A DNA stretch of 64,000 bases from Nitrospirota bacterium (GTDB lineage: Bacteria > Nitrospirota > UBA9217). The translations under genes were made by a program, and so were the position numbers. Below the pieces are notes generated by a model, which did no database searches, was not told where the DNA came from, and saw only the letters and a program-made list of their open reading frames with translations. Shown one piece after another: positions 1 to 64,000 of this stretch (positions are counted from its first letter, which is position 1; each line of letters starts with the position of its first letter). The stretch lies in contig CAVVUN010000006.1 of NCBI GenBank assembly GCA_963751455.1, forward strand, positions 160,001 to 224,000, written 5' to 3'.

Positions 1-568
1 CGCCCGCATAGTTGTACAGTTCCATGTTGGCGTCGATGACCTTCGCAACGCGGTCATGGACCCGGCTCAGGTCATAAAGCCCCCAGCTTTCGCCGTTGCC
101 CGCATTGAAAGTGATTTGATAGAAATCCTCCTCGCTTCCCGTCAGCATGCTCTTGCCGACCATGAGCCTCGGCGGGTTTCCCGCGAAGCGGGAGTTGCTC
201 AGAATATCGAACACCACCTGCGGATCGTTTTCGCGGGACAGCAGGAGAAAATATTCGCTTTCCATCATCCAACGCTCCGGGGTGAGGCGTAGCGTTCCGC
301 GAAAAAAGGCGCGAGCGCCGTTCAACATCATGAACATTAGGCTTCTCTCAAGCGCGTAACTCAATTCCAACTCGGTTTTCGGGACGTCCGGTGAATAGTT
401 ATATCCGCTCTTTTCAAGGCGCTTGCGGATAGCAGGCCAAAATTCGTTCAAGAGCAACTCGTCAAGATGCTTTCGTTCATCCGGATTTTGCAGAATAACA
501 ATGCCTTTGCCGTCATCGTCGGCCTTTTCCGCTTCCGCGAGCACCCAGCTTCTTTTACTCTTTCTCAT
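1..568 (-). CDS. hypothetical protein, runs off the left edge of the window (MRKSKRSWVLAEAEKADDDGKG...)
   Basis: Hand translation from ATG at 568 stays open for ~189 codons to position 1. It starts 5 nt after the PemK stop and is missing from the ORF track because it has no stop codon in the window. Confidence 0.7.
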   Translation of the reverse strand, partial: MRKSKRSWVLAEAEKADDDGKGIVILQNPDERKHLDELLLNEFWPAIRKRLEKSGYNYSPDVPKTELELSYALERSLMFMMLNGARAFFRGTLRLTPERWMMESEYFLLLSRENDPQVVFDILSNSRFAGNPPRLMVGKSMLTGSEEDFYQITFNAGNGESWGLYDLSRVHDRVAKVIDANMELYNYAG

Positions 569-573
569 GCGGG

Positions 574-933
574 TCATTTCGCCGCCCCCCTGTCCTGCAC
601 CCATTCGGATATCTTTTGCTTTATCCGCGTCAATCGCTGCTCCTCGACTTGCCCCAATTTCCCTAGAAGGATTTCCTCGTTCACGACCGCGAGTCTGCTG
701 ATTCTCAAGATGCTCGGCATTTTCAGGCCCGATGACTCGAAATCCGCGTCATCACGAGTAATGGGCTCGTCAAAACCTGCAATTCCCTGTTCAAGCTGGG
801 AAGATACCATGCATATAAGCCAGTCGTCGTATTGACCGGGAAGCCTTCTCAGTACAAGGGCAGGGCGTAATTTCCCCACTGCCTGATCGGTCTGAGGAAA
901 ACGAAAAAGAACTATCTGGCCCTCGACAATCAT
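574..933 (-). CDS. type II toxin, PemK/MazF family endoribonuclease
   Basis: Motifs GQIVLFRFP..D...K.RPALVL, LICMVSS and SGLKMPS.LR. ATGA overlap with the upstream antitoxin. Confidence 0.9.
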   Translation of the reverse strand: MIVEGQIVLFRFPQTDQAVGKLRPALVLRRLPGQYDDWLICMVSSQLEQGIAGFDEPITRDDADFESSGLKMPSILRISRLAVVNEEILLGKLGQVEEQRLTRIKQKISEWVQDRGAAK

Positions 934-1133
934 GAAAAGGACTCCTTTAGATCAGAAAGAGAGTACGGCGCTGGTTCCTCTGCAATACCGCGCATTGCGA
1001 ATGACAGCGATAAGGTTGACCACTCCTGCTCTTCCGTCTTCGACCTCAGATATTCTACGAAATCCAGAACCGCGGCTTTTTTCGTTTCCGGCAATTCATG
1101 AACAGAACGTATGATTCTCTCTTCCAGTGTCAT
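930..1133 (-). CDS. DUF2281-like antitoxin
   Basis: Motif LPE.KK..VLDFVEYL; GAGGAGG RBS before ATG 1133; coupled to the toxin. Confidence 0.8.
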   Translation of the reverse strand: MTLEERIIRSVHELPETKKAAVLDFVEYLRSKTEEQEWSTLSLSFAMRGIAEEPAPYSLSDLKESFS

Positions 1134-1279
1134 ATCGCAATTCCTCCTCATCTGCCACCTAATTCCATCGTCCGTCGTTCCGCTTTCTCTATTTCTCGAA
1201 TCGGATACCCGGTTATCGTCCGTATGCTTCCCGAATGATCAATAAACGCTAAATGATCGCTTTGATTTGACCATGAAGC

Positions 1280-1740
1280 TTACCTCATCTGCCCCGTACT
1301 CCTCTTTCTTTTCCTCGAGCCCTTTCCATCTATTTTTTCCCTGAATAAGCCGTAATGTCGCTTGATCCGCGCGATATAGTTAGGATCGCGCAGGAACAGC
1401 TCACGCGCCAATTCGAGAATGGCCGGCGCCTTAGCCGTGTGCGGACTGCCCATGTTCAGAATAGGCCCTTTTAGTTCCGCTACGGTATGCGGATCGGCAT
1501 TGCTGAGCCATTTGGCTCCTCCCAACCCCAGGCAATTACCGTTTCCACATCTTTTCGGACGGAGGATACGACATACCAGAATACCCTCCGGCAATCGCAT
1601 CCTTGCTCGTTGCAGAACATTTCATGATAATAATAATTGCCCGGCGGCAATCCGGCATCCGCATGATCCATCACGGTTATGCAGAGCGTTTCCCGTTCGG
1701 CAAGGTCCGGGAACAGGTCGTGAAACATCTGAAAAGGCAT
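1280..1740 (-). pseudogene. conserved Cys-motif hypothetical protein (FCNEQGCDCRRV...GWE...KGPILN...RIKRHY), frameshifted at ~1510
   Basis: N-half lies in the 1480..1902 frame and C-half in the 1280..1600 frame. They join at GWEEP/AKWL, with a few residues apparently missing. Confidence 0.65.
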
Positions 1741-1784
1741 GGGGCTAAATTTCCTTTCGATGCATTTTCCTCGCGAGCTTACAG

Positions 1785-2198
1785 TCACAAATACACGGCG
1801 CCGATCTCGAAGGCTTGCTCGGGAGTGCCGAACCATTCGCCGTTCGGAAAACAGCACGGTTCGTAGCGCATGTTGCTGTAGGTGAAAAACGCGACGCTCC
1901 ACCGATCAATGCTGAAATGCCGCAGCCGGACAAGGTGCGTCGGCGTGTTTAGCAGCCGTTCAATGAACTCCTTGCGGGTCTCGCCGAAGCTTGCAGGGAG
2001 ACGCCTCGGGACGTTCTCCGGCTCCTTGTACGCGTCGATATAGCACATTGCGCCTCTAAATCTGACGTCGATGCGAATGAACTTGCCCGCATAATGCTTA
2101 TGTGCATGGGTGACGATGCGTGTCCGCACCGCGTTCTGTGTGGCGGGCGAGACCTTGACCCCGCCTGCATGGGGAACCTGCATCCACATTTTTCTCAT
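1785..2198 (-). CDS. hypothetical protein
   Basis: 137-aa ORF with GAGGG RBS and globular composition (PTHLVRLRHF..DRWS.AFFTYS...YEP). Confidence 0.7.
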   Translation of the reverse strand: MRKMWMQVPHAGGVKVSPATQNAVRTRIVTHAHKHYAGKFIRIDVRFRGAMCYIDAYKEPENVPRRLPASFGETRKEFIERLLNTPTHLVRLRHFSIDRWSVAFFTYSNMRYEPCCFPNGEWFGTPEQAFEIGAVYL

Positions 2199-2325
2199 CG
2201 AATTCCCTCAGTTTTTTCAGGACGATTTATTACCCTTGATCTCAATAGTGTAATATCGCCATCCTTATTACACTATTGCCTTATGCTTCATTCCGAAATT
2301 TATCGGCAAAAAGAATTCCAGCAAC

Positions 2326-2832
2326 TCACAATCTCAAATCCGTGGGATAATGGACCGCAATCTCCGTTACCCCATGAAATGCCTTATCACTCGACACGAG
2401 CACATCGGCCTTGAGCCTCAGCGCCACCGCCAGCACTACCGCGTCATTCGTGAGAAAAACGTACTTCTCCTGCATCTTGAACGCGGTCTTCGTGAGGTCT
2501 TCCAACGTGCAGGCCGCGAACCCAAGCCCAAGGTCCACAAGCGCGTTCATTTTGGCCCGGTAGAGACTCAGGCCTTTGATGACCTCTGGTTTTGAGTCCA
2601 GACGCAGAGCTGGTTTTCCCTCCGCAATGAGTCCTTTCATCATTGCCTCTGCGAGCATGAGCTTGTGCGTCAACTCCTGCCAGACCGTCTGCGGCAGAAT
2701 ACCGGAAAGCTCGCCTTGGGCGCAGCGCCGGATAAATCTCTGGGCCTGGACTGAAGAGCCTTGCTCCGCATAGAGCAGCACATTCGTATCGATCACGCAA
2801 AGGCTGCCGCTCGGGATGTCGTCAAGATTCAT
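2326..2832 (-). CDS. VapC-type PIN-domain toxin
   Basis: PIN acidic motifs VIDTNVLLY, TVWQEL, LTNDAVVLA and SSDKAF; ATGA overlap with the antitoxin. Confidence 0.9.
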   Translation of the reverse strand: MNLDDIPSGSLCVIDTNVLLYAEQGSSVQAQRFIRRCAQGELSGILPQTVWQELTHKLMLAEAMMKGLIAEGKPALRLDSKPEVIKGLSLYRAKMNALVDLGLGFAACTLEDLTKTAFKMQEKYVFLTNDAVVLAVALRLKADVLVSSDKAFHGVTEIAVHYPTDLRL

Positions 2833-3071
2833 AGATCCCACGCATCCTCCTCCAGAACCGCCTTGAACTGCGCAGAGGTCAGCTTCATCGGGCGATCGCA
2901 AAAGAGTTGATACGCCGCGTCACGCTTTGCAGGCTCGACAGCTCGTGTTGACAAGTAGTTTTCAATGGCGTCCTGGATCAGATCGCTTAAGGGACGGCCT
3001 TCATCAACCGCCCTGCGCTTGGCTTTGCGCAAAACATCTTCCTCAAGTAGCGTCCCGACTTTTCGTTTCAT
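2829..3071 (-). CDS. ribbon-helix-helix antitoxin (VapB-like)
   Basis: RHH pattern KVGTLLEEDVLRKAKRRA..EGR.LSDLIQDAI; directly upstream of the PIN toxin. Confidence 0.85.
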   Translation of the reverse strand: MKRKVGTLLEEDVLRKAKRRAVDEGRPLSDLIQDAIENYLSTRAVEPAKRDAAYQLFCDRPMKLTSAQFKAVLEEDAWDL

Positions 3072-3301
3072 GATTTGCCTCCACTCACAGTTGCTTGGGC
3101 AAGAACGGTCCCCGGACCAGCCCCCTCTTTGAATCTTCGACTGAGTCCTTTGAGAACCTTATGAAGGTCCTCGGAAAGATACGTCAGCTCGAAGAAACGT
3201 TGAGCGCTGCGCTCAAGACTGTCAGCAGGTCCTGAACGAAGACGTTCAAGGTCGATGACACCAGCAAGAGATTCGGTTGATTGGTAGCGGCGCTCTATCA
3301 T
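3068..3301 (-). pseudogene. N-terminal fragment of a DUF499-like AAA+ ATPase, truncated inside the Walker A motif
   Basis: GVIDLE...FFELTY.SEDL..L..L.RRF....G..LAQ...GGKS*, resembling the DUF499 N-terminus from memory; stops at GGKS. Confidence 0.65.
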
Positions 3302-3307
3302 GCAGGA

Positions 3308-3339
3308 AGAATAACACAGAATTCTTGACGTGTCAAGAA
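3308..3339 (-). promoter_or_regulatory. sigma70-type promoter TTGACA-N17-TATTCT with an overlapping 8-2-8 operator TTCTTGAC-GT-GTCAAGAA
   Basis: -35 at 3336-3331 and -10 at 3313-3308. The predicted +1 coincides with the ATG at 3301 (leaderless). Palindrome at 3322-3339. Confidence 0.65.
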
Positions 3340-3516
3340 ATTAATACAAAAGACGCTTTTATAGCCATAGTGCAAAACTAAAAAAAGGCTTGGATTTGTA
3401 TCCCATAGCCTTGCTTTCTTACAGCTTGAATAATGTTTTCGAACGGAATAACTTATCAATACCTTGGAATAGTGATCCTGGAAGTGCTTTCCCGCATGTA
3501 AAACAGTACCTATTAC

Positions 3517-3690
3517 CCTAAAAAAAGCATTTGGGACGCAGAAAAATCGGATAAACGCAGATAAGGTCGGATAAAAAAACGTTCTTGTATCGTAAAAGCA
3601 GTCACCCTGCGGGTGAATTTTTTCTCTAAAAATTCTTTTGTTTGATCTGCGGTTATCTGCGTTCATCTGCGCCCAACTGCCGTTTTCAGG
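3517..3690. mobile_element. 174-bp MITE-like element, ends CCT(A/G)AAAA, 5-bp target duplication ATTAC, internal CGCAGAT-repeat hairpin
   Basis: ATTAC at 3512-3516 and 3691-3695; imperfect terminal inverted repeats of ~30-45 bp. Confidence 0.6.
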
Positions 3691-3789
3691 ATTACAGAAT
3701 GAAGCTTTGCAATATAACCCGGTCTGCCGGCGATCGTGAGTTTCAGGAAGAAGTCAAGGTACGACTTCTACAGCTTCAATTATGGGAAT

Positions 3790-3911
3790 GCGTTCAGGCG
3801 CTTTTGGAATCGAGCAGGATAGTCGACCGGAATAATGGCAACAGGCCTAAGGTTATCGGGCAGACCAAGAATTTCGCTCATCATTTCCTCTTTGAAGGTA
3901 CAAGCCGCCAT
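3790..3911 (-). pseudogene. nitroreductase C-terminal remnant
   Basis: Translates to ...FKEEMMSEILGLPDNLRPVAIIPVDYPA, matching the nitroreductase C-terminal LGLP....PVAII.VGYP pattern; no N-terminus present. Confidence 0.5.
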
Positions 3912-4382
3912 GATTTCCAGGAATAAGCCTCCCAGTCTGATCGAACTCTCCATGCATCAACGCTTCTTCATCATACCCGGTCAGGTCAAGTCTCGGACTG
4001 ACTCTTGTGCGAAACATGTAGCCGTGCTCTGCGGTGTTGGAAGTCAGCATGGCAAATCGAATCTAAGTACCCGGTGGTTCCTCAGGATCCCGCTTTAGGC
4101 AATCTCGATCTCTAAGCGTCCGTGAGTGCGATCAGGGGATTTTGCACCTGGTCCCATCGTTCCCGGAAAAACATTCCCGACAAGGCAGGCCGTATATTCA
4201 GGAAGGCCATGGCAATGGAGGCCATGCTGTAATACTGGGTTTCCCTGAGTTCCGACTTGTACCGAGGACACTGTGAAGCGTCGATTGGATCGGATGAGTA
4301 AACTATCGCATTGTAAGTTCGGTAAAATGGAGTTGACAGGGGGACTATAGGACGTCCCCCAAGGTCCTTCCCCGGCAGCCCT

Positions 4383-5105
4383 TTAAATCTCGGGCTCCCA
4401 GCTGAGGTCGCCCGCCATTTCCCACTGAACAAAATTTCTGATCACCTGTCTCGCGTCTTCAGGCATATCATTAAAACGGAGGCCCATGCCCGGTTCGAAT
4501 TCAATCCTGCCTTCGAGGCGGGCGGTCCTGACCACAACTGCTTCCAGTTTTATCGTTGTTACGTCATGGGGCAAACTGTACCTGATATGCAGGATTGTGC
4601 CTTCGGGGAGCGGAATCGGGGTCCGAAGATACATTCCTCCCTCAGAAAGATTTATGCAGGTAAGTTCATCTTCAGGAGCGCCTTCCTCGATCGTTACCCT
4701 GAACTTGACGGAAATTCTTGGATCGTTTCTCGGTTCCTTGCAAAGACGGCCGAGAACACGGAAAGCGAGCGCAACGTCAACCGGTTTTGCAATGATCGCA
4801 GCGCACCCCGAGGAGATTAATCTTTCTTTTTTTTCCGTATTTTCCTCGGCAGTGAAAAGTACGAGGGGGAAATCCTTCACTGCCGGATCACGTCTGAGCA
4901 GAGAAATCGATTTCTGAAGAGCCTGCCCGGGCAGGTCGCCGTCAAGGATTATCAGCTCGAACCTGTTTTCCCCGGCAAGAACGACAGCCTCTTCCGCCGT
5001 TTTTGCCAGTATCGGTTTGTACCAAAGCCGCTTCATCAGAATACTTAGATCCATCTGGCCGTAAGCGGTGTGACAGACTATCAAAACAGTTTTTCCCGTA
5101 AACAT
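4383..5105 (-). CDS. atypical receiver domain + PilZ c-di-GMP-binding protein
   Basis: REC fold (IILDGDLP, AKP) lacking the N-terminal acidic pair; PilZ motifs RNDPR (RxxxR) and NLSEGG (D/NxSxxG); GMGLRF. Confidence 0.85.
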   Translation of the reverse strand: MFTGKTVLIVCHTAYGQMDLSILMKRLWYKPILAKTAEEAVVLAGENRFELIILDGDLPGQALQKSISLLRRDPAVKDFPLVLFTAEENTEKKERLISSGCAAIIAKPVDVALAFRVLGRLCKEPRNDPRISVKFRVTIEEGAPEDELTCINLSEGGMYLRTPIPLPEGTILHIRYSLPHDVTTIKLEAVVVRTARLEGRIEFEPGMGLRFNDMPEDARQVIRNFVQWEMAGDLSWEPEI

Positions 5106-5130
5106 TCAGGCTTCTGTCCTTTCCTGTTTT

Positions 5131-8100
5131 CTATGCCTCATAGCCAAGCTGCCGTATAAAGAGCGCTGCTATACTCGGGTCAAAATCCACTTCGCTCTTA
5201 TCTCTTAAATACTGCATTACGTTCTCTTTACTCCATGCGGGACGGTATGGCCGGTCGGAGCTTAATGCGTCCCAGACATCTACAACCGAAAAGATACGCG
5301 CTGCAAGCGGTATTTTTTCTCCTTTAAGTCCTTCAGGATACCCGGTCCCGTCCCATTTTTCATGATGACGTAAGGGTATATCGAGCGCAGGCCGTAAAAA
5401 AGCGATCGGCGAGAGAAGATCGTGCGCAAAAACAGGGTGCTTTCGCATTATGATCCATTCCTCTTCCGAGAGCTTCCCCGGCTTCAGAAGAATATGGTCG
5501 GGAATTCCCATTTTCCCGATGTCATGCAGGAGCGATCCTCTCCGGATGTGGACAAGCATATCCTCTCTTGTACCCATCTCACGGGCGATCTTTACGGTCA
5601 TGTCCGTGACCCTCCGGGAATGCCCTTCCGTTTCCTTGTCGCGCAGATCGAGCGCCCGGGACCAACCTTCGATGGTTGCATCGTATGCAAGGGCGAGTTC
5701 GTCATTGGCATGCTGTAAATCGCCGAAGAGCGAAGCCATATCTATCGCAATCGCCGCCTGCTGTGCCAATGCTTCGAAAAATTCGAGCCACGGCTTATCA
5801 GGCGTCAGGGGTCTCCGGTTTAAGACTTCGAGAACACCCTTCACCTGCCCTTTGATGACGAGCGGTGCAACATGATGGGAAACAAACCTTTCTCCCGTGA
5901 GCTGGCTCACATGGGCGCACATGGTGTGACCGGGAACGGCCTCTGGTACGCTGACCACGGTCCGTTCAAGCGCTGCGCGTCCAGCGCATCCCTCGCCCAG
6001 TTTTATTCTTGACTGTTCGATGTCCCGGGTCCGGAACCCGTGACCTGCGGCGTACGTCAGAGTGCGTGAATGAGGATTGAGCAGAAGTACAGCTGCCGCG
6101 TCGGCCTGAAGTTCCTTTGAAACGTGGGCAAGCAGCACGTTCAGCGTTACTCGCATATCCAGGCTGGAGCTGATCGCAATATCGATCTCATGCAGGGCCT
6201 GCAGGTGGTGCATCTGCTGCAAAGCCTGCTCGTGAAGGGTCAAACGGCGTACTGCAATGGCCGCAATTTCTCCGATCGCCGTTAGCAGCCTCACCCCCTC
6301 TTGCTTGATCGTCTTCCTGCATCCGATCATGATCGCGCCTATCGTCCTTTCTTCAGCAATCAGCGGAACGCATGCAACGGAGTTCAGTTTGTTGATCGCT
6401 TCCGGCCGGACTATCCGGGAGTCGTTCAAAAAATCGTCGCTCGAATAGGCTTTGCCGCCGGTGATAACGTGTCCCAGTACGCCTTCACCCGGCGGCAACC
6501 GGCGTCCCGTCCATTCGCTCAACTCGCCCCAACCCAACTCGACGAGGGTTTCTCCGGTAGCCGGTTCGAGAATGCCTATTGCGGCAGCCTCAATATCCAG
6601 AGACTCTACCGTATGAACCAGGATCAAGGGAAACTGATCCGCACGCGTGGAAGCCGACCGCAAGGCAATGCTTAACCGCGAAATCGATTCCAGTTCGCGC
6701 TCGCGCTGTTTCCGGTTCGTGATGTTATCGAATACCGCGATAAAACGCTGCTTTTCAGTGCTGTACGCGGAGACGGACAACCATGTTTCGAGGGGATCCA
6801 GGTATATTTCAAACTTTTCCCCCTTGCCGGTCAACGACACCCTGCCGTAAATTTCAAACAATTGCGGATAGGCCTCGCGTATACCCGGTATCACTTCGGT
6901 CACTTTTTTCCCGATCACGTTCGTCAGCCCGGTCAATCCTTCGAAGGCGGCGTTGACCTCGATATAGACGAAGTCCTTCGGCCGGCCGTCTTCAAAAAGC
7001 ATCTGACAATAAGCAAATCCCTCGAGCATGTTATCGAAGAGCGAGTGATAGCGATTTTCGCTCGCGCGCAATGTTTTTTCGCTCTGAATTCGGGTGGCAA
7101 TTTCGGACTCGAGTTCTTCCTTCGCGACAACAGCCTGCTCGGTGAATCGCTTGGTTTCACTCGTCCGCTTCATGATCGAAAGAATGTAGGCCGTCAATAG
7201 ACCTGTGATAACAAGCCCGCCTCCCAGCACGTCCCACGAATGACCGTACCGTCGACCGGCCAGGTACCCGGGTGCGGGAGTGGCAAGAAAAGTCCATTTT
7301 CTGCCTGCTATTTCGATTGTTTTGTCGTAATGCACCCCTTTCCGAAGGAAAGCTCTTTCATCGCCCGCATTGTCTGAAAGGGGAGTTCGAATCGACGGAG
7401 GATATGCATACAACAGGCGACTGTCTTGCTGCGAGGTCTCATCGTAGAGACGGATTGCGATATTTTGCCGGTCGAGATAAGACAAATATTTCTCTATCAG
7501 GCCGTTAATCGAGAAAACGCCCGCCACGTAGCCGCTCAAACGTTCACGACGGGCTTCCAGCGAATCAGGAACGGCTCCTTCCCCGTAGAGTGGGTGAAAA
7601 ACAGTAAACAAGAAACCCGCGTCAACCTTCTGAACCAGTGTCGATCCGGAAATGACAACCATCGTCCCGTTATCGCTGGATTTTTGCAGCGCATCTCGAC
7701 GAGTCGGATCAGAGGCGATATCGAAACCGAACGCTGCCTTGTTATCTGAATAGGGCTCGACGAAATAAGCGGGAAAGTATTCGCGGCGCTTTCCTGCCCG
7801 CGTCATGCCCCCCTGTGCCTTGAGTTCCGTGAGCTCAAACCCGGGCAGCCCCTCCTGCCTTGCTGCCGACTCATATCCGGCTCTCCGGGAATACGGCACG
7901 CGGGGAACCCACGCTAAAGCCTGTACCGCGGGATTATGCCGCATAAATGGCTGAACAAAGGCGTGAAACTCCTTCCGGGTGATCATGTCGGCATGGACAT
8001 AAAAAGCAGCGAGGGCTTCCATCTGTTGGAGGCTTTCCTCGATGCCTATCCGCAATGCTTCAATCAGTTCATCCGACTTGCTGTTGAATTCCAACTGGAG

Positions 8101-8271
8101 GCGGTCTCGGCGGTCATTACGGGAGAGAATAAACAGCGCAACGGATATCGCCACTCCCAAACAAACAACCAGCACTAACAGGACGTATTGATGTCTAAAG
8201 AGTTTATTGAATATGCCGGGAGTTTTGCCGGTCAAGCCGGTTTTACTATTTTGGCTCTTTCTGAAGTCCAT
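5131..8271 (-). CDS. membrane CHASE-PAS-GAF-GAF-HD-GYP cyclic-dinucleotide phosphodiesterase
   Basis: TM-CHASE (ALAWVPRV, YFVEP..N..AFGFD)-TM, PAS, two GAF domains, LLHDIGK and HHEKWDGTGYP; TAAGGAG RBS before ATG 8271. Confidence 0.9.
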   Translation of the reverse strand: MDFRKSQNSKTGLTGKTPGIFNKLFRHQYVLLVLVVCLGVAISVALFILSRNDRRDRLQLEFNSKSDELIEALRIGIEESLQQMEALAAFYVHADMITRKEFHAFVQPFMRHNPAVQALAWVPRVPYSRRAGYESAARQEGLPGFELTELKAQGGMTRAGKRREYFPAYFVEPYSDNKAAFGFDIASDPTRRDALQKSSDNGTMVVISGSTLVQKVDAGFLFTVFHPLYGEGAVPDSLEARRERLSGYVAGVFSINGLIEKYLSYLDRQNIAIRLYDETSQQDSRLLYAYPPSIRTPLSDNAGDERAFLRKGVHYDKTIEIAGRKWTFLATPAPGYLAGRRYGHSWDVLGGGLVITGLLTAYILSIMKRTSETKRFTEQAVVAKEELESEIATRIQSEKTLRASENRYHSLFDNMLEGFAYCQMLFEDGRPKDFVYIEVNAAFEGLTGLTNVIGKKVTEVIPGIREAYPQLFEIYGRVSLTGKGEKFEIYLDPLETWLSVSAYSTEKQRFIAVFDNITNRKQRERELESISRLSIALRSASTRADQFPLILVHTVESLDIEAAAIGILEPATGETLVELGWGELSEWTGRRLPPGEGVLGHVITGGKAYSSDDFLNDSRIVRPEAINKLNSVACVPLIAEERTIGAIMIGCRKTIKQEGVRLLTAIGEIAAIAVRRLTLHEQALQQMHHLQALHEIDIAISSSLDMRVTLNVLLAHVSKELQADAAAVLLLNPHSRTLTYAAGHGFRTRDIEQSRIKLGEGCAGRAALERTVVSVPEAVPGHTMCAHVSQLTGERFVSHHVAPLVIKGQVKGVLEVLNRRPLTPDKPWLEFFEALAQQAAIAIDMASLFGDLQHANDELALAYDATIEGWSRALDLRDKETEGHSRRVTDMTVKIAREMGTREDMLVHIRRGSLLHDIGKMGIPDHILLKPGKLSEEEWIIMRKHPVFAHDLLSPIAFLRPALDIPLRHHEKWDGTGYPEGLKGEKIPLAARIFSVVDVWDALSSDRPYRPAWSKENVMQYLRDKSEVDFDPSIAALFIRQLGYEA

Positions 8272-8389
8272 ATTTCTTCTCCTTAATGTCATCCGTGGAA
8301 CGGCGGAACCGAAAGTGAAAGCGGCCAATTGTAGGGTCCCGGCTGAGCATTCTCGGATAGAACAAAATGCTGAATAATCGCTATTTTCT

Positions 8390-8435
8390 ATTTTAATGAT
8401 TTTCTGCAACTTTGTTTACTACCCGTTCGGGCAGG
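8390..8435 (-). promoter_or_regulatory. lux-box-like operator ACTACCCGTTCGGGCAGG (8418-8435) plus -10 TAAAAT (8395-8390)
   Basis: 16/18 identical to the box at 16383-16400; CT-N12-AG core; same 22-nt spacing to the -10. Confidence 0.7.
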
Positions 8436-8522
8436 CAGTTTTTTTGGTAATTACAAGGAATTTTGGTGAGAATGGGAATACGCGGATGGGGGTACTTTCG
8501 AAAGTATAAGCGCTGCCGGATC

Positions 8523-9350
8523 TTACAGTTGGATCAAGTTGTGTTCGAGCGCAGCCATAATGGCCTGCGACCGGTTCGCGACGTTCAGTTTCTGAAATAT
8601 GTTCTTCAAATGGAATTTGACGGTGTCCTGTGTGATCTCCAGGATGGAGGCTATCTCCCAGTTGTTCTTTCCCTCCTTGACCCAGACGAGTATCTCCTTT
8701 TCGCGGACCGTAAGGGAAACAGTTTCACTCTTGTCGTTTAACACGCGGTTCAGCTGGGGGACGACGACCTCCAGGATCGCATTCTGGCACTCGACCTCGG
8801 CGGCCTTTACCGTGATATGCAGCTGCGTGGCAATGGCTTTGAGGTCCTTGTCCTCTGCAAGCAACCCGAGGACCTCACGCTGGTTTTTATCGATCCGCTC
8901 CGGAATCTTCAGCTCCTTCTGCCGCAGACGCGCGGCGTACTCCTTGATCAGGACCCCGGCTACCCGGTTGCTGAGATAGCCCCCTCCGGCGGACACGCGG
9001 TTGATCGCGCTGATCACTTCCCGGAACGCGCAGTCCTTGAGCAGATAGCCCACTGCCCCTGCCTTGAGCATTTCGAGCACCATGCGCTTGTCCAGGTGCA
9101 TCGAGAGCGCGATCACCTTGACGGCGGGATTTGCGGCCTTGATCCGGCTGGTCGCGTCGATCCCGTTCACCCCGGGCATCGAGATGTCCATGATGACGAT
9201 GTCGGGGCGCAGTTTTCCCGAAAGCTCGATCGCCGCTTCGCCGTCCTCGGCCTCGGCTAAGACCCTCATGTGCGTCTGCTCGGCGATCAGCATTCTCAGC
9301 CCCTCGCGCAGCAGCTTATGATCGTCGGCAAGAAGTATCCGTATATCCAC
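8523..9350 (-). CDS. NarL/LuxR-family response regulator with REC, a degenerate HTH and a second intact LuxR-type HTH
   Basis: REC motifs LADDH, MDISMP, YLLKD; degenerate HTH (QREVLGLLAE.K....IA..L.IT.K); C-terminal LT.REKEIL.WVKEGK.NWEIA.IL.I...TVKFHL.NIF.KL.V.NRSQA. Confidence 0.9.
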   Translation of the reverse strand: MDIRILLADDHKLLREGLRMLIAEQTHMRVLAEAEDGEAAIELSGKLRPDIVIMDISMPGVNGIDATSRIKAANPAVKVIALSMHLDKRMVLEMLKAGAVGYLLKDCAFREVISAINRVSAGGGYLSNRVAGVLIKEYAARLRQKELKIPERIDKNQREVLGLLAEDKDLKAIATQLHITVKAAEVECQNAILEVVVPQLNRVLNDKSETVSLTVREKEILVWVKEGKNNWEIASILEITQDTVKFHLKNIFQKLNVANRSQAIMAALEHNLIQL

Positions 9351-9624
9351 AGAGCCCCCCTCTATTCCGGGTCTTTTCCTTTAAGGAGCTTCAGGAAGTG
9401 CAAGATCCTTGTTTTTTTTCTGCACCGCGGTTCTCATCGCCGCGCAGACATGCCAGTTATATTTCTATTTTACTTGTCGCTACAGCCGCCCATAGCGCTA
9501 ATTGCTACGCATAGCCTGCATTCGCGCTTGGCACTCATAACCGCTGGCCACAAGCCGCGCAGGCAAGATTCGTGATTTACCGATCTTGCTGCCAGGCATG
9601 TAAAGCACGGACGCTGCTCACGCC

Positions 9625-9670
9625 CTACTCTCGCGCTGCGCACTCGAAGTCGTTGGGTGCAGGCGGGATG
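9625..9670. repeat. partial copy of the internal module of the 12566/43379 repeat family
   Basis: ctcgcgct-gcgcactcg...ggtgcaggcggga is shared with ~12673-12712. Confidence 0.5.
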
Positions 9671-9709
9671 CAGGGGTGTCGGGAAATACCAAACAAAGGC
9701 ACACGATTC

Positions 9710-11571
9710 TCAATTTTCTTTTCCCTGCAGCGGCGCGGTCAGCACTACCCTGGTCCCCCGGCCCGGGGCGCTCTCGATCGCGCAGGCAGCCGCCCAATCG
9801 TTTCAGCCGCTCCTGTACCAGAAAAACCCGAACCCGCTGACCTTGCCCGCGTTCATGTCCGCGTCGAAACCCGTGCCGTTGTCCTCGACGGCAATGTTGA
9901 TCAGCCGGCCTTTGGCGGAGACAGAGATGCGCACCTCCGTCAGCCCGGGAATGCTTGACCGCGTTCAGGAGCAGCTCCCGCACGCACCGGAACAGGAGAT
10001 AGCGCGTTTCTCCCTGCACCTGCTTGGACTCGCCGTCATCTTCGACTCTGATCAGTATTCCGTGGGTCCTCTGAAAGGCCTCGGCCAGCGCATCAAGGGC
10101 GGGTTTGAAGCCAAGCTCGGTCAGGATCGGCGGATTCAGCTCGATCGTCAGGGAGCGGGTGTACTGAATGGTCTGCTCCAGCGTCTCTCCGATCGTCCCC
10201 AGGATCCGCTGCGTCTCGGGGCGGCGGCAGCATTTGCTGGAGTCTTCCGACCATGAAGGTCATGACCGCCAGGTTCTGCCCGACATAATCGTGCAGGTCC
10301 GAAGCGATCAGGTGCCGCTCCCGCTCCTCCACGCGCGACTCGAGGGCGGACATTTCCGAGGCAACCGAGAACAACTGATTCTGGTAGAGCCGGATCTTCT
10401 CTTCCATCCCCCTGCGCTCCGTCTGGTCCCGGGCGATCACGAGCGCAGCCCTGCTGCCGTTGAACGGGAAAAGGGCGATCGCTATCTCTGCCTCGACCGG
10501 CGGACCCGTCCAGCTGGCGGTACCGGACGCTGGAGAGGGGCAATGGCGGCCCCTTCCTCCTCGACCTGCAGGAGGCGCGCTTCCATCATGGACCGGCAGC
10601 TCTCATCGATGAAGTCCGCGGCCGGCCTTCCCATCACCTGCAGCGGATCGTCAGCGCCCAGCGAGCTTTAACCCGGAAGGGTTGACGAAAACGATGCGGT
10701 CCTGATGCTGCACGTAAGATGGCGTCGGGAGAGAGCTCCACCAGGCGGCGATACCGCTCCTCGCTCTCCCGAAGGGAACGCTCCGCCTCGCTGCGCGCGC
10801 GCACCATTTCGTTAAAGCTCGCGGCAAGGTTCCCTACCTCGTCAACCGGTTTCGACGGGTACGGGCTCGACCGGAAGCCCCATGCCCAGGGCTTTCACCT
10901 TGTCGGTAAGGTTCACGAGGGGGGCGATTACCTTGCGAATGGCGAAATAAATAAGCGTCGTGCTCAGCAAGAATGAAGATAACCGTAATCAGCACGTTCT
11001 GCTTTATGACCGAAACGATCTCCTGGTGGTAGCTTTCCTTGCTCAGCACGATCCGGGCATAGCCGATCACCTTCGGGTGATGGCCCTTTCCCTTCATGCC
11101 GAAATAGAGCGATTCGTCACGGGCGCCGCCTGAGTCGAGCAGTACTGGCTTGATCAGCTCCAGGGTTTCGGATGTTTCCCGGACCGCGGGAAAGCGCTCC
11201 TCTTCTCCGTACTTCGGCTCCGGGGGCCGCCATTCGTCGAGCGCGGGTTGTCCTTTCCGCTCTTCGTGGATCTTCCGGAACCGGTTGTTATAGATGGATA
11301 CTGCGATGACATCGTGGAGACTGAGGATGTCCCGGGCCGCCTCCCGCAGCATTTTGGGGTTCTCGGCGAAGACCCCCAGCATGGAACTGCGGGACAGGAG
11401 TTCGACCAGCATTTCTCCCTGCTCCCGGAGGCCGGTCTTGGTCTTGTCCTCTTCGCGAAGCACGGCAAAAACGGTAAATACGGACAGCACGACGATGATG
11501 ATGCCGATGAACGCAGACAGCATCTTGACGCCCAGGCTTTTCCGCAGCGCATGGCCGATCTTCCTAGTCAA
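9710..11571 (-). CDS. sensor histidine kinase (TM-periplasmic-TM-HAMP-PAS-HisKA_3-HATPase), about 9 apparent frameshifts
   Basis: Reconstructed across frames: HAMP (GDEVGNLAASFNEM), PAS, H-box ERHLIASDLHDYVGQNL, N-box RELLLNAVKHS, G-boxes VEDNGTGFD, end GTRVVLTAPLQGKEN*. Confidence 0.85.
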
Positions 11572-12488
11572 TCCCTTTCACCCTCCGCATGGTCTCATCC
11601 GTGATCGCAAGCCCCATTTTCGCGGCCACGTTCCTGTTTACGGTGAGAAGCGACGTTCGGGCATACTCGCGGACGGAGCCCGATCCCGTTTTCAATCTGT
11701 TCGCCAACTCGCCGACCTGCACCCCGATATCATAGGGATCGAGGTCAAGGGAGGCCACGGCGCCCATGTCCACATATTTTCGGGAAAAGGTGAAGATGGG
11801 AACTGCCCGCTGAAAGGAAAAACGAAGCAGCAGATCGACATTCTCCGTGGTGACCACACTCGGGTCCGGCAGCATCCAGAAGATGTCGATCCTGTCCTGC
11901 ATGGCGGAGAGCGCTGCCGGCAGCCTGGAAGGATCATGGATCTGCTGGGAAATCAGTTCGAGTCCCGCAGCCCGCGCAGCCTTCACGGCGTCTTCAAAAA
12001 AGGCTCCGGTATTCCGGGGATCGTAGATCACGCCGATCCTTTTCTTGCCCGGGAAAATGTCGTGCATGGCTGCCAGATGGCTTGCCGGCGAAACATCCAT
12101 GCTTATACCGGATATATTCGGTCCCTGGCAGCTGAAGGGCTTCGGAAGGGATTGCCATTGCGTAGATGAGGGGAAGGGTCCTGATCTCTTTCAGCTTCTT
12201 CAGGCCAAGCGTGCCGACCGTGATGACGATGTCAGGCGATTTCGCCAGCACCCTTTCAGGCCCGTCATCGTCGCGAAGCGTCAATTCCCGCACAGAGCAA
12301 TTACACGCGTCCCTCAGCCCGCGCACGACTTCGAGGTGGGGCTGCAGCTGGGCGCTTCTGACCACGACCACACGGCACGGCTCGGCTGCGATAGCAGGAA
12401 TGGAAACTCCGACCACGAGCACAGCGACGAACAGCGCGATCGAACGAACCGTATGGGGGAACTGTGATAGTGATGAGAGTACCATCAT
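11564..12488 (-). CDS. periplasmic substrate-binding protein (ABC_sub_bind-like), one frameshift near 12120
   Basis: Signal peptide; KRIGVIYDP, WMLPD, YVDMGA motifs; overlaps the kinase start; no ABC permease or ATPase nearby. Confidence 0.8.
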
Positions 12489-12565
12489 TCCGTCTTGGGT
12501 TTGGCCTCTGCGGAAGCGACCGTTGAACGAGCATGATGGCGCTCCCCGGCGTCCGCGCCGCGACA

Positions 12566-12763
12566 TGAATCCCGCGCCTTGGAATCCCCCGGCTCCAGCC
12601 GGAGGAAAGCGCTTACTCGCGCCTGGCACGCATAAAGTCGCGTAGGCGAGAGTAAGCAGGCCCCACCATGCACTCGCGCTAGCGCACTCGTAAACACTTG
12701 GTGCAGGCGGGAGGTCGCGTTGTTTGAGGGAGCCCCCGGCTCCTGCCTGGAGGAGGCTCCACT
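12566..12763 (-). repeat. palindromic non-autonomous element (IS200/IS605-like hairpin ends), copy A
   Basis: Reverse complement of the copies at 17520-17629 and 43379-43572 (GGAGCCCCCTCCGGCAGGAGCCGGAGGCTCC ... CCCCCGGCAGGAGCCGGG). Confidence 0.7.
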
Positions 12764-12781
12764 CGATCCGGAGTTATCCTT

Positions 12782-14076
12782 CTACAGGCCGAATTCCAGG
12801 TCCTGCGCGACGAACGGGCCCAGCGTCCTGTCGAAGTATTCTTTCTGGCAATTGAGGCCTTCCATGGTCCCGGACCTCAACAACTGCATGTACCTGCAGC
12901 CGCCGAAGCAGAGCGGCAGATAGCTGCATTCCAGGCATCGGTCGTTCTTCCAGGAATCCAGCCCGTGCGAGGCCCGGTACTCCCGCACCCCGGTCCTCAC
13001 GTCGCCTACGCAGCACTCTTTCCTGCCGATCAGGCCCGGACATTTGTACAGCGTGCCGTCGTAGTTCACGACAAAGCTGTCCCGGAAGTCGAGCAGACAG
13101 GGAGAGGGCAAGACCTTCGGGGCGCGGTAGCCCCGTTTCAGCACCTCTCTGCGCAGGAAGAGCGCGGCCTCGCTGATCCACGGCTCGTTATTGGAGGTGC
13201 AGCCGTCGTGAAAATCCGGCGTCCCGAACTCGCTGCTTTCCTGCAAAACCGGGTCGAACTTGACGACCGGGACCTTCTGCGGGGTAAGTCCGTTTGCGAT
13301 GAGATGGTCGAGCAGGAGCGGGAACCGGTCATACTCGTCGCGGGTATAATTGCCGCCGATCTGGATACGGATCAGTTCGCGAGACGTCCTTGATGTTCCG
13401 GAGGATGACATCGAACGAGCCAATGCCCGATCGAAAAGGACGGAACCTGTTGTGGATGTCCTCCGGTCCGTCAAGCGTGACCTTGGCGCCCGTCAGTCCG
13501 AGCGGGACCAGTTTCCGGACCACTTCGGGCGTGAGCAGGGTCCCGTTGGTCACGAGCCCGAATTCGTAGCGCAGACCCCTTTCGGCAGCGTACGTGCCGA
13601 GCTTTTCCGAGATGCTCGATGATCCGCGCCGATGCTCAGCAGCGGTTCGCCGCCGTAAAAGGTGACCTCGATGGTCTTCTTCCCGGTCAGGTCCCTGCTT
13701 CTTGACGAAGGCAATGAATGCGTCGGCGGTCTCGTCGGACAGGTACCATTTCCCTTTTCTTTGGCCTTCGAAGCAGTAGGTGCAGGCGAGATTGCAGTCG
13801 AGGTTGAGGACCAGGATGATCCGGACCGACGTATCTGAGAGCGTTCAGTTCGCCGATGTAGCCGAGCATTTCCTGTTTTTCCCGCTCGGGGTCGTCGGTC
13901 ACGAGCCCGAGGCTGCCCAGGGATTCGCGTTCCTCCGGGGAAAGGCGGCCGCTTTCGATGTCTGCGATCAGACCCGAGGGCACGAGGACCGCCGAGGCGT
14001 TGGCGGTCGAGAACAGGACCTGGGAGCCGTCACCCTGCGCGGACGGGAATATTTTCGTATATCGGGACAAATTCAT
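12782..14076 (-). CDS. radical SAM/SPASM peptide maturase (resembles the putative geopeptide maturase family), about 4 apparent frameshifts
   Basis: CNLACTYC (CxxxCxxC, ~13773-13796), FYGGEPLL, VTNGTLL, TLDGP..H...R; SPASM C...YKC...CxxCxxxxxCxGGC...C; ~80-aa N-terminal extension; GAAAGGA RBS. Confidence 0.9.
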
Positions 14077-14107
14077 GAAAATTGTATGAGTCCTTTCAGG
14101 TGGCTGG

Positions 14108-14145
14108 AAAAAAAGGGAGGGAGAGCCTGTTCTGTTCTCCCTCCC
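14108..14145 (-). terminator. rho-independent terminator between the precursor peptide and the maturase
   Basis: GGGAGGGAGA/TCTCCCTCCC 10-bp stem followed by T7 on the minus strand. Confidence 0.75.
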
Positions 14146-14154
14146 AAGCACTTT

Positions 14155-14256
14155 CTATCTTGAAACGTAAGGAGCGATCGAGCCGTAACAACAGAACATT
14201 GCCGCCACTTCTCTTTTATCCATGCCTCTTTTCAGTACTACGATGCGATTCTGCAT
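14155..14256 (-). CDS. putative RiPP precursor peptide MQNRIVVLKRGMDKREVAAMFCCYGSIAPYVSR (33 aa)
   Basis: Hand translation; purine-rich RBS (AGGGGGGGGAG); lies between the TBDR stop and the rSAM gene; CC motif; own terminator; too short for the ORF track. Confidence 0.8.
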   Translation of the reverse strand: MQNRIVVLKRGMDKREVAAMFCCYGSIAPYVSR

Positions 14257-14294
14257 GTTCTCCCCCCCCTTCTCTTTAGAGTTACATATCGCTC

Positions 14295-16176
14295 TTAAAA
14301 GCTATACCGGATGCCTGCCTCCGACCACCGGCCGGGGTTCTTATACAAGCGCTATCGGCATATTGAGCCCCGTTAAAGATATTGTGAACATCGACAAAGA
14401 GTTCGAGCGAGCTGTCGTCATCGGAATAGAGTGTCCTTGGCAGCATGGACGTCAACGATCATGGCCTTATATTTACCCTCATTGAATGCGTCCGAATTCC
14501 AGTAAATATAATGACCTGTCACGAGCATTTTCAGAGTGGCATCGTCATAGTGAAGTCCGAGGTCATAGGTCCGCTGAGGGGTATTCGGGACCGTCCTGCC
14601 GGTTTCAGCGTCCCTGGTGTTCATGAAGGCAGCTCCTGCTGAAAGGAACGTCAAATGGACAGGCTTGCTCCTCAGTTCGATCTCGAGTCCCTGCCTTCGT
14701 GCCTTGCCTTCGTTCACGGCCATGAACTGGGGCCCGGGCAACATGTTCGTTTACGATCAGATCGGCTAACATCATGCCGGTACACATCCATCTTCAGCCA
14801 TACAAAGGGCACTGCGGTTGTCTCAACGCCTGCCTGGTAGGACTTGACCCGTTCCATCCGCAGGTCCGGGTTCGGCACGGTGAATTGGTTGCCCCCGAAG
14901 GTTGCCGAGAGCGGAGGAACATTGAAGCCGCGGGCAGCATAGGTCCGGAGAAGAACGGTATCGAGCGGCTTGTAGGTCATACCGAGACTCGGGCTGTTGA
15001 AATCTCCGTTCGTATCGGTCTCGTCATGCCGGATGCCGGGTGTGAACGAGAACCGGTTGACGGTGATCGTATCGTTCAGGTAGAAGGCGTGCTTTCTCTG
15101 AAAATGCTCCCTGCCGGCCAGCGTGCTCGATTCCAGTTTTCTTGAATCCGCATCCGCACCGAGGACGACGTTGTGTTCCTGCCGCTTCCAGACCAGTTTT
15201 GCGCTCGAGCCGTATCCCGTGTCCTCGTAATAGTCATGCGAAAGTTGAGAACCGGTGCTTGCCTGGTAATTGTAGTAATCGTAGTCCTGACGAATATTCC
15301 AGAAACCGAGATTGAACGTCGTCTCCTTGCTGATCGCCGAGTTCAGCGAAAGGCTCGATCGTACTGTTTCAGTCTTGTTGTCGACGAACAGGTCATAGTC
15401 CGGGATCTCCACGACGCCCCTGTCGAACCGGTCTATAGCTTGTGCTGAACAGGACCTGGGTGGAGTTCGTTATGTCGTAGGTGATCTTGCCGAATGCGTT
15501 GTTCCCGGAAAAATCGTTAAGCGGCCTGAATCCATCCGTCTCCAGCCGCCTGGCCGTAAGGTAGTAGCCCACACCGGTCGTCCTTCCCGGACGCTTCCAT
15601 CCTGAAGTCTCCGGTATTGGCCTTGCCGTACGACGCCGACACCATACCGTTCAACTCGTCGCTGCTTCCTGATTTGGTGATGATGTTGATGACGCCGCCG
15701 AGCGCCGAGCCCCAGGCCGAGGAGGCGGGGCCCTTGATGATCTCGATCTTCTCGATGTTCTGGACCGGGACCGACCCGACTTCCGCGACGGTATCGCTCA
15801 GGTTGTTCAGCGGGATGCCGTCCATGAAGACAGCGACGTGCCAGTTCTCGGAGCCCTGGATCAAGGCCTGTGCGATACTGCCCGGCCCTCCGGTCAGGAA
15901 AACCTGGACACCGGTCACCGTGTTCAATACGTCGGCCAGGGTGTGAGCGTTCATCAGTTTTATATCCTGTGCGGTGACGATCGTGACATTTTCCGCGGTT
16001 TGAGTCAGCGACTTCCGGCTTCTCGTTGAAGACTCGACATACAAGTTATCTTCGGTGAAATACATCAGAAGGAATTTATCATCTTCATCGGGTTTGCTGA
16101 GTACGGGACCTGCGAGCGCCAGCTGTACGCCGAGTAAAGCAATTACGAAAGCTGCCAGAATCCTGTGTTTTTTCAT
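14295..16176 (-). CDS. TonB-dependent receptor, about 4 apparent frameshifts
   Basis: Signal peptide; plug motifs (ENVTIVTAQDI, DGIPLN, IEKIEIIKGPASSAWGSALGGVINIITK); barrel NPDL..E; C-terminal GIRYSF*. Confidence 0.9.
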
Positions 16177-16354
16177 GGCCCTTTCCACCTGTAATGGTTA
16201 ATGAATCTGATAGCAATGCAATTTTATGTATGCAATTACAGGTGGAGTATAAGGAGGGAACCATCCCGTGTCAAGAAATTATCTCCGATCGTCCGGAAAA
16301 TAAACTGCTCTTCGCATGGATCGTGGGAGCCGCCGATATCTCTTAATATGGTTC

Positions 16355-16400
16355 ACTATAGTAAATTGATGCAGAAAATAACACTACCCGTTCGGGTAGT
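16355..16400 (-). promoter_or_regulatory. lux-box-like palindrome ACTACCCG-TT-CGGGTAGT (16383-16400) plus -10 TATAGT (16360-16355)
   Basis: Perfect 8-2-8 inverted repeat with CT-N12-AG core; centre at about -43.5 if the hexamer is -12..-7. Confidence 0.75.
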
Positions 16401-16550
16401 CTGCCCGGGTTATTTTTAATGATGCAGTTTACTTTCCTGTTAAGCCGAAGATCGGTGTCGGTTGCGCAATGTGCGGAAGTTTATGATGTCTTGAATGAAG
16501 TTCCGGGAAGTCAATGATCGTAGGATTCCGGTCTCATGTAGTGCGACCGT

Positions 16551-17363
16551 TCATCTCTTCCGGTAAATTCCCGGACATCCCGGCCAGGGCAGGAACCCGG
16601 CAAAACCGGGAGGCACTGTCTCATGGATTCCCACGACCAGTGCCCCCTGATCGTCGAGTTTATGGTACAATCGGGCCAGAATTTCTTTCTGTAACTCATG
16701 ATCAAAATACGTAAACGCCAGGTTTCTGCACAGAATAAGATGAAACAGTCCCTCTGGTTCCGCTATGCGGACATCCTGTTCAAGAAGGGCCACCTTTTCG
16801 CGTTCCCCTGCCCTGATACAGAAACGGTCTCCCTCGCGGATGAACGCAGTTTTCCAGTCCGGGGGCAGATTTCCGAGACTGCCTGAAGCGTAACAGCCCG
16901 CCTTTGCGCGTTCGATCATGTTCCTGTCCGCGTCGGTAGCGAGGATGGCTATTTTCATAGAAGGGAAGCGGCGGCCCGTGCCGAGGTCCCACAGGACAGC
17001 GAGCGTATACGGCTCCTCGCCGGAAGCGCAGCCGATGCTCCAGCAGCGGAGTTCCGTGCCTCCCTGCGCCATTGCAGCTTCACACAGTCGAACCAGGACA
17101 TCCTTTTCAAGCGATTGAAACACTTCCCGGTCACGATAAAAACGCGAGATCGCAACACGGCATAAGGAGTCGAGAACTTCCCATTCGCTCCTGTTGCCTT
17201 CAAGGAAGGACCGGTACCCGGCTGCATCCGCCAGCCCGAGCGCATGAAGTCGCCCGTCAATCCGATTGCAGACCTGTCCACGAACCTTCCGGAAACCATT
17301 CCACCGCATACGAAGCAGCGGAAGCGACCACTTGAGGAATTGTACGCAATCCTGGTCCCTCAT
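16551..17363 (-). CDS. CheR-family methyltransferase (orphan)
   Basis: ISRFYRD, WSIGCASGEEPYTLA, ATDAD, LILCRN...YFD, G.HE. Confidence 0.9.
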   Translation of the reverse strand: MRDQDCVQFLKWSLPLLRMRWNGFRKVRGQVCNRIDGRLHALGLADAAGYRSFLEGNRSEWEVLDSLCRVAISRFYRDREVFQSLEKDVLVRLCEAAMAQGGTELRCWSIGCASGEEPYTLAVLWDLGTGRRFPSMKIAILATDADRNMIERAKAGCYASGSLGNLPPDWKTAFIREGDRFCIRAGEREKVALLEQDVRIAEPEGLFHLILCRNLAFTYFDHELQKEILARLYHKLDDQGALVVGIHETVPPGFAGFLPWPGCPGIYRKR

Positions 17364-17519
17364 GACGGGTAATCTCCGGTCTACTTCTGGTATCAATCTT
17401 AGCAAATGGCTTCTGAAACGTGATCGTTTAACGAATCGTAGCAGGGCGGGGCCTCAACACTAAAGGAAGGCGAGGTAGTCTTAAAGGACAGTCCCATTCA
17501 CTACCCTCTTTTTAAACTC

Positions 17520-17629
17520 AGTGGAGCCCCCTCCGGCAGGAGCCGGAGGCTCCCTTTAATAACGCGACCTCCCGCGGACTACGGCGCATTACCCCCGGCA
17601 GGAGCCGGGATTGCAAGTCGCGGGATTCA
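17520..17629 (+). repeat. palindromic non-autonomous element, copy B (short form)
   Basis: Same end hairpins as the 43379 copy but lacks the ~90-bp internal insert; ends in TTCA(A). Confidence 0.7.
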
Positions 17630-17800
17630 ATCAAAGTGAAAAGAACTCAGATAATCTTTAAGCTTCGCCGTGTCCGGCCCGCTCGCCAAGCGCGGCCGCA
17701 TCGGTCAGAGGCCATTGTTAATCGCAACCTGGCTGATACAGAGCAGCCGGCAATACAATCGGGAAGAAATGATTGTGTCGAACAAATTCAGGGCGCCGCG

Positions 17801-18310
17801 TCATTTCATTTTTGCGGAATGCCGCATGATTTCTGTTTTATGAAGACGTACGTACGCACAGCTTGGCTCTTCGCCGCACTTCCGGCATTTCAAATCATAC
17901 GCGGAATTTATCGTCCGGCATTTTGGGCAGGAATAGTGTTCAATCATCTCCGCATACCACTTTTCGTACCCGGCTTCCTTTATGCGTTCCTGCGATTTCC
18001 AGAGCTCGATTCTATGCGGCATCTCTGCCTGAAACGTTTTCAGGTTTTGACAGGGATATTCCGGGCAGCGACCGCAAAAGTCCATCTTTTTTTCAGCAGC
18101 GCATTTTGCCATGGTACAGACGGTGCGGCAGTAAAAACATCTTTTTTCGGTACGGCATCCGTTGCAAGATAAATCCTCAACCGGTCGCTTAAGCCGCTGA
18201 GCCAGGACTTCCAGCCGTTTCGGATCTTCGTTCGTGCCGATAAATACACTGCATGCCGGGCAAAATAAACCACATACCGCGGCAAGGCGTTTATCATACA
18301 CATCTGACAT
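17801..18310 (-). CDS. DUF3795-like Cys-rich protein with C-terminal zinc ribbon
   Basis: CGLFCPAC, CNGC, C..C..YPC, then CPKC...CRKC. Confidence 0.8.
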   Translation of the reverse strand: MSDVYDKRLAAVCGLFCPACSVFIGTNEDPKRLEVLAQRLKRPVEDLSCNGCRTEKRCFYCRTVCTMAKCAAEKKMDFCGRCPEYPCQNLKTFQAEMPHRIELWKSQERIKEAGYEKWYAEMIEHYSCPKCRTINSAYDLKCRKCGEEPSCAYVRLHKTEIMRHSAKMK

Positions 18311-18332
18311 CTTTCCTCCTCTTCATGCCTCG

Positions 18333-18761
18333 CTACGGAGCAATAATTTTGTATTCCGTCGTAATCGCGACATTGCCTTTCAACATTTGCCATACGAGGC
18401 AGACCGATGCTTCCCCCAATTTGATTGCTTTTTGAACATCCGCATCTTGTGCATCTGCTGAGTTTATTGTGAAGTGGAGAAGAATCTTTTGGAATGATGT
18501 CGGTTGTTCGTCCCGTCTTATCCCTTTTGCATTCACCGTCACCGCGGATACGCTTTTCCCCATTTTTCTCAGTAAAAACCCGATTGTCCCGCCGCTGCAA
18601 GCGCCAAGACTCATGAGCACCATTTCAAGGGGCATATAACCCTGGCCGTCTCCGTGCGGTTGTATATAATCCATAGTGATTGGCGGAAGAGACCTTAAAG
18701 AACCGGTATATCCCAGCTTCCGGTTTGTTGAATTGACCGTAACTTTCAGTTGGTTGCCCAT
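18333..18761 (-). CDS. OsmC family protein
   Basis: PLEMVLMSLGAC plus a second Cys in SVCLV; OsmC/YhfA length. Confidence 0.85.
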   Translation of the reverse strand: MGNQLKVTVNSTNRKLGYTGSLRSLPPITMDYIQPHGDGQGYMPLEMVLMSLGACSGGTIGFLLRKMGKSVSAVTVNAKGIRRDEQPTSFQKILLHFTINSADAQDADVQKAIKLGEASVCLVWQMLKGNVAITTEYKIIAP

Positions 18762-18787
18762 AGCGGTTCTCCTTAAATAAATTAATC

Positions 18788-18954
18788 GTAACCATTCAGC
18801 TTCTTTTCAGAACGGCATTAAGACAAATCTGAGAAAAAACCCTTCTATCCGCAGATTTCGCAGATTTACGCAGATTTTAACCGGAATTCTGGTTTTGTTT
18901 TTATCTGCGAAATCTGCGTAATCTGCGGATAAAAAAAATGACCTGAATAGTTAC
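18788..18954 (+). mobile_element. IS66-type MITE copy 1 (167 bp), target duplication AATTAATC
   Basis: TIRs GTAACCATTCAG/CTGAATAGTTAC; 8-bp direct repeat at 18780-18787 and 18955-18962. Confidence 0.9.
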
Positions 18955-18989
18955 AATTAATCAACCATTTCCCTGCCGCTCATGACAGT

Positions 18990-19421
18990 TCAATCGAGCT
19001 GAGGTCCTTTTCCGATTATCATTTTGCCGCGGTAATAGCGCTGCTTGATTTCCGGCTCTTTTTCAATGTACTTCGCCACGCCATGCTGCTTGATGAAGCT
19101 CAGGCTGAATACTTTGAGGTTATGCGGCAGGACATCCGCCCTGTCTGACGCCGGATTCAGTCTGGCACAGGGAAATTCCGGGCATTCGAAACAGAAATCA
19201 ACTCCCCGCCCGCTCGCGCAGCCGTACGTCGCACAGGTTCCCTGAACAAGCTGGTGCTTTCCCTTTGCCGATCTGCACCCCGGGCAAGGCACTCCGTTCC
19301 AGTTGATCCTTTTAACCAGCCCTTCCCGCAGAGACGGATCGTCTTTGACCCTGTACATCGGGCATGACCCGCAGTATATCCCGCACGGCGCTACCAGTGT
19401 AATATCTTGTTTCTTTTCCAT
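18990..19421 (-). CDS. DUF3795-like Cys-rich protein
   Basis: APCGIYCGSC, CPGC, C..C..FPC; GAGGA RBS. Confidence 0.8.
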   Translation of the reverse strand: MEKKQDITLVAPCGIYCGSCPMYRVKDDPSLREGLVKRINWNGVPCPGCRSAKGKHQLVQGTCATYGCASGRGVDFCFECPEFPCARLNPASDRADVLPHNLKVFSLSFIKQHGVAKYIEKEPEIKQRYYRGKMIIGKGPQLD

Positions 19422-19454
19422 TGCATATTCCTCCTTGTTTGGCTTGTATGCAGG

Positions 19455-19483
19455 TTAGACCGGCCCCGAAGGAAAAGGTTACA
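19455..19483 (-). promoter_or_regulatory. ECF-type promoter TGTAACC-N16-GTCTAA
   Basis: AAC -35 and GTC -10 pattern with 16-nt spacer, just after the ECF sigma stop and upstream of the DUF3795 gene. Confidence 0.65.
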
Positions 19484-19488
19484 AGAGC

Positions 19489-20271
19489 TCAGGAAAAAAT
19501 CGACCACTCTTTGCGCTGAATTCCGCACCTGACTCTTTCCACAAAGGCGTCATCCGCCCCGCTTTTATACATGTTCTCATAGAACGCACGGAGCGTCATC
19601 AGGTTGATGACGTCTTTTTTGCCTTGCACGTTGACCGGCGGGAGGGGTTGAACGGGGGCGTCTTTTGAAATCATTCCCTTCGATGCCGCGAAGCGGACGT
19701 ACTGTTTGCAATTGCAGGGATTATTTTTTTTGATGAACTGGCACATGTTCTCCATGTACCCGAACCATCGCTTCTTGGCGCGGTGAAGCGTCGTTTTGAC
19801 CGAGCCGACCGAACAATCCAGAATTTCAGCGATCTGCTTGTGCGGCAGGTCCAGCGTAATCGCCAGGCAGAACACCTTCCGTTCATTCGCCTGGAGGCAC
19901 TCGGTTAAGGCATGCAGGCACTTGATCCTTACCTGGTGGGCGAGAAGCTCGGTCTCCGGGTTGTTCGCGGGATTTCTATCTATCACTTCTTCAAATGAAT
20001 ATCCCATGTCCTCGGTCAGCATCTGGTAAGGGAGCTTGCTCCGGTATTTCAGATGGTCATTGGCGACGTTCAGCGCGATTCGGTATATCCAGGTGAAGAA
20101 GGAGCTTTCTTCCCGGAACGTGTCATAGGAACGAAAGGCGCGGAAGAACGTTTCCTGGGTGATGTCCTCGGCGTCGTGAGCGTTCCCAACGAGCGAAAGG
20201 GCGAGCCGGTACACTTTTACGTGGTTGTCGCGGTATAGTTGATCAAAATGTTCCTCGATTTCTTGAGACAA
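19489..20271 (-). CDS. ECF sigma factor with Cys-rich C-terminal extension
   Basis: DAEDITQETF.RA, FFTWIYRIA.N, region 4 IAEIL.CSVGSVKTTLHRAK; extra CLHALTECL and CQFIKKNNPCNC. Confidence 0.9.
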   Translation of the reverse strand: MSQEIEEHFDQLYRDNHVKVYRLALSLVGNAHDAEDITQETFFRAFRSYDTFREESSFFTWIYRIALNVANDHLKYRSKLPYQMLTEDMGYSFEEVIDRNPANNPETELLAHQVRIKCLHALTECLQANERKVFCLAITLDLPHKQIAEILDCSVGSVKTTLHRAKKRWFGYMENMCQFIKKNNPCNCKQYVRFAASKGMISKDAPVQPLPPVNVQGKKDVINLMTLRAFYENMYKSGADDAFVERVRCGIQRKEWSIFS

Positions 20272-20379
20272 GGGGCACCTCTTTCTATGCGGCGAGCGTA
20301 CTATATTTTCAGGAAAGGAACAAGGGGAAAAAGCAGACTGAGAGCGCCGGGTGCAGGCGACGGGAAGCGACGGGTGTAT

Positions 20380-20450
20380 GAAGTTAGAAGTTAGAAGTTA
20401 GAAGTTAGAAGTTGGGAGGTTCGGAGTGCGGATTGCACGCCCCGCACTCC
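20380..20450. repeat. GAAGTTA heptamer x4-5 followed by a GGAGTGCGG/CCGCACTCC hairpin
   Basis: Tandem repeat at 20380-20414; stem at 20423-20450. Confidence 0.75.
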
Positions 20451-20468
20451 TTCTTCTCTTCACTGCTA

Positions 20469-21275
20469 TCACGCAGCCGCACGTCCTTTTATCATTGCTT
20501 CCAGCTCCTGTTGATCCGGACCGACAAAGGGCTTCTGGTCCGGAGCCTGCGTCAGGAGGTGCAGCAGCTCTTCAGTCATAGTGTGCGCCGCCGGAAGATG
20601 ACTGCTCAGAATGACTTTTGGCGATACCATACGGATTCCATCGAGTGCCATTGCGAAGGTTTTCCGGTCCACCGCGTGCAGCCACGGTGAGTCTACCGTT
20701 GTCCAGGTCAGCAGTCCTTCCCCCAGCAGTTCTGATCCGATCGCGGCGGCGTCTTCTACCGGCTCTGCCATAAGCGCCCCGAAGCAATCCACGCTGAAAT
20801 AAGCAGCGCTTTTCGAATCATAAAACCCGGTCGACTCCGGAGCATCGTACGTCGGCGGCTTGATCGCGATGAGTGTCCGATCTCCCACGTTTATGGTTTG
20901 TCCCGGGTTCAGCAGGTAGATGCGCTCCATGGACAGAGGCCTGATCAGGCTCATTTTCCCGAGCGCAAGAAAGGTCGTGATAATGCGCAGCTTGGGAGCG
21001 ATCTCAAGGACCCGCTGGAGGCTTCCAATATGGTCCGAATCAACATGGGTCAGAAACAGCCACCTGAGATCCCGCGGGTCTATGACTTTTGACAATTTCT
21101 CGATAAACTGATCGGAGACAAGCGGCTGTCCCGTGTCTACGAGCACCGGTTCACCGGCCTTCAGAACGAAGGCATTTATCGGAAGGATACCCATTCCGGG
21201 TATGGGGAAATAGGAAGGTAAAACCTCTATATCCTGTGCTGCGCTGTACGGCTCAAACATTTTCGGCGTATCCAT
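20469..21275 (-). CDS. metallo-beta-lactamase-fold hydrolase (FprA-like domain)
   Basis: LVDTG, THVDSDH, SVDCFG, SSH motifs. Confidence 0.85.
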   Translation of the reverse strand: MDTPKMFEPYSAAQDIEVLPSYFPIPGMGILPINAFVLKAGEPVLVDTGQPLVSDQFIEKLSKVIDPRDLRWLFLTHVDSDHIGSLQRVLEIAPKLRIITTFLALGKMSLIRPLSMERIYLLNPGQTINVGDRTLIAIKPPTYDAPESTGFYDSKSAAYFSVDCFGALMAEPVEDAAAIGSELLGEGLLTWTTVDSPWLHAVDRKTFAMALDGIRMVSPKVILSSHLPAAHTMTEELLHLLTQAPDQKPFVGPDQQELEAMIKGRAAA

Positions 21276-21314
21276 AGCTTACCTCCTAGCGATCGTGATC
21301 GGGTTTCAGCCCGA

Positions 21315-22761
21315 TTACGCTGCTTTCTTTTGCTTCCGTGGTTTGATATTGAAGTTGACGCGGAAAAGATTATCAGGATCGTAGATTGCCTTTACCTGCT
21401 GCAGTCTCGCATAGTTGGCCCCGAAGCTGGCCTCAAGCATTTTCTCCTTTTCCTCGGCAAGACCCGCAAAATTCAGGTACGTCCTCGACTGGGAAAGGTC
21501 CTGCACTTCTTTGAGCGATGTTCTCGTCCACTGGATATTGGCTTCGTCATCTTCCTTATTGTCCCAGTTGGACTCATAGTTGATGGTGAATTTGACATCC
21601 CGGCTTCCGAAGGCGGTCTCCGCCGGACCCACCCGGGCGAAAGCGCCGCCCATCGGCCAGATGTCGATGGAGGTGAGCAGCGACGGCCGCGACGCGCCAT
21701 GCCGGACCACTGCTTCGATCACCGGTTCGGTCAACTCCTTTATCAGCGTCGATTTCCAGTAATAGCGCCGGCCGCGCGGATAGTCTTCGTCGAAGAACTT
21801 CTGAACGTCGACCCACGTTTTGCGGCTCGTCAGGTCCGCAACCGCGGGTTTGCAGGTCCTCAGCGGCTCAAGAATCGCCTCCGCCTTCTCGGGAGGTCCG
21901 AGACAGCAGCCCAGCAGAAAGAGCACGTTGCTGCCGCGGTGCTTTTCGGGAACAGCCGGCAGATCCGGCGCGGTCCAGAGCGCACCCAGCACCATAAGCT
22001 CCTCCGGCGCCTCTGCCATGTACGAGCGCAGGAAACGGAGAACATCCGCAGCATGCTCCAGGGGAAAAAGGGTAACAGCGAACAGCAGTTCGCGCGGTAT
22101 GGGGTAAAGACGCGAGACAAAGGAGGTTACTACTCCGAAGTTGCCTCCGCCTCCCCGGAGCGCCCAGAAGAGATCGCTATGCTCTTCCGCGTTTGCCCGG
22201 CAGCAGCGCTCCATCCGCGGTAACGATCTCGGCTTCGACGAGGTTGTCTGCTGCCAGTCCGCGTTTCCTGAGCTGCCATCCCATGCCGCCGTGCAGCGTG
22301 AGGCCGGCGTATCCGGTTTCGGTTACGACACCTGTGGGCGTAGCAAGGCCGTGGACAAAGGTTTCGTGGTCCACATCGCCGAGCACAGCGCCGCCCTCGA
22401 TATGGACAACCTTTCTTTTCAGGTCAACCCGTACGGACCTCATCTCCGAAAGGTCCACGACCAGCCCTCCGTCGCACGTGGCATTGCCGGCAACGTTATG
22501 CCCTCCGCCGCGAACCGCAATCAGGATGCCGTATTCCCGCGCAAAGTTTACGCAATGGATCACGTCTGCCGTTCCCCGGCACTTCACGATAAGCCCCGGC
22601 CTCTTGTCGATCATCCCGTTCCAGAGCTTCCTCGATACTTCGTAGAGAGCGTCATCGGGCAGGATCAGCCTTCCGCGAAGTCTCCCCTTTAAAGCATCAA
22701 GCGCCGCTCCCTCAAGGACCGTTTCCCCTTCCGAGAGCGTTTTGACTTTCACAATTGACAT
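21315..22761 (-). CDS. FAD-binding oxidoreductase with BBE domain, frameshift near 22205
   Basis: RGGGHN, GLTLHGGMG, DLFWALRGGGGNFGVVT, YLNF...NYARL..VK..YDPDNLFR.N.NI. Confidence 0.9.
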
Positions 22762-22864
22762 GATGGTACCTCTGTCCAGTATTCGGCATACACAGACAAT
22801 CTACGCGGCCGGACACTAGTACCCTGTAAAGGTAATTCTTGATGGTGTATTGCGCTTCTTTTTT

Positions 22865-22952
22865 CCGTCACCCCGGCATGACTTTAGCCGGGGTCCAGAG
22901 GTTTGAATCGAAATTTCCCTGGATTCCGGCTTAAAACGTGCCGGAATGACGG
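22865..22952. repeat. REP-like paired palindrome (GTCA.CCCGGC...GCCGGGGTCCAG // CTGGATTCCGGC...GCCGGAATGAC)
   Basis: Two inverted hairpin units between genes. Confidence 0.7.
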
Positions 22953-22985
22953 CGTTGAACCATTAACAACTAAGTTTACGGAGTA

Positions 22986-24023
22986 CTAATCAAGCTTCGG
23001 CTTGGGCGTGCTTTCTGTTGAGGCGGGCAGGATCGGATAGGATACCGAAGGCTGCTCGCCCGTTGTTGTTCGAAGGAACTCACGGATTCTTTCAATTTCA
23101 GTCTGGTTCAATTTTATACCAAGCTGTGCATTCCCCATTATTGCGACCGCATCTGTAAGGCTCCATACCTTCCCCGAGTGGAAATACGGCGGGGTCAGCT
23201 CTATATTCCGGAGCGTCGGCGCCTTGAACCGGTATTCATCCGATTTGATTCCCGTGACCTTGAAGCGTCCCTTGTCGCCTGCCATGATATCAGCCGCGGG
23301 TTTCGCTATGACTCCGAATGGATAGTAGGCGGCTCCTCCCATGTTCACCCCGCCGTGGCATGCCGCGCAGCCCTTATCCATGAACAGCTTGAGCCCTTCC
23401 TTTTCTCCGCTGTTCAGCGAATCAGCTCCATTCAGGTACTGATCGAAGCGGGACCGGGGAGTGATGAGGGTGGCTTCAAACACGGCAATTGCCTTTACCA
23501 TGTTCTCAAAGGTGACCGGATCCTGTTCACCCGGGAAGGCTTTCTTGAAGATCATTACATATTCGGGCATGCTCTTGATGCTCTCAACCACGCGTGCAGG
23601 TGTATTGCTCATCTCGACCGCGGCCTGCACCGGTCCTTTGGCCTGCTGCGCAAGGTCTGCCGCCCTGCCGTCCCAGAATTGAGCGATGTTAAATACGGAG
23701 TTGAGAACAGTCGGCGCATTGCGCGGCCCTCTTTGCCATTTGTGCCCCACGGATGTTTCCTGAAAGTCGACGCCTCCCATTCCGAGATTGTGACAGGTAT
23801 TGCAGCTGATAAGACCGCTCGCTGACAACCGGGGGTCGAAATAAAGCTGTTTACCCAGAGCGACTTTATCGGGAGATGAGGGATTGTCCTTGACTGCGGG
23901 CGGCGTATCCGGTATGGAGATAAACATTTTCCCCGCCTGGGAGTCAAGAGCTTCATCCGCATAGGCTTCATTAATGATACCAAGAGCGAATATAAGCATT
24001 ACTCCGTATATAATCCGCTTCAT
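22986..24023 (-). CDS. diheme cytochrome c peroxidase
   Basis: Signal peptide; LYFDPRLS..G.ISCNTCH, RNAPTV.N, QFWDGRA, CAACH, FKAPTLRNI..TPPYFHSG. Confidence 0.92.
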   Translation of the reverse strand: MKRIIYGVMLIFALGIINEAYADEALDSQAGKMFISIPDTPPAVKDNPSSPDKVALGKQLYFDPRLSASGLISCNTCHNLGMGGVDFQETSVGHKWQRGPRNAPTVLNSVFNIAQFWDGRAADLAQQAKGPVQAAVEMSNTPARVVESIKSMPEYVMIFKKAFPGEQDPVTFENMVKAIAVFEATLITPRSRFDQYLNGADSLNSGEKEGLKLFMDKGCAACHGGVNMGGAAYYPFGVIAKPAADIMAGDKGRFKVTGIKSDEYRFKAPTLRNIELTPPYFHSGKVWSLTDAVAIMGNAQLGIKLNQTEIERIREFLRTTTGEQPSVSYPILPASTESTPKPKLD

Positions 24024-24212
24024 TTGACACCTCCTCTGCTTGACGGATACTATTTTGAATATAGCACGCCATGCCGGAATGTGCCCCGGCGAGCGGGTAA
24101 TCACTGCATAACGCATCACTAAACTTTTAGAGGCATATTTAAAGAAAGTCTGTTGCAGAAATTATTTTTTTGGGATAATCTTGACGCACGTATTCCGGGC
24201 TGAGGAGGTATT

Positions 24213-25113
24213 GTGGAGCGTCAGGAGCGTTTCAGCAGTGCGAACAGGGTCATTCAGACAGGGTTCTGGATAAACGCCGCGCTTATGACCATGAAGCTCC
24301 TCGCGGGTCATTTCGGCAGGTCCGAGGCGGTCTTTGCCGACGGCATGGAGAGCGCTGCTGATTTCATCGCCATCCTCGCAAGCATGGCCGCGCTTCGCAT
24401 CGGGCGCAAACCGTTTGACGAGCAGCATCCCTACGGCCACGGCAAAGCCGAAAGCATCGCCGCCATCGTCGTTGCCCTGGTCATCTTCGCGACCGGCGGC
24501 TGGATCCTTATCCGGTCAATCCATACGATCATAGATCGGGCATACGAGGTCCCGGGTGCTGTTGCGGTTGCCGCGGCCTTTCTGACCATCATCACCAAGG
24601 AGGCGCTCTACCGGTATACCTATGCTGCCGGCAGAAAACTCGGGAGCCCTGCCATCCTGGCCTCCGCGAAGGACCATCGGAAGGATGCAATTACTTCTGT
24701 CAGCACGTTGATCGGCGTGACCGGCGCTTTTTTCGGCCTGACAATCCTGGACCCCATTGCCGCCGGGCTCACCTCCTTCTTTATCTTTTACATCGGTTAT
24801 GAGACCTTTATGAGCGCCGCAAACGATCTGATGGACGGCAGCCCTGCTGACGAGTGCGTGGGCGATATCGTAAAGATCGCAGAGAGCTGTTGAAGGCGTC
24901 GAGCACGTGCATGAGATCCGCTGCCGCCGGTCCGGCCAGTACCTTATCGTGGACCTCAAGCTCGACATGGACCCGGACATGACCGTGCGGAAGTCACATG
25001 CCATAGCAACTGAGGTGAAACGGCTGATCTTTGTGCAGGTCCCGAATGTGGGCGACGTGATGATCCACATCAATCCTCACGAGGAAGACCATGAGGACCT
25101 GGTCCGGCTGTGA
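24213..25113 (+). CDS. cation diffusion facilitator transporter, frameshift near 24888
   Basis: D..ES..D, HPYGHGKAE, DH.KD, C-terminal SH.IA..V.......DV.IHINP. Confidence 0.9.
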
Positions 25114-25144
25114 AATGTCTCAGAACGGGAGCTGTTCACGTTTT

Positions 25145-25310
25145 GTAACTATTCAGGTCATTTTTTTATCCGCAGATTACGCAGATTACGCAGATAAAAA
25201 CAAAACCAGAATTCCGGTTAAAATCTGCGTAAATCTGCGAAATCTGCGGATAGAAGGGTTTTTTCTCAGATTTGTCTTAATGCCGTTCTGAAAAGAAGCT
25301 GAATGGTTAC
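25145..25310 (-). mobile_element. IS66-type MITE copy 2 (166 bp, inverted), target duplication CACGTTTT
   Basis: Direct repeat at 25137-25144 and 25311-25318. Confidence 0.9.
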
Positions 25311-25329
25311 CACGTTTTTTAAATTTACT

Positions 25330-25704
25330 TTACGCAGCCTTTTTCCGTTCAGCAGCGTTCATCCTGGCTTCTATATATTCTTTCAAGGCGGCAGCGTTGT
25401 TGAAGCGTTCCTCCTTTGCTCCGAACAGCAGCGAGACTGTTCCCTTCCGCGCAGCATCGGCTATCGCATCAACGATTTCTTCCCTGCCCTTCAGTTCCTT
25501 GATATAGCGTTTTTTGAATTCGTCCCACTTGTCTGAATCGTGACCAAACCATTTCCTGAGGTCGCTGCTCGGCGCAAGCTCTTTCAGCCATTCATCGATC
25601 CGCGCTTTTTCCTTCTTCAGTCCTCTCGGCCAGAGCCGGTCAATCAGTATTCTTTTGCCGTCTGCCCTTGACGGAGGTTCATAGACACGTTTTATATTTA
25701 TCAT
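25330..25704 (-). CDS. DUF488 (YeaO-like) protein
   Basis: KRVYE....DG.RILIDRLWPRG.KKE, W.K.LAPS..LRKWF.H. Confidence 0.9.
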   Translation of the reverse strand: MINIKRVYEPPSRADGKRILIDRLWPRGLKKEKARIDEWLKELAPSSDLRKWFGHDSDKWDEFKKRYIKELKGREEIVDAIADAARKGTVSLLFGAKEERFNNAAALKEYIEARMNAAERKKAA

Positions 25705-25837
25705 TTGCCTTCCTCACACAATAACCATGGCATTCAAAATGAGACATCCGGCTGATTAATTTTATCATGCTTTCCGGATTGCCGCGCGGCAAACTGATGT
25801 GATAGTCTTAAGACAAGTGCATTCAAGAAGAATTCAA

Positions 25838-26655
25838 ATGAATACAATTAAAGATTATTCATAAACTACGGGATCAATCGGCTCTTGTTACGGGCGGCAA
25901 TACCGGCATCGGCAAGGCCATAGCAAACGCATTTGGAGAAGAAGGTTGTAATGTGGCCGTGAACTATATCGCCGGGGAAGAAGACGCCCAAAGAGTCGCA
26001 GATGATATCCGGCAGCAAGGAGTCAAAAGCCTGGCTCATAAGGCTGATGTGAGCAGCGAGGACGAGGTCAGGCAGATGTTTCGCCGGATGATCGAGGAGT
26101 TCGGCACAATTGATATTCTTGTAAATAATGCCGGGATCCAGAAGGACGCGCCGCTCATTGATATGTCCCTTGAATACTGGAAGCGGGTAATAGACGTAAA
26201 TCTCACCGGTTATTTCCTCTGTGCACGCGAGGCCGCGCGCGAATTCATCAGACGCGGCGTCGTGCCGAGCGCTCTGCAGCGGCCGGCAAGATCATCTGCA
26301 TCAGTTCGGTACACGAGGTCATCCCCTGGGCCGGCCACTGCAACTACGCGGCGTCAAAAGGAGGCGTCATGCTTCTGATGAAGACCATGGCACAGGAACT
26401 TGCACCCGATAAGGTCCGCGTAAACAGCATTTGTCCCGGCGCGATCAGGACGAACATTAATACGAAGCCTGGGAATACCCACAAGCGGCCGCGGAACTGC
26501 TCAAGCTTATACCCTACGGCAGAATCGGATTGCCCGACGATATTGCAAGAGCAGCGGTATGGCTTGCATCTGACGAGTCCGACTACATGACCGGCGCTTC
26601 GGTCTATATCGACGGCGGAATGACGCTCTACCCCGGATTTTCCGAGAGAGGATAA
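25838..26655 (+). CDS. glucose 1-dehydrogenase-like SDR, several frameshifts
   Basis: VTGGNTGIG, VNNAG, HEVIPW...NYAASKGG, RVNSICPG, IDGGMTLYPGF spread across three frames. Confidence 0.8.
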
Positions 26656-26698
26656 GGAACCCGTAAAATGGGAAGTCGCCTGCGTGCTCAAAAACGAT

Positions 26699-27625
26699 TC
26701 ATCTCTTTTTTGTAAGAGTATAGAAATCGATCAACTTGCCTTTAGTGCTGTAGAATTCGAAGAGTACCGCAGTGTTTGAGGCGGTAATCAGCATGGCGCC
26801 ATGATCTTCATTGTACCGGAACCTGCTTCCGGGCACTTCCGATTCCATTGCGTGAATAAAAGAGCCGCCGAGCCCGTTGACAAAGTATGCAATGTCATCT
26901 ACCATTATGCTCTCGTAGATGTGATTATCACCTGAAATGACCGTATCCACTCCCCAGGCTTTAAAAGGCCACCTCATGACTTTGGATGAACCCTTTTTCC
27001 CTGATGAAAACGGAGCAGAGTGAAAATAGACGAGCTTGAAACTGCTTTGTGAACTGTTGACCGCAAGCCGCAGCCACTCTGCCTGGCGGGAATCGGCTTT
27101 GTTTCCGTCAGGCTCATTGTCCTCGCTGTTCAACACAAAAAACTGAACCGGGCCCCATACAAAGGTATAATACCGTTCGTTTCCCGGTAAGGTAAAATAA
27201 TCCAGGTACGGCCGGGCGCACGCCGCGCCCCAATCGTGATTTCCCATGCTCGGGAAGAAACGGTTCACGTTTCCGCCCGGTCCATATCTCCCGGGATAGG
27301 GATGAATAAATTCATTATAGTATTTGCCTATATTGGCATCGATCGTCGCTGCCTCTCCCGACGGATAATTGTTATCACCGGTGGTAATAATGAAATCCGG
27401 CTTCCAGGATTTTACGAGCTGGGAAACTGCGAGTTCTCCTGGACTGTCTGCGCCGAAATCTCCGATTACGGCGAATCGGATCTTCGCGGCGGTGTTGAAA
27501 ACCGGGACCGGACCTGTTGATGACGCCGGCCAGATGCAGTTACTGCCCGTTGTCGCGCATCCTGTCAACAGAATAAGGATCACCAGGCACAGTCTTGCAA
27601 GAATATGTCTCAAACCCGTTTTCAT
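26699..27625 (-). CDS. calcineurin-like metallophosphoesterase, probable lipoprotein
   Basis: Lipobox LTGC; GDFG, TGDNNY, GNHDW motifs; last motif is a variant (SGDNH). Confidence 0.85.
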   Translation of the reverse strand: MKTGLRHILARLCLVILILLTGCATTGSNCIWPASSTGPVPVFNTAAKIRFAVIGDFGADSPGELAVSQLVKSWKPDFIITTGDNNYPSGEAATIDANIGKYYNEFIHPYPGRYGPGGNVNRFFPSMGNHDWGAACARPYLDYFTLPGNERYYTFVWGPVQFFVLNSEDNEPDGNKADSRQAEWLRLAVNSSQSSFKLVYFHSAPFSSGKKGSSKVMRWPFKAWGVDTVISGDNHIYESIMVDDIAYFVNGLGGSFIHAMESEVPGSRFRYNEDHGAMLITASNTAVLFEFYSTKGKLIDFYTLTKKR

Positions 27626-27674
27626 GATATCCGCACACGTGCAGGGGAGGACTGTTTCTCGGTTGGTTGGTCTC

Positions 27675-28193
27675 TCAGCCATTAACTTCTCCGATGGCGG
27701 CCCCTGCTCCCCACTCCTCTTCTTTCTCCTCCTCGTCCTCAACCGCGATCGGTTCGCTTTTAATGAAGAGGATCGAGCAGGGTATCTTTCTCAACAATTC
27801 CTTGTTTTTCCCGCCGAAGAGAAAGTGCTCGAGCCGTGCTTCCTCGTGCGCGGGTAAGACCATGAGGTCGATCTCTTTTTCCCTGATCACCTCCAGGATA
27901 TCGTTCACCGGCTTTCCCTCGCGGACCATATGCTCTATCGCAATTCCCTGCTGCGTCTCGCGGTTGATGATTACCTGCATGTCGGACTTGATTTTCCGGA
28001 GGAGCTGCTGATAGTCCTTTTCGAGGGAAGGCCTTGGAAGACTTAGCCCTTTCACGCCGAATGGATTGTAGACCACGGTCAGAACGACCAGCTCCGCCCT
28101 GGTGTCGCGGGCGAGCGTGGCCGCGTAGTGAACAGTTTCTCCGCAATCGCTCACTGTCCCGCAAATTGCGAGGATCCGTTTAATGTCTTTCAT
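27675..28193 (-). CDS. universal stress protein with acidic C-terminal tail
   Basis: IKRIL, EGKP...I......IDL.VL, LFG.....LLR..PCSIL. Confidence 0.85.
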   Translation of the reverse strand: MKDIKRILAICGTVSDCGETVHYAATLARDTRAELVVLTVVYNPFGVKGLSLPRPSLEKDYQQLLRKIKSDMQVIINRETQQGIAIEHMVREGKPVNDILEVIREKEIDLMVLPAHEEARLEHFLFGGKNKELLRKIPCSILFIKSEPIAVEDEEEKEEEWGAGAAIGEVNG

Positions 28194-28408
28194 AGTGCCT
28201 CCGCAGTATGCCGGGTTGTATGTACCGCAGGACGGCAACTATCTTTTCTAATTTAGAAGTAGCAAATTAAAAAGCTGAAGTCAAGCCGGATAAGGGCTGA
28301 GAGGATGAGGGCGGGGCGTTCCTGCAACTTTATCTTTTGTACAGGAGTGGGACCGCGGAACTGAGCGGCAGGCGCCCAGAACGATTGAAGCCCGGGCTTC
28401 TTCACCTG

Positions 28409-30607
28409 TTATATCGTGATAAAGTCAGGCGTCTTTGCGTCCAGGACTTTCCGGACTGCGGTAAGAAGCTGTCCAGTTTCAAAAGGTTTGTGAAGAAAAC
28501 CGTCGATCGTCGTGATGTCCTGTTTGTCGGCCACGTATTTCGTGTATCCGGACACAGCAAGGACTTTTACATCCGGCTTGTTTTGCTTGAATTGCCTGAT
28601 CAATTCTTTCCCGTCGATACCGGGCATCACGATATCGGTTATCAGCAGATCTATGTTTTGAGGGAGCCGTCTGAACATGTCCACGGCGTTCACCGGATCG
28701 GATGCTGCAATGAGGCGGTAGCCGTGGCTGCGGAGGCTTTCCTCCATTGAGTGCAGTATCTGCTCTTCATCATCAACGACGAAAATGGTTTCCGTGCCGG
28801 TAACTGCTGCGTAAGCCGGCTTCTCCTTGCGCGGCGAGGCCGGCTGAAAGACCGGTAAATAAACGATAAAGGTGCTGCCCTCCCCGATCTTGCTTTGGAC
28901 CATGATATATCCTTTATGTTCCTTCACTGCGCCGTACACCATCGACAGGCCCAGCCCGGTTCCCTTTCCCCGTTCCTTGGTTGTAAAAAAAGGCTCGAAG
29001 ATCGTGCTCAACAGGTGCTCCGGAATTCCAATGCCGGTGTCGGCCACGCTCAGCCTGATATATCGTCCGGCCGGTACGTACAGGGGCACGTCATCCTCTC
29101 CTTTTTTAACTTCCCGTGCAACAGCCTTGATCGTAATGCCGCCGCCTTCGGGCATCGCGTCGCGGGCATTGACGATCAGGTTCATGAGCACCTGCTGTAA
29201 ATGGTTGATATCGCCTTGAATGAACGGCAGGTCTCCGTCCAGCTCGACCCGGATAGTAATACTCCTATCGATGATCTGTTCCAACAGCTTTACCGTGTCA
29301 TAGACTACATCGTTCACGTTGATCGGAACGATTTGATAATTGCTCTTGCGCGCAAAACCAAGAAGTTTGGAGATCATCTGCCCCGCCCGCCGCGCTGCGT
29401 CTTCGATCACGTTGAGGCTTCGTATCGCTTTTTCATTCAGATTCTCGCTCAGGCGCACGATGTGCGTGTGCCCGAGAACCGCGGTCAATATGTTGTTGAG
29501 ATCGTGCGCTATTCCGCCGGCGAGAACGCCGACGGATTCCATTTTCTGAGACTGGAACAGATGCTGCTGGATCTTCTTCTTCTCGGTGATATCGCGGTAA
29601 AACGACTGGATGAAAAGCTCTTCCCCGATTTCGATCGTCGTTGAGCTGATTTCGAGATAGATGAGAGTGCCGTCCTTTTTATTGTGGACAGCCTCGTAGA
29701 CGAGAGCTTCTCCGTCGAGGATCCGGCGCATCCTTTCAACAATGCCGTCCTTGCTGCCGCTGTCTTCGAGGAGTTTTACATGTGTTCCCGTCAGCGCTTC
29801 CCTGGTAAAACCATGCATCGCGCAGGCTTTCTCGTTAACGTTCATGATGATTCCGTTGCGGTCCACAATGATAATGCCGTCGGAGGCATTCTCGAATACC
29901 GCCCGGTGCCACTGCTCGGATTTCCTCAACTCGATTGTCCGGTCTTCTACCATGCCCTTGAGCTGGCGCGAATAGACTTCCAGCTGTTTTCTCTGTTGCT
30001 CAAGATCGCCGGAATACTGTTCGAGTTTCTGTTTCTCCTGTGCCAGTTCCTCGCGGAGATTGAATTCATTGACAATGAGCTTTTGATTCTGCTGCCTCCA
30101 GACAAGCGCAATGATGAACGTGGCAATCATGAAAAAATTGTTGCTGATGAAGACCGGATCACTGATGGATTCCCGCAGCGCAATCGGGAGGACGTAAATA
30201 CCGTAAATGAGCACGAGAACGACGGTCGACAATGCCAGGTCGATCGGAATGAATCCGAGCGCGCAGATGGCGACAAGGTTCAGGCCGGCGTAATAGACCG
30301 AATGCTGGCCGCCTGATTCGAGAACCATTACTTCAATGGCTACGGCCGACAGCGTAGTCGCGCATACGATGACCAGGTACTGGTAAAGCTTGCCGGTTTT
30401 CAGCTTATTCACATGGTAAAGAAGAATGAGCATGGCCGAGATCAGCAGCCGGTAGGTCATGAACGTCTTGAACTTGAAGGGAACGAGGAAGAAATCCATG
30501 CTGCCCAGGAGGAGGAACAGGATGGACCCGAGCAGGAGAACATTACTGACCCACTTTTGTGCTATCTGTGAAAGGTGCACATCAAGTGACACTCGATCAT
30601 TCATCAT
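28409..30607 (-). CDS. membrane hybrid histidine kinase (5-6 TM sensor, PAS, HisKA, HATPase, REC)
   Basis: Polytopic N-terminus with YYAGLNL; QSQKMESVG.LAGGIAHDLNN; FEPFFTTK..GKGTGLGL; C-terminal REC with TDIVMP. Confidence 0.92.
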   Translation of the reverse strand: MMNDRVSLDVHLSQIAQKWVSNVLLLGSILFLLLGSMDFFLVPFKFKTFMTYRLLISAMLILLYHVNKLKTGKLYQYLVIVCATTLSAVAIEVMVLESGGQHSVYYAGLNLVAICALGFIPIDLALSTVVLVLIYGIYVLPIALRESISDPVFISNNFFMIATFIIALVWRQQNQKLIVNEFNLREELAQEKQKLEQYSGDLEQQRKQLEVYSRQLKGMVEDRTIELRKSEQWHRAVFENASDGIIIVDRNGIIMNVNEKACAMHGFTREALTGTHVKLLEDSGSKDGIVERMRRILDGEALVYEAVHNKKDGTLIYLEISSTTIEIGEELFIQSFYRDITEKKKIQQHLFQSQKMESVGVLAGGIAHDLNNILTAVLGHTHIVRLSENLNEKAIRSLNVIEDAARRAGQMISKLLGFARKSNYQIVPINVNDVVYDTVKLLEQIIDRSITIRVELDGDLPFIQGDINHLQQVLMNLIVNARDAMPEGGGITIKAVAREVKKGEDDVPLYVPAGRYIRLSVADTGIGIPEHLLSTIFEPFFTTKERGKGTGLGLSMVYGAVKEHKGYIMVQSKIGEGSTFIVYLPVFQPASPRKEKPAYAAVTGTETIFVVDDEEQILHSMEESLRSHGYRLIAASDPVNAVDMFRRLPQNIDLLITDIVMPGIDGKELIRQFKQNKPDVKVLAVSGYTKYVADKQDITTIDGFLHKPFETGQLLTAVRKVLDAKTPDFITI

Positions 30608-30798
30608 ACGATTATAGCACTAGGCCGAAAAATTGAAAGATTAAACAGGATCAATAACGCCTTTTTCACTTTCTAATAACCTGCAGCAAACTGCAACCTC
30701 TCGTGCTCTTTTCTATTGCGGCAAGTCTGCGGATTTTTTTACCTCTTTACAGCCGAACAGCCGAACATCAGGACGATGTCCGGCTGTCCTGACCGCTG

Positions 30799-31851
30799 TT
30801 ACCGTGTTGCCGTGAAAAACATTATTACTTCAGTTTTGTCCCTCTGGAATGCAACAGAGCCCGAAGGTATACCGGCCTTTTGTATGATTTCCCTGCAGTC
30901 TTCCTCGGTCCGTAGGAAAAAGCCGTCCCAGTCGACCATCCACCGGTAAAACTGGGGATTGTAGTTTTTGCAGTCCTTGAAGGAAGCAATCAGCCGCCCT
31001 CCCGGAGACAGGAGTTCATACAGGGCGCCCAGAAGCCGTATCAGCATATCGTCTTTCAGATAATCGAAGAAACCGACGCTGTAAATCAGGTCCTGGGACC
31101 CGAACTCCTTAAGGTTTCTTTCGTGGTTGATCATTTTAAATGCGTTGTATTTGCGGTAGGTTATAAGCTCGGACGCACTATTCGCAATCGCCATCCGGTT
31201 TGCTGCGAATTCCAGCGCTTCAGAATCAAAATCCACGCAGGTAACCCTGGCTCCTGTTTTTTCGACATCCGCGGCAATCTCGAACAGGTCCCGGCATGAT
31301 CCGCAGGCGACATCAAGGATTCTCGGTCCTGTGCGGGCCGCCATTTCCGCTTTCAGGATGTCCTGCAGGGTATTTTTGCGCTCCCTGACTGCTACGCACA
31401 ACGTGGTCTGGAGACAATACCGGTCAAGATAATATCCTATACCGCTCGAAGATGACATGTTGCGGTAGGCTGATTCGAGTATCTGGTAATCGCCCTGGTG
31501 ACCTCTCGGCCAGGTCCTCGCGTGACTGATGAAATTACTCTTCGTCAGTATTGGCCCTGTTTTTTCCCTGAAGCGTATACGCGCATCCCTTATTGCATCG
31601 GCTTCGTAAGGAACTGCCTTTTCGAACTCGGCACATGCGGCGAGGACCGAATCATTCATGGCGATGATCTCCGCGATCAGTTTCGCCCCGTCAGCGCCAG
31701 ATGCTGCCGCTCGTATTTCAAATTCTTTCAACTGCCCGACATACTGTTCTATTCGAGCGTCGAGGATCTCAAGAAATTTTCCACCTTTGTTAACGTCTTC
31801 AGATACTCTGTCCGTTGTTGGCAACCTGTGATACGTCAGCTCACTCTGCAT
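30799..31851 (-). CDS. class I SAM methyltransferase, PhcB-like (3-hydroxy fatty acid methyl ester signal synthase-like)
   Basis: WPRGHQGDY motif, AVRER, RILDVACG, DLIYSVGFFDYL, LSPGG.L, W...RT; GGGGAGG RBS before ATG 31851. The PhcB similarity is from memory. Confidence 0.7.
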   Translation of the reverse strand: MQSELTYHRLPTTDRVSEDVNKGGKFLEILDARIEQYVGQLKEFEIRAAASGADGAKLIAEIIAMNDSVLAACAEFEKAVPYEADAIRDARIRFREKTGPILTKSNFISHARTWPRGHQGDYQILESAYRNMSSSSGIGYYLDRYCLQTTLCVAVRERKNTLQDILKAEMAARTGPRILDVACGSCRDLFEIAADVEKTGARVTCVDFDSEALEFAANRMAIANSASELITYRKYNAFKMINHERNLKEFGSQDLIYSVGFFDYLKDDMLIRLLGALYELLSPGGRLIASFKDCKNYNPQFYRWMVDWDGFFLRTEEDCREIIQKAGIPSGSVAFQRDKTEVIMFFTATR

Positions 31852-32320
31852 ATCATCCTCCCCCTTGTTTTTTGCCGTTTGAACGGCTGTTATATGCTTG
31901 TATTCATGTTCCAATGCGCCGGCCGCATTGATTGATCCGGCTTACGGTATGGTATTTATGGATATTTATCCAATCGGAGGACGCATCTGATTTTATCGCC
32001 GCTGAATGGCATAAAAAGACCTCTTCGTAACGTTTTTCAGGCGGATACTTTTTTCGTTCGGGATTAGTACGGAATGACCAGCAAGAGCTTGCCGGCAGCT
32101 GCTTAGGAAATTATTCCCATCAACTTTAGTATAAGCATATCACAGAGTTTGGCGGGTTGTATAGAAAAGAATGCAGAAAAAATTACTTTAAAGCAAATCT
32201 AATACTTTTTTATGAAAAACAAGCAGCCCAGTTAGTATCCTTACAAGCCGTTGAGGACTTTAGGATTACGATTACGCTGCTCAATTATCGGAGCAGGACG
32301 TGAGCGCCATTCAAAGAATT

Positions 32321-32680
32321 TCATGCACCTCGATGGACCGACTCCGGCGAGAAAGCCGGCAGACAAACAGCGATGTATTCGGCGCCGCCTTCGTACGGAG
32401 TGCTGTACTGGACCCATTCGCCAGCTTCAATGATGATTGCCTGGCCTGCAACGATATCCAATTCCCTCGCTTTCAGCTTGACCCTGACGGTCCCCTTCAA
32501 TACAACTGTATATTCATTGAAAGCCGGGGTTTGACCGGGCTCGGACCAGCCTGCAGGACTGGTCATCCTTGCAATGCTCACCTCCGAAGTCTGTGAATTG
32601 ACTCTGCCGATAAATTCCTCGATCTGTTTGGGCGGACTTCCTGCCGCCTTAATTACAGTCGGTTTCTGAACAATTTTCAT
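32321..32680 (-). CDS. cupin domain protein
   Basis: IEEFIGRVNS, GWSEPGQTP.F.EYTVVL.G, AEYIAVC.PAFSP. Confidence 0.85.
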   Translation of the reverse strand: MKIVQKPTVIKAAGSPPKQIEEFIGRVNSQTSEVSIARMTSPAGWSEPGQTPAFNEYTVVLKGTVRVKLKARELDIVAGQAIIIEAGEWVQYSTPYEGGAEYIAVCLPAFSPESVHRGA

Positions 32681-32729
32681 GATTCCTCCCACTCGCTTAT
32701 TTATTCGACCATTCTCGATATCCCGTACG

Positions 32730-33326
32730 TCAAGACTGTTGCCAGGCTTCTCGCTCATACTCAGTAAATCCCCAATGACGTAGTTTGGTCTTAACGGGTC
32801 CATTCCAGCCAGCGGACAATAATTCACGCGCAATGTACATATTGATCAGCCCGTGTCCGACAAAAAGTACGGAACCATGTTCATGCGCCAGAGATGTCAA
32901 TAACATCGCAGCATTCTGCGCCCTCTTTCGAAATGCATTAATGGACTCGCCTTTAGGCTTAAAACCGAAGGACCACAAAAAACGAAACAATAAAGCCCAA
33001 ACATAGGGCGGCATCCTTAAGAAAGTCATCGGACAGTAGGGCAACCCGGCTTCCCTGAACAACTCGTTCGATATCATCGGCCTCCCCGCCCCGATGATCC
33101 TTCCGGATTCCACGGAGCGCAACAGGTCACTCGTAGCGAGCACTTTGCACTGACCCGCGATTGCCAAAGCTGTGTCGGGCGGTCGAATGTCCCGTATCCC
33201 TGACGAGTTGTAGGCATCGATCCAGTTTCCGAGTTCACCAGCTCGAATCCAGGGCCAATTCAACAGACTCGTCCTGCCGTGCCGAAGAAGAACTATTTTC
33301 AATGGTTTCTTACAGCCTTTTTCCAT
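32730..33326 (-). CDS. histidine phosphatase family protein
   Basis: LLRHG, SDL.RS.ES, FRE, VGHG. Confidence 0.8.
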   Translation of the reverse strand: MEKGCKKPLKIVLLRHGRTSLLNWPWIRAGELGNWIDAYNSSGIRDIRPPDTALAIAGQCKVLATSDLLRSVESGRIIGAGRPMISNELFREAGLPYCPMTFLRMPPYVWALLFRFLWSFGFKPKGESINAFRKRAQNAAMLLTSLAHEHGSVLFVGHGLINMYIARELLSAGWNGPVKTKLRHWGFTEYEREAWQQS

Positions 33327-34030
33327 AATTCTGTCTGTAAAAAACTGCCCTCTATATTATTCGCCATTGCCACGAACCGGGCCGTCGGCATGGAAAAAGT
33401 CATAACTTCCTTTGGAAGATATGCCCGGACAGATGGATCCATGGTTCCGACCACGCACTTTGAGAACTTCTCGAACTTTTCTCTGTAGGGAATCGTCCAG
33501 ATGCCCTGGCAGCCCGATGCAAATGGAATGATGACGCTGTCGTTCGCCGGTCTGTCGTAGTTGGCCAGCGTAACCATGCCGGCAAGAGACACGGTGTCGA
33601 CCCACAGCACGACGACTTCCGGCTGATCTTCCTCTCCCAGGTCTTGAATGCGCTCTAAAACGATAAACTTCTCTGCAGCGGGAATCGCGTTGATCTCAGC
33701 ATAGAAAGCTTCACCCAGCTCAACGGACTTCTTGAATTTTTCTTTTTGGGCCAGAAACGCCCCCGCTCCCGCCCCCGGCTTTTTAAATCCCAGATAGCAT
33801 GCCGCGCCGCTGCAACCAGGGCTGTCAGCGGAGAGACAGAGACGCTTTCCTCCTGCCACTGCATCGATAAAGGTGAACATGCAGGTCCATGCGCCCTTTT
33901 CGGGCATAACGGCATTATCCGGCGGCTCGGCAGCGAACCGCCAGCTCATGGCGGGCATCATGAATGAAACGCATCGTTCAAAATATTCGAGACTTGCTTT
34001 GACCTCTTGCGCATTCATAATGATGGTCAC
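33299..34030 (-). CDS. DUF169-like protein
   Basis: C.F, C.G...YLG, PEVVV, L..LANY, PFASGC, DPSVR. Confidence 0.75.
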   Translation of the reverse strand: MTIIMNAQEVKASLEYFERCVSFMMPAMSWRFAAEPPDNAVMPEKGAWTCMFTFIDAVAGGKRLCLSADSPGCSGAACYLGFKKPGAGAGAFLAQKEKFKKSVELGEAFYAEINAIPAAEKFIVLERIQDLGEEDQPEVVVLWVDTVSLAGMVTLANYDRPANDSVIIPFASGCQGIWTIPYREKFEKFSKCVVGTMDPSVRAYLPKEVMTFSMPTARFVAMANNIEGSFLQTELWKKAVRNH

Positions 34031-34253
34031 CTATCCTCATAATATCCACTATCGTCTTCATTGGGTTTTATGTTTGACTGCGGCCATGCCGCGCTCTGTT
34101 GATGCTGGAATAGTGCTGCCTCAGCAGCCCGATTAGAGCATGAAGGAGGTTCATTGGCTATGGACGCCATAAGGGTTTCGGCTTCCTTTACCTCTTCGGC
34201 CGAGCCGGAAAGTGAACGCCGGACTGCGCCTTCAGCTCCACAAACCCGCATTC

Positions 34254-35171
34254 TTATCCCTTAAATTCGCAAAAGTTTTTCTTTATGAAACTGCCCAAAT
34301 TGGCAATGGCTTGTTTCGCTTCCGGCATCACCATTGCGAATCCCTGAAATACGTGCCACATGCCTTCCCAAACTTCAAATACAACTTCGACTCCGTCTTC
34401 TTCAGCTTTTTGCGCCAATAGCATAGAATCACTTAACAGTACTTCATCATCACCAACCTGAATAAACATGTTCGGCAAGCCTTTGAGGTTTTGCTTTATT
34501 GGCGGTTCAATAACTGCGGAGCCTGAATAGAATTCTCCATATCGTTGGATTATTTTTTTAGTATTCAGCGGGTCACTGTTTTTTCGGCTGTTATATGAAT
34601 CGCCGTCAAAATCTCTTAAATCTCCGCCCATTAGCGAAATAAAAAACGATGCTTTGGGCAAAGGGATACCCGCGTCTCTGATCGATAACAAAGTCATTAA
34701 TGCTAACCCCGCACCTGAGGAATCTCCCCCAATGATAATATCCCCTGGTTTGTGTCCATGTTCCAGCAGCCATGTATAAGAATTAAAACAATCGTCATTT
34801 GCCGCCGGATATTTATATTCCGGTGCTAATCTATAATCGACTGCCAGTATTTTTGCATTACTGATTTTAGATATGCGTAAAGCGAAGTCTCTATGATTAT
34901 TGCCGTATTTAAGACAAAATCCGCCGGAATGAAAATAAAGAATAACTTTTACTGATTTTTCATCTACACAGGATGCTCTGAGCCATTCTGCGTTAATGCC
35001 TCCAATGTCTATTGGTTCAATATGAGCATCTTTAGTGAGTTTAATTCCATTACTCATTTTTCCCGATTTTTGACGAATCACTTCTATTGATGCTTCAAAA
35101 GGATCGAATGCTCTACGCATCAAGTGTTTTACGATGATAAATTTAGTAAGACGACTGCGTATTGATATCAC
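34254..35171 (-). CDS. alpha/beta hydrolase (HSL-like esterase), visibly lower GC
   Basis: HSGGF, DYRLAPE, GDSSG, GMWHVF. Confidence 0.9.
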   Translation of the reverse strand: MISIRSRLTKFIIVKHLMRRAFDPFEASIEVIRQKSGKMSNGIKLTKDAHIEPIDIGGINAEWLRASCVDEKSVKVILYFHSGGFCLKYGNNHRDFALRISKISNAKILAVDYRLAPEYKYPAANDDCFNSYTWLLEHGHKPGDIIIGGDSSGAGLALMTLLSIRDAGIPLPKASFFISLMGGDLRDFDGDSYNSRKNSDPLNTKKIIQRYGEFYSGSAVIEPPIKQNLKGLPNMFIQVGDDEVLLSDSMLLAQKAEEDGVEVVFEVWEGMWHVFQGFAMVMPEAKQAIANLGSFIKKNFCEFKG

Positions 35172-35244
35172 ATTTCCCTCGGGTTTAATTTTTCACTTCT
35201 ACACGTTGCTTGTTCCTGAAATGCGGAAATGGATTCAGTGTCCC

Positions 35245-35297
35245 GCCTTGCACGCCGCTCAATCGGCTGATACCGGCTATTAAGCGCCATGTCGGAC
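35245..35297 (-). other. degenerate attC-like site
   Basis: GTCCGAC-5nt-GCTTAATAG...CGATTGAGC-5nt-GCAAGGC; both R boxes deviate from consensus. Confidence 0.35.
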
Positions 35298-35374
35298 GTT
35301 CCCGGCGAGTCGGAGGGCACTGCATCGTATTACTCGTCCGGTCAGTCCCCCGACCGAGACAAAAACCGGCCAAA

Positions 35375-36169
35375 TTACGGCTTCATCAAAACCTTGCCCA
35401 TTTTTAAGTTTGCACACCGGGGCGAAAAGCGGAGCGACCCGATCATCACCTTATTGAACCAGCCCGGCACCACTCTCGCCTTCCCCTTCATTAAAGCCTG
35501 GTAGCCCGCTCTCGCCACGTCACCGGCTGCCATACTATTCAAGCGGACCAATAAGGTGTTTTCGGTCCTGGCCCTGCTTGCGAACCGTGTTGCGGTCACA
35601 CCCGGGCATAAGGCGGTTACCGTAACACCCGTGCCCTCCAGTTCAGCCGACAGCGCCTCGGAAAAGCTCAACACGAATGCCTTGGTCGCCCCATATACCG
35701 ACATATACGGCACTGGCGCGAAGGAGCCGGTTGAGCCTATATTCAGTATCCTGCCGCTCTTCCGACTGATCATGTCCGGAAGGAACAGTCGGGTCAATTC
35801 GACCAGGGTCCCCACGTTGACTTGCACCATCTGCCGCTGCACCTCCAATTCGGCTTCTGCAAGAGGCGCTAAATCGCCAAACCCCGCGTTATTGACAAGA
35901 ACATCGATGTTAAGATTGCTGTTCTTCACTTCCCGGTAAATTTCCCCGGCAGCGGCCGAATTTGACAGATCTTTAGGCAGGACCATGGTCCCCACATGAT
36001 AGTGGTCCTCGAGTTCCCGGGCGACCTCCGCAAGACGCCCGGCATCCCTGGCGATTAAAACCGCGTTAAATCCATTCCGCGCGAACTGACGGCACAGCTC
36101 ATATCCGATGCCGCCTGAAGCTCCCGTCACGATGGCCCACCGGCCCTTGTCTTGCCTGTCCTGTTTCAT
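35375..36169 (-). CDS. SDR oxidoreductase
   Basis: TGASGGIG, NNAG, YGATK. Confidence 0.92.
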   Translation of the reverse strand: MKQDRQDKGRWAIVTGASGGIGYELCRQFARNGFNAVLIARDAGRLAEVARELEDHYHVGTMVLPKDLSNSAAAGEIYREVKNSNLNIDVLVNNAGFGDLAPLAEAELEVQRQMVQVNVGTLVELTRLFLPDMISRKSGRILNIGSTGSFAPVPYMSVYGATKAFVLSFSEALSAELEGTGVTVTALCPGVTATRFASRARTENTLLVRLNSMAAGDVARAGYQALMKGKARVVPGWFNKVMIGSLRFSPRCANLKMGKVLMKP

Positions 36170-36195
36170 GGTATCGCCTCCTTAAAAGATGCTTA

Positions 36196-36876
36196 TTACT
36201 TTTTCCGCCGGGTATTCTGCGCTTCCCAGCCGTCCAGAATAACGCCGAGGGCGTCAAAGCACGATTGCCCGAAATCGATCTGCATTGTTCGCAATTCCGG
36301 TTCCTTTTCAAATATTTTTTTCATGACCGGCGCCGGCTCAGCTATATGGGTAAACCCGATTACGAGCGCATACATCCAGAATAGAAATGTTACGCCCTGG
36401 CCCGGCTTGAAATAAGGCAGGCATTTTTCCAGCAGCGCTCCGGTCCCGGATAATCGCTTCGACAGCATTCTTTTAAATTCAAGAGCTTCCTTATATCCGA
36501 TATTCTGCTCCAACACGATGTGCAGAATGGCGGACAGCCGCGGCAAAAGAGGTTGTTGCGCGAGGATGTGCCGCAAGGTTTTCAACACCTTGTCCTTTGA
36601 CGGTTTTAAACGTCCGCTCGAAGCTTCTGTAAACAGCCGATCCATGGCGTCAAACCACTTTTCGAATTCTTTCGAAGCGATGCGAAAAAAAAGCTCCTCT
36701 TTGGTTTTAAAATAGAGAAAAACAGTGCCCTTGGCCATGCCTGCTTTTTTGGCCACGTCGGCGATGTTGATCCTATGGAAAGATTTTTCCTGAAGCAGGA
36801 CTTCAGCCGCAGAAAGTATCTCCTGGAGGCGTTCGCTTTTTTGCTCGGCGCTCCTTGCCCTTCTCGTGATTACCAT
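36196..36876 (-). CDS. TetR family regulator
   Basis: IADVAKKAGMAKGTVFLYFKTKEELF. Confidence 0.92.
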   Translation of the reverse strand: MVITRRARSAEQKSERLQEILSAAEVLLQEKSFHRINIADVAKKAGMAKGTVFLYFKTKEELFFRIASKEFEKWFDAMDRLFTEASSGRLKPSKDKVLKTLRHILAQQPLLPRLSAILHIVLEQNIGYKEALEFKRMLSKRLSGTGALLEKCLPYFKPGQGVTFLFWMYALVIGFTHIAEPAPVMKKIFEKEPELRTMQIDFGQSCFDALGVILDGWEAQNTRRKK

Positions 36877-36893
36877 TTCATCCTCATTTTATT

Positions 36894-36946
36894 AATGACC
36901 GGAGGTCACTTAAATTAAGTGTAAATGACCCAAGGTCATTTGTCAA
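36894..36946 (-). promoter_or_regulatory. promoter TTGACA-N17-TACACT with two TGACC-N3-GGTCA operators (TetR autoregulation)
   Basis: Operators at 36896-36908 and 36926-36938; -35 at 36946-36941; -10 at 36923-36918. Confidence 0.8.
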
Positions 36947-37052
36947 GAACTTTTTCCCCCGACGCACTTAACCTCGCGCCATGGTATCCGACAACGAGGT
37001 ATATGATCGGCATTTTGATAATCCGGCCACATTTCAAGGCGCTGGCATGGTC

Positions 37053-37088
37053 ATTTCCATATTTCAACAATTGTTGAAATATGGAAAT
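37053..37088. repeat. perfect 36-bp spacerless palindrome
   Basis: ATTTCCATATTTCAACAA|TTGTTGAAATATGGAAAT. Confidence 0.85.
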
Positions 37089-37115
37089 AATGAGGTGGCA
37101 GGAACAATCCCTTCT

Positions 37116-37469
37116 CTATTTCTGAGCAACTGCTAGCAGGCGTTTACTTGACTGTTTATCATAAGGAGAGAATTCCCAATCCCCGAAGTAGTCGACTTTC
37201 CTGAATCCCGCTTCGTCAAGAATACGGTCCCAATCATCCTTGAGACGGATCCGGACACGAAAAGATGAGTGTTTGAAATCGGAAAGGTCCTGGGTATGAA
37301 TGAAATCAAAAACTTCAACCTGCATTACATCTTGCGAGTAATTCATCACGAGTAACCGGGAGAAATCCCGGTCATTCATTTGAGCATCATACCGCGAAGG
37401 ACCCGCCATCGTGGCATCAGACTGCCCCTGATCAAACACCAGAATTCCCCCGTAGGGATCGTATGACAA
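37116..37469 (-). pseudogene. C-terminal half of a class I SAM methyltransferase
   Basis: Begins at P.GGILVFD and ends L.EAGF..V..FGDW...PY...S.RL..VA.K; the SAM-binding motif I is absent. Confidence 0.65.
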
Positions 37470-37529
37470 CTATGTTTCCTCCCTTGTAAACTGCACGTGT
37501 TAATCACCTTTCAAAAAAAGTAATCGTTA

Positions 37530-37682
37530 CTAAGACGAAAGATATGCCTTACTAAGGTACAAGACCATTTTCAATGCATACTCGTCGGATTCCCTGGTTC
37601 GTTCCAGCGGGAACTTCCGGTAGAGCGCATCCAATTCTCTGAAAATGCCCGTAGCAGAACGTCGCAGCTTCTCAGTATCGCG
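37530..37682 (-). pseudogene. 3' remnant of a paralog of the nucleotidyltransferase gene at 45988-46848
   Basis: AILRSCDVLLRAF/RELDALYRKFPLERTRESDEYALKMVLYLSKAYLS aligns with AILKSCNILLTAFLKQMDLLYQKFRFERIKESDEFALKMVMELSKEYLS. Confidence 0.8.
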
Positions 37683-37843
37683 ACCGTCGCAGTTATGAAT
37701 AACACTCCCACGATTATTGCTGTTTTTCTGTTTGTATCCATCTTCTCCACCTTATGATATTTTTTATGCTTTGATCTTTGCTGATATTGTAGGCCGTTGT
37801 TTGGCTATGGCTATGCCGACATCCTTCATGCGAGCTACCGCTG

Positions 37844-38503
37844 TCAGCCGTCTTTGTCTATCCAATACGCGAAGGCGATATAGGCCGCCTGTCCTGCTGT
37901 GAGCATGATTCCGATTATCGTCATGTTCGGAGGGGGAGGTCCGAAGGAACCTCCGAGAAACGAGGCCGTCAGAATAATTATCAGCGCGGCAAGCCCGTAT
38001 TTGGCGGAAGGCCGAAGCGCGCTGCGGGCGCGAAGATAGAACACGATTCCGACGACGAAGAGCGCGACCTCCACCGCTATTGTTGCAGGCAGGCTGTCCC
38101 AGAGCGAAAATCCCAGTTTGGGAGAGCCGTTTCCCAGAAGCGGCATGTCGGGAGTATGCGAGATCACGTCGAGGACATAATGGGAGAAGATAGCGAGTGC
38201 AAGGACCGCTGCCGGCCGTTTCCGCTGTGCGCGGTCTTTCCCCGGCCATAGCCAATACACCAGAAACCCGATGAATGACCAGACCACCGCGCCGAGGGCG
38301 CTGTGGCTTATGGGATAATCGTAAAATTCAAACGGCGCAGCCGCAGAGGCGCCGGGCACGATCCGCGCATGCTCGACGCCGGTGAGCACGAATATTCCGA
38401 ATATGATATCAAGGAGGGTCGCCCCCAAGACCAGCATGCCGAGAGACAACTTCGGCGCCATCCTCTTGAGCCCGAACCCGACTGCGTAATGGCCTATGAA
38501 CAT
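37844..38503 (-). CDS. membrane-bound metal-dependent hydrolase family protein
   Basis: MFIGH, LLD, YPISHS, SHYVLD.ISH..D; multiple TM segments. Confidence 0.8.
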   Translation of the reverse strand: MFIGHYAVGFGLKRMAPKLSLGMLVLGATLLDIIFGIFVLTGVEHARIVPGASAAAPFEFYDYPISHSALGAVVWSFIGFLVYWLWPGKDRAQRKRPAAVLALAIFSHYVLDVISHTPDMPLLGNGSPKLGFSLWDSLPATIAVEVALFVVGIVFYLRARSALRPSAKYGLAALIIILTASFLGGSFGPPPPNMTIIGIMLTAGQAAYIAFAYWIDKDG

Positions 38504-38720
38504 ACATCTCCCCTTCACGGCCGCGGTGTCCGACCATTCCATCTCTTCCGTCTTTCTACGCATGCCCGCTGAAACAGAGAACCGATCGTGTTCACTCGAT
38601 TCATTGCACCGCCTCGACGAATACTGGATTTTCACTAAGACTCACGTTACTGCGCCGTTTGATACGGTGAGGGTCTCTGTGGTGAATGCCGCGGCGTCAT
38701 CCGCTGCTTCCGTGCGGCCG

Positions 38721-39084
38721 TTAGATCCATACACCGCTCGTCGCGGTTTTCTCGCTCACGACTTCTCCGGTGTTCGCCGTACCGGCCGCCTCGACGAGCA
38801 TAGCCCTGCATTCGGTCTTGGCCGACGTCTTGTGCTCCACGGACTTTGAAATGACGAACATCTCGCCTGCTGCGACCGGAGACATCACCGTCTCGGAAAT
38901 GAATCATCATCGCCCCATCGAGAACAATGAACACCTCGTCCGTGTCAGAGTGGCTGTGCCAAACAAACTCGCCTTGGAACTTCACAAGCTTAAAGTGATA
39001 GTCGTTCATCTGCGCGATGATCTTCGGCGACCAGTGCTCAGAGAACTTCGAAAACTTTTCACTGAGGTTGATTGCGGTCTTCAT
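38721..39084 (-). CDS. cupin domain protein, frameshift near 38875; stop codon lies within ATCTAAC (attC R''-like)
   Basis: [34 protein letters not shown], then AGEMFV..K.VEHK...NTG...GVWI* in a second frame. Confidence 0.85.
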
Positions 39085-39104
39085 ACGATTCCGTTCTCCC
39101 TGTA

Positions 39105-39170
39105 GGTTAACGTTTGACCTGAGCGGACGAAAAACAACATCTGTTCGCCGGTCCGATGAAAGGGTTAGCG
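39105..39170 (-). other. attC-like site (66 bp)
   Basis: CGCTAAC-CCTTT-CATCGG...GCTCAGGT-CAAAC-GTTAACC, close to the familiar CCTAACCCTTCCATCGAG...CTCATGTCAAACGTTAG attC type; followed by the RBS of the next gene. Confidence 0.6.
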
Positions 39171-39215
39171 ACCTTGGGCGCAAGAGCCTCGACGCTCATG
39201 ATGCGGGCCTCTAAT

Positions 39216-39716
39216 TCACGCGGCGGACGCAATCGGTGGTTGTGCGGGCAAATTTTGAATCTCATACTCATATAAATCGGTTTCCTGACCATACTTATCT
39301 ATGCCTTTTCCGATGTACTTCCATCCTCTTTTGCTGTAAAAACTTCCCTTGTTTTCAGTTTTTAAAAATACTTTTTCATAACCAAGTGATTTTGCCTCGT
39401 TAAGTGCATAGTTGATCAACTTTTCGCCAACGCCCTTATTTCGATAATCATGTCCAACGACAAGCGATGCCAACCAGGGTGATAAATCCATTCGCGTCGT
39501 TAAATCATTTACAAACAACGACGCTGTTCCAATACATTCGTTATTTTCTATCGCAACATAGGTTATTGGCAATCTATTGTTGTTTGTTTTTTTAATAAAT
39601 TCCACGACGTCATTAAAAGTAAATTGCGATTTGGATTTACTGACAAATTCATCATAAATGAATTTGGCTACAGCTTCCGCCATGTCGATATTGTCATACA
39701 GCTTTTCAATTTTCAT
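39216..39716 (-). CDS. GNAT acetyltransferase, low-GC cassette-like gene
   Basis: PWLASLVV...YRNKGVG, FYSKRGW; markedly AT-rich. Confidence 0.88.
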   Translation of the reverse strand: MKIEKLYDNIDMAEAVAKFIYDEFVSKSKSQFTFNDVVEFIKKTNNNRLPITYVAIENNECIGTASLFVNDLTTRMDLSPWLASLVVGHDYRNKGVGEKLINYALNEAKSLGYEKVFLKTENKGSFYSKRGWKYIGKGIDKYGQETDLYEYEIQNLPAQPPIASAA

Positions 39717-39730
39717 TTACATCATTCCTT

Positions 39731-39790
39731 GATCGACATCCGAAATCAGCGGCGCGATTGTGCAGCCTCCGCTGGAGTGACTTGTCCTGT
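39731..39790 (-). other. attC-like site (60 bp) with complementary GAC/GTC in place of AAC/GTT
   Basis: ACAGGAC-AAGTC-ACTCCAGCGG...CCGCTGATTT-CGGAT-GTCGATC, directly followed by the RBS and ATG of the GNAT gene. Confidence 0.5.
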
Positions 39791-39984
39791 CATGTAATCT
39801 CGACATGCCTCCTGGATTGCAGCATGCATCCTCCTGTATTCCTGAAGGGCCGTTCTGCTCGCAGCATTCGCTGTTATGCCGTCCAGAGAAACGGCGTTGC
39901 GAAGCGTATCCTCGGGCCAGTCGAAACGATAGCTATCGAAAAACAGTGTGAAACTCCCCTTCTCAGAATGCCGGGCGATCAGGG

Positions 39985-40881
39985 TTATGCCAGTTTCCGC
40001 CGGATGATTTGACCGACCTGATCGAGAGCCTGCTGTCCTTCCGGCAGTTGGGCAGCGAATGCGTGCCAAACATGCCACATGCCCTCCCAGACGTCCAACG
40101 TCACCTCAACCCCGACTGCCTTCGCCCGCTCTGCCACACGTATCGAATCGTCCAGCATGATCTCATCGCTGCCGACATGGATGAGCAACGGCGGCAGGCC
40201 GCTTAGATCAGCGTAGAGCGGTGAGATGAGCGGATGACGCAAATCCATTTCACCTGAATAGAGAGCGGCATGGTATCGATTCATATCGGGGGTCACCATG
40301 GGATCCGCTTCGGCGCGGGTGGTCATTGATTCACCGGTCCCGGCGAGGTCGGTCCAGGGCGAGAGGAGCACCGCGCTTGCCGGAAGTGCAACACCGGCAT
40401 CGCGGAGCGTAACCAGCGTAGCAAGGGTCAGGCCGCCGCCTGACGATACGCCCACAATGACGATATGGTGGGGCAGTATGCCCTGGTCGAGCAACCAACG
40501 ATAGGCTGCAGTTACATCTTCTATGGCGGCGGGGAAAGGATGTTCCGGCGCCAGACGATAGTCAATGACCAAGGCACGACATCCTGAAGCAGTCGAGAGA
40601 AGAGAGGCTATACGATGCACCGATTGGCTGGAACCCATGGTATAACCTCCGCCGTGGAGACAGAGGATGATTTTATCTGTAGCCGTATCGGGAGCGCTGA
40701 CCCAGTCGCAAGGCACACCGCCTGCAGTGATCGGCTCAACTTGGGTCCCGGCGGGCAAAGGCGTTTGTCTTGCCAACGCGTTGAGACCATCTCGTGCCTC
40801 TTGGATAGAGGACGGCGGGGGAGCATTTTTCATATTCTGAACCAACCAGAGCCGTATTTGTTGACTTTCCGGGCTTAACAT
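39985..40881 (-). CDS. alpha/beta hydrolase (HSL-like esterase)
   Basis: HGGGY, DYRLAPEHPFPAA, GVSSGG, GMWHVW. Confidence 0.92.
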   Translation of the reverse strand: MLSPESQQIRLWLVQNMKNAPPPSSIQEARDGLNALARQTPLPAGTQVEPITAGGVPCDWVSAPDTATDKIILCLHGGGYTMGSSQSVHRIASLLSTASGCRALVIDYRLAPEHPFPAAIEDVTAAYRWLLDQGILPHHIVIVGVSSGGGLTLATLVTLRDAGVALPASAVLLSPWTDLAGTGESMTTRAEADPMVTPDMNRYHAALYSGEMDLRHPLISPLYADLSGLPPLLIHVGSDEIMLDDSIRVAERAKAVGVEVTLDVWEGMWHVWHAFAAQLPEGQQALDQVGQIIRRKLA

Positions 40882-40902
40882 TGTTTGTGCCTCCCCTTTT
40901 GG

Positions 40903-40956
40903 GTTTAACACGCGGGTGAAGGGTGCAGTACATGCTCCTCTCGCCAATAGTTGCGA
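40903..40956 (-). other. short degenerate attC-like site
   Basis: TCGCAAC...GGCGAGAGG / CCTTCACC-CGCGT-GTTAAAC (GTTRRRY), directly before the RBS of the hydrolase. Confidence 0.4.
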
Positions 40957-40990
40957 GTGTTACAGCAGGTTGCGATCTTTGTGTCAAGAC

Positions 40991-42229
40991 TTACGAAACT
41001 GATGCCTGTGCAAAACAGAACATCTCGGTTACTTTTCCTCCAGAGGAACCGTCACGAAGCGAAAGGTATTTCGCTTGCATGTCCTCTGTTGTGAGATGAT
41101 CAATAATCGTGAAGCCTCTCTCCGATAAAAACGAACCAATTTTTCCCTCTTCAATTTCAAATTGCATGGCTTCTCCGGGAAAATGAGCTTTCATGGTTTT
41201 CCTCAATTCGTGTACGCCGTATCCATCCAATTTATGCGGTGAAAAAAATGTATAGTCGAAGCATAGAGTGCTGCCGACAGGTGAATTCGATTTGACAAAA
41301 TTCAGGGTGTCATTAACAGCTTTAGGTGATAAGTAAAAGGTGACACCTTCCCATATGAATAATGTTTTTTTATTCCTATCAAAGCCTGACCGCAACAGTA
41401 CTTCCTTTAGGGGGTCCTTATCGAAGTTTACCGAAACAAAAGTCAGCTGTTCCGGCTTAAGAATACCTGATTTCTGCAATAGCTCTTTTTTCCTCTGCTG
41501 CGTCGTAGGGGCATCTACCTCGAAGATTCTGGTCTGCTTGATAATTTCCCTGAAACGATACGATCTACTGTCGTACCCCGCACCTAAGAATACAATCTGC
41601 GGAATATTTTCTCGCAGTGCCCTTTCCACGACCTGATCGAAGTACGCCGTGCGGGCAATCATGTATTCATACATCCCGGGGATGGTTCCCGTCTTTATCA
41701 ACCAGCTCCTTGTGGCCGGGTCTTTAATTACTTTTTTGCGGTCTTCCGGAAGAAACTTTTTCGCGAGATAATCACCACCTCTGATCTCTTCTCTCTCATC
41801 CAGCGAGGCGAGGGCGCGATAAAACGTAACGATCATAGCGGTTTCAGACGGTTGTTGCTCGATGGATCTCTTGGTCTTGTCCGCTGTCGTGCCGATAATC
41901 CCGAGTATATTTCCAAATGGATCAACTACGCTCGCCCTCCTCGTCCCGGAAATAGTGTCAATTTCAGTATGAGAAGCAGCGCCCGCTTGAAGGAGCAGCT
42001 TATACGCGGCATCTACATCATCAACGCCCCAATAAATCGTGGCGGTTTCATCGCTCTTGGACAGCGGCCCTGCAGCCGGTGTAAGGACTAATTCGGAATC
42101 TCCGACTGGAAAGATTACAGCGAACGGCGAATCGAACTTGGGTTCTGCTTCAAGAATCTTCCGATACCAATTTTTTGCTTTTTCAATATCCGAGACCCGA
42201 TAAGCTACTCTAATGAGGCGCTTGAACAT
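40991..42229 (-). CDS. VOC/glyoxalase domain fused to an LCM-type SAM methyltransferase
   Basis: N-terminal VSDIEKA..WY, VVDPFGN.LG; C-terminal ARTAYFD, Q.V.LGAGYDSR, FEVD.P, IWEGV..YL. Confidence 0.85.
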   Translation of the reverse strand: MFKRLIRVAYRVSDIEKAKNWYRKILEAEPKFDSPFAVIFPVGDSELVLTPAAGPLSKSDETATIYWGVDDVDAAYKLLLQAGAASHTEIDTISGTRRASVVDPFGNILGIIGTTADKTKRSIEQQPSETAMIVTFYRALASLDEREEIRGGDYLAKKFLPEDRKKVIKDPATRSWLIKTGTIPGMYEYMIARTAYFDQVVERALRENIPQIVFLGAGYDSRSYRFREIIKQTRIFEVDAPTTQQRKKELLQKSGILKPEQLTFVSVNFDKDPLKEVLLRSGFDRNKKTLFIWEGVTFYLSPKAVNDTLNFVKSNSPVGSTLCFDYTFFSPHKLDGYGVHELRKTMKAHFPGEAMQFEIEEGKIGSFLSERGFTIIDHLTTEDMQAKYLSLRDGSSGGKVTEMFCFAQASVS

Positions 42230-42325
42230 AGCTCATCCCCCTGCGCATATTTGCTGCCGTACAATGTCTGAACTCAACGTGAGATTTATTATATGCTCCT
42301 CGCATGCCGAAAAGAATAAAGATGA

Positions 42326-42772
42326 CTACAACTTTATCAAAAATTCGCATACCTCGTCGCCCCTGCCGATGGAGCGTTTGATTTCTACCTCAACCGTCTT
42401 TTTTTCCGCCTGGGAAAATATTGCTTCCATCATGCCCTGTGAGCAATAACATTGGACGGGATGAAGTTCGATCAATCCGGACCGGACAAGCGGGCAGCCG
42501 CATTCGCCAAATATGCTTTTGACGGTATTCCCTTCAAACTCCCACTTGCCGTTCAGCTTGCGCTTGTCACGAAGCATATTCCATCCTGTTACAAGATCCT
42601 CAACGGAGCCTACCCTTCTTTCCAGGTACTTTTCACATAGTTGCATTAAATCTGAAGCACATGCTTTTCCGGCCGGCATCATTATGGTGTATTTCAGGTT
42701 CTTGTCAAGCCGGTCAATGCTTTCATGCAAACGCGCTATCCAGGTTCTATTTTTGCCTACCGGAATGTTCAT
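42326..42772 (-). CDS. V4R-like Cys-containing protein (DUF6144-like)
   Basis: G..C, CGCP, C.CS.G, SI.RG...CEF.I. Confidence 0.65.
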   Translation of the reverse strand: MNIPVGKNRTWIARLHESIDRLDKNLKYTIMMPAGKACASDLMQLCEKYLERRVGSVEDLVTGWNMLRDKRKLNGKWEFEGNTVKSIFGECGCPLVRSGLIELHPVQCYCSQGMMEAIFSQAEKKTVEVEIKRSIGRGDEVCEFLIKL

Positions 42773-42802
42773 TATCGCCTCCAGCAGAAAGGGGCTCACA
42801 CG

Positions 42803-43246
42803 TTACCGCTCCTCGTCTTTGTTCAGAATGATATCAACCATGGTTTTCCGCGGTTGACAGAACAGCTTCTTGACCCGGCCCCGAAATTCTTCCGGTGTAA
42901 CATGTTCTTCGTGTGTGCCGATCACAATTCTGATATTTGAGAAGGATTGTTGAAGCGCATCCCTGTATTTTTCCTTGAACGGACAAAGTGCCTTTATGCA
43001 ATAGGAAAAATGTATAGTGTCGACCTGGAAATCGGTTAATGCCCGGATTCTATTGATCAGCTTGTCAGGTCCGGTGAGCGTAGGACAGCCCGGACAGTTT
43101 ATAATACCCATGAGTGTGAGTTTTTCATCAGGCGGGTAATTTGCGAACGTCCCTTTTCTTTTTCTAAAATCCGCCAGACAACTGGCTGAAGAGCAGCCGA
43201 GGTCCTGTGTAGCATTGGAACAAGTCAAAATGCCTATTCTTGCCAT
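42803..43246 (-). CDS. CGGC-domain-like protein
   Basis: IGILTC, C....C, G.F..Y, CPGCP, IH.S.C, CP, GTH. Confidence 0.75.
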   Translation of the reverse strand: MARIGILTCSNATQDLGCSSASCLADFRKRKGTFANYPPDEKLTLMGIINCPGCPTLTGPDKLINRIRALTDFQVDTIHFSYCIKALCPFKEKYRDALQQSFSNIRIVIGTHEEHVTPEEFRGRVKKLFCQPRKTMVDIILNKDEER

Positions 43247-43378
43247 ATCCGGTCCTCACTTTTCTTATTCATGAATTACTTCTAAAAATCTGAGAGCACT
43301 TTACTATCGACCCTGCAGAAGCGTATGTTGCGCCTGGCGAGATCCAGCAGTCAATTTCTTTGCCCAAGTTTTCTTTCC

Positions 43379-43572
43379 AGTGGAGCCCCCTCCGGCAGGA
43401 GCCGGAGGCTCCCCTCAATAACGCGACCTCCCGCCTGCACCAAGCGTTTACGAGTGCGCTTAGCGCGAGTGCATGGCGGAACTGCTAACTCGCGTTTGCA
43501 CGGCGCTTCATGCCGGCGCGAGTTAGCGCTTTCCACCCCCGGCGGGAGCCGGGGGATGCCAAGGCGCGGGAT
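43379..43572 (+). repeat. palindromic non-autonomous element, copy C (long form)
   Basis: Homologous to 12566-12763 (inverted) and 17520-17629. Confidence 0.7.
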
Positions 43573-43591
43573 AGCAAGCTTCCGCCAGGCT

Positions 43592-43969
43592 TCAGTTCTT
43601 CCTGTCTCTCAGCCATTTTGTTGCTTCGTCAAGATCGAAAAAGAACTTTAATGTTTCCGTTTGCATGAATTCTTTTTCCGCTCTTCCCTGCGGTGAATCG
43701 CCGATTATCATGATGACATAGTCGATCTTTTGTCTTATAGCTGAAGCTGTTCCAATTCCTTGACGCCATGTCTTGTGCGCCATCAAGCTAGTAAAGTTTG
43801 CGCCTTGCATATTTATGATCACATTGATCCTGCCGTCTTGCTGAATGTCAGTCTCAATGATTTCGACAGCTTCCTTTACACCCCTTTCGGCGTCTTCAAT
43901 CGTTACGTCTCCGCTAATCCGGTGCATCACGGTAGCTCTAATATCCTTATGTTTTTCTGTGATGAGCAT
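43592..43969 (-). CDS. SpoIIAA/STAS-like hypothetical protein
   Basis: SG.VT, IINM, C-terminal FF.DLDEA..WL pattern. Confidence 0.6.
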   Translation of the reverse strand: MLITEKHKDIRATVMHRISGDVTIEDAERGVKEAVEIIETDIQQDGRINVIINMQGANFTSLMAHKTWRQGIGTASAIRQKIDYVIMIIGDSPQGRAEKEFMQTETLKFFFDLDEATKWLRDRKN

Positions 43970-45415
43970 TTTGCTCGTGTAATTCAGTCAAGCCCTTTAC
44001 AAATTCGATCACTGCTTTCGAAACGGTCATCCCGGACGCAACACAATCGCCGACTCCGATGCCGTGATAAGAGCAGCCGGCCAGAAAGAGTCCTTTGTGC
44101 CGAGAGAGCCGATCTTCTATACATCGCACCCGTTCAAGGTGTCCCAATGTATATTGAGGCCGCTCTTCAATCCAGCGATGAATAGCCGTCTTGACCGGAG
44201 CAGCTGTAATTCCGAAAAGATCGGACAACTCTTCCCGGACAAGCTTGATCAGATCTCTGTCCTCCATCAAGGCCAACTCCTGGTTCCGGTAGCCTCCCAG
44301 GAAGACCCTTATGAGACTATATTTTGGCTCAGGAACACGGTTATTCCACTTCGTGGAGCTGAGCGTCAGTGCCGATATCTTTCTTTTCTCCATAGCGGGA
44401 ATCATCAGTCCGAATCCGTCCGGAATTTTCGCGAGTTCATGCGATCTGAAGGCCAGGGACAGATTTGCGGAGGATCCCTGAGGGATCTCCCGCAATAGGC
44501 CGGCGACCCGGCTATCCACTTCATCAAGAATCCGCGCTGCCTGATTTGACACCGTTGCAAGAACCGCCGCATCAACTTCCATCGGATCATGGCCATTCGA
44601 GAAAAACAACTTGTAGCCGGTTTTATTTTTACGCGATACTTTTTCGATCCGGGTTACGCTTCTCCCCGTAAGGATCCGATTTTTTTCCAGACCTGCAATA
44701 AGAGAATCAGTGATCTCGCCCATCCCATGCATGAAACTCAGGAAGTGACTTCCGCTCGCCTTGGACTTCGCAAACGAGGTTTTTACTCTGGCTGTCAGCA
44801 TGGCCCGGGTCATGCTTCCATACTCTTCTTCCATTTTTAAGAAAGCGGGGAAAGCTGGCTTGAAGACTCATCGTTTCCGGATTATTGGAATGAATGCCGC
44901 CGACCAGGGGCGCCGCAATTTTGTCGAGAATTTCTTGCCCTAAACGCCGCTGAACGAACGACGGCAGCGTCTCGTCCGCAGCATCTTTCCTTCTTGGAAT
45001 GAAAGCATCGCAGGCCATACGCGCTTTGCCTTTCCACGAGATCAGGGGGCTGAGCAGGAAGGGGGTTATCTTCGTTGGAAGGAGCAGCAGGAGACCTTCA
45101 GGCAGTTCATGAATTTTGCCCTGGGAATAGATGTAAGGAGCGTTTGCTTGATTCGTTCGGATTTAAAACTCGGTCTTCAATGCCGAGCTGAGATACGAGC
45201 TGATTGACCCACGGCTTTTCGGCTATAAAACAATCAGGGCCTGCTTCGACACGGAAGCCATCGATATTCTCGGTAATTACTTTGCCGCCTAATCGCCTTG
45301 CTCGCTCGATAAGTACATAGTCGATGGGTTCGGATGAATTCTTATTATGCTGCTCCAAAGCATGGGCTATCGTCAGCCCGGTGATCCCGCCGCCGATTAT
45401 CGCAACACGTTTCAT
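43947..45415 (-). CDS. hemG: protoporphyrinogen/coproporphyrinogen oxidase (HemY type), frameshifts near 44835 and 45135
   Basis: IIGGGITGL, RLGG...T, EAGPD.F, FV.RRLG.E, PL.GGI, GFG.MIP, RW....PQY.LGH, GIGVGDCV. Confidence 0.9.
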
Positions 45416-45682
45416 AATCTATGTTTCACTCCTGGACGCCTTATTTTACAGAACCTACTTTGTTCAACAGCCAATTGCAACCTTCATTGAAGTCGTAAAA
45501 GAATCGCACGATTTCGGTTTAATCTTGGCATATGTTATTGTTTCAATCATAGTCATTCTCCGGCAATATTATTTATTGCAAATCCTGTCGTCAACAAGCA
45601 TGCGGCCGGTTCAAATTAGGAGTATAGCCGAGAATGAGAGGAGGTTAAAGAAAAAATGGCGGATATTTATGGAACAAATTTT

Positions 45683-45848
45683 GTAACCATTCAGCTTCTT
45701 TTCAGAACGGCATTAAGACAAATCTGAGAAAAAAACCTTCTATCCGCAGATTTCGCAGATTTACGCAGATTTTAACCGGAATTCTGGTTTTGTTTTTATC
45801 TGCGAAATCTGCGTAATCTGCGGATAAAAAAATGACCTGAATAGTTAC
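45683..45848 (+). mobile_element. IS66-type MITE copy 3 (166 bp), target duplication CAAATTTT
   Basis: Direct repeat at 45675-45682 and 45849-45856. Confidence 0.9.
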
Positions 45849-45987
45849 CAAATTTTGACTGTTCCTATCCTCATCATCTTCGCAGTACCGACCTCGGCAT
45901 CCGCGAATTGACTCTGCAGCAAGTTCTTCGATTCGCTTCGGTCGGACTTCTTCGCCGCTCGATTTATCGTCGGCCGTTCGCTGTGTT

Positions 45988-46848
45988 TCAACTCCCCGCC
46001 TCATTCCGAAATGATAGTTGCGATAGATATTCCTTGCTGAGTTCCATGACCATTTTCAACGCAAACTCGTCGGATTCCTTTATTCGCTCGAACCGGAATT
46101 TCTGATAGAGCAGGTCCATCTGCTTCAAAAAGGCAGTCAGCAGGATGTTACAGCTTTTTAGTATAGCATCAGGCTGCAGTGGCGCGTCGGAGTCCATGAT
46201 TGCCTTAACTATATAATCGCTTCCCCGGTTTTCATAATGGGACAGCGCAACGGCCCTCGGCGGGTTGTTCCGAAAATAATCATCAAGGTGGGCCATGAAG
46301 TATCGAACGTTTGTAAGCTCCGCATGGGCAAAGAAAAGTTCTTCCCGGCGGACGCGTCGATACACTTCCTGCGCACACGAAATCACCCGGCTAATGCTCC
46401 GATCGATCTCAGCGATGTCATGCGAAAAGGTCAAACCACGCGAAGTTTCGACAAGCCGGGCGACCAGACCCTCCGGATCGTACACTATCCGGACCGGCAG
46501 GCTATACCAGGGCGACGGTTTGAGGTGCTCGGGAGTAAAGTAAAAGACGTCCACTTTATTGAAAGGCTTGAAATGCGACACGCAGTGAATTGCATCTTCG
46601 ATCCATTCATTAAAGAGCCATTCTCCCCAGTTCTTCGGCATTGACAAGCGATCGGAAACGAATTTTTTATGGTACTCCGGATCGACGACTATTCGAAAAT
46701 CTATGTCTGAATAAGCATCGGTCGTTCCTTCCGCGACGGAGCCCCCGACAAAGATAGCCTTCACGCCCTTCCTCGACCGAAAATAATCAACTACATTTTT
46801 GAATAGTCTCTCGCGCGCATCAATTATTTCTTGTTCACTTATTGACAT
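45988..46848 (-). CDS. Pol-beta-superfamily nucleotidyltransferase (aminoglycoside adenylyltransferase-like)
   Basis: GGS.A.G..D.YSDID motif, VD.F, YDP.G, helical C-terminal domain. Confidence 0.75.
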   Translation of the reverse strand: MSISEQEIIDARERLFKNVVDYFRSRKGVKAIFVGGSVAEGTTDAYSDIDFRIVVDPEYHKKFVSDRLSMPKNWGEWLFNEWIEDAIHCVSHFKPFNKVDVFYFTPEHLKPSPWYSLPVRIVYDPEGLVARLVETSRGLTFSHDIAEIDRSISRVISCAQEVYRRVRREELFFAHAELTNVRYFMAHLDDYFRNNPPRAVALSHYENRGSDYIVKAIMDSDAPLQPDAILKSCNILLTAFLKQMDLLYQKFRFERIKESDEFALKMVMELSKEYLSQLSFRNEAGS

Positions 46849-46880
46849 ATATTTACCCTTTTGTCTGCTGATTATCCCGG

Positions 46881-48116
46881 CTAACACTTCAGGTTCTTCT
46901 TGATCCTCTCAACCGCCTCCTCTGCACTCGCCTGATTGCCTAAAGATGAAAGCCGGAAGAATCCTTCGCCACTCGGCCCAAAGCCGCTGCCCGGGGTGCC
47001 GACGACGTTGCACTCTTTGAGAAGCTTGTCGAAGAAAGCCCAACTGCTCATACCGCCGGGAGTTTTGAGCCAGATATAGGGGGCGTTGACGCCGCCGTAG
47101 ATGGTGAGGCCGGCGGAGGACAAGCCTTCGCGGATTATTTTGGCATTCCCCATGTAGTAGTCGATGATTTCCTTGATCTGTTTCCACCCTTCATCGGTGT
47201 AGACTGCGGCCGCAGCCTTCTGGACTGGATAGGAGGCGCCGTTAAACTTGGTGGTGGTGCGGCGCAGCCAGAGCTTGTTGAAACTGTAACGCTCGCCGGT
47301 GGAGGTCTTGCCGGTCAACTCTTCGGGAACGACCACCAGGCCGCAGCGGACGCCGGTGAAACCGGCGGTCTTGGAGAAGGAGCGGAACTCGATGGCGCAC
47401 TTCTTAGCCCCTTCCACCTCATAGATGGAATGGGGGAGTGACGGATTGGTGATGAATGCCTCGTAAGCGGCATCGAAGAAGATGACGGCATCGTTCGCGA
47501 CAGCGTAATCGACCCACTTCTTGAGCTCTGCTTTCGCGGCGACAGCGCCGGTGGGGTTATTAGGGAAGCAGAGATAGATGATGTCCACCTTTTCCTTCGG
47601 AAGCGCCGGTATGAAGTGGTTCGCCTCTGTGCACGGCAAGTAGACAACACCCTTGTAGTACCCCTCCGCGTCAGCCTCGCCGGTGCGGCCGATCATGACG
47701 TTGGTGTCGTTATAGACCGGGTAGACCGGATCGCCGATGGCGACAACGTTGTCGAGGTCGAAAATATCGAGGATGTTGGCTGTATCGCATTTAGAACCGT
47801 CTGATATAAAAATCTCCAGAGGTTTCAGCGAAACTCCGAGCGGCCTATATGACTTTTCGATAATAGCCTTAACGAGCCATTCGTACCCTTGCTCCGGGCC
47901 GTAGCCGGCAAACGTTTCCTCGCTCGCAAGGTCATTAACCGCATCATGGAAAGCTTTAATGACTAAGGGTGGGAGCGGTCGGGATACATCGCCGATGCCC
48001 AGCCGGATGACCTTGACATTGGGGTTTGCCTCAGTAAAGGCTCGGACGCGGCGTCCAATCTCAGGGAATAGGTATCCAGCCTTGAGTTTCAAGTAGTTGT
48101 CATTGATAAAAGCCAT
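46881..48116 (-). CDS. dapL: LL-diaminopimelate aminotransferase
   Basis: [61 protein letters not shown]. Confidence 0.95.
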
Positions 48117-48142
48117 TACAGGAAAACCCCCTTGAAACGATA

Positions 48143-48308
48143 GTAACCATTCAGCTTCTTTTCAGAACGGCATTAAGACAAATCTGAGAAAAAACCCTTC
48201 TATCCGCAGATTTCGCAGATTTACGCAGATTTTAACCGGAATTCTGGTTTTGTTTTTATCTGCGAAATCTGCGTAATCTGCGGATAAAAAAATGACCTGA
48301 ATAGTTAC
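48143..48308 (+). mobile_element. IS66-type MITE copy 4 (166 bp), target duplication AAACGATA
   Basis: Direct repeat at 48135-48142 and 48309-48316, just upstream of the dapL RBS. Confidence 0.9.
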
Positions 48309-48394
48309 AAACGATAAATCAATAAGCAATAAATATAGAAACGCCTCACGTTTCTCTCGGCAGTATCCTTGAACCACTCAGTCAGATTAATCGA

Positions 48395-49540
48395 TCAAAC
48401 TTGAGCCTTCTTCGAAAAAGATAATTTATTATAAGGTGTCACATCCGGCGGTCCCGGGGCTACATGGAATTCCGGCTCTTCAGACAGGACCATAATTGTA
48501 GAGGCAAACGTAAAAGCATATTCCTGCCCTTTCGGCCTGCAGACAGGATATTCTACTGAATCGTGCGACGTGAGAGCCTCCTTCACAAATGGAACGCCCC
48601 ATCCAACTGAATCAACTGTAAACCTCCGCTCCAGGGCTTGCAGCCGATTCCGTGTGTTCGGCTCAACATTTTCCAGATTGGTCCCTCTTTCCAGCAGTGC
48701 GCGGTAATCCGAAATGTAATCGTCGTTGACCAGGGGATGGTTGGTATGCCACACGACGTCCTCTCTCCTGCTCGGCTTAAAACGGCTGATCTGTCCGGCC
48801 GAACATTCGAAGCTGTAAACATTGGTCGGCCCGCCGAGGACATAGTTTTGTCCCGAAGCATGTTTGATACGATGGAGAAATCCGATTGCTTCGTCCTCGG
48901 TGCGCTGCTGCAGCACGCCCCGGACAACGCAGGCAACCGGCAATCCATCACGGCAGTTGTTTAACTGGGGCAGCATATTGCAGCAGATTCCGATTGCTTT
49001 GTTATTCATGCCGTTCAAGCCAATGCAGCCCGCAAGAGTCAAGACATATGATTCCATGTCAAGGTCCTGGTGCTTGATATGCAGGACCAACTGGAATCCA
49101 TCAGTATAAGACTCGATATCCATATTCTGCGCAATGCAGGCTGCCTGCTGATCTCTCATGCTGAACCCCAGGCTGCTGCAACGGTCTTGCGCAATCGTTT
49201 TTCCGTTGGCGTAGCATTCATCTGCGAGCTGAAAAACAAACATCGTGTCGAAGTCAACGCCCGCGCCTTCTGCAATACCTTTGATTTCCTCCAAGAGCTC
49301 CGGTGTCCATATTCGCACCGCAGCAGCATAATCCGACCGGCTGACGAAACGCTTGATGAAGGCGTCCGCCTCAATCTTGGAATGCCGCGCAAGCTCTATT
49401 TTCCACAGATGCAGCAGCTCGTGAATTTGTTCTCTCATGGTCCTGCCGTGGATCAAACCTCGGTTGCGGGGCGTACCCTCCAGGGGCAACACCTTGAGTT
49501 TGCCGGAGACTTCTATGGCTGGGGGTGCCTGACCCTTCAT
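48395..49540 (-). CDS. C45-family autoproteolytic acyltransferase/hydrolase (Ntn)
   Basis: G..HG, EEIKGIAEGAG, nucleophile CSS, AQNMD, GMN..., HTNH. Confidence 0.85.
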   Translation of the reverse strand: MKGQAPPAIEVSGKLKVLPLEGTPRNRGLIHGRTMREQIHELLHLWKIELARHSKIEADAFIKRFVSRSDYAAAVRIWTPELLEEIKGIAEGAGVDFDTMFVFQLADECYANGKTIAQDRCSSLGFSMRDQQAACIAQNMDIESYTDGFQLVLHIKHQDLDMESYVLTLAGCIGLNGMNNKAIGICCNMLPQLNNCRDGLPVACVVRGVLQQRTEDEAIGFLHRIKHASGQNYVLGGPTNVYSFECSAGQISRFKPSRREDVVWHTNHPLVNDDYISDYRALLERGTNLENVEPNTRNRLQALERRFTVDSVGWGVPFVKEALTSHDSVEYPVCRPKGQEYAFTFASTIMVLSEEPEFHVAPGPPDVTPYNKLSFSKKAQV

Positions 49541-49607
49541 ACCTTCATCTCCTCCGCTTATGAGTGGGAAGTCATGAACCTTGGTCTCGTCGTGCCGGGT
49601 GGAGTAA

Positions 49608-50342
49608 TCATGCCATCTCCCCACAATAGATAAAAGATGTCACGCAAAAGAAATATTGCCCCTTCGCGTTGTTCTCAATCAATTCGCAATGCAACCTTTC
49701 ATACTCCACTGTACTGATCCTGCCCTTATCAATCAACTTCGCGATATCCTGCATGCGGTCGAAACCGTATTTACCCGGCTCATAACACGTCTCAATAAGA
49801 TTAAAGGAATCCGGCTTCCCTCGAAACTTCCTGCTGCCCTCAAAAAATCCCCAAAGTTTTCTTCCCATTTGGCTGTCGCAATCATCCATCCATGGCTGTT
49901 TCCAGTTGGAAAAAGCTGAGATTGCTTTCCGGGCGATGTCTTTGCTTTCGACGTCATATAGCATCGTGTCCCAATCCCAATGCGCTGCCAGCACTTTTCC
50001 GCCCGGTTTCAAAAGCCGATGGAATTCGTCGATTAGCGCCTTCTTGTTACTGATGCATTCAATGACATCAATTGTGACGATTAAATCAAAGGAGGCATCC
50101 GGTTGGCTAAGTTTACAGTCGAATTTTTCGCAGCCAAATTTGATGTTTGGGTATCTCTTGTTCGCCTCTTTGATGAATTGCTCGTTCCCGTCTATCCCGA
50201 GCAGATTGGATCCGGCGCCGACATTTCGGGAAATAAGTCCAAGCAAATCCCCTGCCCCGCAGCCAAAATCCAGGATGGAATATTGAGCGCTCGAAGACAG
50301 GTTTAGCTTTGAAACGCAATACTCAAATAAGCTTTTCTTCAT
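49608..50342 (-). CDS. class I SAM methyltransferase
   Basis: ILDFGCGAG, SFD, RLLKPGG, DWD. Confidence 0.88.
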   Translation of the reverse strand: MKKSLFEYCVSKLNLSSSAQYSILDFGCGAGDLLGLISRNVGAGSNLLGIDGNEQFIKEANKRYPNIKFGCEKFDCKLSQPDASFDLIVTIDVIECISNKKALIDEFHRLLKPGGKVLAAHWDWDTMLYDVESKDIARKAISAFSNWKQPWMDDCDSQMGRKLWGFFEGSRKFRGKPDSFNLIETCYEPGKYGFDRMQDIAKLIDKGRISTVEYERLHCELIENNAKGQYFFCVTSFIYCGEMA

Positions 50343-50343
50343 A

Positions 50344-50557
50344 CTAGTGTAGTGTCTCTTAAATGGACGGTGTTATGATGATTTCTCATCGAAAACTTAT
50401 CTTCGCATGAATATTTGCTGATGAATTTGTAGGGCGACCCTTTAGGGTTGCTGCTGTTCCGGCGCTTTCAGCAAGGCTAAAGCCTTGCCCTACAAGTTTG
50501 GTTGCGGCCTGCTGCCGCGCTATGATAACACCAGTCGTTTGTGAGACACTACACTAG
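50344..50557. mobile_element. IS630-type MITE (CTAGTGTAGTGTCTC inverted ends) containing a GTAG-type REP doublet
   Basis: Perfect 15-bp IR at 50344-50358 and 50543-50557, extending imperfectly to ~35 bp; internal GTAGGGCG.../...TGCCCTAC at 50429-50493. Confidence 0.75.
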
Positions 50558-50574
50558 ATTTAACCGCTCTGCAG

Positions 50575-51762
50575 CTACACAGACTTTCTTAAAAGCTCCC
50601 GAATTGCCCCACCCAGTCGGTTGATGCCTATCTCTATCGTAGGTTCATCCACGCATGAAAAATTAAGCCGCATGGTCCGGGTCCTTGTCCTATTGACATA
50701 AAACGGGTTGCCAGGCACAAAAATCACTTTTTCCTTTACGGCCAGGTTGAACAGGTCGAGCGACACGCAATCCCGGGGCAATTCCGCCCATATAAACATT
50801 CCCCCCTGCGGCGTGGTATGCGCCACTTCACGAGGAAAATGCTTCCGGATGCTCTGTATCATCGCCCTGCATTGGTTTCCGTAGGCTTCCCGGATTTTGC
50901 TTATATGTTTGTCTATATCGTAATCCATAAGATACTGGTAAATAATTGCCTGCGTAAACCCGCTTGTGTGGAGATCGGTTGCCTGCTTAGCGATCAGCAG
51001 TTTCTCCATAATTTGCTTTGGAGCAGCAATCCACCCCAGGCGGAACCCCGGGACAATGATTTTGGAGAACGAACCCAGGAGCACGGTAGTATCCGGCAGC
51101 AGCTCTTTGAACGACTTTCGGGCTTCGCCCTCGAACCTCAACTCGCCGTAAGGATCGTCTTCTATCAATATGGTCTTCGTGCGTTGAAGAAGTGCCGATA
51201 CCTCGCGCCTGTTTTCCTCCGAGTAGGATATGCCGGACGGATTCTGGAAATTGGGGACGATGTACATCAGCTTCGGTTTTTCCGATGACATAACCGCTCT
51301 CAGTTTGCCTGTATCCATTCCCGTTTCCGACACGGGTATGGGAAGAAACTTCGGTTTATAAATCGAAAAGGCCTGGATGGCGCCGAGATACCCCGGCTCT
51401 TCAATTATCAAACTGTCGCCATCGTTCAGGAATATCTTTCCCAGAAGATCAAGGCCTTGTTGTGAGCCGCTTGTAATCAGGATGTTTTCAACAGGAATAT
51501 CGATATGCTTCTGACGATATCGATCCGAGATATATTCCCTCAGCCCGGCATTTCCTTCAGAACTGCTGTACTGGTAAATATCCCTGCCATGCGTTCTGAA
51601 TACCTTGTTTGTCGCTTCCTGGATCTCTTCAGCGGGAAACAGCTCCCTGTTGGGCAGTCCTCCGGCAAAAGAGATTATCTCGCGGTCGAGCGTGACCTTC
51701 AGAATTTCGCGAATGAATGAACGCGGGACGTCAGCCATTCTGTCTGAAAAGAGGTCGTTCAT
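50575..51762 (-). CDS. PLP-dependent aminotransferase class I (LysN/Aro8-like)
   Basis: IREILK, ISFAGGLP, GSQQGLDL, FQNPSG, EDDPY, GSFSK..PGFRLGW, GGMF.W, RLNFS. Confidence 0.92.
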   Translation of the reverse strand: MNDLFSDRMADVPRSFIREILKVTLDREIISFAGGLPNRELFPAEEIQEATNKVFRTHGRDIYQYSSSEGNAGLREYISDRYRQKHIDIPVENILITSGSQQGLDLLGKIFLNDGDSLIIEEPGYLGAIQAFSIYKPKFLPIPVSETGMDTGKLRAVMSSEKPKLMYIVPNFQNPSGISYSEENRREVSALLQRTKTILIEDDPYGELRFEGEARKSFKELLPDTTVLLGSFSKIIVPGFRLGWIAAPKQIMEKLLIAKQATDLHTSGFTQAIIYQYLMDYDIDKHISKIREAYGNQCRAMIQSIRKHFPREVAHTTPQGGMFIWAELPRDCVSLDLFNLAVKEKVIFVPGNPFYVNRTRTRTMRLNFSCVDEPTIEIGINRLGGAIRELLRKSV

Positions 51763-51802
51763 TGTATATTCCCCCGTGGTTTTATCGATCCGATCACCCG
51801 AA

Positions 51803-52267
51803 TCATATTCTCCTTTTTTCAAGACAGACCAGCGCGACATGTTCACCCTGGAGTTTCTCCTGAAATTTGCGATACCCGAGTTTATCATATAAAACAAGAT
51901 TCTTCACGCTTTTATGACCGGTGTTCAACTCATAGCGCCGCGCGCCGCTGAACCTGTTTTCAATATCGAACATCAGCTTTTTCCCGATGCCCCTGTTTTG
52001 ATAATCGGGATGGACGATCAACCGGGATATGAAGCACGTATCCCCCTCTACTACGGCCCTGACAGATCCGACTATCCTGGACCCATTTATTGCTTTCAGG
52101 AACGAATATGTTTTGAAATCGCGAACCAGCTCCTCCAGCGTCTGCACGAGCGGAGGCAGCGATAAATCGTTATACAAAATCCCCTGGCGGTAAAAGGCCA
52201 GTTTCTGGACTTCCAATATCTCTTCGGCGTCGATTTCCAATGCATCACATATGTTAACGGTGATCAC
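51803..52267 (-). CDS. GNAT acetyltransferase
   Basis: IVGSVR, RLIVHPDYQNRGIG, N..LY.KLGY. Confidence 0.88.
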   Translation of the reverse strand: MITVNICDALEIDAEEILEVQKLAFYRQGILYNDLSLPPLVQTLEELVRDFKTYSFLKAINGSRIVGSVRAVVEGDTCFISRLIVHPDYQNRGIGKKLMFDIENRFSGARRYELNTGHKSVKNLVLYDKLGYRKFQEKLQGEHVALVCLEKRRI

Positions 52268-52420
52268 GCTGATATCCCTTCGATAGAAGACTACAAAGTC
52301 TGTCTCGTGCAAAGCCGTACCCTGCTACAGAACGCGGGCATGAACAAAATCCGCAAGAAGTAGAGCGTAGGGCATGCAGGTGCGTCTTTGCAAATAAATC
52401 ACTGTTCTTAAGCTCTTTAT

Positions 52421-53236
52421 TTAAATTTTCGTTCCCATAGTATACAGCACGCCCACGTCGAGCCATATCCCGTCACCGGTTCTGAGATTCTCGATTTCCT
52501 GCAGATGTTCCCGCTTGAACCGCGCCTGATCGTCAGGCTTGAGCTGGCTCACCATCCTTCGAAAGCCCGCATTCCAAATCAGATACCACCACTGTTCCGC
52601 ATTCTCGAGGTAATAGCCGACATTCTTTGTTTCGACACGAATGTCCGTGAGGCCGGCCTTTTGGAACAGCTCTCTGCACCCCGCTTCGTTCGCAATGCGT
52701 TTCCAGGTCTGAGGCGGCACCTGTACCCCGTACTGAACCAACCGATTTACCATCAAATCCTTAAGCGTATAAAAGTAATTCTCCTGAAAATTGGATATCA
52801 TGATCCTGCCACCGGGCTTTACGACCGAAGCGATATGCTTGAGCTGAGCATCCATGTCTTCGACAAAAAAGATACCGAAGGCGCAGATTGCCGCATCAAA
52901 GGTTTTTTCGGGAAAGCCGAGGCACGTCATGTCCCGTTCCAGGAACTCGGTGTTCCCGAGATTCTGCGAAGACGTTTTTTTGCGAGCCTGCTCAAGCATG
53001 CCGGGAGAAAAATCTACAGCTGTGACACGGCCGCTCGGAAGCTTCCGCGCAGCCGCCATTGAAGCGTGGCCGGTGCCGCATGCGACATCGAGCACCCATT
53101 CGTCGCCGCGCAGCCCCAGGAGCGCGGTCATGTGCTCGGCGCTTTTTGGAAAGAATCGAAGCGCTCCCCCATCGTAGCCGCCGGATACGGCGTCAAAAGT
53201 TTCTTTCAACATTGCCTTTCGCTGCTTTTCGTCCAT
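52421..53236 (-). CDS. UbiE-like class I SAM methyltransferase
   Basis: VLDVACGTG, VDFSPGML, FD...CAFGIFF, VKPGG. Confidence 0.9.
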   Translation of the reverse strand: MDEKQRKAMLKETFDAVSGGYDGGALRFFPKSAEHMTALLGLRGDEWVLDVACGTGHASMAAARKLPSGRVTAVDFSPGMLEQARKKTSSQNLGNTEFLERDMTCLGFPEKTFDAAICAFGIFFVEDMDAQLKHIASVVKPGGRIMISNFQENYFYTLKDLMVNRLVQYGVQVPPQTWKRIANEAGCRELFQKAGLTDIRVETKNVGYYLENAEQWWYLIWNAGFRRMVSQLKPDDQARFKREHLQEIENLRTGDGIWLDVGVLYTMGTKI

Positions 53237-53313
53237 ATTCGGTCCTTTCGATGCACATATTTATATTGAAGCTTTCTTCCGCCAGGCTGATGCGATGCAG
53301 CATTCAAAAATAT

Positions 53314-53411
53314 AGACCCATCCTCACCTAGCCTCCCCTTGAAGGCCTTCAAGGGGAGGAACTCCATATCTTCTCCCCCTTCAAGGGGGAGATTGAGAGG
53401 GGGATGGGTCT
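53314..53411. repeat. CCCCTT(G/C)AAGGGG palindromic intergenic repeat; half copy at 57225-57264
   Basis: Outer IR agacccatcc/ggatgggtct enclosing two internal hairpins. Confidence 0.7.
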
Positions 53412-53442
53412 CTTAGGCGTTTACGTTAATCTGAACATCTCG

Positions 53443-54573
53443 CTAATAGTTCATCGCCTGCTCGAGATCCTCGATCAAATCATCCGCCTGCTCGATGCCT
53501 ACCGACAGCCGCAAAAGCGAATCGGAAATTCCTATCCTCTTTCGTTCTTCAGCAGAAATCTTTGCGTGGGATGTGACAGCGGGCGCGCAGATAGTCGATT
53601 CAATGCCTCCGAGACTGACCGCCGGTTTTATGATACAAAGTTTTCGAATAAGCTTGTCTGCATCCGTTTTTGCTTCATAAAGCTCGAACGACAGCATAGC
53701 GCCAAATCCATCCATTTGAGATTTCGCAAGCTGGTGATAGGCCGAACTCGTAAGACCGGGATAATTAACCCGCCTGACTTTCGGGTGCCTTTCTAAGAAT
53801 CCGGCAATCCTACGCGCATTTTCAGTCTGCCTTTCGACCCTGATCGCAAGCGTTTTGAGACTTCGTTCGAGCAGAGCGCACGTTGCAGCATTCAGGCTTC
53901 CGCCGAGGCTCAGCGCGACAGTGCGGATGCGTCCCGCCTTTTCCTTCGTCGTAACCGCTATGCCACAACAAATGTCGCTATGGCCCCCCAGGTATTTGGT
54001 CCCGCTATGTACGACCACATCGATGCCCAGTTTACATGGATTCTGATATAACGGCGTGGCGAAGGTGTTATCGATAATCGTGACGACGCCCCGGTCCCGG
54101 CAAAACTCCGCGACTTTCCGGATATCGATCACGCTTAAGAGCGGATTGGTCGGCGATTCGATTACCACGACTTTCGTGTTTCGCTGTACGGCCCGGCAAA
54201 TTGCGTCGGCATCGGTAGGCGCAAAGTCAATATCAATCCCAAACCTTTTGAATTGACCGGTTGCGAAGGCATGCGTTCCGCCGTAGAGCTCGTCCATCAT
54301 TACCACGTGGTCTCCGGCGCCTGCAAAAGCAATAATAGACGTGCTCATCGCTGCCATGCCGGAGCTGAAGAGCACGCCGCTTTCAGCACCCTCCAAAGCG
54401 CACACCTTATCGACCACCACTCGCTGGTTCGGGGTATTGAAGTAGCGCGGGTAGGCGACTGCTTCCTGATCGAGATACCCGAAAGCCGACGACGTGAAAA
54501 TGGGCGAGTTCACTCCGTTGAACATGGCATCATGGATAGAACCGCTGTGCACGCATTGAGTTTCTTTTTTCAT
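53443..54573 (-). CDS. Cys/Met metabolism PLP enzyme (cystathionine gamma-synthase/lyase family)
   Basis: Y.R..NTP, FSSGMAA, ESPTNP, DNTFATP, HSGTKYLGGHSD, SLGG.ES, RLSVGIE. Confidence 0.93.
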   Translation of the reverse strand: MKKETQCVHSGSIHDAMFNGVNSPIFTSSAFGYLDQEAVAYPRYFNTPNQRVVVDKVCALEGAESGVLFSSGMAAMSTSIIAFAGAGDHVVMMDELYGGTHAFATGQFKRFGIDIDFAPTDADAICRAVQRNTKVVVIESPTNPLLSVIDIRKVAEFCRDRGVVTIIDNTFATPLYQNPCKLGIDVVVHSGTKYLGGHSDICCGIAVTTKEKAGRIRTVALSLGGSLNAATCALLERSLKTLAIRVERQTENARRIAGFLERHPKVRRVNYPGLTSSAYHQLAKSQMDGFGAMLSFELYEAKTDADKLIRKLCIIKPAVSLGGIESTICAPAVTSHAKISAEERKRIGISDSLLRLSVGIEQADDLIEDLEQAMNY

Positions 54574-54614
54574 CTAATTCTCTCTTTCTTTTTTAACCGG
54601 TCGAGATGCGCCTA

Positions 54615-55175
54615 TCAGCCTTTGCAGTCTATTACCGTGCGCGAAGTGTCAAAGGACAGCATATAATAGCTTCTGCCTGAGAAGTCGAAAGCATCGACCA
54701 CTGTCATACCCAGCTTGCTGTGAGCGTTGTACGAGCGCTCGTTTGCACGATTAATAAACGTTACGCCGATCGGGAAGCGTGAAGCGAATTCGCTCCGCAT
54801 TTCCTCGAACAGTAAAGGAAATATCCCTGATCCGCGCAACGCAGAGTTGATGCAGACAGGACCATACTGAAAGCTGCAATCACGGATCCGGTTTGATAAG
54901 GAGAGCGATACAAGCCGTTCCTCCATGAACGGAAAGATGGGCCACTGCGAAAAATAACCCCATGACCCAGCCATGGCATAACCGGCGATTTCTCCCTGCT
55001 GCTCGGCTACGAAAACCCCGCGTTCCGACATCAATTCTACTAAATTATTTTCCGAGAACGGCGTGCTTACAAAGCCCTGCTTCCTTTCATCTGGAGAGAG
55101 ATTATCGTACAGGTTTATCCTTTGAAGGTCGATGATCCCGCTGATATCATTTCCGTTTCCGATCCTGGTGATCAT
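54615..55175 (-). CDS. GNAT-fold acetyltransferase
   Basis: QGFV.T, QYGPVCI....RGSG, TFIN..N.RS..AH. Confidence 0.8.
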   Translation of the reverse strand: MITRIGNGNDISGIIDLQRINLYDNLSPDERKQGFVSTPFSENNLVELMSERGVFVAEQQGEIAGYAMAGSWGYFSQWPIFPFMEERLVSLSLSNRIRDCSFQYGPVCINSALRGSGIFPLLFEEMRSEFASRFPIGVTFINRANERSYNAHSKLGMTVVDAFDFSGRSYYMLSFDTSRTVIDCKG

Positions 55176-55492
55176 AGTATTCCCTCTTTTTCTCCCTCTG
55201 TCGTCAGGTCCCGTACCACTAGTAGTGCATCGGTCAACGCCCAAATGACGACCAGATCGTTACAGCCCGGTAAAAATTTCGTTCCGTCATGCAGAATGTG
55301 ATCATTATAGTCATGTTTGAGCGTTATCCATATCGTACCCTGCACGCATAAGACCTCCATGGATCGCCTCGAATTTTCAACTGTCAATACGGCATGTTCA
55401 GGCAAAAAAACTCGCCGGTGATCCATCCGTTCGCGGGCTCCGCGATTTATGAGCGTCGTCCGGTTTCTTTTATGCCCGAGCCGGGATATCAT
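55172..55492 (-). CDS. DUF2917-like small protein (start uncertain, 55426 possible)
   Basis: CVQGTIWIT......DHIL..G..F; divergent from a MocR regulator. Confidence 0.75.
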   Translation of the reverse strand: MISRLGHKRNRTTLINRGARERMDHRRVFLPEHAVLTVENSRRSMEVLCVQGTIWITLKHDYNDHILHDGTKFLPGCNDLVVIWALTDALLVVRDLTTEGEKEGIL

Positions 55493-55522
55493 GCTTTCTA
55501 TGATAAATCAGGCGCGGCACGA

Positions 55523-55637
55523 ATAACAGATGCAGTGCGAGTCATTTGACTACATAACAGTTTTAATAACCATAAACTGTACCGGTTCGTTGAGGGACAA
55601 ATTGTACCTTGCTCGGATAGCAGGTCTCAGGTACAAT
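55523..55637. promoter_or_regulatory. probable MocR binding repeats
   Basis: ATAACAG x2 (55523, 55554); AAA(C/T)TGTACC x2 (55574, 55599); inverted GGTACAAT (55630) overlapping a TACAAT -10. Confidence 0.55.
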
Positions 55638-55662
55638 GCTCTAAAATACGCCGGACAGAACC

Positions 55663-57087
55663 ATGAAAACTACGACCCTATACGAAGAAGTCTCAGCCAG
55701 CATCGAGCACCTCATTTCCCACGGCACGTATCGTACAGGAGATAGAATCCCGTCCGTGCGCGCGTTGAGCAGCCAGATGAAGGTGAGCATTGCAACCGTA
55801 ATGGAGGCCTACCGGCTGCTTGAAGACCGCAGCCTGATCGAATGCCGCCCCCAGTCGGGATATTACGTCAAACCGTTTTTTTTCCCGAACCTCCCTGAAC
55901 CGGAAATATCCAAACCGGCAATTAAGCCCACAAGGGTGAGCACGAATGAGCTTACGATGATGGTGATGCAGGATACGCGCAACCAGGATCTCATCCTACT
56001 GGGGGCCGCCGTTCCCAATCCCGCGCTGCTTCCCGTAGCCCGCCTCAACAGAACCCTCTCCTCCGTTACCCGGCGTTACGGCGCACGCAGCATCTCTTAC
56101 GAGTTCGCCCCCGGAATAGAGACACTCCGGGTCCAAATTGCCAAACGCGCGCTGGCTGCAGGATGTTCGCTTACCCCGGAGGATATCATTATCACCTCCG
56201 GATGCCAGGAGGCGATCATATTGGCGCTTCAGATTATCTGCCGTCCCGGCGACACCGTCGCAATCGAGTCTCCCACGTTTTATAATTTTTTTCAGGCAAT
56301 CGAGGCATTCGGGCTCCGGGCCCTCGAAATTCCGACTCATCCGCGGGACGGAGTCAGCATCGAAACGCTTCGCCGCGTGATGAAGAGGAACAGGGTGCGC
56401 GCCGGCCTCTTTACTCCGAACTTCAACAATCCGCTCGGAAGCTGCATGCCCGACGCCCGCAAGCAGGAACTGGTCGAACTCTTCGCGGACCGCAATGTTC
56501 CCCTCATTGAAGACGACATATACGGCGATCTCGCCTATTCCGTCAACCGCCCGAAGATAGCAAAGGCATTCGACAAAAAAGGGAATGTGCTCCTGTGCTC
56601 GTCATTTTCAAAGACTCTGGCGCCGGGTTACCGTATAGGATGGATCGCGCCGGGAAGATTTCGGGCCGACGTCCTCCACCTGAAATCGGTGAGCAATCTC
56701 GGCACAGCAACTCCCACACAGCTTGCCCTGGCCGCTTTTCTGGCAGACGGCGGCTATGACCGGCATTTACGAAAGATCCGGAAAATCTATGCCCAAAACG
56801 CGGTTCACATGGCCGACGCCGTGAGAAGACAGTTCCCGGAGGGAACGAGAGTGACCCGTCCTTCAGGCGGACACGTTCTTTGGGTGGAGCTGCCCGGCCG
56901 GACCGACTCCCTTATCCTGTATGAAAAAGCGCACAGAGCCGGCATCGCGATAGCCCCGGGGCCGATATTTTCCTCTCAGCGAAAGTACCGGAACTTCATA
57001 CGCTTGAATTCCGCATTCTGGTCAGACCAGATCGAGGAAGCCGTAGCGCTCCTGGGCAGTTTCGCAAAGGGGATGCACGCAAGATAA
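55663..57087 (+). CDS. MocR/GabR-family PLP-dependent GntR regulator
   Basis: GDRIPSVR, TV..AY..LE, PQSGYYV; aminotransferase-like domain with EDDIY and SFSKTLAPGYRIGW. Confidence 0.95.
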   Translation: MKTTTLYEEVSASIEHLISHGTYRTGDRIPSVRALSSQMKVSIATVMEAYRLLEDRSLIECRPQSGYYVKPFFFPNLPEPEISKPAIKPTRVSTNELTMMVMQDTRNQDLILLGAAVPNPALLPVARLNRTLSSVTRRYGARSISYEFAPGIETLRVQIAKRALAAGCSLTPEDIIITSGCQEAIILALQIICRPGDTVAIESPTFYNFFQAIEAFGLRALEIPTHPRDGVSIETLRRVMKRNRVRAGLFTPNFNNPLGSCMPDARKQELVELFADRNVPLIEDDIYGDLAYSVNRPKIAKAFDKKGNVLLCSSFSKTLAPGYRIGWIAPGRFRADVLHLKSVSNLGTATPTQLALAAFLADGGYDRHLRKIRKIYAQNAVHMADAVRRQFPEGTRVTRPSGGHVLWVELPGRTDSLILYEKAHRAGIAIAPGPIFSSQRKYRNFIRLNSAFWSDQIEEAVALLGSFAKGMHAR

Positions 57088-57305
57088 AAAGCTGCATAGC
57101 GACGGACACGCATAACATAAATAACAATGTTCAGCGGTCCACATTCTCCTGCCTTCGCCCCGGCAGTCGGTATTAAAAAATCTACTCATCAATAGCAGTG
57201 CCCGGCCAATTCTTGCGGTTTCAATTCCCTCCCCTTCAAGGGGAGGGCCAGGGTAGGGATGGGGTAAAAAGTGGCGACGGGCTCCATACAAGGATTCATC
57301 CCCCC

Positions 57306-57638
57306 TTATAAATACTCCTTCCTTATCGGAGACCAGGCATCCACTGCCGTGCAGGGCTTGTCCCCGGTCGTAACCGAGTGCCTGATTTTAGAAGGAATGG
57401 CGATCACTTCCCCGGCATTGATATTCACTTTTTTGCCCTGGTACAGGAACGTCAGGCTGCCTTCAAGCACGAGCGTGATCTGCTCGGCCTCGTGGGAATG
57501 CTCGGGAAACACGGTATTCGCCTCCATCTCGAAATACGTAAGCATGGCTTTTTGGAGCGCTATTGCCCACATCACCGCTCCCGGCACTGCGGGCTTCAAT
57601 TTCAATTTGTCCCTGGTATAGATTGCCACTTCGTTCAT
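57306..57638 (-). CDS. cupin domain protein
   Basis: PEHSH..EQ...VL.G, IP....HS, D.WSP.R.EY. Confidence 0.88.
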   Translation of the reverse strand: MNEVAIYTRDKLKLKPAVPGAVMWAIALQKAMLTYFEMEANTVFPEHSHEAEQITLVLEGSLTFLYQGKKVNINAGEVIAIPSKIRHSVTTGDKPCTAVDAWSPIRKEYL

Positions 57639-57750
57639 TCGCCTCCTCCGGGTTGCTCAATTTTTGTCAAAGAGAAATATCCGACAGAAGGAACATGTCC
57701 ATATTTAAAGATCTGCCATAAGACTTTGATCGATTTCGGCAACGCCATCA

Positions 57751-58614
57751 TTAGGTCTTCTCCTTATTCAGATGATTGCGCAAGTCGGGATGAAATTTTC
57801 CGCTCATTACCCCGGCAACTTCTCCTGTCATCAAAACATGTCCGTCCTCCCGTATTAAAATGTCGATAACTCCGCCAGGCATGTTCACTGCCACGTTTCT
57901 GTCAACTCTTCCCAGCCGGAACATGGCGCTCGCTGCCGCGCAACTTCTGCTTCCCGAGGCCGTGGTGTATCCTGCTCCGCGTTCCCAGATCTCGATCCTG
58001 ACGGCGTTTCTGTCGATCACCTGCACGAGCTGCAGATTGATCCTGTTCGGAAACATCCCGTGCCGCTCCACGCACGGCCCGATTCTTATAGCCAGCTCCC
58101 TGGACGGCTCAGAAACCGGTATGACGCAGTGCGGATTGCCGATTGACAGACAGGTCATGCGATACGACTCGCCTCGAATCGTCAACTCTTCATCCACCAC
58201 GTCGCGTTCCGGCCCGGCAACCGGGATGCCGGTGCTTTTGAACGTCACTGTCCCCATATCAACCGAAATCCTGTTCCCGCTTTGATCCAGAATCTCCACA
58301 CTGACAAGGCCGCCCCGTGTATTAAGCTCGAATCTGCGTTCCGCTGCATAGCCGGTGTCGATGAGATATTTGGAAAATATTCTGATTCCGTTCCCGCTCT
58401 TTTCAGCCTCGCTGCCGTCAGGATTGAATATCCTCAACCCGGTCTCGCCGTTTTCAACCAGGGGGCCGAGCAGTATCCCATCGGAACCCACTCCCGTATG
58501 CCGGTCACAGATCATCCTGATCGCATCCGGAGTGAGTTCTATCTGGGTTTCGCCGGGATCGATAACGATATAGTCGTTTCCGAGGGCGTGGTACTTATGA
58601 AAATCAGCATTCAT
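57751..58614 (-). CDS. dapF: diaminopimelate epimerase family protein with Ser at both catalytic Cys positions
   Basis: KYHALGNDY, G.DG, FNPDGSEAEKSGNGIR, VDMG, GNPH, WERGAG.T.ASGS. Confidence 0.8.
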   Translation of the reverse strand: MNADFHKYHALGNDYIVIDPGETQIELTPDAIRMICDRHTGVGSDGILLGPLVENGETGLRIFNPDGSEAEKSGNGIRIFSKYLIDTGYAAERRFELNTRGGLVSVEILDQSGNRISVDMGTVTFKSTGIPVAGPERDVVDEELTIRGESYRMTCLSIGNPHCVIPVSEPSRELAIRIGPCVERHGMFPNRINLQLVQVIDRNAVRIEIWERGAGYTTASGSRSCAAASAMFRLGRVDRNVAVNMPGGVIDILIREDGHVLMTGEVAGVMSGKFHPDLRNHLNKEKT

Positions 58615-58818
58615 CCTCTACGCTCTGCTCTCTTCCCGCCGAAGGCATTGATCGTCCTCGTGCCTGCAGTGAACCGGCCATCATGAGGTACTCCCTGGGG
58701 GATATGATATTCCTGCCCTGCCTGAAGACTGATTTCCCGACCCTGGATGCCAAGCGTGTATTCGCCTTGAATCACGACGAAGTACTCGTCGAAAGGGTGA
58801 ACATGCTCTTTAGAAGCA
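58611..58818 (-). pseudogene. 5'-truncated cupin
   Basis: EHVHPFDEY..V.QG, IP.G.PH, RTI.AFGG.RA; the upstream sequence is a palindromic repeat, not coding. Confidence 0.65.
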
Positions 58819-58832
58819 CCAAACCAATGAAC

Positions 58833-58947
58833 AAACCAGCACCTTCGAACCGCGAAGGCGCGAAGGACGCCAAGAAAAGATTGATAATTTTGAATTCTTG
58901 ATTCATGATTTCCTTCGCGTTCTTTGCGCCATGGCGGCAAATGGTTT
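58833..58947. repeat. palindromic repeat built of CGC.AAG units
   Basis: Arms at 58850-58874 and 58913-58937 are 20/25 complementary; AT-rich loop. Confidence 0.7.
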
Positions 58948-59018
58948 TTGATTTTTGATTTGCTAAAAAAACTTGACTCTAAATTAAAGATCCTGGTTAG
59001 TAAAGTACTTTAAGGGCG

Positions 59019-59804
59019 CTAAAGCATCTTCTGCATCCAGACGATATCCACATTCTGCCCGAACTTTTTTAAGATCTTCCTGAACCGCCCGCACTCCCTG
59101 AACCCGTGCTTTCTGTGAAAAGCCACGCTTGCCGGATTAAGGGACGATATGTTCGCGAGCAGAGTGCGGACTCCGATCTTTTTCGCTTCTTGCTCGAGCG
59201 TCTGCAGGACCCTTGTTCCGAGCCCCTTTCGGGTATATTCCGGAAGGAAAAAGTACCCGGCTTCGGCTGCTTGATTAAAAGCGGGATAGGGATGATACTT
59301 TTTGAGAAACCCAAACCCGATGATTTTCTTGTCCGTAGTCTCGAGTACAAAAAACGCGTCACCATAAATTATCGTTTTAAGGAAGTCAAACAGCTTCCTG
59401 TCCAACGGCTTTTCAGGATAGGCGGCGAAACTGTGTTCGACATAATAATTAAAGATGGAAACAATCTGATCGCAATCCCGGTCGACAACCCTTCTGATGG
59501 AATAGTCCTCGTCGCGAGCCGCTGTCCTCTCGGTGCTTGTACTGAATTCAGTAAGCTCCTGTCTGATAAAGCATCCGGTTATGGTCCTGTAGACCTCCTC
59601 GGCGATATCGGGGCTGAGGCCAGCCTCTTGCGCCGTTGCCCTCGCTTTCTGGATTACCTGTTCAACGCGTTTCGGATCGCGAACTCCCTGCTCGTTTAAC
59701 TTGAGTTTACCCGCTCGTGATACATGCCTTGAGCGGCTCGCGAGAAGTCTGATAATCTCGGTGTCAATTTTATCTATTTCTCGCCGAATTTCTTCCAGCT
59801 CCAT
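59019..59804 (-). CDS. chorismate mutase (AroQ) domain fused to a YncA/Pat-like GNAT acetyltransferase
   Basis: LEEIR.EID.ID..II.LL..R, K, DP.R; then IFNYYV, N.AS..FH.K.GF.ECG, D.VWMQK. Confidence 0.85.
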   Translation of the reverse strand: MELEEIRREIDKIDTEIIRLLASRSRHVSRAGKLKLNEQGVRDPKRVEQVIQKARATAQEAGLSPDIAEEVYRTITGCFIRQELTEFSTSTERTAARDEDYSIRRVVDRDCDQIVSIFNYYVEHSFAAYPEKPLDRKLFDFLKTIIYGDAFFVLETTDKKIIGFGFLKKYHPYPAFNQAAEAGYFFLPEYTRKGLGTRVLQTLEQEAKKIGVRTLLANISSLNPASVAFHRKHGFRECGRFRKILKKFGQNVDIVWMQKML

Positions 59805-59808
59805 GGTT

Positions 59809-61681
59809 GATGAATTCGTAAGAAGTCAAACGGCGTAAAGTACCTTAAACTGCATAATCAGCGGCCGGAGACTGATCCAGCGCCCGATGGCGGCTGAAAC
59901 ATTCTGCACTCGTTCTTTGACAGCACAAAATAGCAATGAAAGGGCGGCTATGAGGGCCGATTCCTCTTCCTTTTCCCGTTTGCGGAATGCCGCCGCCCGG
60001 ATAATGTTGATTCCGGCAGCCTTCAAGTACGCGGCGAAGCTCACGGCGGACAGTCCTCGGACGCGCAAGTTCTTGAAGCCGGTTATTCGGTCAAGCTGAG
60101 ACATGGTTCCTTCGACCCCTGCACGGAAGCGGTACCTGTCCCGAAACTCGGGAGTGTCTTCCTGAGCCCGTCGCTGGGCCAGACGGATCGCTTTATCGTC
60201 GTATCGGAGATAGCGGCCCTTTTTGCCGGGCAGCGTCGGACATGTGTTTTTTCGGGAACAACCACGGCACGCTTTTTTTGAAAAGAGCGCGGAGTGATTG
60301 TCGTCTTTGCTCCGGGTTTTGAGAGGAGCGCGTCCCTCGGGGCATAAGGTGATTTCGTTTTCGCTGTTCATGGTGAATGCCGTGAATGGCACGCTGTCTT
60401 CGCCGAGGTTGCCCATGACCGGGGAAACGACTTCAACTCCCATGGTCTTTGCCTTCTCGCAGTTCTCGTCGCTGCCATAGGGGGTGTCGGCAATGACCGC
60501 TTCCGGTTTCAGACCCAACTTCTCCGTTGATTCGATAAGCGGAATAGTGGCATGGGTGTCGTGCTTGTGGGCAGGTTCTACGATCACACTGGTGATCAAA
60601 TTCAGGGTGTTGGTATCCTCGGACGTGCCGTAGCTTTCGGCGACCTGCACCTGGTAGCCCTTGCCCTTGTGGCCGTCATACCCGGCGTCGGGGTCGGAAG
60701 GGTTTTGCAGAGAATCGGAAGGCACGTCCTTGTTGGCCTTGACCGAGACCAGGGTTGTATGCGTATCAACGCGTTCCACGATGCATTGTTCCTTAAGCAG
60801 CCGGACAAGGAGCTGATAGGTGTTCATGGTGGTAATTGGCTCGTTTCCTCTGAACCGTTCCACCAGGCTGAACACGTCGTTGGCCAGCGTCCTTAGCGTG
60901 TTTATCGATTCCGAGGGTCTGACCATCGAGAAGACGGCATCTCCCTGTTTGGTCATGTACCGGTCGGTGATGGCCGTCTCTAATGATTCATAGAGGTCTT
61001 TATGGTGACGCTTGAGGTTCACCAGGAACTTCTTAATAGTCTTTACGAACAGGCCGAGCCGGCCCAAGTGGCGCATATTGGAGTAGATGTGGACCGAGTC
61101 GAAGCGCTGCTTGGCGACATCGACTTTGAATACATCGGCAAGCATCGTGACGACTTCTTCAAAGATAACTTGGTAGAGGTTCCGTTCGATCAGTAGGTCG
61201 CGCATGTTCCAGAGGGTCTTGGGGCTGACATAAGCGGCGGTGTCCGCCGCGCTTGTGATGTTCAGGGCATAATGCCACTGGAGATTATAGGCAAACTGGT
61301 CTACGGCTTCTTCGTCGGTCAGGTCGTTCATCTGCTGGAGGACCATGAGGCCGATCATGGAATAGAGTTCCTTGGTCGGCGCTCCGAAAACCGGATCGTA
61401 TTTTGAGAAAATTTTCTCGACTGGCAGCGTGGTAAGAATATGCTCCCGAAATACCTTTGCCCAGGACCCCTCGATGCGCTGTTTACGTTTAGGTCCCAGG
61501 AAGGGAAAGGGATCGAACATGTCGGGGGTTTTGTGATCCTTGATGTGGATCATTCTGGCTCCTTGATTGCGATAGGTGATGCTGTTGTGTATCACAAAAC
61601 CCCTTGTACTGCAAAGGAAATATGATGTTTTGCGCGATTTATTTTGGCTGAATCACGACAGTTCGTTCTTACGAGATCATC
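59809..61681 (-). mobile_element. complete insertion sequence (IS1182/IS5-like), 1873 bp, 16-bp TIRs, 6-bp target duplication ATGGTT
   Basis: GATGAATTCGTAAGAA vs GATGATCTCGTAAGAA (14/16); ATGGTT at 59803-59808 and 61682-61687. Confidence 0.9.
59826..61553 (-). CDS. DDE transposase
   Basis: RFDSVH, S..DPDA....K...Y, ADTPYG, Cys cluster, Y..RAGVE.T.S......G....RVRG; AAGGAG RBS. Confidence 0.92.
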   Translation of the reverse strand: MIHIKDHKTPDMFDPFPFLGPKRKQRIEGSWAKVFREHILTTLPVEKIFSKYDPVFGAPTKELYSMIGLMVLQQMNDLTDEEAVDQFAYNLQWHYALNITSAADTAAYVSPKTLWNMRDLLIERNLYQVIFEEVVTMLADVFKVDVAKQRFDSVHIYSNMRHLGRLGLFVKTIKKFLVNLKRHHKDLYESLETAITDRYMTKQGDAVFSMVRPSESINTLRTLANDVFSLVERFRGNEPITTMNTYQLLVRLLKEQCIVERVDTHTTLVSVKANKDVPSDSLQNPSDPDAGYDGHKGKGYQVQVAESYGTSEDTNTLNLITSVIVEPAHKHDTHATIPLIESTEKLGLKPEAVIADTPYGSDENCEKAKTMGVEVVSPVMGNLGEDSVPFTAFTMNSENEITLCPEGRAPLKTRSKDDNHSALFSKKACRGCSRKNTCPTLPGKKGRYLRYDDKAIRLAQRRAQEDTPEFRDRYRFRAGVEGTMSQLDRITGFKNLRVRGLSAVSFAAYLKAAGINIIRAAAFRKREKEEESALIAALSLLFCAVKERVQNVSAAIGRWISLRPLIMQFKVLYAV

Positions 61682-61723
61682 ATGGTTCACCCTCCGTCAA
61701 TTCCCGCTGAACTTTTCCTCCAC

Positions 61724-62125
61724 TTATTCGATCTGCAAATACATTCCCGGCGCATCCGCCTCTCGCATCCTGAATCCGAACTGTCCATAATAAGCCGCGC
61801 TGCCTCTTGCCGCCATCAAGCCCACGAACGCGCCCGGGCCGGCATGGGTCTCGATGTAATGCAATAAATCATCCATCAGCGCCTTCCCTACGCCTCTGCC
61901 CTGGTGTTCCGGATGGACCATTATATCCTGAATATAGAAGTAAAGCCCTCCGTCACCGATAACGCGGCCAAAGCCGATGACCCGGTCGTTCTTTATGGCG
62001 ACTGCGGAATACAGGGAATTCTTTAGAGCCGACTCTGTTGTCCTCTCATTGGTTAACGGCCATCCAACAGCATTCCTGAGTTCTGTGAATTCGAATACAG
62101 ATATGGATCTATTTTCGATATGCAT
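61724..62125 (-). CDS. GNAT acetyltransferase
   Basis: GFGRVIGDG, YIQD..VHPEHQGRGVG, YY..FGF. Confidence 0.9.
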   Translation of the reverse strand: MHIENRSISVFEFTELRNAVGWPLTNERTTESALKNSLYSAVAIKNDRVIGFGRVIGDGGLYFYIQDIMVHPEHQGRGVGKALMDDLLHYIETHAGPGAFVGLMAARGSAAYYGQFGFRMREADAPGMYLQIE

Positions 62126-62195
62126 ATAGGCACCGCCTTACATTTGTTCTTCACTGAGTACAGAGCCAACCTCCGTAATGCCACCTATGGCATCT

Positions 62196-62918
62196 TCACT
62201 TCCTCCCTCCGAACATCGTGAATATCCCGTTTTTGTAATAACAGTCCACATCTTTGAACCCGATCTGCTCCAGGGCATTCATCTGGTCCTTTAACGTGTC
62301 GGGTTTGTTTTCTTCCGCATCCTTGTAACTCCGAATAATACGGTCAAATCGATCATCTGCTATCCGAAGGTCCCATTTTCTTTCATCGATCCAGTCCTTC
62401 CAAAGAGAGAGGTACCACTGCTCAAGACCCTGTATGGGAGCAAGCACTACATCGATATTGAGAAAATAGCCTCCCTGGTTCAGAAGCTTGTAAATTTTCG
62501 CAAACAGCGCTTCCTTCTCTTTCATGGTCAAATGATGAATCGCCAGCGAAGAGGCTATAAAGTCGAATTTGCCGCGGACACCATTTTCCCGTATCATCTC
62601 CTGAAAGCTTGAACAGATGCAGCGGGGCCGAATCAAACCGCTCAGTCGTTCGCGCGCCTTCTGCAGCATGTCGCCTGAACCGTCGACAAGGGTGATTGAT
62701 ACAGCCTCATCGATCTCCGCGATAACGGACGCAACAATGCCGTCTCCGCATCCCAAATCCAGTATTTTCCGGCGAGTGCCGTTTTTTATGAAGTGGGCAT
62801 AGAATGACTGAAGGATCGAGAGCATGCGTCTTCGCTCGACGATAAAGACGTCGGCATTATCCCGGTATCCGCGGCTGAATTCCGGCTTTGCCCAGTTGGA
62901 TTTGTCGAACTCTGCCAT
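62196..62918 (-). CDS. class I SAM methyltransferase (CmoA-like)
   Basis: ILDLGCGDG, VDGS..ML, SSLAIHHL, L..GG.F.N.D. Confidence 0.9.
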   Translation of the reverse strand: MAEFDKSNWAKPEFSRGYRDNADVFIVERRRMLSILQSFYAHFIKNGTRRKILDLGCGDGIVASVIAEIDEAVSITLVDGSGDMLQKARERLSGLIRPRCICSSFQEMIRENGVRGKFDFIASSLAIHHLTMKEKEALFAKIYKLLNQGGYFLNIDVVLAPIQGLEQWYLSLWKDWIDERKWDLRIADDRFDRIIRSYKDAEENKPDTLKDQMNALEQIGFKDVDCYYKNGIFTMFGGRK

Positions 62919-62921
62919 GAT

Positions 62922-63965
62922 TTATCCTCGGCTTTTCCAGGCGACAACGGCTTCGATGATGCTCGACGCTGTTCCGGTTGGTATTACTTTATTAAGACGA
63001 AGGCCGGCATTCGCTAATAGTTCTTTATATTCGGCCTCCGTCCTCTCCCGCCCACCCAAGTTAGCCAGCATCATTAGGTCAAGAAGTTTGCCGAAAAACG
63101 GTTCGTTGCCGGGCGGAATTACCATCTCAATCAGCAAAAGTTTTGCATTAGGTGACATAGCATGACGACAATTCTTGAGAATTGTATGGGCGCGTTCGTC
63201 GTTCCAGTCATGCAGGATCGACGCCATAAGGTAGACGTCGCCGCTGGACGGAATATCTTTTAAGAAATCTCCGCCGATGCATTCGCATCTATTCGACACT
63301 CCCATATCTTCGAGTTTTTTTCTCGCCTCTTCCACAACGTTCGGCAGATCCAGGATGATCCCTCTCATGTTCGGGTATTTTTTCAAAAGTGCGGACATGA
63401 GTGCCCCATGACCGCCGCCGACGTCGACAATCTTCGATATCGTCGCAAAATCATACGCCGCCGCTACTGCGAGCCCGTTCATCGTTACGAAGCCCGTCAT
63501 GGCCTCGTTGAACAACCGACCGAGTTCTGGATGTTTTTGAAGAAAGTCGAAATATTCCATTCCGTGTACGTGACTGAACGCAGTCTCTCCGGTTTTAACG
63601 CTGTACAGGAGATGTCCCCATGCCTCCCAGCCCATTTCTTTTGCCACAATCACGTAGGGCCGCAGGGAACCGGAATCGCCGGTCGCGAGACATTTCCCCA
63701 TTGGGGTCAATGCAAAGCGCTGCGGTTCAACTTCGATAAAAAAGCCGACGCTGGCGAGTGCCCTGAGAAGGCGATAAAGTGCGCCTGGATCTGCACTGAC
63801 ACGAAGCGATAAATCGTCTACATTTCTCGGCTGATCGATTAGATGATCCGCGATACCAAGTTTGGCTACAGCATAGATGGCTGCCGAAACCCAAAAGCCC
63901 GACATCATCTGGAGAAGAGTAGTCGCAGGCGGAAGTGGCTGAGATTTATTTTCGCTGGAATCCAT
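62922..63965 (-). CDS. O-methyltransferase with dimerisation domain (Methyltransf_2)
   Basis: LGIADHL, RLLRALAS.G, VDVGGGHG, DLP.V, GDF, ILHDW.D, GRERT..EY..L. Confidence 0.93.
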   Translation of the reverse strand: MDSSENKSQPLPPATTLLQMMSGFWVSAAIYAVAKLGIADHLIDQPRNVDDLSLRVSADPGALYRLLRALASVGFFIEVEPQRFALTPMGKCLATGDSGSLRPYVIVAKEMGWEAWGHLLYSVKTGETAFSHVHGMEYFDFLQKHPELGRLFNEAMTGFVTMNGLAVAAAYDFATISKIVDVGGGHGALMSALLKKYPNMRGIILDLPNVVEEARKKLEDMGVSNRCECIGGDFLKDIPSSGDVYLMASILHDWNDERAHTILKNCRHAMSPNAKLLLIEMVIPPGNEPFFGKLLDLMMLANLGGRERTEAEYKELLANAGLRLNKVIPTGTASSIIEAVVAWKSRG

Positions 63966-64000
63966 CGTTCACCTCTATCTTGTACTAAATCCGGACAAAT

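Follow-up and report, generated by a model that had tools for sequence, protein, structure and literature searches.

A geopeptide-type cassette with a lux-type box in a Nitrospirota genome: a candidate peptide autoinduction circuit

The question raised by this locus is whether a short peptide, modified by a radical SAM enzyme in a diderm bacterium, is also the signal to which its own operon responds. Most known cases of peptide autoinduction come from monoderms, Agr and ComCDE among them. A sequence-only reading of the locus as a peptide autoinduction circuit wired to c-di-GMP is partly supported by the analysis described here. Our preferred reading, to which we give a probability of roughly 0.55, is that this is a geopeptide cassette whose re-imported peptide product is sensed through a periplasmic binding protein (SBP) and a kinase, and whose regulator, acting at a lux-type box, activates the cassette and an HD-GYP/PilZ pair.

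The cassette and its conservation

Within the window (the whole stretch of 64,000 nucleotides that was analysed) the nine co-directional genes of the sequence-only reading all lie on the minus strand and in the order it gave. The cassette begins with a BtuB-like TonB-dependent receptor (TBDR; 14295..16176, Plug and barrel) followed by a 33-aa precursor peptide (14155..14256) with a basic leader, a Cys-Cys pair and a 10-aa tail, geopeptide-like in form. A hairpin with a T-run (14108..14145, minus strand, -20 kcal/mol), either a terminator or a processing stem, separates the peptide gene from the radical SAM/SPASM maturase of the TIGR04280 family (12782..14076). The SBP (PF04392; 11564..12488) overlaps the start of the kinase gene (11571) by 8 nt and has no ABC permease, both as had been claimed. 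The sensor kinase (9710..11571) is of the sCache_4-HAMP-PAS-HisKA_3 type; sCache_4 and HisKA_3 were detected in its pieces while HAMP and PAS were read from the intact ortholog L139. A hybrid response regulator of 275 aa (8523..9350) completes the cassette. Dispersed genome-wide repeats, with no strand assigned, occupy the spacer between maturase and SBP (12569..12766, no Rfam match) and are inserted between kinase and regulator (9392..9697); an Rfam search of 3600-17000 gave no match.

The peptide and its maturase correspond to the uncharacterised NCBIfam 'geopeptide' system (precursor TIGR04229, maturase TIGR04280, a hypothetical equivalog). The pieces of the maturase scored 59.5, 55.3, 106.2 and 289.4 bits and tile the TIGR04280 model, so that the comparison with the curated cut-off of 400 bits uses a sum of pieces, ∼510 bits, and not one score; an intact paralog and the intact ortholog L139 gave 574 and 571 bits. 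The enzyme carries a CxxxCxxC motif and a SPASM domain (TIGR04085, 50.3 bits against a cut-off of 27). Its next-best families include the CefB, PapB and SCIFF maturases, and its nearest PDB entry is 5WGG, which we take to be CteB. Because these nearest families are Cys-directed SPASM enzymes, the maturase is predicted to form thioether-type links at the two cysteines of the peptide. TIGR04229 (cut-off 30 bits) gave no hit to the window peptide; of 27 aligned peptides the model matched 10 at E<=1, the best of them at 3.8e-5. The window peptide is thus a geopeptide relative by context and not a member by score. Across the peptides the Cys-Cys pair is constant and the flanks vary, and it is likely that the maturase converts the Cys-Cys peptide to a small released product. 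No chemistry or function of the geopeptide family was found in print.

Among 55 geopeptide-type loci a TBDR was present in 48, an SBP in 47 and a kinase in 44. When only loci of at least 17 kb were considered (n = 33), all three were present in 29, and the linkage survives inversions. The synteny expected from the sequence-only reading is therefore conserved, with the reservation that SBP-kinase modules are also common without a maturase. SBP homologs were found in 168 of 401 genomes and the maturase in 54, and in a sample of 20 unlinked SBPs a kinase adjoined every one and a maturase none. The best-scoring SBPs are nearly all linked to a maturase, and the only two such SBPs of the host genome both lie within peptide cassettes. 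Five sister-clade maturases, near which no precursor was recognised, adjoin an SBP of the oligopeptide family and a kinase. A survey of neighbours found no recurrent peptidase and no recurrent permease or metal-handling gene. A half-size MFS gene lies directly after the maturase in five cassettes (5/60 loci), with no close homolog in the host genome.

The genes for TBDR, maturase, SBP and kinase are interrupted by about 20 single-base frameshifts (about 6, 4, 1 and 9 respectively), while the regulator is intact and the HD-GYP and PilZ genes are single open frames. These breaks are probably sequencing errors in the assembly. It is rather unlikely, in our view, that the sensing half of this copy is a decaying relic and that only the regulator and regulon work, via another kinase. 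Such decay would fit some 20 breaks within 6.5 kb against none in the three downstream genes, the scarcity of long open frames in this stretch, which ranks in the lowest 1% of 872 genome bins, the repeats in two spacers of the cassette and the orphan copies of the regulator elsewhere. However, every break is a single base with no in-frame stop (an approximate result since the aligner penalised stops), identity to orthologs is 36–63% outside those kinase stretches where the alignment spans breaks, adjoining bins of the contig are also poor in long open frames, and similar breaks occur in other few-contig assemblies (L020, L040, L068 and L073). The relic explanation applies to this copy and not to the family.

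A hybrid regulator and a lux-type box

The regulator consists of a NarL-type receiver, a degenerate NarL-type HTH and an added C-terminal HTH that groups with AHL-LuxR receptors. This added HTH is 56–57% identical to AHL LuxRs paired with luxI. In a tree built on only 59 columns, 12 such HTHs cluster with luxI-paired LuxRs (support 92/82), and the short NarL HTHs fall separately (99/96). The receiver groups with the short cassette regulators (SH-aLRT 96). The top PDB matches of the regulator are CviR, RhlR and SdiA. The autoinducer-binding domain PF03472 is absent from the regulator and was not found in the host genome, where searches also detected neither luxI nor an AHL-binding LuxR, and where the regulator's C-terminal HTH is the only one of its type. 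The DNA-reading domain was likely borrowed from classic quorum-sensing receptors. Eleven genomes of the family have the full-length regulator: six beside a cassette, two with a cassette elsewhere and three with no maturase match.

A 16-bp palindrome (16384..16399, minus strand; consensus CTACCC-N4-GGGTAG) lies upstream of the cassette. It is followed after 23 nt by the -10 hexamer TATAGT (16355..16360, minus strand), a predicted inducible promoter, and further on by a near-consensus sigma-70 promoter (16246..16274, minus strand, 11/12 matches) that is predicted to be basal; in L040 and L042, too, TTGACA-17-TATACT follows the box. A second box on the same strand (8419..8434), with TAAAAT (8395-8390) again 23 nt downstream, is the predicted promoter region of the HD-GYP/PilZ genes. 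The shared operator that had been claimed before the first gene and before the HD-GYP gene is thus real at both sites, which differ at 1 of 16 bases. The operator search gave 4 strand-matches, from 2 sites, where 0.40 were expected, and none of 100 shuffles reached that count. Two more copies are found to the left of the window, at distances of 11 and 17 kb, and the four best box matches in 5.7 Mb are all within 34 kb around the cassette. Lone genome-wide matches were discarded as evidence since a reversed control pattern gave 1–3 matches in many genomes.

The box is present upstream of the TBDR in all seven cassettes that have both this regulator subtype and the region concerned (the window, L039, L040, L042, L046, L139 and L221). 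Allowing at most one mismatch, 18 sites were found in 5 long-regulator loci and none in 817 kb of 55 other loci, same-genome paralogs included. A TA-N3-T -10 element stands at the +23 offset in 49 of 88 box sites and in 1–9 at other offsets. The box also precedes luxI in 9 of 15 AHL pairs, and in all six pairs without it the Thr of the recognition helix is preceded by Arg. Judged by its palindromic form, its fixed position just upstream of a promoter and its occurrence before luxI, the operator is a lux-type activator box. It is not an AHL-only element, for in Nitrospira, Acetobacter, Nevskia and Chloroflexota it is also found after other genes of the LuxR family. The operator of AlkS, a possible further match, was set aside.

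Given the co-occurrence of regulator and box, and that no other such HTH exists in the host genome, the regulator is predicted to bind the box. With the box in 7/7 cassettes of its own subtype, in 0/55 other loci and before 9/15 luxI genes, positive feedback is well supported by genomics, and the proposal that the regulator induces its own operon is strongly supported on these grounds for this subtype. A shared upstream motif was sought in cassettes with other regulators and not found. Feedback is therefore supported for this subtype and not for the whole family, and the idea of an autoregulatory motif common to all cassettes was abandoned.

What the module senses

Gene content, conserved linkage, the two-part ancestry of the regulator and the spacing and co-occurrence of the box can be read at the level of sequence. 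The proposed mechanism goes further. Proteases and an exporter encoded elsewhere would release a short Cys-Cys-centred product from the modified peptide, and this product would re-enter through the TonB receptor. The loaded SBP would act as co-receptor on the sCache domain of the kinase. A phosphorylated regulator dimer would then bind the box at about -43 and lift transcription above that from the basal promoter, giving positive feedback, while other boxes would couple the loop to c-di-GMP breakdown, to a REC-kinase/SBP/MCP run and perhaps to a sulfation block.

We infer that the modified peptide product is the ligand of the sensing module. The sequence-only reading had proposed testing whether the peptide core co-varies with SBP, TBDR and kinase sensor. 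For the tails the outcome was negative: with maturase distance removed, tail distance gave partial Mantel p = 1.0 for the SBP (n = 36), 0.26 for the TBDR (n = 33) and 0.81 for the kinase (n = 34). Since the small pocket is conserved and the tail does not co-vary, the constant Cys-Cys core and not the tail would be the part that is sensed.

Positive feedback alone does not tell a signal from a metallophore. In siderophore signalling loops, such as those of pyoverdine and pyochelin, capture is reported and synthesis is raised. Here, similarly, a peptide-derived metallophore or cofactor might be imported loaded by the TBDR, its capture being reported by the SBP-kinase-regulator loop so that synthesis rises, an explanation that we regard as unlikely but the foremost of the alternatives. 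Family-5 SBPs, to which those of the sister clade belong, include some that bind metal complexes. The nearest solved TBDRs are BtuB (nearest in the PDB to an intact paralog) and siderophore receptors, the SBP cleft is conserved, and the constant Cys-Cys with variable flanks resembles the layout of small-cofactor precursors such as that of PQQ, according to the available text of PMC9389541. However, the neighbour survey speaks against a metallophore by its lack of recurrent permease or metal-handling genes, there is no shared repressor-type motif before the receptors in three other regulator groups, box-linked genes are mostly for signalling and sulfation, and the output HTH, like the box, is of the quorum-sensing type.

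A model of the SBP paralog matches SBPs of the Trp/Phe/Tyr-binding type (3LFT, 3LKV and 6HNI). The TBDR, SBP and kinase might accordingly sense an unrelated small molecule, for example one resembling an aromatic amino acid, with the modified peptide an output of the regulon; streptococcal RaS-RiPPs, described in the accessible part of PMC9389541 as outputs of a separate quorum signal, are a precedent. This would also suit the modules without maturase, the lack of co-variation between tail and sensors, and the three genomes that have regulator and box with no maturase. We regard it as unlikely, since peptide and maturase stay within the module or back-to-back with it across many families and rearrangements, the top-scoring SBPs are nearly all maturase-linked and the same arrangement is found again in the sister clade, there with SBPs of an unrelated family. 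Sensing of the peptide product is the reading that we retain.

Outputs, related systems and significance

The CHASE-PAS-GAF-GAF-HD-GYP phosphodiesterase (5131..8271, minus strand) has the catalytic HD, HHExxDGxGYP and DxxDA motifs, and the REC-like/PilZ protein (4383..5105, minus strand), whose gene follows 25 nt after the HD-GYP stop, has the c-di-GMP-binding motifs RxxxR and NxSxxG; the activities are predicted. The c-di-GMP output of the sequence-only reading is real in this genome but not general, with PilZ in 0 and HD-GYP in 4 of 55 loci. These counts rule it out as a conserved output; it occurs locally, in this genome and perhaps in two more. Genes for sulfation and for chemoreceptors are commoner near cassettes than those for HD-GYP or PilZ. 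Tyrosine sulfation of the peptide by a box-linked sulfotransferase was suggested by Pro-Tyr in 4 of the first 5 long-regulator peptides. L042 shares the Pro-Tyr. L139, however, lacks any Tyr in its tail, and short-regulator cassettes also have the sulfation block beside them; the idea is weakened and remains a lead.

PQQ- and methanobactin-type systems derive a cofactor or metallophore from a peptide and have a TBDR dedicated to it, and SCIFF ranthipeptides are reportedly linked to quorum sensing. The small precursor, TBDR and periplasmic binding protein are shared with the former, PQQ also using a SPASM enzyme, but here there are no further tailoring enzymes, client enzyme or permease and a histidine kinase follows the SBP. 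As in Agr, ComCDE and the radical-SAM RiPPs, of which streptide is tied to quorum sensing in the text available from PMC9389541, ribosomal peptide, modifying enzyme and two-component system share a locus with predicted basal and induced promoters. In contrast to these systems, the host is a diderm with a TonB receptor and a putative SBP co-receptor, no peptidase-transporter is linked and the tail does not co-vary with the sensor. The HTH family and the activator position next to the promoter are those of LuxI/LuxR, the closest being CviI/CviR of Chromobacterium. The 6-4-6 palindrome resembles the CviR site CTGNCCNNNNGGNCAG, and CviR exerts positive feedback on the synthase gene (both from the available text of PMC12114271). 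Unlike LuxI/LuxR, the system here has no AHL-binding domain and no luxI in its host genome, and its input comes from a membrane kinase by phosphorylation of the receiver. In the available text of PMC8553950, the box characterised for Nitrospira NspR1 is a different 20-bp sequence.

The NCBIfam geopeptide system has the same maturase family and an adjacent short Cys-Cys peptide, but its definition lacks the receptor, SBP, kinase, hybrid regulator and box that are all present here. What is new is the hybrid regulator with its lux-type box in a geopeptide cassette. Together they give a predicted DNA target and therefore a direct reporter assay for the peptide as signal. They also offer a rule that links the box read by a LuxR-type HTH to one residue, namely whether or not the conserved Thr is preceded by Arg. 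The gain of a single HTH is a likely route by which a quorum-sensing regulon comes under a two-component system. We suggest tentatively, at somewhat under even odds, that a radical-SAM peptide circuit has acquired its DNA-binding domain, and with it the lux box, from an AHL LuxR receptor, and that as a result a peptide-derived autoinducer now drives a lux-type loop and regulon in Nitrospirota without an AHL synthase. If true, this would be diderm quorum sensing with a swapped signal, and its regulon would span c-di-GMP, chemoreceptors and sulfation.

The cassette and its relatives

All of the genes named in the sequence-only reading were found in the window, on the minus strand and in the order proposed: TonB receptor, Cys-Cys peptide, radical SAM/SPASM maturase, binding protein, HisKA_3 kinase and response regulator, then HD-GYP and REC-PilZ genes. 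The terminator placed after the peptide gene is a strong hairpin with a T-run, the binding protein and kinase genes do overlap (8 nt), and the duplicated operator is present as 16-bp palindromes (CTACCC-N4-GGGTAG) at 16384-16399 and 8419-8434 that differ by 1 base, shuffled sequences giving 0.40 matches on average. About 20 single-base frameshifts, but no in-frame stop, were counted across four genes (receptor, maturase, binding protein, kinase); the regulator gene and the HD-GYP and PilZ genes after it are unbroken. Assembly error would be several times likelier than decay as the source of the frameshifts. Because four genes are frameshifted, the functional analysis rests on intact relatives, among them another cassette of the genome that contains the window. 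Two families of dispersed repeats (window 9392-9697 and 12569-12766) have many copies across the genome containing the window (G000), and neither had an Rfam match.

The maturase belongs to TIGR04280, the 'geopeptide' radical SAM enzymes. The window peptide did not match TIGR04229, to which matches were weak and confined to 10 of 27 aligned peptides. The maturase was matched at E<=1e-60 in 54 of 401 genomes sampled from the phylum, above the cut-off in 43; named records carrying the same regulator show the phylum to be Nitrospirota. Sixty of the 65 places listed were examined, comprising 55 geopeptide-type loci and 5 of a sister clade. Among the 55, a TonB receptor was found in 48, a binding protein in 47 and a kinase in 44. 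Linkage of the maturase with the sensing genes, proposed as a check, extends to other genomes: among the 33 loci spanning 17 kb or more, 29 carry all three, in several orientations. The kinase type and the regulator differ between cassettes. Forty-seven precursors, chosen by eye with Cys-Cys as part of the search, have a basic leader (some with a Lys/Ala-rich repeat), then Cys-Cys, and end in a variable tail 7-13 residues long; plausible precursors from a leader-based search likewise had Cys-Cys. The window locus is a real RiPP cassette, of a kind named but unstudied. In a literature set that covers few subscription journals, 'geopeptide' matched no paper, neither family accession occurred in the 20 of 28 papers listed, and combined-term searches brought up no report on this system by title or start of abstract.

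Several variants were seen. A histone-like Lys/Ala/Thr-repeat leader replaces the usual one in loci L018, L021, L022, L025, L031, L037, L049, L051, L052 and L068. Tandem precursors have identical cores at L016:7626 and 7819 and different cores at L029:7617 and 7792. G000 itself has a second cassette on contig C1 (C1:433313-426035; L030:6036-13314), intact and lacking a box, whose peptide tail differs and whose kinase is a hybrid.

A hybrid regulator and its lux-type box

At 275 aa the window regulator is longer than the NarL-type regulators (~215 aa) found in other HisKA_3 cassettes. The receiver of this long regulator clusters with those of the short cassette regulators (SH-aLRT 96, quick tree), and the degenerate HTH that follows it resembles theirs. 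The second HTH has as its top non-ortholog matches in 64 family genomes two AHL receptors adjoining luxI (56-57% identity), and its closest PDB matches are CviR, RhlR and SdiA. In an HTH tree of 66 rows and 59 columns, in which fine branching order is uncertain, the 12 second HTHs cluster together (85/77) and connect with those two receptors (92/82), within a larger LuxR-type set split from the short NarL HTHs (99/96). Neither luxI nor an AHL-binding domain was found in G000, nor any other HTH of this kind (regulator 123 bits versus at most 50). On these comparisons the regulator is a hybrid with an apparently borrowed LuxR-type DNA-binding domain.

With at most 1 mismatch, the box occurs at 18 sites in 5 fetched long-regulator loci; the other 55 loci, 817 kb in all and including two paralogs from genome G239 and one from G000, contain none. 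It lies upstream of the receptor in all seven long-regulator cassettes where that region is present (window, L039, L040, L042, L046, L139 and L221; L040 and L042 are from the same genus, and L072 and L222 stop short of the region). A TA-N3-T hexamer begins exactly 23 nt past the box at 49 of 88 sites, including all four in G000, other offsets having 1-9 sites. The box centre therefore lies near -43, the usual lux-box position. With a matrix from 46 sites in other genomes, the four best matches in the 5.7 Mb of G000 all cluster in the 34 kb surrounding the cassette, and such matches numbered 3, 0, 0, 0 and 1 genome-wide in five shuffles. The box also precedes luxI in 9 of 15 luxI/luxR pairs retrieved by HTH similarity. 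An Arg before Thr in the recognition helix is present in all 6 pairs lacking the box and absent from the 9 having it and from the window regulator. The operator is thus a predicted lux-type activator box. It shares the geometry of the CviR site (PMC12114271) and is unlike the NspR1 box of Nitrospira (PMC8553950). The same box lies just downstream of LuxR-family genes in L152-L161, L165, L167, L199 and L204 (Nitrospira, Acetobacter, Nevskia). Since these genes also precede it, the box marks an HTH subclass and not solely AHL systems.

In the window, L040 and L042 the box is followed by a second, near-consensus promoter, which would fit basal plus induced expression. The proposed feedback of the regulator on its own operon stands for the long-regulator subtype, where genomics supports putative positive feedback through the borrowed HTH and the lux-type box. 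No shared upstream motif was detected in cassettes with other regulators.

In geopeptide cassettes L015, L038 and L050, receiver proteins of 190-200 aa carry LuxR-type HTHs of separate origin, suggesting that such HTHs were recruited repeatedly. Long regulators also occur without a cassette (L074:2364-3619, L075:8010-11003, L077:306-9743); in G115 the box is upstream of the regulator's own gene, in G024 REC and REC-GGDEF genes come after the regulator, and in G139 B12-rSAM and NRPS-like genes do. The L139 record is titled Alphaproteobacteria, but in the trees hardly anything separates its regulator from the one in G151, which points to misbinning or transfer.

Predicted outputs of the circuit

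The proposed c-di-GMP wiring appears credible in G000, because the window HD-GYP and PilZ proteins have canonical motifs and the box before their genes has the same promoter spacing as the cassette box. It is a local output and not a general one: PilZ was found in none and HD-GYP in 4 of the 55 loci. The REC-PilZ protein is present in 41 of 64 family genomes, and the 24 further loci inspected all lack the box. In L139 a REC-PilZ gene lies 1.9 kb past the regulator, behind a box, and a box-led run in G227 has a PAS-HD-GYP gene downstream of it.

Commoner near boxes is a block of genes for a sulfotransferase, a CysQ-type phosphatase, ATP sulfurylase/APS kinase, a chromate-family transporter, a phosphonate-type binding protein, an MCP and CheW. 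This sulfation/MCP block occurs in G091, G151, G227 and G239, and in G000 left of the window (contig C6, 138-148 kb). There, L001:14725-18971 and L002:1335-7020 (C6 about 138700-149000) hold a further pair of boxes, at the same distance from a -10: one precedes a kinase run (REC-HisKA, phosphonate-type binding protein, MCP), the other is 1.2 kb upstream of the APS kinase gene of a run continuing with chromate transporter, CysQ-type and sulfotransferase genes. The block may represent another module for making and sensing a compound, in this case a sulfated one.

The ligand

The weak step of the circuit is the identity of the ligand. That the cell senses its own peptide-derived product is the best reading, at a probability of about 0.55. 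In its favour are the tight linkage of the cassette and the 5 sister-clade loci (L064, L065, L067, L069, L071), where an oligopeptide-family (family-5) binding protein and a dCache kinase come after the maturase (Pfam check on 3 binding proteins and 2 kinases). These SPASM enzymes fall under the TIGR04280 cut-off, and no precursor was recognised near them. Five of 60 loci have a half-size MFS gene (~190 aa) directly behind the maturase (L014:9427-9993, L029:9265-9834, L045, L048, L056); this candidate exporter also counts for a peptide-derived ligand.

Against a peptide ligand, the binding protein has a single-amino-acid-binder fold with a conserved cleft, and 168 of 401 genomes have a homolog of it; a kinase accompanied all 20 unlinked binding proteins sampled and a maturase none. 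The long regulator is also found in 11 family genomes of which 3 yield no maturase match. The expected covariation of the peptide with the binding protein, receptor and kinase failed, the tail tracking the maturase and not the sensors. It is conceivable though unlikely that the product is a metallophore or cofactor, and slightly less probable still that the sensor module reads an unrelated ligand. Sensing of the cell's own peptide-derived product remains ahead of both, and a small, constant Cys-Cys-derived compound, not a strain-specific peptide, fits both sides of the evidence. Binding protein-kinase modules free of a maturase would either eavesdrop or respond to different compounds.
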